32,002 bases of DNA from an uncultured delta proteobacterium (GCA_963712115.1 CAVQGX010000016.1:1-32002); one strand, 5' to 3'. Shown: positions 1-32,002, numbered from the stretch's first letter. The notes: generated from the sequence alone by a model not told the origin. Translations and numbers: made by a program.

Positions 1-563
1 TGGTAGCGACGATACTGCTCAATACGCCGGTCCATATCAGGTGCATTTTTTATCTTGCCGTTCTTGTTAAGCTCCAGTGCCGGGTCGATACCGCAGACGT
101 TCTCACCGCAGATGAGAGTGACGCCGCTAATAGCCGCGCCCACGGCGAAATGCTCCCAGTTGGCGCGGGCTATCTCTGTGGAACCCAGGGCACCGGTGAA
201 TACCGGAACCTTCATTTTAACCTTGGTGTCCCAGCCATACTCGGTTTCTGTGCTCACCGAGGGGAAAGTGGCGGTGTCCGGGTCGCCGACAACGCCTTCC
301 GGCATGCCCCTGGCACCCATGGCGTATCCCTGGATGTTGAGATGGGAGTAATCGACGGGATAGTCCTTGTCAGCTCCCGCCGTTACCTTGCCGAAGGGAC
401 CGGGGTAGATCACCTCGCGGCCTCTAAAGGTGGATTTAAACACCTCGCAGTTCCCGCGGCAGCCGTCAGTACAGCGGGAGCAGAGGCCAGACATGGGTAC
501 CACTGATTTGGACCTGTTGAATGTTCTGGTTGCGTCATTGGCATTTGGACGTTGCAAGTTCAT
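1..563 (-). CDS. FMN-binding glutamate synthase family protein, 5' part (runs off the left edge)
   Basis: Not in the ORF track because it has no stop in the window. Manual translation from ATG at 563 (RBS AGAGGAG upstream) gives MNLQRPNANDATRTFNRSKSVVPMSGLCSRCTDGCRGNCEVFKSTFRGREVIYPGPFGKVTAGADKDYPVDYSHLNIQGYA...VPVFTGALGSTEIARANWEHFAVGAAISG...CGENVCGIDP. I recognise this as the N-terminus of stand-alone glutamate-synthase-related FMN proteins, with a CxxCxxxCxxxC cluster. Confidence 0.85.
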   Translation of the reverse strand, partial: MNLQRPNANDATRTFNRSKSVVPMSGLCSRCTDGCRGNCEVFKSTFRGREVIYPGPFGKVTAGADKDYPVDYSHLNIQGYAMGARGMPEGVVGDPDTATFPSVSTETEYGWDTKVKMKVPVFTGALGSTEIARANWEHFAVGAAISGVTLICGENVCGIDPALELNKNGKIKNAPDMDRRIEQYRRY

Positions 564-634
564 CTTGATACTCCTCTCTTACAGAATTTATAAAGATTTA
601 GTCCTTACCCGAAGCACAAGACTCCTGGGCCATA

Positions 635-719
635 AATGCAAAAGGCGTCAAGCTCATGAGGATCTCCCATGGAACTGACGCCTTTGTCGAAGTTGAAAAA
701 CCGCACGCCCTTGTGCGGT
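635..719 (-). promoter_or_regulatory. ANTAR-type dual-hairpin RNA element overlapping an intrinsic terminator
   Basis: Transcript reads ACCGCAC-AAGGGC-GUGCGGU (719-700) then GAC-AAAGGC-GUC (688-677). Both hexaloops have A1 and G4. The second hairpin is also the 5' arm of the stem AAAGGCGUCA...UGACGCCUUUU (3' arm at 650-640). Confidence 0.85.
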
Positions 720-750
720 CATTTATCTTTACTTATTTTTGCAGCCTTAT

Positions 751-779
751 TTTTTAGCTGTACTAACTGATCATGTCAA
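751..779 (-). promoter_or_regulatory. sigma70-type promoter of the glutamate-synthase-family gene
   Basis: Minus strand TTGACA (779-774), 17 nt spacer, TAAAAA (756-751), just upstream of the ANTAR hairpins. Confidence 0.6.
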
Positions 780-842
780 GATATTTCTGTCGGCAAGAGT
801 AAAAAAATAGAGGCCCCAACGTTGAGCTGCCCCTTGACGCTA

Positions 843-1232
843 AGCGCAGAGCGCATAGCTTCAGGGGCTCAAGGCGCAGGGCCTTTTGAGTATTAGGCTT
901 CGCCGTCATTAGGTCATTACGCTACGCTGTCATTTATTGTAAGAGGTAGAGGGCCAGAAGATTGCGGATTTGGGATGCATTATCGCAGAGCGCATAGCGC
1001 ATAGCGGTAAGGGCCCAAGGCGATCAGGGTCATTAGGCTTCGCCGTCATTAGGTCATTACGCTACGCGGTAATTGATCGTAAGAGGTAGAGGGCCAGAAG
1101 ATTGCGGATGTGGGATCATTACCGCAGAGCGGATAGCGAAAGCCCTATGCGGCAAGCCTGACTACTGGCTACTGGATTCTTTGATGTGGGATTGCGGATT
1201 TAATTTAAGATTTGAGATTGGAGATTGCAGAT
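843..1232. repeat. Intergenic short-repeat mosaic containing a ~140 bp tandem duplication
   Basis: ATTAGGCTTCGCCGTCATTAGGTCATTACGCTACGC...GTAAGAGGTAGAGGGCCAGAAGATTGCGGAT at 892 and again at 1032. Also heptamer runs (GCGCATA, ACTGGCT, GAGATTG). Confidence 0.85.
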
Positions 1233-1236
1233 ATGG

Positions 1237-1929
1237 CTAAAGTTCTTCAGATAGTAGGATAGCTTCAGCCACTTCGCGCATGGACTTGCGCGAGTCCATG
1301 CTGCGCTTTTGGATCCATCGGTGAGCCTCCTCGCCCGACATATTTCTTCGCCGCATGAGAACGTCTTTGGCCTTACCCACCAGCTTGCGGGACTCCAACT
1401 CCTCTTGAATCACCTTGGTTTTTACCATGAGTTCGGTGTTGAAAATCGCCACCGCAGCTTGGTTGGCCACCGCGGTGAAGAGGTTATTTTCCGTCTCGGT
1501 AAATTCGTGGTCCACTGAAGTATAGCAGTTGATCACGCCAATCACTCGGTCCTTTACAGCCATGGGCACACTTAGCATGGAAACAAGTCCCATCTTTCTG
1601 GCCAGTTCTTTTTCTTTGAAACGCGGCTCTTCAAGTACGTTTCTAACCTCGTAGGGCTTGTTGTGTTGGGCCACATAACCCACTACCCCTTCGCCCAGTT
1701 TTACGGACCGTTCTTTAATGTAGTCACTGTCAATACTCTGGGTCGCCCTGATTCTCAAGGTCTTGGCCTTTTCGTCCAAGAGCCAGAGGGAGCAAACCTC
1801 TGAATTCATCACCTTGGCAGTAACAATGACAATGAGCCTGAGTATGTCTTCGATATACTGGTCAGAGGTGATGGCCCGGCTGATCAGAGTCAAGGCCTCG
1901 ATAGTTTTTTCATATGAGCTAATATCCAT
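1237..1929 (-). CDS. GAF and ANTAR domain RNA-binding antiterminator
   Basis: GAF signature (GEGVVGYVA...SMLSVPMAVKDRVIGVINCY...AVANQAAVAI) followed by an ANTAR domain (LESRKLVGKAKDVLMRRRNMSGEEAHRWIQKRSMDSRKSMREVAEAIL). Confidence 0.92.
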   Translation of the reverse strand: MDISSYEKTIEALTLISRAITSDQYIEDILRLIVIVTAKVMNSEVCSLWLLDEKAKTLRIRATQSIDSDYIKERSVKLGEGVVGYVAQHNKPYEVRNVLEEPRFKEKELARKMGLVSMLSVPMAVKDRVIGVINCYTSVDHEFTETENNLFTAVANQAAVAIFNTELMVKTKVIQEELESRKLVGKAKDVLMRRRNMSGEEAHRWIQKRSMDSRKSMREVAEAILLSEEL

Positions 1930-2096
1930 GGCAGAGATAAAAGTGAGCTAAAATGTCTAAAGTGCCTAAAATTTTATTTGACCGGATTCTCAATGCCCAA
2001 TGAGAAATGCGAAATAAAGAATCCAGGACCCGAGGACCTGGCTTCGAGTTACCCCCAGAGGAGGTTCTTGGCATCATTCCCTGACAAGGGAGTCTA

Positions 2097-2255
2097 CTGG
2101 AGTGGTGGAGTAATGGAGTAATGATAAGGACTTATTAAAGCAGAAATTAAGGCTTTAGCTTTTTCCAGCACTCCAATACTCCAATACTCCAAAACAGCTC
2201 GCTATCTTTACCGGCAAAGTCATTTAGCTCTGACCTGGCCCGAAGGCTAGGTTGC
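2097..2255. repeat. Inverted octamer runs (GGAGTAAT / ATACTCCA) plus a C(UUCG)G hairpin
   Basis: CTGGAGTGGTGGAGTAATGGAGTAATG at 2097-2123 faces CAGCACTCCAATACTCCAATACTCCA at ~2166-2191. On the minus strand, ACCTAGCC-TTCG-GGCCAGGT lies just after the lepB stop. Confidence 0.7.
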
Positions 2256-2269
2256 CGGGACTGTAATGA

Positions 2270-2920
2270 CTAGCGTACAATGTCTCCCAGGCGACTCCAC
2301 CGTACCCCAAAGTTTGTGCGATCCCAAGACCAATAAATGAGGAAGGCCTTGCCCTTAAGGTAGGCATCGGGCACGAATCCCCACACCCGGCTGTCTGAGC
2401 TCTCGTCCCGGTTGTCTCCCATTACAAAGAGGTGGTGGGCTGGAACACTAACAGGTCCAAAATTACGCAAATTGCCATAGATTGAATAACTGGCATGGGG
2501 ATCATCCGTAACCCTATCATTTATAAATAACTGCTTGTTCACCAGTTCAACCTTATCCCCAGGTAAACCAACAACTCGCTTGATGTAGTCCTTTTTTGTA
2601 TCAAGGGGATACTTGAAAACCACCACATCTCCCCGGTTCGGCTTCCCTAGATTGATTATGGTTTTATCAGTAAAAGGAATCTTGATGCCGTAGATGAATT
2701 TGTTTACCAGGATATGGTCCCCCACGAGCAGGGTGGGCTTCATGGAGCCAGATGGAATCTTAAAAGCTTGCACCACGAAGGTTCGAATAAACAGGGCCAG
2801 AACAACTGCGATGGCAATGGCCTCTGCATATTCACGGAGAACACTTTTTCGTCTCGTCTTTGCCTCTGTGAGAACGTCTTCTTTCCTGGTGTCATCACCG
2901 TGGCTAACGGTCTGACTCAT
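2270..2920 (-). CDS. lepB: Signal peptidase I
   Basis: TM segment, catalytic Ser box IPSGSMKPTL, GDHILVNK, catalytic Lys YIKRVVGLPGD, and GDNRDESSDSR. Confidence 0.96.
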   Translation of the reverse strand: MSQTVSHGDDTRKEDVLTEAKTRRKSVLREYAEAIAIAVVLALFIRTFVVQAFKIPSGSMKPTLLVGDHILVNKFIYGIKIPFTDKTIINLGKPNRGDVVVFKYPLDTKKDYIKRVVGLPGDKVELVNKQLFINDRVTDDPHASYSIYGNLRNFGPVSVPAHHLFVMGDNRDESSDSRVWGFVPDAYLKGKAFLIYWSWDRTNFGVRWSRLGDIVR

Positions 2921-3088
2921 AATCTAATATTTACCTCTCTTTTCTAAAAAAATCTTGTTGCATATGACGCATGCTGGCCTTTGTCACTACCCAACTGAAT
3001 TTTAACTCAATTAGGATCAAAGGCACCTTGCGGAGCGCCTCAAGAGTCTAGCACGATTTCATCAAATGGCAACTTATAAGTTAGCAGA

Positions 3089-3304
3089 GGGCATGGAGCA
3101 TAGAGCATGGGGCATAGGGCAGAGACTCAGAGGTCAGAGATCGGAGATCAGAGGTCAGCTAGAATGCAGGAGCCAGAATTCAGGAGAAAAGCAATTAAAA
3201 TAGAGTTTTTCTCAACTACCGGCTATTGACTACTAGGCTTTTGCCTTGAGCCTTGCGCCCTGCGCCTTTCGCCTCTCTTCAATCTACAATCTACAATCTG
3301 CAAT
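3089..3304. repeat. Heptamer-mosaic element, left arm of an inverted pair around the pil operon
   Basis: Units GGCATAG/AGCATAG, TCAGAGG, CAGGAG-CAGAAT, TTGCGCC, CAATCTA. Aligns by eye to the reverse complement of 9030-9240. Confidence 0.85.
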
Positions 3305-3534
3305 ACCCATGAGATTGGCTTAGGTTTTGCATATCACAAATTCCCCAAACACCTCATCCGTCTGAGACAAGATTGAAGAAAGAAGATCACCAGTTGAATT
3401 ATCTATGTTATTGTTTTTTGGACAAAATTAATAAGTTGTTCTTTTTTATAATGTTTTTATGAAGTTGAAAAGAAATAAACATTGGCTCACAAGCTATTAT
3501 TGACAACTGTGCTGTGGAATTATCAGAAAAATAT

Positions 3535-3563
3535 TTGACATTTTAGTGATATATCGATAGTAT
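3535..3563 (+). promoter_or_regulatory. sigma70 promoter of the pilMNOQ operon
   Basis: TTGACA (3535-3540), 17 nt spacer, TAGTAT (3558-3563), ~60 nt before pilM. Confidence 0.7.
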
Positions 3564-3624
3564 GGCGCCAAACTCGCCATAGAATTCACAAGACCTGACG
3601 TCCACCAAATATCGAGAAGAGACA

Positions 3625-4680
3625 ATGTTCGGAAAAAAATCCTCCCTCTTAGGTCTTGACATTGGTTCCTACGCGGTCAAGATCGTTCATCTGCAAGAAA
3701 GCAAAGGCACTTATCGACTAAGAGATATGGGGATAAGTCAGTTACCACCCAACGTTATCGTAGAAGGTGCAATCAAAGACCCTGACGCGGTCCAAACGGC
3801 AATTAAGAAACTCGTCACCAATTTGAAAACCAAGATGAAAGGCGTTGCTACTTCGATAGCTGGCTGGTCGGTGATTATCAAAAAAGTGGATCTACCACAG
3901 ATGAGCGAAGATGAGCTCGCCGACAATATACAACTAGAGGCGGAACAATATATCCCCTTTAACGTGGAAGACGTCAATATTGACTTCCAGATTCTTGGTT
4001 CTTCTGCAGAAAAAGCAGATCGCATGGAAGTTATGCTGGTAGCCGCCAAGAAGGAAGTCATTGAGGATTACGTAAACCTAATAAGGAAAGCCGGATTACA
4101 GCCACAAGTTGTTGACGTTGATTTCTTTGCTTTGGAAAATGCCTTCGAGGCCAATTATGAAGCTACCGAAAGTGGGGGGGTCGCCCTAGTAGATATTGGT
4201 GCCACCAAAATGAACATCAATGTCCTGAAAAATGGAGTTTCCATGTTTAACCGGGATGCCTCCATCGGCGGCTTCCAAATCACTGAGGACATCCAGCAAC
4301 GCTTCGGCCTCGAATATGAGGAAGCTGAGAAGGTCAAGCTCGGTATGTCTTCAGAGAAAGTCCCTGTTCAGGATTTAGAAGCGATATTTGTCTCAGCCGC
4401 CACCGGCTGGTCAACCGAGGTCAAACGCGCTATCGACTTCTTCTATGCCACTTACCCGGAAGAGACCATAGGACAAATTCTGTTAAGCGGTGGTTCCTCG
4501 CGTTTGCCCGGATTGGATGCTTTGTTCAACAAGGATACCAATATTCCTGTGGCTTATTTTAACCCTTTGGCCAAAATTGATTTCGACACTAAAGTGTTCG
4601 ATCAGCAGTACCTGGACTATATTGCTCCCCAGATAGCTGTTGCCGTGGGACTCGCCCTGCGGAGGGTAGGAGACAAATGA
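3625..4680 (+). CDS. pilM: Type IV pilus assembly protein PilM
   Basis: Actin-like fold motifs GLDIGSYAVK, EAEQYIPF, VDIGA and LSGGS, with C-terminal AVGLALR; first gene of the M-N-O-Q order. Confidence 0.95.
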   Translation: MFGKKSSLLGLDIGSYAVKIVHLQESKGTYRLRDMGISQLPPNVIVEGAIKDPDAVQTAIKKLVTNLKTKMKGVATSIAGWSVIIKKVDLPQMSEDELADNIQLEAEQYIPFNVEDVNIDFQILGSSAEKADRMEVMLVAAKKEVIEDYVNLIRKAGLQPQVVDVDFFALENAFEANYEATESGGVALVDIGATKMNINVLKNGVSMFNRDASIGGFQITEDIQQRFGLEYEEAEKVKLGMSSEKVPVQDLEAIFVSAATGWSTEVKRAIDFFYATYPEETIGQILLSGGSSRLPGLDALFNKDTNIPVAYFNPLAKIDFDTKVFDQQYLDYIAPQIAVAVGLALRRVGDK

Positions 4681-5276
4681 TAAGAATAAACTTACTGCCC
4701 ATTGGCCGACGCCCGGTTGAGGAAAAAATCCGCAAGGAGATTTCTGTCTTTTTTCTCCTGGTATTCTTCTCTCTGGTTGTGATGGCCTACTTTCATGTTG
4801 GCCACACCCGTGAGATCAAGATGATCACCAACGAAAAAATAAGCTTAGATAAGGATATTCGGCGCTATCAAGATAGGCAAAAACAGCTCGATGATTTGAA
4901 AAAACAGGAAAAAGTGATTAAGCAAAAGCTTGCTGTCATCGATACACTAATGAAGAATCGCGACCTCCCAGTACGAGTCCTTGACGAACTTGCAGTGAAC
5001 ATACCTTCAGACAAGATGTGGATTAAGAACTTGACTCAAAAAGGAGGCATATTGACTCTGACAGGGGTGGCCAGGGGTAACGAGACCATAGCCCAGTTTA
5101 TGGAAGCCTTGGCCAAGTCACCATACATTGACCCTAACGGTGTAGACCTGAAACAGTCTCGTCAGGTAAATGTTCAGGGGTATAAACTGAAAAACTTTAA
5201 CTTAACCGCCAGGATTATTGTTCCACCTGAGGTCAAGGAAGCAGAGACAGAGAAAAAGCCAGACAAGAAGACATAG
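4677..5276 (+). CDS. pilN: Type IV pilus assembly protein PilN
   Basis: N-terminal INLLP motif, one TM helix and a coiled coil; ATGA overlap with pilM. Confidence 0.95.
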   Translation: MIRINLLPIGRRPVEEKIRKEISVFFLLVFFSLVVMAYFHVGHTREIKMITNEKISLDKDIRRYQDRQKQLDDLKKQEKVIKQKLAVIDTLMKNRDLPVRVLDELAVNIPSDKMWIKNLTQKGGILTLTGVARGNETIAQFMEALAKSPYIDPNGVDLKQSRQVNVQGYKLKNFNLTARIIVPPEVKEAETEKKPDKKT

Positions 5277-5334
5277 TCTTTCCGGGGAGACCTTATTTAA
5301 TACAGTTTCCCCTTTAACTTGAGGAAGGAACCCT

Positions 5335-6000
5335 ATGGCTTTGGATGTTAAAAAAGGTCTTGGAGACGTAAAGGTACCAACTATACCATGGCACAAGCTG
5401 AGCAAGCTCAGCAGAGCGCACAAAATAATTATTTCCGTGGCAATATTGGGTACCCTTTGGGGATGTTTCGTCTGGTTTTTCTATATGCCCCAAACGGAGA
5501 AAATATCCAAGCTGAATCAAGACCTCAAGTCTGCCCAAGACAAGCTGGCCCGTCTCAAAAATGTTGAGCAAAATCTTCGGGCTTTCAAAAAACAATTCAA
5601 AGAGACAGAACTAAAATTCAAGGAGGCACTGAAACTCCTGCCGGACAACGAAGAGATTCCCACCCTTCTGACCAGTATTTCAAATCTTGGGGCCGAGTCC
5701 GGCCTGGAATTTATTCTGTTTCAACCACAGAAAGATGTGCCTCGAAACTTCTACGCTGAAATCCCACTAAAACTGGAAGTAACTGGCCCTTATCACAATG
5801 TTGCTACCTTCTTTGATCAAGTGAGCAGATTAAGTCGTATCGTCAACATCGGCGACGTAACAATGACAGAGATGAAAGCCGCCAAAACACAAGCGGATGT
5901 AGTCATTCTTAAAACCGCCTGCACCGCCACAACTTATAAATTCATTGAAGCTAAAGAAGAGCCGAAAAAGGGCAAGAAAAGGCCACGAAAGAAAAAATAG
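5335..6000 (+). CDS. pilO: Type IV pilus assembly protein PilO
   Basis: TM plus coiled coil, LP..EEIPTLL, FYAEIP, G.YHNVATFFDQVSRLSRIV; follows pilN. Confidence 0.93.
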   Translation: MALDVKKGLGDVKVPTIPWHKLSKLSRAHKIIISVAILGTLWGCFVWFFYMPQTEKISKLNQDLKSAQDKLARLKNVEQNLRAFKKQFKETELKFKEALKLLPDNEEIPTLLTSISNLGAESGLEFILFQPQKDVPRNFYAEIPLKLEVTGPYHNVATFFDQVSRLSRIVNIGDVTMTEMKAAKTQADVVILKTACTATTYKFIEAKEEPKKGKKRPRKKK

Positions 6001-6123
6001 ATAGCGACAATACTTGGGGAATCAAGCGGTCATGATGAGACCATCTTGATATCCGGGCTTGGAGTTGCGGGAAAACCGGGGAAAGAGCCCGCCGACAACG
6101 TTTCCCGTAGAAGGAGGACTGGA

Positions 6124-8952
6124 ATGAGGCATAGTCGAAGGTGCCCGAAACAAAGATGGATAATGTACATAGGCCTCCTGGTCTTGATTTTCTATGCTTT
6201 TGGCTGCGCTACCAAGTCTTCTGCTCCGCCAACCTCCCAGACTGCTGTTGGGGAGTCAACATCTGGTGAAACCCAACAACTCAGGGATGTTCAAGTTGTG
6301 GATCAGGATACCTCCTTGGACGTTCTTTTGGTTGGCTCAGACGCCATGACCTACACCGCCTTCAAGGCGATTGATCCCTTGCGGTTGGTGTTGGATCTGC
6401 CCAACACAGAGAGCGAAATCGTCTCCTCCCCCTTTGCCGTGGAAAACGAAATCATCGGCAAGATAGAAACCATGACCCTCACCCAGGAGCCTCAACCCCT
6501 TACTCGCGTTGAGATCGCCCTGAACCAGGAAACTCCTTACGAAATATTTCAGGAAGAGAATCAGATCCGGGTGCAGTTTGAGAAACCCACTGCATTTGGA
6601 GAGGCCAGATCTGAGCCAGCTGCCGAGACCGAAGTGGCTACCTCCAAGACTGAGGGCGAATCAACTGTTGTAGTTACTGCAACTCAGCCTTCAGCTAAGG
6701 TGGCGTCGGCACCGGCAAAAAAAATAACCGCAATTCGACCAATACGCTCAGACGAAGAAGTCAAAGTATACATAATTGGTGACGGTAACATTAGCAACTA
6801 CAACGTTTTTACCCTTACTGATCCAGCCAGGGTAGTGTTGGATCTGATGGGAGTAAAGTTGGTTGCTTCCAAAGGTGGAGTTCCCCCTTCCGACAAGATG
6901 CTCAAGGATATCAGGGTAGGCGAACACCCAGACAAGGTTAGGGTGGTTTTCGACTTAATTCCCGCTGCTGGCCTGCCATATCAAGTTACATCCGTAGACG
7001 ACCGGCTGGTTGTTTCTTTTAAACCGGGCTCGGGCTTCTCTGCCAGCCCGCCAATAGTGGTGGCCGCGCCCGCTGTTGCGCCGCGCAAAGAAGCTGCAAG
7101 AGTCAAGAGAACCCCACCTCCAACTGAACCAGCAAGAATTACCTCTATAGATTTTAACCTTCTGGAGACAAACAAGTCTCGTTTGCTTGTTAGCGCTAAC
7201 CGCCCCCTCGCGCCTGAGATTCAAATCACGGGAGCAAACTCTATCTCCATGATTTTCCCAAATACAAGGCTCCCCAAGCATCTGGAGAGACATATTGACA
7301 CAGGGCAATTCTCCAGCGCTGTTAACGTGATTGATCCCCGTCCCATGAAAGGACTTCCCGGGACGGTGGAGTTTTACATAGAGATGCGTGAAATGGTCCC
7401 CTACCACATAGCGCAAGAAGACAACAAGGTCTATCTGGACTTCGATACCTCGACGATGCCGCCAACCGAGCCCATCAAGCTTGGCAAGCCAACTACGGTG
7501 GTAGATGAACGAGCCCCAGTAGCCCCTATTCCGGGCGAGGTTCAACCACCACCTGCTGCGGAAGAAATGGCTGCAGCAGCTCCTCCCCCACCAATGGAAG
7601 AGGTGGCGCTCGAAGAGGTGGCGACTGCGGATGAGCAAGCCCTGGCAGCAGGTCCACCTCCGGAAAAGGTGGTTGGGTTAGCACCGGCCGAGGCCATGCC
7701 CCCGCCGCTTGTTGTCGGAGGGAGGTACTTAGGTCAGAAGATTTCCCTTGACCTTCAAGAAGTAGACATTCGCAACGTCCTTAGACTCCTGGCCGATGTT
7801 ACCGGCAAGAACATAGTGGTGGAGCCCAATGTCAAAGGAAAAGTGACCCTTAAAGTGGACAATGTTCCCTGGGATCAGGTGCTGGAACTGATCCTCAAGA
7901 TCAACGACCTGGATACCGTCATGGAAGGGAACGTCATCCGCATTGCCACGGCAGCAAAAATAAAATCGGAATTGGATCGAAGAAGAGAAGAGGTCGAAGC
8001 CAAAAAAGAACTCATGGCAGCGGCCAGAGATCTGGGTGAGATTACTACTGAATACCTTCAGGTCAACTACGCTGACGTGGGAGATATAAGCGCCCAGATA
8101 GAAAATATCAAGAGTGACAAGGGAACAATATCGGTTGACAATCGAACCAATTTAATTATCTACAGCGACTTTCCCAAACGGATTCAGGTAGCCAAGCAAA
8201 TCCTTGCCAGACTCGATAGGGCAACCCAGCAAGTGATGGTTGAGTCCCGTATTGTTTCAGCCAATACCAACTTCAGCCGAAACTTAGGTATCAGCTGGAA
8301 CGCCTCCTATACTGCCAACAGTTTGGCCGGTAGACTCGGAGGTTCGCCTGAGTTCGATTTCGCCGTTGCTGCACCAACTGCCGCTATTGGAACTTTTGGT
8401 CTCAATTTCACCCGGTTAGCCAACAATATCCTAGATCTGGACATGCAGCTGGATGCCTTGGAACAGGCCGGTGAGGGAAGAGTAATCTCCAGTCCGAGGA
8501 TCTTTACCCTGGACCATGTGCAAGCCATGATCCAACAGGGTGATCAGATCCCCTACCCCCAAAGGACTGAAGAGGGCACAATCAGTACTGCCTTTGCCCC
8601 GGCCACCCTCTCCTTGACCGTGACACCGCACATAACCCCTGACGGCAAGGTCCGGATGGAGGTGCTAGCTAAGAGGGACCAGGCTGACTTCAGCAGAACG
8701 GTGCAAGACGTTCCCGCCATCCGTACCCAGGAGGCCCAGACCGAACTCCTGGTAAACGACGGCGATACCATCGTCATAGGCGGTATCGTCATAAGAGATA
8801 CTGAATGGTCTGAGGCTCGGGTTCCATTTTTGTGGCGAATACCAATCTTGGGTTGGCTGTTCAAAAACCGTCAGATAAGCGATGAGAAAAGCGAGCTCCT
8901 CATCTTCCTGAGTCCTACCATTGTGGAGGATCAGAAAATGACCCTGCGCTGA
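6124..8952 (+). CDS. pilQ: Type IV pilus secretin PilQ with N-terminal AMIN-like domains
   Basis: Start chosen at ATG 6124 after AGGAGG. Lipobox-like YAFGC; AMIN-like repeats (DPLRLVLDLP, DPARVVLDL); N0 domain ISLDLQEVDIRNVLRLLA; secretin tail GDTIVIGG...VPFLWRIPILGWLFK...ELLIFLSP. Confidence 0.94.
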   Translation: MRHSRRCPKQRWIMYIGLLVLIFYAFGCATKSSAPPTSQTAVGESTSGETQQLRDVQVVDQDTSLDVLLVGSDAMTYTAFKAIDPLRLVLDLPNTESEIVSSPFAVENEIIGKIETMTLTQEPQPLTRVEIALNQETPYEIFQEENQIRVQFEKPTAFGEARSEPAAETEVATSKTEGESTVVVTATQPSAKVASAPAKKITAIRPIRSDEEVKVYIIGDGNISNYNVFTLTDPARVVLDLMGVKLVASKGGVPPSDKMLKDIRVGEHPDKVRVVFDLIPAAGLPYQVTSVDDRLVVSFKPGSGFSASPPIVVAAPAVAPRKEAARVKRTPPPTEPARITSIDFNLLETNKSRLLVSANRPLAPEIQITGANSISMIFPNTRLPKHLERHIDTGQFSSAVNVIDPRPMKGLPGTVEFYIEMREMVPYHIAQEDNKVYLDFDTSTMPPTEPIKLGKPTTVVDERAPVAPIPGEVQPPPAAEEMAAAAPPPPMEEVALEEVATADEQALAAGPPPEKVVGLAPAEAMPPPLVVGGRYLGQKISLDLQEVDIRNVLRLLADVTGKNIVVEPNVKGKVTLKVDNVPWDQVLELILKINDLDTVMEGNVIRIATAAKIKSELDRRREEVEAKKELMAAARDLGEITTEYLQVNYADVGDISAQIENIKSDKGTISVDNRTNLIIYSDFPKRIQVAKQILARLDRATQQVMVESRIVSANTNFSRNLGISWNASYTANSLAGRLGGSPEFDFAVAAPTAAIGTFGLNFTRLANNILDLDMQLDALEQAGEGRVISSPRIFTLDHVQAMIQQGDQIPYPQRTEEGTISTAFAPATLSLTVTPHITPDGKVRMEVLAKRDQADFSRTVQDVPAIRTQEAQTELLVNDGDTIVIGGIVIRDTEWSEARVPFLWRIPILGWLFKNRQISDEKSELLIFLSPTIVEDQKMTLR

Positions 8953-8968
8953 TAATTTTAAAAGCACG

Positions 8969-9007
8969 AAAAAACCCCGCCGGGCATCGCCCGTCGGGGT
9001 TTTTTTT
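8969..9007 (+). terminator. Intrinsic terminator after pilQ, probably bidirectional
   Basis: AAAAAACCCCGCCGGGC-ATC-GCCCGTCGGGG-TTTTTTTT. Confidence 0.88.
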
Positions 9008-9009
9008 GT

Positions 9010-9280
9010 TTGGAGTGATGGAGTGATGAAGATTTCAGATTCTAGATTGAAGATTGCAGAGAGGCCAAAGGCTCATGGCGCAAGGCTCAAGGCAAAAACC
9101 TTGTAGTCAGTAGTCGAGAAAAACTCTATTGTGATTGCCTTTCTCCTGCATTCTGGATTCTGGCTCCTGAATTCTAGCTGACTTCCGATCTCGGATCTCT
9201 GACCTGTGACTCTATGCCCTATGCTCTATGCTCCATGCCTTTATTAAATCTAAAATATGCAATCTACAATCTGAAATGCT
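9010..9280. repeat. Heptamer-mosaic element: right arm of the pil-operon pair and left arm of the TPR-gene pair
   Basis: 9030-9240 is an inverted copy of 3089-3304; 9211-9277 resembles the reverse complement of 10411-10470. Confidence 0.85.
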
Positions 9281-9286
9281 TCCAGC

Positions 9287-10051
9287 TCACTTCCCTAGGG
9301 CTCTCAGGTAGCGCAGTGCCTCCTGGGCTCTGTCCGAGCCAGGATCTAGCCTTATCACCTTGTCGAAAGATTCGATGGCCTTCTGCCTTGCGCCACTCTT
9401 GTAAAGAAGTTTTCCCAGGTTCAGATATGCATCAACGTACTCCGGGTTGACCTCCAGTGCTTTTTCATATGAGTATTTTGCCTTAGAGTACTGACCCAAC
9501 CCCTCGTACACCTGCCCCAAAATATTATAAGCAGCCACAAAGTCAGGGACGAGCTGTATGGCTTCTTCCAGATGTGCTTTTGCCTTCTGGTACTCTTTGA
9601 GGCTCATATAGGCGATGCCAAGGTGATAATGAGCGTCTTGCGGTTTCGTGTAGAGGAGATTTTCTAGGGCTTTGTTGTAGGCTTCAATGGCTTGGTTTAC
9701 CTTGCCTTGACGAAAATATATAACACCGAGATAATTATACGCGTCCGAATAGTCCGGCTTCAGTGCAATGGCTTCTTTAAGATGGTGTTCCGCCTTATCA
9801 AGCACCTCCTTCCTGTCGTAGGTCAACGCCAGAACGTAGTGCAGGTATGGATCATCCGGGTTCATTTCCAGAGCTTTGAGATACTGCTCCAGCGCTTTAC
9901 TCGTATCATTCCTTGCCAGGTACCTATCCCCCAAATCACGGGCTGCTCGCGACTGTCTCTCCCTAAAAGCTTTATCAGTGGCGCAACCACTGACGATGAA
10001 AGCTAAAACCAATGTCAAGCCTACCATTCGCCATCTATTCTGTGGTCTCAA
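9287..10051 (-). CDS. TPR-repeat lipoprotein, PilF/PilW/Tgl-like pilotin
   Basis: Likely start TTG at 10051 after AGGAGG. Signal peptide ends in the lipobox VSGC. About six TPR repeats, including AYNYLGVIY and ALENLLYTKPQ.AHYHLG. Convergent with pilQ. Confidence 0.8.
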   Translation of the reverse strand: MRPQNRWRMVGLTLVLAFIVSGCATDKAFRERQSRAARDLGDRYLARNDTSKALEQYLKALEMNPDDPYLHYVLALTYDRKEVLDKAEHHLKEAIALKPDYSDAYNYLGVIYFRQGKVNQAIEAYNKALENLLYTKPQDAHYHLGIAYMSLKEYQKAKAHLEEAIQLVPDFVAAYNILGQVYEGLGQYSKAKYSYEKALEVNPEYVDAYLNLGKLLYKSGARQKAIESFDKVIRLDPGSDRAQEALRYLRALGK

Positions 10052-10063
10052 TCCAACCCTCCT

Positions 10064-10252
10064 TAGCCCGGATATTTCATCAATCACCTGCTGCGACGTA
10101 CCATTCGGGTACGCCTCGGGACCAATCCCGCGGTACCGCGGGACGGTGGCCAGTGGCCCGCCCGCCTCGCCTGAGCGAGCAGGCTTGCGATGGCGGGCAG
10201 GCACGCCCATCTTCGCGGTCTCGCGACAGCAATTCATGAAATATCCGGGCTA
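10064..10252. mobile_element. MITE-like element with terminal inverted repeats, long copy
   Basis: TA-GCCCGGATATTTCAT ... ATGAAATATCCGGGC-TA with internal GC-rich palindromes. Related to 18996-19069. Confidence 0.75.
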
Positions 10253-10366
10253 GCTATCAGCGGCTAGCGACATGTGGGAACTTTGGTACCAAGGTCCCCT
10301 ACTGCATGCCTGAAGATTTGGTTGAGTCTAATTGCGACGCCACCTTTTGTCAATGAGGAAGCAAGA

Positions 10367-10740
10367 TGGAGTACTGGAGTATTGGAGTAATGGAGTGGTG
10401 GAAGGCTGAGGACTTTTGATTGAAGATTGCAGAGTTGGGAAGGCATAGGGCATGGAGCATGGGGCATAGAGTGAAAGGCACATTTCGAATTTGGAATTGC
10501 GAATTGCGGAGTGAAGAGAAGCGAAAGGCTCAGGGCGCAAGGCAAAGGAGTCAGAATTCAGGAGTCAGCAGTCAGAATCCAGAATCCCTAGGCAAAGAGC
10601 ATAGAGCAAAGGGCATAGGGTTTAAATTTCGAAATTCGAAATGTTTTGCCTTCTGTCCTCAGTCGTCTGTCCTCTGATCTCCGACCTCTGACTTCTGACC
10701 TCTAACTCCATGCCTCTAGTGCTGGCTACTGGATTCTTTG
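10367..10740. repeat. Heptamer/octamer mosaic, including the left arm of an inverted pair around the nitrogen cluster
   Basis: Units GGAGTA(A/T)T, GATTGAA, GGCATAG, GAATTGC, AGTCAGA, CCTCTGA. 10525-10702 matches the reverse complement of 20827-20975. Confidence 0.85.
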
Positions 10741-10814
10741 TGGTCAAAACATTTGCCTAATAGGAGGTTCCCAAAACTACAATTTTGTGTTATTCCTGAC
10801 TAGCCTACACATAA

Positions 10815-12358
10815 ATGTCAGAAAGGAAGAGAAAATTGAAGAAAATTGAGGAAACTACTTATCTCTATGAAATTGCCAAAGTTCTAACTGAAACCATCGA
10901 CCTGCGAAAGTCCCTTTATTCAGTTCTCGAGATATTGTCCAGATCGCTGGGCATGAGAAGAGGAACCATCACCATCCTAAATCCTTTGCGGGACGAGATA
11001 CAAATTGAGGTGGCCCACGGGCTCTCCAGGAGCGCCATGCAGCGAGGCAGATACAAGCCTGGGGAGGGAATCACCGGGCGGGTCATTCAGCAGGGCAAGA
11101 GTTTCGTTGTGCCCAAGATAAGTGAAGAACCCTCATTTCTCAACCGCACTGCTTCGCAGACGGCAGACCCAAGAAGAGCTTTCCTTTATCTGCGTACCCA
11201 TCAAGAAGGGTCAACAAGTTGTGGGTGCTCTGAGTGTGGACCTTCCTTATGACGATGGATTTGATCTCAAAGCTGGCGAGAAGACTTCTCACGGTTATAG
11301 CCACCATGTTGGCCCAGTGGGTAATCAATCTAGAGACTCTGCAGATAGAAAAGGAGGCCTTGCACCAGGAAAACCTGCGATTGCAGGAACAGCTCGCCAG
11401 CAAACACCGCATCACCAACATTATTGGCAACAGTAACAAAATGCGGGAAGTATTTCAGATGATCTCCCAAGTTTGCCGCAGCAACGCCACTGTGTTGATC
11501 CGGGGTGAGAGTGGTACGGGCAAGGAACTGGTGGCCAATGCCATTCACTATAACAGCCCCAGAGCCAAACACACATTCATCAAGGTAAATTGCGCCGCCC
11601 TTCCTGCAACCTTGATCGAAAGTGAGCTTTTTGGTCATGAGAAAGGAGCCTTTACCGGGGCAATCAAACAGAAGAGGGGCAAATTCGAGCTGGCGAATAA
11701 AGGAACAATCTTTCTTGATGAAATCGGCTCCATCGGCCTCGACGTTCAAGCAAATCTCCTCAGGGTTCTGCAAGAAAAGGAGTTCGAGCGGGTTGGAGGT
11801 ACTCAAACCATCAAAGTGGATGTGCGCATAATTGCAGCAACCAGCAAGAACCTCGAGCAGGCGGTGGAGGACGAAACCTTCCGGGGTGACCTCTACTATC
11901 GACTAAACGTCTTTCCCATCTATTTACCCCCTTTGCGGGAACGCAAGACAGACGTGCTTTTGCTAGCTGACCATTTCCTGGAGCTCTATGCCAGGGAAAA
12001 CAACAAGGACATCCGCCGCTTCTCTACCCCGGCCATTGATATGCTCATGCAGTACCACTGGCCGGGAAATGTGCGTGAGCTGGAAAATTGCATCGAGCGG
12101 GCCGTCCTATTGTGCGAGGGAGGTGTGATTCGGAGCTATCACCTCCCCCCGACTCTACAGACCGGAGAGCAATCAGATACCGTTCCGGCCCGCTCACTTG
12201 AGGAGGCGGTAGCGGGCCTGGAACGGGAGATTATTATTGATGCCTTGAAAAACACCCGGGGCAATATGGTCATGGCGGCAGAACTGCTCCAGACGACAGT
12301 GCGAAAATTTACTTACAAGGCCAAGAAATATGGGGTCGATTTTAGGCAGTACCGGTGA
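10815..12358 (+). CDS. NifA-like sigma54-dependent activator (GAF-AAA+-HTH), split by two apparent +1 frameshifts (~11157, ~11281)
   Basis: Three overlapping ORFs join into one protein: GAF (GEGITGRV...FLNRTAS / EELSFICVPIK...VGALSVD / LLTVIATM), Walker A GESGTGKE, GAFTGA, FLDEIG, WPGNVRELEN and a C-terminal HTH. Confidence 0.88.
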
Positions 12359-12376
12359 GGAGGCCTTTCTTATTGA

Positions 12377-12550
12377 TATGAGATGTGGGATTGCGAATTT
12401 AAAATCCGGAATCGCCCATCTCACATCTCAAATCTGCATTCCGAAGCCAAGTTACGAATTCAGACGTTTAGCGATTCGACTGCTCTAAGCATAGCAATCC
12501 CTTAAGTATTTGCTAATTCCCCAATCCCATAATTCCTTAATCCCTCAATT
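12377..12550. repeat. Short-repeat hairpin and CCCYAAT runs between the activator and amtB
   Basis: TGAGATGTGGGAT ... ATCTCACATCTCA inverted repeat; AATTCCCCAATCCCATAATTCCTTAATCCCTCAAT tandem run. Confidence 0.65.
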
Positions 12551-12727
12551 TGTTTCACCCCGGCCCTTCCCATCGACCCCTAAGTTCACCTATCTCTATA
12601 AGTGACTAAATATCATTAGAAAAATACATATTAACTTACAATTTTGTCATTTGACTTTCCTTATCACAATGAGTGCTTTACCCATAAGATATTAACATTA
12701 TTATAATTTATGCAATAATGATTTAAT

Positions 12728-12743
12728 TGGCACAGCCGTTGCT
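12728..12743 (+). promoter_or_regulatory. sigma54 (-24/-12) promoter of amtB-glnK-glnD
   Basis: TGGCAC-AGCCG-TTGCT, canonical GG-N10-GC spacing. Confidence 0.9.
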
Positions 12744-12808
12744 CATGTCTCTCGCGCAATTTATTTAAAGCAAGTCCTTACTGAAATATTTTATTGAGGA
12801 GGATGCAA

Positions 12809-14441
<1,633 letters not shown>

Positions 14442-14549
14442 TCATTGGTCATTAGACATTGATTATTGGCTATCGTTTACAACGTGTTCTTGGCCTCTTT
14501 ACCTTATTAATTCGGATGAGAAATTAGATTTAATCCAAGGTCTTTAGTT

Positions 14550-17190
14550 GTGAGTGCATTAACCCGAGTTGCCGCCATGACTCCTACGGATTCTCCGGTC
14601 AGCCATCTGCAGAAAAGGAAGAAGGAGTTACTTGCCCGTTTTCTAGGCGGTAATGAACCGCATTTCCTATCTCTTCATGCCGAAATTCTTGACGATTACT
14701 TTCATCAAAGCTTCGCGCAAAGTTCCGCCGGTCCCCGCATGGGTATTGAGAAGAATCCCTATGCTATCATCGCCCTCGGGGGCTACGGCAGAAAAGAGCA
14801 GTGTCTGCACTCCGATATTGATGTGCTCCTTCTTTTCGGAAAGAAGATCCCAAAGGAAGCGGCAGTCCTCGTCCAAGAGATATTCTACCCCCTGTGGGAC
14901 ATCGGCTTGGAGGTAAGCTACGCCACCCGCACCCTCAAAGAATGCCTGAGCCTGGCATCCCAGGATTTCGAGGTGCTGACCTCGCTGGTGGATGCCCGCT
15001 TTCTCTGTGGTATCTCCTCGCTCTACTCGGAGCTCACGGAAGTGATGCGTCGCAAGATCCTGCATAAGAACGGCAAAGACTTCATCCAATGGCTAGTGGA
15101 AAAAAATGAGGATCGCCATAACCGGTTCGGCGATTCCACCCATCTCCTGGAGCCCAACTTAAAGGAGGGTCTTGGTGGCTTGCGAGACTATCACGCCATG
15201 CTCTGGCTGGGGTGGGCCAAACATCAGATCAAGGAACCGCGAGATCTGGAATATCTTGGCCACCTCTCGCACAACGAATTTCAGACCCTGACCAAGGCAC
15301 TCTCATTCATTCTGACGGTAAGAAACTGGCTCCACCACATCAGCGGTCGAAAGTGTGACCAACTCTATTTCGAATACCAGATCAAGGTGGCCGAGGCCTT
15401 GCATTTCAAGAATCGGAATGGCCAGCAGGCGGTAGAACTTTTTCTCGGCCGCTTGCACGGTCATATGGAGTTTTTAAAACAGCAACACCTGCTGCTGCTT
15501 AACAGGATTGTGCCCCGGAAATACAAGGCCGCTCGGGGAATACTCAGGCACCGATCGAGCGTCGGCGGCATAGTGATTGGCCAGGAGTCCCTGAATTTTG
15601 AGTCTTCAGAGGCCATCCTGGAAAATCCCCAGCTCTTGCTCAAGATATTCGAGCAGAGTGCCAAGCTTGGACTCCCCCTGAGTATTGAAGCAAGAAGGCT
15701 GGTCAAGGAATTCCTCTACCTAGTAGATGGGGAGTTCAGACAGTCCACTGGTATCATTCAATCGCTGCAACGCATCTTACTGGCACCTCTCCAGCCCCTG
15801 GACGCTCTGGACGAAATGTTGACCACAGGAATCCTGCTGGCCCTCATCCCAGAAATGAAGAATGTGGTCAATCTCATTCAGTACGACGAGTATCATGTCT
15901 ATCCGGTGGACAAGCATCTCTTGCATGCAGTCCGGCTATTGAAGGACTTCGGCAAGCCGGATCTGAACCCCCAGGAAGCATTTTATGGTCAGCTCTTCAG
16001 CGAGGTGAGCCGTCCCGAGCTTCTCCACTGGGCGGTACTCCTGCACGATGTAGGAAAAGGCTCTGAGGGTAAAGATCATTCCAGGCATGGCGCCGCAATG
16101 GTCCGCGATGTATTTCAGCGGATGAACTTTGCTGACAGTGACATTGAGACAATATCTTTTTTGGTCCGCGAACACCTGCTGTTAACCAAAACCGCCACCC
16201 AGAGAGACCTTAATGATGAGAAGGCCGTGATTCAGTGTGCCAGTAAATTCAGGAATACTGAGGAGCTCAAGATGCTTTATCTCCTCACCCTGGCCGACTC
16301 CAAAGCCACAGGACCCAAGGCCTGGAATGATTGGATCGCTGCCCTCCTTAAGGAACTCTTCTTCAAGGTCTATCACATCCTGAAAAAAGGGGAACTGGCC
16401 ACGCCTGCGGCTGTGGACATTTTCGAGAAGAAGAGGAAGGAAATTTTTCAGGAATCACTTTCCATGCCCCTGGAAGATCTGGAGTCACTCTTCGAGCAGA
16501 TGTCTCCCCGCTATCTCCTTTACACCCCGGTGAAAGAAATTCTTCGCCACATTGAACTCTACCAGAGGCTCGGAGCGGCGCCTTTGGTGCTGGAGGCCCA
16601 AATCGTTCCCGGAACCGACTACCGGACCGTAACCGTTTGTGCCCAGGACCGCCCGGGTCTCTTTTCCAAGATATCCGGCGTTTTCACCCTTAATAACCTG
16701 GACATTCTGGACGCTCAGATATACACCTGGCGCAATCACATTGCTCTTGACATTTTTAAGGTCAAGGCCCCACCGGACACTCTTTTTGAAGATGAAGCCT
16801 GGGCCAGAGTCCGAAAGAATTTACACTCGGCCCTCAATGGGGATCTGGCCCTCGACCTTGTCCTGGATGAAAAGCTGCGGGCTTACCAGTCCGCCGTCAG
16901 AGAGCACAGCCTCACGACCAGACAAGATTGTTGTGGATAACAGTGGTTCTGATTTCTTCACCGTCATTGAGGTCTACACCTACGACTTCCCTGGCCTCCT
17001 CTATAAGATCACTGACGCCTTGTTCCGATGCGACCTGGATGTCTGGGTCGCCAAGATTGCCACCAAGGTGGACCAGGTGGTTGATGTCTTTTACGTCCGT
17101 GATCTGGACGGTCAAAAAGTTGACAATTCTGAGCAGGAAACCGCTATTCGAGCGGCTATAAGCCGAGTTCTGACCAGAAACTCCGGCTGA
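14550..17190 (+). CDS. glnD: [Protein-PII] uridylyltransferase, with an apparent +1 frameshift near 16900
   Basis: NT motif ALGGYGR...HSDIDVL, EPNLKEGLGGLRD, HD domain YHVYPVDKH...LLHDVGKG and ACT1 (DRPGLFSKI). ACT2 (DFPGLLYKIT...DVFYV) continues in the +1 frame ORF ending at 17190. Confidence 0.92.
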
Positions 17191-17259
17191 AAGTCGTCAG
17201 CCCACTATCCAGGGCGTTTCGCCAAAAAGAAATAACTGGAATAGCCTAAAAATACAATT

Positions 17260-18195
17260 TTGTATTTTACTGCAGAGTTTTTATTACAAAATTATATTTT
17301 TGCGAGATATGCCAAAACGGAGAACCACTTCTGTATTCTGGCATATGGAAAACTCGGGGACCATGAACTCAACTACAGCTCCGACATCGACCTTCTGGGC
17401 ATATTCGATGTCCCCGACGGTTTGGCAAAAGATCTCGGTATTGAACCAGCGGTGCTCAAATACCTGTTCGCCTGGGTCATGGAGAGAGTCAGTCTGGACC
17501 TGTCCATGCACACTGAGGAGGGGTATGCCTATCGCGTGGATCTGCGGCTGCGGCCTTACGGCAGGGCAGGAGAACTGGTATACTCCGTTCCGGGTCTGGT
17601 GGATTACTATGGCACCACCGCGTCTCTGTGGGAAATCCAAGCGGCCCTCAAGATAAGACCCATTGCCGGCAACCGCCAACTGGGCTATATGTTTCTTGAG
17701 CAGATAGAGTCGATGCTCACGAACCGGCGCAGCCGGGAGGAGATAGTTCAGTCCATCGAGAAAATGCGGACGGCTGCTATCAAAAAGATTTCTCCTGCCG
17801 GCTCCACCGATGTGAAAAGCGGAGTGGGTGGCCTCCGGGACGTGGAATTTCTGGTTCAGGGGTTGCTGCTGTTGCATGCCCCGGACATTAAAGGCTTGCT
17901 AGAGGGCAATACGCTCAGGGCTTTGAAAAGGCTGGAGCAGGAAGGGATTTTACCCGCAACCACAACCGCTCAGGTGCGGGAAGACTACCTGTTCTTGCGA
18001 CGCGTCGAACACTATCTTCAGATCCTCGAAGACCGTCAAATCCATGCCTTGCCCACAGACGCTCGGGAACTTGAAGCCCTGGCCAAGAGAATACTTGGCA
18101 TCGAAAGTGACGCCAGCCGGTTCATGGCAGAAGTGGAGAACCGCTGTCAACGTGTACGGTCTGCCTATGTCGAACACTTGCTGAAACAGGCATAG
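17260..18195 (+). CDS. glnE: GlnE-like (glutamine synthetase adenylyltransferase/removase) single catalytic domain, apparently 5'-truncated
   Basis: GKLGDHELNYSSDIDL, YRVDLRLRPYG, DVKSGVGGLRDVEFLVQ, LRRVEHYLQILEDRQIHALP. The first ~18 codons are AT-rich and non-coding-like, with no RBS. Confidence 0.75.
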   Translation: MYFTAEFLLQNYIFARYAKTENHFCILAYGKLGDHELNYSSDIDLLGIFDVPDGLAKDLGIEPAVLKYLFAWVMERVSLDLSMHTEEGYAYRVDLRLRPYGRAGELVYSVPGLVDYYGTTASLWEIQAALKIRPIAGNRQLGYMFLEQIESMLTNRRSREEIVQSIEKMRTAAIKKISPAGSTDVKSGVGGLRDVEFLVQGLLLLHAPDIKGLLEGNTLRALKRLEQEGILPATTTAQVREDYLFLRRVEHYLQILEDRQIHALPTDARELEALAKRILGIESDASRFMAEVENRCQRVRSAYVEHLLKQA

Positions 18196-18278
18196 GGCAC
18201 GGTGCAGAGAGCATGGGTTTGAAGTCGTCCCCATGCCCCTTGCTTTGTACTTTATTCCTAGGTCCTTGGAGATTCGGT

Positions 18279-18998
18279 ATGGCAAAAAAATTTCTTGTGT
18301 TACAGCACATGTCCTGGGAGGGTCCGGGTGTGCATCTGATCCGCTCGGCCGAAAAACTGGCGGTGAACCTGGACGTGGTCGAGGTCTGGCGACAGAGTAT
18401 TCCGGACTTAGCCGAGTACAATGGCATGATTGTCTTGGGGGGCAGCCCCAATGTGGACCAGGAGCAAGAATACCCTTTTTTACGCGCCGAGAAAGTGGCC
18501 ATTCGCCGGATCATCGAAACAGGCAGGCTCTATCTTGGCTTCTGTTTGGGACACCAGCTTCTCGCTGACGTTCTGGGCCTAAAGGTGGGACCAAATCCCC
18601 GCCGGAGTGTGGGGTTCATCGAAGGTCATCTGACACCCAACGGCCGTCAACATCCTCTCTTTCATAACTTGCCCAGCTCTCTGCCCCTCTTCAAATGGCA
18701 CAGCCAGGCAGTGCTGCCTCCGGTCCCAAAAAACATTGAGATTCTGGTTACCTCCCTGGAATGCGAGGTGGAGGCCATTTCTGTGGTAGGCAAGCCCCAT
18801 GTCGTCGGACTTCAGTTCGACAATCACGCCGGTTCAATAGAGGATGTCACCACCTGGATAGAGGGAGACCGCAGTTGGTTGTCCAGCCCACCTGAGGTGG
18901 ACACCTCCAGGCTACTGGCAGATGCTGTCAGATATGAGACCCACGTGGGTGAACAGTTTGAATTGGTCTTTGACAATTACTTGAAATTGATACCTTAA
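18279..18998 (+). CDS. Class I glutamine amidotransferase-like protein
   Basis: LVLQH...EGPG, IVLGG, nucleophile elbow GFCLGHQ, FKWH. Start moved to ATG 18279 (GGAG upstream) because the earlier codons are repeat sequence. Confidence 0.88.
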   Translation: MAKKFLVLQHMSWEGPGVHLIRSAEKLAVNLDVVEVWRQSIPDLAEYNGMIVLGGSPNVDQEQEYPFLRAEKVAIRRIIETGRLYLGFCLGHQLLADVLGLKVGPNPRRSVGFIEGHLTPNGRQHPLFHNLPSSLPLFKWHSQAVLPPVPKNIEILVTSLECEVEAISVVGKPHVVGLQFDNHAGSIEDVTTWIEGDRSWLSSPPEVDTSRLLADAVRYETHVGEQFELVFDNYLKLIP

Positions 18999-19069
18999 CC
19001 CGGATGTTTCATGGAATTGCTGTCGCGAGACCGTGAAGATGGGCGTGAATTCACGAAGCATCCGGGCTA
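18996..19069. mobile_element. MITE-like element, short copy, inverted relative to 10064-10252
   Basis: TA-ACCCGGATGTTTCATG ... CACGAAGCATCCGGGC-TA. The core GAATTGCTGTCGCGAGACCGTGAAGATGGGCGTG is nearly the reverse complement of ~10202-10235. Confidence 0.75.
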
Positions 19070-19249
19070 GTTATCAACCACTTTTTCTGTTAATAATGAC
19101 GAAATTAGTTTTTTGGGCTGGCTTATAAATTACATTTTTGTATTTATGCATGTCTGCCAAAGAACAAAAATGTAACTTTTAAAGAAAGGTTGATTTAGCT
19201 ATTTTTTGTAAATAATAGATATTTAAACATTTTTCTCCATAATGTCCTT

Positions 19250-19264
19250 TGGCACATCTCTTGC
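19250..19264 (+). promoter_or_regulatory. sigma54 (-24/-12) promoter of glnA
   Basis: TGGCAC-ATCTC-TTGC, preceded by an AT-rich region with TAC-W6-GTA sites. Confidence 0.9.
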
Positions 19265-19398
19265 CATTGACCTTTAACTAGTGTTTCTTGAGCTCTCTAA
19301 TTCCCGAGCAGCGCATTCTCCGAATTAAACACCAATAGTGAATGCTTGAATATAGAAACCGATAAGAAAACTATTACTTAAGAGGAGGAAAGAAAAAG

Positions 19399-20730
19399 AT
19401 GGGCGAGACAAAAACACAAAAAGACGTACTGAAGATTGTCAAAGAGCGCAATGTGAGTTTCATCCAGATCTGGTTTACCGATGTCCTGGGCATTTTGAAA
19501 GGCTTTGCCATTACTCCCAGCGAATTAGAGGGAGCCCTGGCGGAGGGCATGGGATTTGACGGCTCTTCCATCGAGGGTTTCGCTCGGATCGAAGAGAGCG
19601 ACATGGTGGCCATGCCCGATCCCGCCACCTTCGAGTTCCTCCCCTGGAGGCCCAAAGAAAGGCCGGTTGCCCGCATGTTCTGCGATATCCTCCAGCCTGA
19701 TGGCAGCCCCTATGAGGGAGATCCCAGGTATGTGTTCAAACGCGTTTTGGCGAAAGCGGCCGAGAAGGGCTACACCTTCTATATAGGTCCGGAACTGGAA
19801 TATTTCTATTTTGAAAACAACGAATCCCCGAAGATTATTGATAAGGGAGGATATTTTGACACTCCGCCCTTGGATACCGGCGGAACTTTGAGGCGAGACA
19901 CCATTTTCGCTCTTCAAGAGATGGGAATAGAGGTTGAGTACAGTCACCACGAGGTTGCCCCCAGCCAGCACGAGATTGACTTGCGTTATGATGAGGGATT
20001 GAAAATGGCCGAAAAAGCCGCAACTCTCAGGATCGCAGTCAAAGAGATTGCCAGGCAGCACGGGGTCTATGCCACCTTCATGCCCAAGCCCATCTTTGGG
20101 GAAAACGGCAGCGGTATGCACACCCACCAGTCTCTTTTCAGGGGAAAGGTAAATGCTTTCTACAATGCCAGCGACAAGTATCACCTCTCCGATATGGCCA
20201 AGTCTTACATTGCCGGGATCATGGAGCATGCCCGTGAGATGGCTCTGGTGACCAACCAGTGGGTCAACTCCTACAAACGACTGGTTCCAGGGTATGAGGC
20301 CCCTGTCTACGTTGCCTGGGCTAGGCGCAACCGCTCCACCATGGTGCGGATTCCCATGTATAAGCCCGGCAAGGAACTGGCAACCCGAATCGAGTTTCGT
20401 TCACCAGATCCCGCCTGCAATCTGTATCTGGCTTTTGCCGCCATGCTAGCCGCAGGGTTGAAGGGAGTTGAGGAAAACTACAAACTCCCAGAGCCCATAG
20501 AGGAAGACATCTATGAAATGGATGAGGTGGCGAGGGAGCGCGCTGGGATCACTTCCCTCCCAGGAAGCCTTTTCGAAGCCATTCAAGAGATGGAAAAAAG
20601 CGAGCTCATGCGGGAAACATTAGGGGATCATATCTTCAACAAGCTTATCGCCAACAAGAAGATCGAATGGGATCGCTTCCGCACCCATGTAAGCAGATAC
20701 GAGATTGAGAATTACTTGCCGATTCTATAA
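19399..20730 (+). CDS. glnA: Glutamine synthetase type I (alpha-type length)
   Basis: FDGSSIEGF, GPELEY, HHEVAPSQHEI, TFMPKP..GENGSGMHTHQSL, NSYKRLVPGYEAP, RIEFRSPD; 443 aa. Confidence 0.96.
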   Translation: MGETKTQKDVLKIVKERNVSFIQIWFTDVLGILKGFAITPSELEGALAEGMGFDGSSIEGFARIEESDMVAMPDPATFEFLPWRPKERPVARMFCDILQPDGSPYEGDPRYVFKRVLAKAAEKGYTFYIGPELEYFYFENNESPKIIDKGGYFDTPPLDTGGTLRRDTIFALQEMGIEVEYSHHEVAPSQHEIDLRYDEGLKMAEKAATLRIAVKEIARQHGVYATFMPKPIFGENGSGMHTHQSLFRGKVNAFYNASDKYHLSDMAKSYIAGIMEHAREMALVTNQWVNSYKRLVPGYEAPVYVAWARRNRSTMVRIPMYKPGKELATRIEFRSPDPACNLYLAFAAMLAAGLKGVEENYKLPEPIEEDIYEMDEVARERAGITSLPGSLFEAIQEMEKSELMRETLGDHIFNKLIANKKIEWDRFRTHVSRYEIENYLPIL

Positions 20731-20734
20731 ATAA

Positions 20735-20985
20735 AGGCTAAAGGCGCAAGGCCATTTGGGTCATTAGGCTTCGCCGTCATTAGGTCACTACGCTACGCTG
20801 TCATTTATTGTAAGAGGTAGAGCACGGAGGTCAGAAGTCAGAGGTCGGAGATCAGAAGACAGACGACAGAAGGCAAAACATTTCAAATTTCGAAGTTTAA
20901 ACCCTATGCCCTTTGCTCTATGCTCTATGCCTCCTGACTCCTGAATTCTGTCTCCTTTCCCTTGTGCCTTAAGCCGTCAGCCTCA
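20735..20985. repeat. Heptamer mosaic: third copy of the 892/1032 unit plus the right arm of the nitrogen-cluster pair
   Basis: 20763-20822 is nearly identical to 892-951; 20827-20975 is an inverted copy of 10525-10702. Confidence 0.85.
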
Positions 20986-21002
20986 TTGTCTAGGGATTGT
21001 AG

Positions 21003-21662
21003 GTGACTGATAACCGGATAGAAAAGCTCCTGGAGGTTCTGACCGATACCTATGGTACCAACCCCTGGAACTGGCACACTCGTCAAACACCGTTCCAGGT
21101 TCTTATAGGAACTGTCCTCTCCCAGAGGACTCGCGATGAAAAAACAGACGAGGCCGCCAAAGCCCTCTTTTCCCGCTACCCCTCTGCTGAAATGCTGGCA
21201 GCAGCGGAGGTGGAGGAGATCGCTAGGTTAATAAGACCAGCCAACTATTACAATACCAAAGCTCTACGGATAAAAGAGATAAGTAAAATCATCCTGGAAA
21301 AACACTCAGGCAATACCCCTGACACTATGTTTGAACTCATGGGACTGCCGGGTGTGGGTAGGAAGACGGCGGCTTGTGTCCTCCTCTATGGCTTCAAGAA
21401 AAAGGCCTTGCCGGTAGACACCCACGTACACAGAATATCTAATAGGATTGGTCTAATAAACACCCAGAGCGCTGAAGAAAGTGAGGGAGAACTCTGGAAA
21501 GTGATTCCGGAGAAATACATTATGTTTTACAACGAGCTCATGGTCAAGCACGGACAGAAGGTATGCAAACCAATAGGGCCAAGGTGTCATGAGTGTCCCA
21601 TCAACGAGTTTTGTGATTATGCAGAGAGCATAGGGTCAGAGGACAGTTTCACTAGGCACTAG
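21003..21662 (+). CDS. nth: Endonuclease III (HhH-GPD glycosylase, 4Fe-4S)
   Basis: PFQVLIGTVLSQRT, LPGVGRKTA, VDTHVHRI, C-x6-C-x2-C-x5-C (CKPIGPRCHECPINEFC). Confidence 0.93.
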   Translation: MTDNRIEKLLEVLTDTYGTNPWNWHTRQTPFQVLIGTVLSQRTRDEKTDEAAKALFSRYPSAEMLAAAEVEEIARLIRPANYYNTKALRIKEISKIILEKHSGNTPDTMFELMGLPGVGRKTAACVLLYGFKKKALPVDTHVHRISNRIGLINTQSAEESEGELWKVIPEKYIMFYNELMVKHGQKVCKPIGPRCHECPINEFCDYAESIGSEDSFTRH

Positions 21663-21842
21663 GGACTAAGCACTAGGCACTTTGGCTCAGCGAGACGAGC
21701 GAGACGAGAGGTCGGGCGAGACTGGGAAAAGACAAGGCAGGCACAGAGGCCCGCCCTACTGGCCTACTGATTGCTAGGCTTTTTCAAGGCGCCTTGCGCC
21801 CTGCGCCTTGAGCCCTCAACGCTTTGCGTTATGCCCTTTGCT
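21650..21842. repeat. Short tandem repeat mosaic after nth
   Basis: CACTAGG runs, GCGAGACGA runs, and (CTTGCGC)n/GCCTTGAGCCC resembling the reverse complement of 845-885. Confidence 0.7.
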
Positions 21843-21967
21843 TCTGTAAAGACGGCCAAACTCTTCTGACTGCCCCTCACCCAAACCCCACTAGATGAAA
21901 GTACTAGCAATAAAGGGGGCAGTTTTATTAGTGTCAATGAAAGAAACTTTGCAAAATAAAAATATTG

Positions 21968-21996
21968 TTGCAATTCTTCTTGCATCTCTCTACAAT
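21968..21996 (+). promoter_or_regulatory. sigma70-type promoter
   Basis: TTGCAA, 17 nt spacer, TACAAT; ~200 nt upstream of the 122-aa gene. Confidence 0.55.
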
Positions 21997-22202
21997 GATA
22001 TTTAGTCTTTCTCAGGCTTGGTATCATGCGAACCATTGACTGAAAGAGTTTCTGCCTGATTATCAGGAGAAATAACCTTGGCCACAAAAACCTATATACC
22101 CCCAAATGAAGTTTTTCCTCACATGCTCCAAAGAGGGGGCCGGGAAAGAATATGTCCATTGCTCTTGCGGGCTGAAAAAGCCGAAACCAAAAGGAGGTTG
22201 TC

Positions 22203-22571
22203 ATGTCAATGAATTGGGGTCCGCACTTTATTGTGCCGTCAGAAACCTTAAGAGCCTTTTCAGGAAAAGTGCTCCTGAGAGAAAGTTTTGACGAGGAATT
22301 ATTGAAAACGGAACTGCGGGATTTGGGACTTTCTGGCTATCCGCTCAAGGCCACAAACCCTTGGTACTGCAGGAAAAAAGGGACTGAAACGTGGATCAAG
22401 ATCGGTGAATCCTCTGATCAAGAACAAAGCTTCGCAGTTCCCTGGGATACAACAAATCTGGAAAATGGTGAATATCAAATCTTGGGGTTAATGCATGTCT
22501 CAGTTAAGACAGAAGGAGAGGAGTTCATTGTTGCTAGACAGAATATTGTGGACGTTGTGGTTGAAAACTAG
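22203..22571 (+). CDS. Hypothetical protein (122 aa), C-terminal half Ig-like
   Basis: Strong RBS AAGGAGG. WDTTNLENGEYQI resembles the WDT..L.NG.Y motif of bacterial Ig-like domains. No signal peptide. Confidence 0.8.
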   Translation: MSMNWGPHFIVPSETLRAFSGKVLLRESFDEELLKTELRDLGLSGYPLKATNPWYCRKKGTETWIKIGESSDQEQSFAVPWDTTNLENGEYQILGLMHVSVKTEGEEFIVARQNIVDVVVEN

Positions 22572-22807
22572 GTTGACGGAAATTGACAGGAGTCGTCCTC
22601 CCGGACCCCTCAGCCTGCTTATCCGCTGATTCCTTGAAAAATCGCATTCTATGTTGCAGAGGTCTTTCACCTTTCGCTGAATATTTCTTTTAGAAGAAAG
22701 TTGGTCTGTAATGTACTTTCGAAGCAGTAGGCGACTTAAAGACCGACCTAGGTCGAAGAAGTTTTCTACCTTCTGGCTAAACTTCTTGTGATGGAGGGGA
22801 TTAAACT

Positions 22808-24236
22808 TTGGCGCAAATAATTCGTAACCGGACCTCTCCGCCTCACTTTCAGCGGGACCCCATCCTCCATAACAGCATCAAACTCGAACCAGATAAGGCT
22901 TACTTTATCTACATTGGCGATATCAAAAACCACGGGCTAAACGCTTTCCTAATCCCATATCTCGAGAGAATCTACGGTCGTCCGGTGGACTGCATCGCCC
23001 TGGTGCCCGATGTCCTGGCTAATCTATGGTTGCCCCAATTTGGCAGTTTTGAACAAGGACTCTTACCGGTATCATGCTGTCAAGGGTTTATTGGTCAATT
23101 GTCGTCCCACTGCCGGCCATTTCGCCCAGCAGGTATCAGCCAGCCTGTTCGCCCAAGAGCTTGTTGAGAACATCCTCCGTAAGCAAGATTTTGTCTACAT
23201 TCACATGTTTGAAAGCAGGCCGGAGATGACTCTGGCTGACGGTGAGAGAATCAAACTCCTTGGTCCCGATCCCACCCTGGCTTATGAATTCAATAACAAA
23301 ATCAACCAGTTCAAAATGGCTTGTGATCTGAAAATACCTGTGCCGGAAGGCTTTTCCTGTTCCTGTCTCGAAGAGGCCTTGGAAGCGGCGGAAAGATTTT
23401 TCCGCTCAGGTGAAGAGGCCTTCATTAGTGAACCCTACAGTGCAGCGGGGAGCAACAGTGCCTTCGTCTGCAACATTGAACAAATCCTCCAGAGGTTTTT
23501 CTTGGCTGAACAGCCTTACCTGGTTACCAGACGCATTCCACACACCCATGACCCCACGGTACTAGCTGTAGTGGCTAATTCCGAGGAAGTGTATGTGGCT
23601 TCCGTGGCTGACCAGAGAATGGAGCAAAATCGCTTCCGAGGATCGACTTTTCCCACCGTTCTGGGAGAAGATGTGGTCGAACGAATCAAGGATTATACAA
23701 GAATGGTGGGAAGATACATGGGTGCTAGAGGGTACAGGGGCATGTTTGGTTGCGATTTTCTGGTGGCTGAAGATGGAAAGCCTTACTTCCTTGAAGTGAA
23801 TGCTCGCAAACAAGGAACAACTTTAGAATCAACCCTGACTATGCTCTATCGTCTACCAGGCCATCCCAACCTGCTCGAGATTGAATTTTCCGCCATCACC
23901 CAAGGCAGATTACCCTGTGGCCTTAAAGAAATGGATTGCACTGAATCTGATCTCTTTTGGGGAACCTACAATGTGAAGAGCGAACAAGATATTCTTGTGG
24001 TTCAAAATCTGCCCGAACTTCAAAGCGAACCAGAGATCTTTCGACGAGTCCTTTCGGAGAAAGATTTAGAAGCGATTGCCACAGTCGAGGATCACCTCGG
24101 TATGGGAATATACCAACGGTCTGGCGGTTTTGTTGGCAGGTGCATCGCTGTGGGCAAAACCATGCCATCCATGTTCCGGCTGCTTCGCAAAAAAGAAATG
24201 GAGGTTAAATCAAGCATCCGCCCCTGGATTCATTGA
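22808..24236 (+). CDS. ATP-grasp ligase, with an apparent +1 frameshift near 23024
   Basis: TTG start after GGAGG. ORFs 22808-23167 and 23010-24236 join at ...PDVLA/YGCPNL. ATP-grasp core GYRGMFGCDFLV...YFLEVNARKQG. Confidence 0.8.
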
Positions 24237-24281
24237 GAAATGTATTGATCCGGGATACGATATGGTAAAGGAGATTCTGAG

Positions 24282-25571
24282 ATGAAAAAATTGGCTAGCA
24301 AAAAAGAAAGTCAGCAGCTCGACCCCATGGAGGTCGCCTCCGAGGATCGGGCCGTGGCCCTTGCTCGATCCGCAGAAGTCAAAAAGCTCATATCAGACTT
24401 TTTGCAGGCCCGTGAGAGAATACCTACCGGATTCAAGCTGCAAAAGGAATATGAAAAAGCCAAAAAGCGAATTCTTAAGGTTCTGAATGGTACAGAGAAA
24501 GATTGGCACAATTACAAGTGGCACCTTAATAATAAAATAGCAGAGGTGGAGACCCTCAGCAGGATAATAAGCCTCAGCCAAAGGGAAAAGCGGGAAATTG
24601 CCAAGACAGAAGAGCTCTACCGCTGGTCCATCTCACCATACTATGCAAGTCTCATGGATCCGGAAGACAGGACATGTCCTGTAAGGTTGCAGGCTGTACC
24701 CAGCATCAGGGAGCGTTTAGACGCTTCTGAGATCAAGGATCCCATGATAATAAAGTACAATTCCCCTGCGCCCCTTATCTCCAGACTTTATCCGGACAGA
24801 TTGATCATCAATGTCACCAATATGTGTTCCATGTTCTGCCGCCACTGCTTGCGGCGCAAGGATATTGGCCACAAAGACCTTATTTATTCCCGCAATCAGC
24901 TCCGCCAAGCACTAGACTACATCAGAGAAAACGAGGAAATCAGGGATGTCCTCCTTACTGGTGGGGATGCTTTGGCCTTGAGTGACGATCAGCTGGACTG
25001 GATACTCACGGAACTGGATAAGATCCCCCACGTTGAGATCAAGCGGCTCGGGTCAAGGATGCCCTGCGTCTTACCCCAAAGAATCACCCCAAGACTCTGC
25101 AAAATGCTGGAAAAGCACGACCCTGTTTACCTCAACACCCAATACAATCATCCCAAGGAGATTACAGCTGAGGCCCAAAAGGCTGTGGACCTGCTTACCA
25201 AGGCTGGAGTGGTGGTCCGCGATCAGACGGTACTTCTGAAAAACATCAACAACGATCCCCACGTGATGAAGGTGCTGATGCACGAGATGCTCAAGATCAA
25301 AGTCGCGCCTTATTATATCTTCAACTGTAAGAAAGTTGAGGGTATCAGCCATTTTCGCTCTTCCATTCAGGAAGGTTTGAACATCATGGAGCACCTCCGC
25401 GGTTACACCTCGGGCATGGCCGTACCTACCTACATCATCACCGCACCGGAGGGTAGGGGTAAAACTCCGATTGCGCCGCAATATCTCCTGAATACCAACT
25501 TCGACGGCGACGTGCTCATACGCACCTGGGGAGGTCACGTCTTGTGCTACGAAGATGAAAGAACAAACTAG
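24282..25571 (+). CDS. KamA-family radical SAM aminomutase, glutamate 2,3-aminomutase-like
   Basis: CSMFCRHC radical SAM motif, RDVLLTGGD, PLP lysine in GRGKTP. Lys rather than Asp in YYIFNCKK. N-terminal extension and absent C-terminal Zn cysteines, as I recall for clostridial glutamate 2,3-aminomutase. Confidence 0.88.
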   Translation: MKKLASKKESQQLDPMEVASEDRAVALARSAEVKKLISDFLQARERIPTGFKLQKEYEKAKKRILKVLNGTEKDWHNYKWHLNNKIAEVETLSRIISLSQREKREIAKTEELYRWSISPYYASLMDPEDRTCPVRLQAVPSIRERLDASEIKDPMIIKYNSPAPLISRLYPDRLIINVTNMCSMFCRHCLRRKDIGHKDLIYSRNQLRQALDYIRENEEIRDVLLTGGDALALSDDQLDWILTELDKIPHVEIKRLGSRMPCVLPQRITPRLCKMLEKHDPVYLNTQYNHPKEITAEAQKAVDLLTKAGVVVRDQTVLLKNINNDPHVMKVLMHEMLKIKVAPYYIFNCKKVEGISHFRSSIQEGLNIMEHLRGYTSGMAVPTYIITAPEGRGKTPIAPQYLLNTNFDGDVLIRTWGGHVLCYEDERTN

Positions 25572-26727
25572 CCTGAAAGCGCAGAAAGTAAAAAAAGCAG
25601 TTGAGTCTCTCCAGGGTGATCTCCTGACTCTTCTGGACAAGATAGTAGCCATAAACAGCTACTCTCACAATATTCAGGGCGTGGCACAGGTAGCTCGAGA
25701 GCTGAGCAAGTCTTTGCCCTCTCCTCTCACCCTCGAGAGCACCAAGAGTTCCCACGACGAAGTAGTCTGGATCTGTCGTCATGGCCCTGCTAATGAACTC
25801 CCCATTCTCTTAGTTGGCCATCTGGATACCGTTTTCCCTCCAGGCTCTTTTGACAGCGGTGTGCTTGCCCATGGTCCCCACCTGCTCGGCCCAGGAGTTG
25901 CCGACATGAAAGGTGGAGTAGTGGTAATTTTGGGGGCCCTCTGGGTCCTGGACCACTTAGGATTTTTGCCTCGGATTTCTTTGATTCTAGCCTTAAACGG
26001 AGACGAAGAAATCGGCTCTCCAAGCTCGGCACAAAAGCTAGGGGAATTAGCCCGGACCTCCCGCCTTGGCCTGGTGTTTGAATGCGGAGGGCCGGAAGGC
26101 TCGGTGGTCACCTCCCGTCGGGGCTTGGACCGTTACCGCCTGGAAATACATGGCGAGGCTGGACACTCGGGCACTCATCAGGGTGCGAAAGAAAGTGCGG
26201 TGGTGGAGTTGGCCCAGCAGATCCTAAAACTTGAAGCTCTCAACGATCCAAAGGCTGGGATCAGCCTAAATGTGGGGCGGGTCAAGGGGGGCACCGCGGT
26301 AAACATCATTCCGGCTGAAGCTGAGGCTGAACTGGAGGTCCGTTTCTTTGAGGAACAAAAGGGTGATGAGATCGAGAAAAGAATTCGCACCATGGTAAGA
26401 TCCACACCTCAGTCAAAACTGAAAATTATACTTACTAAGAGGCACGGACGTCCCGCTATGGTTTGTACATCGGCAATTTCACACCTTTACCAAGCAGCGG
26501 CCCGGATTGCTAAAAAGATCGACCTTGAATTACCCGAAGAAGCCCGGGGAGGAGCTTCAGATGCTAATTTTCTAGCTGCAACCAATCTCCCCACCCTTGA
26601 TGGTCTTGGTCCAGTGGGCGAGATGGATCACTCCAAAAATGAAAGAATCCTCAAAAATTCCCTTTTCCAGCGAGTGGAATTGCTAGTCCATCTTCTCTGG
26701 GATCTTCGTAATTGGACACCCCCATGA
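25555..26727 (+). CDS. M20 family metallopeptidase (carboxypeptidase G2-like)
   Basis: GHLDTV, GPGVADMKGG, DEEIGS, FEC, GGASDAN, HSKNE; overlaps the aminomutase stop. Confidence 0.9.
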   Translation: MKEQTSLKAQKVKKAVESLQGDLLTLLDKIVAINSYSHNIQGVAQVARELSKSLPSPLTLESTKSSHDEVVWICRHGPANELPILLVGHLDTVFPPGSFDSGVLAHGPHLLGPGVADMKGGVVVILGALWVLDHLGFLPRISLILALNGDEEIGSPSSAQKLGELARTSRLGLVFECGGPEGSVVTSRRGLDRYRLEIHGEAGHSGTHQGAKESAVVELAQQILKLEALNDPKAGISLNVGRVKGGTAVNIIPAEAEAELEVRFFEEQKGDEIEKRIRTMVRSTPQSKLKIILTKRHGRPAMVCTSAISHLYQAAARIAKKIDLELPEEARGGASDANFLAATNLPTLDGLGPVGEMDHSKNERILKNSLFQRVELLVHLLWDLRNWTPP

Positions 26728-26784
26728 ATGAGGAACGGGGAAGGGGGAATGCGGAACGGCAGCTAAATGTGGTAATATTAAATT

Positions 26785-27267
26785 CTACATTCCCCGTTCC
26801 GCGTTCCCAACTCCCACTTCGGTCGCCTGCTGGTATTGATAACCGTCCCGTAATCTACTGTGTTCAATAGCATCTTTGAGAATCAAGAGAAATTGCCGCA
26901 ACTGTAAAGGCTTGCGCAGGTAACTGTAGGCACCTTCATATTTTGCTTCTAAAAGGGTTTCCGAGGAAGGAGTGTCGGTAACCAGGACAACCTTGGCTCG
27001 AGGTTGGATTTTTTTAACAAACTTAAGCACTTCCATTCCGCCGGCACCCGCCAGCATCAGGTCAGTGATAACCAAGTCAAAAGACTGTCTCGCGACTAAA
27101 TCCAACGCCTGAAAGCCATCGCCACAGGTGCGTACCCTGTAGCCCGAGACCTGGAGCAACTTGGCCATCATCAGACGTAAAAGCTTGTCTTTCTCCGCAA
27201 TGAGAACCTCTGGTGCACAAAGTTTATGCGGACTAAGATTGGAGGCTAAATAGTCTGTATTTGCCAT
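26785..27267 (-). CDS. Single-domain response regulator (receiver)
   Basis: DLVITDLML (phospho-Asp), LVT, YLRKP. Start moved to ATG 27267 (AGGGGTG upstream) because the ORF-track start lies within the sigma54 promoter. Confidence 0.85.
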   Translation of the reverse strand: MANTDYLASNLSPHKLCAPEVLIAEKDKLLRLMMAKLLQVSGYRVRTCGDGFQALDLVARQSFDLVITDLMLAGAGGMEVLKFVKKIQPRAKVVLVTDTPSSETLLEAKYEGAYSYLRKPLQLRQFLLILKDAIEHSRLRDGYQYQQATEVGVGNAERGM

Positions 27268-27295
27268 TATTACACCCCTGTAAAGATGGTAGTTG

Positions 27296-27311
27296 AGCAA
27301 CTGTTGTGCCA
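27296..27311 (-). promoter_or_regulatory. sigma54 (-24/-12) promoter of the receiver gene
   Basis: Minus strand TGGCAC-AACAG-TTGCT. Confidence 0.85.
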
Positions 27312-27474
27312 GAGAGGGAGAAGAAAGGATGGAAGTATTGCAGAAAGAAAAAAGTATTTAAATTACGGTACTATACGAAGTGATTTTTACAAGAGAGAAG
27401 GTCGCCAGTTCAAGCATAAATGGGTTTTTTCGTATCTTGCAATGTACAAGGGTACACTGATGACGTCTCCCAAT

Positions 27475-27502
27475 AAAAAAGCCACCTCATAGGTGGCTTT
27501 TT
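27475..27502 (-). terminator. Intrinsic terminator downstream of the tRNA 3' fragment, possibly bidirectional
   Basis: AAAAAA-GCCACCT-CAT-AGGTGGC-TTTTT. Confidence 0.85.
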
Positions 27503-27509
27503 CTATCCA

Positions 27510-27528
27510 TGGTGCCGAAGGCCGGATT
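27510..27528 (-). mobile_element. tRNA-Leu 3'-end fragment, att-like boundary of an integrated element
   Basis: Minus strand (AA)TCCGGCCTTCGGCACCA is a T-stem 3' side, acceptor strand and ACCA. The rest of the tRNA is absent. A terminator follows, and TGCACCC repeats lie on the island side. Confidence 0.75.
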
Positions 27529-28000
27529 GCCTGGGATGACCGTAAGTATTTGAAATAATTACAATCAAGCTTTTAGTGGGTGCCAATATTTTGACACGTT
27601 TTGCACCCTCTATGCACCCATTTTCCATGCTTTGCAGAGGAGCCGGGAAAGTTTCGCTTCAGCCGGACCAAAGGTTGGCAACCTTCTATTTAATTTGAAC
27701 CCAAAATATGGTAGCTGAGTCTCAAGAGGCAAAGTTTAGATTAAAGTATGTGATATGAAGTCTCCTAGTGGTTCTGTAGGACTTCATATAATAACGCTTA
27801 AACTTCAACTTCTGTTAAGTCACCAAGTGCAGATCTTAAAAGCAGATAGTATTATTTCTTGGATACTCAGGACTCAACATAGATAGCAGATAGTGAAATC
27901 TCAACCTCGAGATAAATCGAAACAAGATGTAGTCTTTGTCCTGCTTGTCGAATAGGAGAAATAGTATAAGGTAAGTTTCATCACTGGGCAGGGTCGTTCT

Positions 28001-29275
28001 CTAAAATCTCCAAATCAAATTCAAGTTGATGAAATGAATTTCATTGCTCTTGTAATCGCCTTTTAAATCACCTTGAAGTGGTCCTCCCTGTTGATCGATC
28101 TTGGCGTTTCCGGCATCCAAATATTCGTAGGCAGCGCCCAAAGTGATGTTCTCTCCCCAATCGTACTGCAACCCTGTGGCATAACGGACTTGACGATCAA
28201 GGGGCATATCCGGGGTTCTGTCATTATCATCTACCGGTGAGGTGTCGTAGGCAAAGCCAACCGACCAGAGCCACTTTTCCAGAAATCGGTACTGGGTGCC
28301 CAGGGCAACATGCCAGGTGTCCTTCAAATTGCGGTCCTGGGTTAACCTTGTAGTTGTAGTGGAGCGCACAGTGACTTGTGTCTCGCCAAATTCGCTCCAG
28401 TCCTGCCAGCCGAAATTGGCCATGATCGCCAGGTCGGGGGTGAGCTCGTGGTAGCCGCTCACCATGAGCATCTGGGGAATGGTGAGTTCCAGGTTAACCT
28501 TGCTACCTCTCACACCTGCAAGCAAACCGGATAGCGTTGGCCCGAGATTCCTTAATTTTGCCACGTCTTTGAACTCTAGCTTCACCTCAGTAAGATATGT
28601 AATGCCGAACCTCGTGTCTTCCCGTGGCTCGATGAGTAAACCAAAGATACCTCCATAGCCAAAATCATCGTCTTCAGCCTCGATACTGCCGTCCGCATAG
28701 GGAACGCCCTCAGCTACCGCGTTATTGATGGCCGCTTTCTGCTCCAGACTACCGTAAACAATAGTTGGACCGGCACCAATGGACAGCCAGTCAGTTGCCC
28801 GGTAGGCAACTGTTGGGGTGAGACCAAAGGTCAATAACTCTGCTTTGGTGACATAGTAGCGGCCGGCCCAGTCATCGTTGTAATCGAGGCCGAGACCAAA
28901 GTAAGATGCCGCGGCCACACCGAGTTTCCATTCTTGGGTTACGTCGTGAACATAGTAGAGACCAGCAGCCGGAACCCAGCCGCCGGCATTACCGCCGTCT
29001 CCGCCTCCGAAGGAGGCACTGTCCGTATCAAACTTCGCATTGACATATAGTGGTTGCACGCCTGCGAGCATTTGAGACCGCTCGAGGCGAGTCATGCCAG
29101 CTGGGTTAGTGAACGCGGTTGAGGCATCTTGGGCACGGGCCGACCAGCCGGCAGCTGCGGTACCCACGTCAGGTGTGCCAAGCTCGTAAAGAGCCAGCCC
29201 CCCTGCCCATGCAAAAGAGGGAAGCAGAACAGCAAGCACTATGATGACAAACTCGCATCGATAGATTAGTCTCAT
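28001..29275 (-). CDS. OmpP1/FadL/TodX family outer-membrane transporter
   Basis: Signal peptide ending AWA, DASTAFTNPAGMTRL hatch motif, amphipathic beta strands, RTPDMP, C-terminal W-R-F. Confidence 0.92.
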   Translation of the reverse strand: MRLIYRCEFVIIVLAVLLPSFAWAGGLALYELGTPDVGTAAAGWSARAQDASTAFTNPAGMTRLERSQMLAGVQPLYVNAKFDTDSASFGGGDGGNAGGWVPAAGLYYVHDVTQEWKLGVAAASYFGLGLDYNDDWAGRYYVTKAELLTFGLTPTVAYRATDWLSIGAGPTIVYGSLEQKAAINNAVAEGVPYADGSIEAEDDDFGYGGIFGLLIEPREDTRFGITYLTEVKLEFKDVAKLRNLGPTLSGLLAGVRGSKVNLELTIPQMLMVSGYHELTPDLAIMANFGWQDWSEFGETQVTVRSTTTTRLTQDRNLKDTWHVALGTQYRFLEKWLWSVGFAYDTSPVDDNDRTPDMPLDRQVRYATGLQYDWGENITLGAAYEYLDAGNAKIDQQGGPLQGDLKGDYKSNEIHFINLNLIWRF

Positions 29276-29651
29276 TCCTACAGTTCCTTGTTCACACCAA
29301 GTTCTGGTTGGCGGTCTGGCTTATCTAAAGGAAGGATGGACAAATTCCATTACAAGCTACATTGGTCCTGAAATGTAACCTGCACCAAGTATATTTGTCC
29401 ATAGTGGAATCGAGTCATTAGCAACAGAAAACCTTGTTTAACGCTAGCCCCAACAAAAATTTGCATGACAAAAAGCCAGAATTAAGGTTTCCCTTTGTTG
29501 GCCTGGTCGGATTTTGTAGAAGAGGGACTACTGGAAAAGCGCAAATGTCGAGTCACCGCCCGAAACAGCTCGTCCGCAACGACCGGAGAATCTCTCTCGA
29601 ACTAATTCGGTTGAGATTCCCCGGCCGGAACGTTCACTATACACCGCCGCA

Positions 29652-31712
29652 TCAACCGCCGGAAGTGTCCGCTGGTTCCTCCTGCTGGAAGGGCTTCTGC
29701 TCCGGCGTGAGGTCCTTGGCCGTTGTACCGGGCATGATCTCGAAGCCGAGATCAAAGTGTACCAGCATTGTCTTGAACTGCTCGTAAACATCCCGGTTGC
29801 CCTTGAGCTTAGCCTTGCCTGTCTTGATCTGCTCGTCGAAGCTGACGGCACCCATCATGGTTTTCTCGAGATCGGCGCGATTGATGGTGACGGTCAGGTC
29901 GGCGTCGTTAGCCTGGAACCCCTTGATGTTGGTAAGGGTGGCATTGCTCAATTCCACCACGAACTTCTCGTTGTTGTCCGGCGTTACCAAGTTGATAGTG
30001 AACTCTTTGCCCTCGGCCTTTTGGCTGTCAAGTCGGATGCCGAGAAAATCCAGCCACAACTCGGTGGTCATGGCCCGGATCATGTCAGGACCGGTAGATT
30101 TAGGAGAGGCCCCCGTAGGAATGCCGGATCGGAGCTCCAGGGCGGCCGCCAGAAAACTGTTGCGCACACTGGGGCTCTCTTGCTGGTAGCCGATCTGCTC
30201 GAAAACATCGGCCAAAAGGTCTTTGGCCTCCTGATTTTGTGGTTCTGCATACACTAATTTGTTTAGAATTTCCTGGGCGTGGCGATACTTGCCCTGATCG
30301 TAGAGTTCCCGGCCCTTGGCGATGATCGGCTTCGGGCCGCCCATCATTTCCACGTAAAGCGAGGCCGAGTCTTCCGGCGACAGCGGGATCAGGGTGGTGG
30401 GGTTGCCGTCCCAGTAGCCCAAGTAGCGGTTGATCACCGCCCGACTGTTATGCTCAACCGAGCCATGATAGCTTCGCGCCGCCCACTGTCGTTGCAGGCT
30501 CTCAGGTACCGTGTAAACGTTGTGCACCTGGTTGATAGTCACTCCCTGGTTGGCCAGATGCAACACGCCATTGTTGAGATTTGCATAGGTATCCCGTTGG
30601 GCTCGCATGATCTCCTGAATACGGTCGTTACCCCAGCGCGGCCAGCTGTGGGAGGCGAACATGACCTCAGCTTGCTGACCGTATTTATAAAGAGCTACGT
30701 TGATCTGCTTGGACCACTCTAGGGCGTCGCGCACCAGGGCGCCCCGCAAGGTATATATGTTGTGGATCGTACCGACAATGTTTTCCGCTGCCCAGAATGC
30801 CTTCAGATCTGGAAACCAGGTGTTCATCTCCGCCGGCGCCTCGGTGCCCGGCGTGTTCTGAAACTCCATGCGGACGCCGTCGACGGTGAGCGTCTCGAAA
30901 TCCTTTTCGATGATGACTGTGGGCGGGATGAGCCCTAGGTTTCCCGCGGCCGTGTTCTTGCCGATAGACTGGTCCGCGTGTCCGAAGGGGCTGGCCGGCA
31001 GCAGAACGCCGTACTGGTAAAAAAGACGGCGGCTCATGGCGTTGCCGGCATAGACGTTTTCTGCCACCGCGTGATCCATGAAACCGACTGGTGCGATGAT
31101 CTTTACCTTGCCGCTCCGCACATCGGCCTCGTCCACCACCCCGCGCACCCCGCCGAAGTGATCCGCATGGGAGTGGGAATAGACCACCGCCACCACCGGA
31201 CGCTCGCCGAGCTGTTCGTTGATGAACTTGAGGGCCGCAGCAGCGGTCTCCTTGGCTGTCAGGGGATCGAAGACGATCCATCCCGTGCCACTCTTGATGA
31301 AGCTGATATTGGCCAGGTCGAAGCCTCGCACTTGGTAGATGCCGGGGATGACTTCATAGAGGCCGTAGTTCATGTTGAGGATGGCCTGGCGCTGAAGGGA
31401 GGGGTGCACACTGTTGAAATCTTTGCCTTCCAGCAGCCAATCGTATTTGCCCATATCCCAGGCCACGTGGCCGGCTTCGGCCATAATTTGCTTGTAAGGA
31501 GGCGCCGCGATGAAGCCTTTCTTTTGTTCTTCGAAATCCCTCTTGTCCTCAAAAGGTAGGGTTTTTCTCAACTCCTGTTGCTTTTCCGCCGTATACTTGG
31601 AGGGCATTTTGCCCTTAGGGTGGAAATGCTTGTGATCTGTGCCTGCAATTCCATTGGTGGAAAAAACTAATAACATTAAAACGATCAAGGTAGCCCTACA
31701 CGTAGTTATCAT
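29652..31712 (-). CDS. Alkyl/aryl sulfatase (SdsA1/BDS1 family: MBL fold, dimerisation and SCP2 domains), exported
   Basis: Signal peptide; GIYQVRGFDLANI, HSHADHFGG metal motif, TPGTEAPAEM, HNIYTLRGA, SHSWP, YLGYWDGNP; C-terminal SCP2-like ADLTVTINRADL. Confidence 0.94.
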   Translation of the reverse strand: MITTCRATLIVLMLLVFSTNGIAGTDHKHFHPKGKMPSKYTAEKQQELRKTLPFEDKRDFEEQKKGFIAAPPYKQIMAEAGHVAWDMGKYDWLLEGKDFNSVHPSLQRQAILNMNYGLYEVIPGIYQVRGFDLANISFIKSGTGWIVFDPLTAKETAAAALKFINEQLGERPVVAVVYSHSHADHFGGVRGVVDEADVRSGKVKIIAPVGFMDHAVAENVYAGNAMSRRLFYQYGVLLPASPFGHADQSIGKNTAAGNLGLIPPTVIIEKDFETLTVDGVRMEFQNTPGTEAPAEMNTWFPDLKAFWAAENIVGTIHNIYTLRGALVRDALEWSKQINVALYKYGQQAEVMFASHSWPRWGNDRIQEIMRAQRDTYANLNNGVLHLANQGVTINQVHNVYTVPESLQRQWAARSYHGSVEHNSRAVINRYLGYWDGNPTTLIPLSPEDSASLYVEMMGGPKPIIAKGRELYDQGKYRHAQEILNKLVYAEPQNQEAKDLLADVFEQIGYQQESPSVRNSFLAAALELRSGIPTGASPKSTGPDMIRAMTTELWLDFLGIRLDSQKAEGKEFTINLVTPDNNEKFVVELSNATLTNIKGFQANDADLTVTINRADLEKTMMGAVSFDEQIKTGKAKLKGNRDVYEQFKTMLVHFDLGFEIMPGTTAKDLTPEQKPFQQEEPADTSGG

Positions 31713-32002
31713 AATTACTCTCCTTCCGGTTTTTCAGTCAAACTCAACTCACAGTGATAGCAGGCATTACTTTCATAGTGGGTGGTGGGAAAAACGTATG
31801 ATTCAGCTATAGAACCTACGAAGACCCACTTTATTTTAAATTGCCCATAAACCTAAGGCTTAAAATGGGGATGTCAAGAAAGAGCGCTGACTGGTGAGGG
31901 GGAAGGGGACACAATGTATTGTGGTGGGCCACTTAATCTCAAAAATTCATTTACCTTGCCAAGATGTAGACATTGGCGAAATTCAAGATATGATCGAGTA
32001 AT

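Follow-up and report, generated by a model that had tools for sequence, protein, structure and literature searches.

A cassette of three genes, which encode an ATP-grasp enzyme, a KamA-family aminomutase, and an M20 hydrolase, is real, and its conservation extends to many sediment-dwelling anaerobic bacteria. It was analyzed here in a 32,002-nt stretch of DNA from an uncultured delta proteobacterium (the window), where ORF reading places the genes in this order at positions 22808 to 26727 on the + strand. The gene order, conservation, gene fusions, residue patterns, and a frameshift in the first gene are direct observations. The reading that we favor, with a probability of roughly 45%, is that the KamA enzyme would form beta-glutamate, the ATP-grasp enzyme would build this into a dipeptide or amide, and hydrolysis of that product would fall to the M20 enzyme. 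Our search of the literature found no paper describing the trio, and databases label the ligase just “ATP-grasp domain-containing” or “hypothetical.”

Organization and conservation of the cassette

The features of the locus, in window coordinates, are as follows.

22203 to 22571, + strand: 122-aa ORF 5′ of the ATP-grasp gene, with no Pfam or NCBIfam match
22808 to 24236, + strand: predicted ATP-grasp carboxylate-amine ligase of an unnamed family of ~470 aa (ORFs, Pfam ATP-grasp_3, intact orthologues)
22808 to 23167, + strand: first frame of the ATP-grasp gene, 119 aa, TTG start
23010 to 24236, + strand: second frame of the ATP-grasp gene, 408 aa
23427 to 23429, + strand: Ser of ISEPYSAAG (weak alignment with pyruvate carboxylase 7wta)
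24282 to 25571, + strand: predicted KamA-family radical SAM/PLP aminomutase, glutamate-2,3-aminomutase-like, Lys/Thr subtype, 429 aa (family scores, 2a5h alignment, tree)
24825 to 24854, + strand: CSMFCRHC radical SAM cluster motif (Cys182, Cys186, Cys189) and Arg191, equivalent to Arg134 of lysine 2,3-aminomutase (LAM) (2a5h alignment)
25329 to 25331, + strand: KamA Lys350 at the LAM Asp293 position (2a5h alignment)
25440 to 25463, + strand: KamA Thr387 (LAM Asp330 position) and Lys394 (PLP-binding Lys337 position) (2a5h alignment)
25555 to 26727, + strand: predicted M20 dimeric metallohydrolase, carboxypeptidase-G2-like, 390 aa (Pfam M20 and M20_dimer)
26785 to 27300, − strand: receiver-domain response regulator, convergent (Response_reg, 73.8 bits)

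The tight three-gene operon described in the original prediction is borne out by a gap of 45 nt between the ATP-grasp and KamA genes and an overlap of 17 nt between the KamA and M20 genes, all on the + strand. The gene after M20, the response regulator, is convergent to the trio and is a neighbor conserved at the genus level, following the trio at L017, L018, L021, L022, L023, and L026. When searched with the window protein, the 122-aa ORF was recovered upstream of the cassette at 4 of 80 loci (L017, L018, L019, and L024); its conservation is confined to the genus, and its membership in the cassette is doubtful.

Conservation of the trio, suggested along with the original prediction as a check, was found throughout the loci that carry the ATP-grasp family. 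The KamA gene lies directly downstream of the ATP-grasp gene or is fused to it at 77 of 80 loci, with the remaining three at contig edges, and an M20 gene is present at 52 of the 57 loci with enough room for one (at least 2900 nt downstream), among which L032 gives a weak 151-aa match. The trio recurs in the same order across other families and phyla, so that the arrangement in the window is not due to chance, and its carriers include Desulfonatronovibrio, Desulfonatronospira, Desulfopila aestuarii, Deferribacter, and Hippea. The coupling of ligase and mutase is also seen in natural ATP-grasp–KamA fusions, which form 15 protein clusters of 915-957 aa with ATP-grasp_3, Radical_SAM, and LAM_C domains; the fusion was seen in one lineage, and one example was read directly as a 922-aa ORF. 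The three genes also co-diverge, each dividing into one shared pair of clades: A, comprising L017-L032, and B, comprising all other loci. DNA near-identical to the window was found in metagenomes of marine, estuary, and other sediments. The cassette is rare in the phylum (6 of 301 sampled genomes) and dispensable within the genus, where 10 of 17 congeners give strong matches and congener G011 retains only an 80-aa remnant adjoining the regulator gene; both properties count against the favored reading.

The surrounding genes raise a different role, in which a TAXI-TRAP transporter would take up a dipeptide, an N-acyl-glutamate, or an acidic amino acid. Glutamate would be freed by the M20 enzyme, isomerized by KamA, and passed onward by the ligase, all under GntR-FCD control. 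Such a transporter occurs near the trio at 16 of 80 loci (binding protein NMT1_3, 283 bits; fused DctM permease, 266 bits); in clade A, the binding protein, the permease, and a Usp gene immediately precede the trio on its own strand at L028 and L030, and only the permease and Usp are found at L029 and L032. A GntR-FCD regulator gene is directly upstream on the same strand at 11 loci. These neighbors look more like uptake or catabolism and thereby count against the favored reading, and the patchy accessory distribution of the cassette is typical of substrate-utilization modules. However, TRAP and Usp pairs also serve osmolyte uptake, as in TeaABC-TeaD, and the transporter is absent at most loci, the window included. 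An ATP-consuming amide ligase would moreover be hard to accommodate in a degradative route, and genes for an aminotransferase, a dehydrogenase, or a CoA-transferase do not recur beside the trio in the 80 neighborhoods. Such an uptake and conversion module is in our view improbable. Beyond the neighbors listed here, no larger ORF recurs near the trio.

A KamA enzyme related to glutamate 2,3-aminomutase

The KamA protein of the window matches Pfam LAM_C (50.6 bits) and Radical_SAM (35.2 bits) and exceeds the cut-off of the KamA family model TIGR00238 (301.4 against 199.2 bits). Its best-scoring family model is TIGR04368, for glutamate 2,3-aminomutase (EAM), at 611.3 bits and below the cut-off of 650, and it scores 449.2 bits against TIGR03820 (AblA, LAM), also below the cut-off (525.4). 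Placement by HMM and tree, another check suggested at the outset, sets the enzyme nearer EAM than LAM. The predicted replacement of the two LAM Asp residues by Lys and Thr was confirmed by alignment with LAM 2a5h, in which Lys350 (YYIFNCKK) and Thr387 (IITAPEG) correspond to Asp293 and Asp330. The Cys-x3-Cys-x2-Cys motif reads CSMFCRHC (residues 182-189), the PLP-binding Lys394 corresponds to Lys337, and Arg191 corresponds to Arg134, which we take to bind the substrate alpha-carboxylate and whose equivalent is kept in all cassette KamAs.

The Lys/Asn pair given for EAM in the original prediction matches P0136, a protein that passes TIGR04368 (693 against 650 bits) and reads FHAKH / VNAPKGLGK. 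Lys at the Asp293 position is common to P0136 and the window KamA; at the Asp330 position, P0136 has Asn where the window KamA has Thr387, a difference that, like the score below the TIGR04368 cut-off, counts against the favored reading. The Lys/Thr pair occurs in 119 of the best 120 homologues of the window KamA, the eight close Lys/Thr homologues that were run against TIGR04368 all fall at 576-605 bits, and none of the 301 genomes of the phylum passes the cut-off of that model; NCBI names these Lys/Thr proteins just “KamA family radical SAM protein.” A quick tree places clade A as sister to the TIGR04368-passing Lys/Asn protein and groups clades A and B with EAM-like proteins, leaving the Asp/Asp enzymes outside (SH-aLRT 97). 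A separate Asp/Asp KamA paralogue is encoded in the same genome on contig C27. The enzyme is EAM-like without being identical, as had been proposed: it belongs to a sister clade of its own, marked by Lys/Thr and scoring under the TIGR04368 cut-off, and judged by its pocket residues it is not a lysine enzyme. Lys at the Asp293 site, with the Arg134 equivalent, the PLP Lys, and the Cys motif all retained, points to a substrate that is acidic and has its alpha-carboxylate free. In clade B, which is commoner, KamA carries Ser/Thr, a Tyr-Arg insertion, and an N-terminal extension of ~100 aa and scores only ~340 bits against TIGR04368; its substrate may differ, though its ligase and hydrolase are orthologous, and this too counts against the favored reading.

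The M20 hydrolase

The M20 protein of the window carries Peptidase_M20 (PF01546, 79.9 bits) and M20_dimer (PF07687, 76.9 bits) domains and falls below the cut-offs of PRK07338 (“hydrolase,” 253 against 357 bits) and PRK06133 (“glutamate carboxypeptidase,” 215.1 against 349 bits). Its best solved relative is carboxypeptidase G2 (CPG2, 6xj5/1cg2), at 102-104 bits over M20 residues 20-384, and His89, Asp117, Glu151, Glu152, Glu176, and His359 align with the CPG2 residues at those positions, presumably the metal and catalytic residues. The dimerization domain and the residues at active-site positions are thus shared with CPG2, whereas the PRK06133 score and the probable location set the two apart: CPG2 is periplasmic, and the window M20 has no signal-peptide-like N-terminus by eye and is therefore probably cytoplasmic. 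Weaker matches link it to a hydantoinase/carbamoylase-family amidase (53 bits) and to the N-carbamyl-L-glutamate amidohydrolase ErtE (42 bits).

The predicted ATP-grasp ligase

Membership in the ATP-grasp superfamily is indicated by a domain above the Pfam cut-off (ATP-grasp_3, PF02655; 44 bits for the window and 49 bits for an orthologue, cut-off 23.2) and by an ATP-grasp fold in the predicted model of the orthologue (pLDDT 92.7); intact orthologues are 475 aa long. The ligase retains the E-x-N-x-R motif (Glu262, Asn264, and Arg266) and Lys97, which we take to be Mg-ATP residues and the first conserved Lys of ATP-grasp enzymes. The ISEPYSAAG stretch singled out in the original prediction, where a Lys-Pro motif is usual, is present, and its Ser (Ser140) lies opposite a Lys of pyruvate carboxylase 7wta in a weak 10-bit alignment, a tentative match at what is presumably the site where ATP-grasp enzymes of the biotin carboxylase type carry their second ATP-binding Lys. 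Within the motif region, all 65 ligase-family sequences share F205, S211, G214, and S217 without variation, so ISEPYSAAG is not a defect of the window copy. The family seems to do without the second conserved ATP-binding Lys, which counts against the favored reading.

The sequence neighbors of the ligase are all weak and comprise only amino-acid or peptide ligases (BesA, LdmS, 8ynd, and PGM1). The best match in the PDB, itself weak, is BesA 8yi6 (E 2.8e-4), and the ligase is below threshold for NF042917 (28 against 750 bits) and NF047900 (LdmS, 25 against 475 bits). Structural neighbors in the Atlas include PGM1_C/PreATP-grasp clusters, and some are auto-named “putative biotin carboxylase.” In the fold search with the orthologue model, PurT, PurK, biotin carboxylase, PylC, and a peptide ligase come out level (Z 24-26), so that it does not separate ligase-type from carboxylase-type enzymes, another point against the favored reading. 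With PurT and PurK as nominal top folds (Z 26.1 and 26.0; Foldseek E 2e-20), the enzyme could alternatively N-carboxylate or N-formylate a beta-amino acid, with the M20 protein as the matching N-carbamoyl or N-formyl amidohydrolase; the Atlas auto-names and the carbamoylase and ErtE matches of the M20 protein point the same way. This reading is very unlikely in our estimation: PylC and peptide ligase lie within 2 Z units, the PurT sequence matches are no stronger than those of BesA, the family motif E-V-N-A-R-K-Q-G-T-T has Thr at the Glu position of biotin carboxylase, presumably catalytic in that enzyme, and N-carboxy amines are unstable.

A one-base insertion in the window copy

The ATP-grasp gene of the window is split by one extra base near 23021-23025, in line with the earlier view that the gene needed repair. 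The base is missing from all four congeners compared and from all eight metagenome contigs spanning the site (four runs), so it reflects either a mistake in the assembly or a lesion private to this genome. Were it a lesion, the ligase would be a pseudogene and the cassette would be decaying in this genome, with the pathway off; such decay is favored by the position of the insertion outside any homopolymer run, by this being the only copy in the source genome, and by the dispensability of the cassette in the genus. Against it stand the full-length KamA and M20 genes with all key residues kept, and the remainder of the ligase frame, which is open and 83-84% identical to intact orthologues, as well as the absence of the extra base from the four congeners and the eight environmental contigs. 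The ligase family is intact in other genomes. In addition, SNPs are dense around the site, and the metagenome bin that holds it comprises 70 contigs and is 6% contaminated; consensus errors are common in such a setting. A consensus error is more likely than a real lesion, and we regard decay of the cassette as somewhat unlikely.

Proposed pathway and alternative reaction order

We infer the whole chemistry of the cassette from its genes. In the first step of the favored pathway, KamA would use SAM, a [4Fe-4S] cluster, and PLP to carry out a C2-to-C3 shift of the amino group on free L-glutamate, or on an acidic amino acid much like it, giving beta-glutamate, as suggested by the pocket residues and phylogeny. 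The ATP-grasp enzyme would then make the acyl phosphate of a carboxylate and couple beta-glutamate with a second amine or amino acid to yield a dipeptide or amide containing beta-glutamate, a step proposed on the basis of the enzyme family and the fusion with the mutase. Finally, the cytoplasmic M20 enzyme would split the amide again, so that the pool is drawn down or recycled, as its CPG2 likeness and intact metal site suggest. The synthesis and recycling of a beta-glutamyl amide or peptide, as put forward in the original prediction, would fit these data.

Two alternative reaction orders may stand beside the favored one. In a scheme that follows the logic of BesA (gamma-Glu-propargylglycine) or LysX/LysK, the ATP-grasp enzyme would first couple an amine to the side-chain carboxylate of glutamate or a related amino acid, so that the alpha-amino and alpha-carboxyl groups stay free; KamA would isomerize the conjugate, and the M20 enzyme would release the beta-amino acid or a modified product. 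The aminomutation of a peptide-bound substrate, also raised earlier, may be possible only for such a side-chain-linked conjugate, because the alpha-carboxylate-binding Arg is kept in all cassette KamAs. The order of ligase, mutase, and hydrolase is invariant, an ATP-grasp enzyme with an M20 deacylase is the LysX/LysK pairing, and the best PDB and NCBIfam match of the ligase, though weak, is the gamma-glutamyl ligase BesA; the small Ser at the Asp293 site of clade B KamA and its reshaped loop could accommodate a larger substrate, and the ligase–mutase fusion is compatible with either order. Set against these points, the clade A Lys at the Asp293 site, as in the TIGR04368-passing enzyme, fits a free distal carboxylate, ATP would be wasted overall unless the conjugate itself is the product, and we know of no KamA enzyme that acts on a conjugate. 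Unlike in LysW/LysX/LysK, no small carrier-protein gene is conserved beside the cassette at the 80 loci: among ORFs of 30-95 aa lying no more than 900 nt from the cassette, the most recurrent cluster reaches 9 of 80 loci and resembles an antisense shadow. We hold this reaction order to be quite unlikely.

Relation to known systems and likely role

The window KamA shares with EAM, an enzyme of Clostridioides difficile reportedly described by Ruzicka and Frey in 2007, the KamA fold, the Cys motif, the PLP Lys, the Arg134 equivalent, and Lys at the Asp293 site, in addition to its best family model and the sister position of clade A. It differs in its sub-threshold score, in Thr for Asn, in FNCKK for FHAKH, and in that the cassette KamA is always paired with an ATP-grasp ligase at the loci examined. 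Carnosine, a beta-amino-acid dipeptide, is made by the ATP-grasp enzyme carnosine synthase and split by the M20 enzyme carnosinase, the same two superfamilies as in the cassette; compared by description, that system is animal and not orthologous, and its beta-alanine comes from elsewhere. PylB and PylC likewise combine a radical SAM amino-acid mutase with an ATP-grasp ligase, which links the product of the rearrangement to another amino acid, and PylC is a tied fold neighbor of the ligase model (4ffr, Z 24.8; 4ffl, Z 24.6). In contrast, PylB is no KamA/PLP enzyme, PylC is 9-11% identical to the ligase, the cassette has no PylD, and the Pyl system has no M20 enzyme. BesA, PGM1, and LdmS are the sole sequence-level neighbors of the ligase, but it scores far under their family cut-offs, and the cassette has no secondary-metabolite cluster context.

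Synthesis and hydrolysis within one operon are unusual for an osmolyte, which counts against the favored pathway. Beta-glutamate and beta-glutamine are described as known osmolytes (PMC1224877), and eam genes are located behind Na+ riboswitches (PMC9337991). Upstream of the window cassette, neither a Na+ riboswitch nor any other Rfam family was found, a further point against that pathway. The same sources describe AblA/AblB, the lysine 2,3-aminomutase with an acetyltransferase for beta-lysine, which together give N-epsilon-acetyl-beta-lysine, as a KamA aminomutase co-transcribed with an enzyme turning a beta-amino acid into a compatible solute (PMC9337991, PMC1224877), to which the proposed role of the cassette would correspond. 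The cassette differs from AblA/AblB in its acidic-type rather than Asp/Asp pocket, its ATP-grasp ligase in place of a GNAT enzyme, and its extra M20 gene. For the favored pathway, the likeliest role of the product would be that of a compatible solute or a nitrogen or carbon reserve in anaerobes of saline sediments.

Organization of the cassette and the interrupted ligase gene

The cassette consists of three genes, encoding an ATP-grasp ligase, a KamA-family radical SAM mutase and an M20 hydrolase.

Genes of the cassette, from open reading frames and Pfam/NCBIfam matches
22808-23167 and 23010-24236, + strand: ATP-grasp gene, in two frames (119 aa and 408 aa)
24282-25571, + strand: KamA-family radical SAM enzyme, 429 aa
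25555-26727, + strand: M20 metallohydrolase, 390 aa

The 45-nt spacing between the ATP-grasp and KamA genes, the 17-nt overlap of KamA with M20 and the convergent response regulator gene that comes next downstream of M20 mark the three genes as a tight unit, in agreement with the operon described in the original prediction. Scans of 21600-27400 for promoter-like sites (6 vs 6.0 expected) and terminator-like sites (2 vs 7.2 expected) were uninformative, and Rfam likewise added nothing to the definition of the unit, with no match at the gathering threshold across the whole window and none at E ≤ 1 in 21600-22900, where neither a Na+ nor another riboswitch was found. A 122-aa ORF without a Pfam/NCBIfam match (22203-22571, + strand) precedes the cassette, and its conservation in this position does not extend beyond the genus (copies of 122-139 aa in stretches L017, L018 and L024). 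The same three stretches share the gene order of a 443-aa glutamine synthetase (GS)-like gene (19399-20730, + strand, named by its likeness to a GS-like cluster), an endonuclease-III-like gene (21003-21662, + strand, named by eye only) and then the cassette, a synteny confined to the genus.

Intact ATP-grasp orthologues of the same genus are 475 aa long, and DNA alignment revealed one surplus base in the window near 23023 relative to all four congeners compared. Contigs of four public sediment metagenome runs were then compared over 22700-23400, and every contig that spans the site is one base shorter at 23021-23025 (run X1, n = 1; X2, n = 4; X4, n = 1; X5, n = 2), these contigs making up the whole depth at the site in each run; since the runs share at most 0.59 of sampled words with the window, they represent relatives and not the source sample, and do not decide between an assembly error and a real lesion. 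Absent from the congeners and from the metagenome contigs of relatives, the surplus base is private to this assembly. Should the insertion be real in this genome, the ligase would be a pseudogene here and the cassette would be in decay, a reading that we regard as unlikely. It gains some ground from the finding of strong cassette matches in only 10 of 17 congeners and from the congener G011, which retains just an 80-aa ATP-grasp remnant, whereas the quality of the source bin (70 contigs, 94% completeness, 6% contamination), the location of the insertion within an SNP-dense stretch, and the intact state of the remainder of the ligase gene and of KamA and M20 all favor a consensus error.

The G011 remnant lies at about 7861-8100 of stretch L130 (G011:C1:824000-840000), corresponds to query residues 289-355 at 57.5% identity and adjoins the end of a response-regulator gene. 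A tblastn search with the window KamA and M20 proteins gave no match in the 16 kb of L130, and G011 has apparently lost the cassette by deletion. A second indel was also observed, as most environmental contigs carry a one-base deletion relative to the window at 22775 or 22776, within the intergenic, untranslated leader upstream of the ATP-grasp gene (22775-22780).

Conservation of the trio and its two clades

By scanning one genome per species, at least 189 stretches carrying the cassette were confirmed, and the locus counts refer to the best 80 of these 189. KamA lies directly after the ligase gene or is fused to it in 77 of these 80 loci, the other three ending with the contig, while M20 comes next in 52 of the 57 loci with 2900 nt or more available; of these 52, L032 has a weak 151-aa match. 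M20 is absent from L043, L052, L053, L063 and L095, which had enough room. This neighborhood analysis of the best 80 of 189 bears out the trio as a conserved unit. Among the named carriers are Desulfopila aestuarii DSM 18488, Desulfoprunum benzoelyticum DSM 28570, Desulfosediminicola flagellatus, Deferribacter thermophilus and D. abyssi, along with bins assigned to Desulfonatronovibrio, Desulfonatronospira, Hippea, Nitrospiraceae and Brocadiaceae. Within the phylum the distribution is patchy (6 of 301 genomes sampled).

All three genes split into the same two clades. Clade A comprises the window and 13 loci of the best 80 of 189, with a KamA of ~430-450 aa bearing Lys/Thr at the positions of the two substrate-pocket Asp residues of lysine 2,3-aminomutase (LAM), Asp293 and Asp330. 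Clade B comprises 57 of the best 80 of 189, with a KamA of ~525 aa that has an N-terminal extension, an inserted Tyr-Arg and a Ser/Thr pair (Ser/Ala in one case), and that scores ~340 bits against TIGR04368, the NCBIfam model of glutamate 2,3-aminomutase (EAM). The ligase-KamA fusion was read directly as a 922-aa ORF, and 15 fusion clusters of 915-957 aa contain the ATP-grasp_3, Radical_SAM and LAM_C domains together; with identities to the query of 67-69% throughout, they represent one lineage.

Family relationships of the three enzymes

The window KamA scores 369 bits against LAM (2a5h), and alignment with this structure shows that the three cluster cysteines are kept, as are Arg191 and Lys394 at the positions of LAM Arg134 and Lys337, which in LAM reportedly serve as the alpha-carboxylate ligand and the PLP lysine, respectively. 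The pocket pair itself reads Lys350 and Thr387, and 119 of the 120 homologues that match best (63-96% identity) have the same Lys/Thr pair; NCBI names these homologues only 'KamA family radical SAM protein'. The top family model is TIGR04368 at 611.3 bits, below its cut-off of 650 (AblA, 449 bits), and the eight Lys/Thr homologues tested all fall below it as well (576-605 bits); no genome passed this cut-off among the 301 sampled from the phylum. A representative protein that does pass, P0136 (693 bits, 53% identity to the window KamA), has a Lys/Asn pocket, matching the residues that the original prediction had given for characterized EAM, and Ruzicka and Frey reportedly gave Lys332/Asn369 for the C. 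difficile enzyme in 2007. The description of the window enzyme as EAM-like yet not identical therefore stands, with TIGR04368 as the best model, a score short of its cut-off and Thr instead of Asn.

In a quick maximum-likelihood tree, the Asp/Asp enzymes are separated (SH-aLRT 97) from a group that unites the two cassette clades, A and B, with the EAM-like Lys/Asn proteins; P0136 adjoins clade A, and clade B is less surely placed owing to its long branch.

The ligase family (~470 aa, at least 436 clusters at E ≤ 1e-30) has an ATP-grasp_3 core (Pfam) and neither an NCBIfam model of its own nor a functional name, its members being called 'ATP-grasp domain-containing protein', 'hypothetical protein' or 'predicted carboligase' in the source databases, which assign it no function. 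The structure model of an 83%-identical orthologue (pLDDT 92.7) has PurT, PurK, PurD, biotin carboxylases, PylC and a Streptomyces peptide ligase as fold neighbors, all generic ATP-grasp folds tied at Z 24-26, so that the fold does not discriminate among functions. The sole sequence neighbors are amino-acid or peptide ligases with weak scores (BesA, LdmS, 8ynd and PGM1), and the Atlas neighbors include PGM1_C/PreATP-grasp clusters. N-carboxylation or N-formylation of the PurK/PurT kind, which the fold matches would accommodate, appears highly improbable. The family retains the E-x-N-x-R motif and the first ATP-binding Lys, and the second ATP-binding Lys is apparently replaced, in a weak alignment, by the Ser of ISEPYSAAG; as this motif region is conserved in 65 family members, it represents a family trait and not damage. 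A complex prediction for ATP-grasp and KamA (0.01 vs a mark of 0.32) carries no weight either way.

The nearest solved relative of the M20 protein is carboxypeptidase G2 (CPG2; 102-104 bits), whose active-site positions are conserved in the window protein, and both curated CPG2-like models score below their own cut-offs. Its N-terminus does not have the look of a signal peptide. Judged by its sequence, the enzyme would be cytoplasmic and would cleave an amide ending in an acidic amino acid.

Genes near the cassette and other mutase-ligase pairs

Among the best 80 of 189 loci, a TAXI binding protein with a fused DctM permease lies near the trio in 16, a GntR-FCD regulator directly upstream in 11 and a CBS-ACT protein downstream in 9. 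The TRAP and GntR genes near some loci suggest a route of uptake and conversion, which we consider an improbable function for the cassette. In clade A, L028 and L030 carry the TAXI binding protein, permease and a universal stress protein (Usp) gene directly upstream on the same strand, while in L029 and L032 permease and Usp alone were seen in this position. These four loci lie outside the genus of the window, and an ORF of 161-171 aa with an Lcl_C domain stands in between in L028, L029 and L031. Among the small ORFs at the best 80 of 189 loci, no conserved carrier-like (LysW-like) ORF was found. A secondary-metabolite context was considered and rejected, as none of the genes that recur near the best 80 of 189 loci is of the NRPS, PKS or another biosynthetic type.

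In L043, L064 and L094, a GS-like gene and a second KamA with a Glu/Thr pocket stand beside the trio, and in L044 such a pair is inserted between KamA and M20. The window's own genome, G000, holds two further pairs. Stretch L097 (contig C27:90223-94194) encodes a second KamA (460 aa; ORF 1264-2646), whose pocket is Asp/Asp as in true LAM and whose end is overlapped by a 356-aa D-Ala-D-Ala-ligase-like ATP-grasp (ORF 2640-3710; Dala_Dala_lig_C, 85 bits). In L099 (contig C59:14135-18085), a GS-like gene (ORF 20-1291; Gln-synt_C, 332 bits) is followed by a 368-aa KamA with a Glu/Thr pocket (ORF 1468-2574), a pair identical in kind to that at L043, L064, L094 and L044. The occurrence of Ddl-like and GS-like KamA pairs in the same genome hints at a wider and so far unrecognized 'aminomutase plus amide ligase' chemistry.

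Proposed pathway and its implications

Our main model, to which we assign a probability of roughly 45%, is that the cassette makes beta-glutamate, ligates it and hydrolyses the product when needed. KamA would take an acidic amino acid in its free form, in the simplest case converting L-glutamate to beta-glutamate, as suggested by the pocket Lys, the kept alpha-carboxylate Arg and the affinity to EAM. The ATP-grasp enzyme would then ligate beta-glutamate, consistent with its weak kinship to amino-acid ligases; being fused to the mutase in one lineage, it must use or supply that enzyme's substrate or product. The cytoplasmic CPG2-like M20 would hydrolyse the ligation product on demand. Carnosine synthase with carnosinase and AblA with AblB work alike, and in the PylB/PylC route the mutase likewise precedes an ATP-grasp ligase, PylC, which is itself a fold match to the window-type ligase. 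As a first guess, the product may serve as a compatible solute, given that carriers come from saline sediments and that both beta-glutamate and beta-glutamine are known to act as osmolytes, as described in PMC1224877 and PMC9337991.

Alternatively, the ligase would act first, the mutase would work on the conjugate and release would follow, an order that we rate as improbable. Equally improbable is the boldest form of an undescribed strict-anaerobe pathway coupling ligase and mutase, in which the substrate of KamA would be the ligase product, a side-chain-conjugated glutamate. If true, KamA would become the first enzyme of its type to use a conjugated substrate, and the cassette would yield a novel class of solute or reserve built on beta-glutamate.

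In keeping with the original prediction, no description of the trio was found in the literature on aminomutases, beta-glutamate and beta-glutamine, or ATP-grasp ligases. The three enzymes all come from known superfamilies, and the pathway logic has precedents. So far, beta-amino-acid solutes have been described chiefly in methanogens. The cassette is compact and well conserved across at least 189 species-level genome stretches and at least 436 protein clusters, ranging over sulfate reducers, Deferribacter, Hippea, Nitrospiraceae and one Brocadiaceae bin, and several cultured carriers make it directly testable. The natural fusion protein presents as an attractive structural target for the coupling of a ligase to a radical SAM enzyme. 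A solution would give a function to a nameless ligase family and to the generically annotated Lys/Thr KamA clade, and may uncover a novel osmolyte or storage compound of marine sediment anaerobes.
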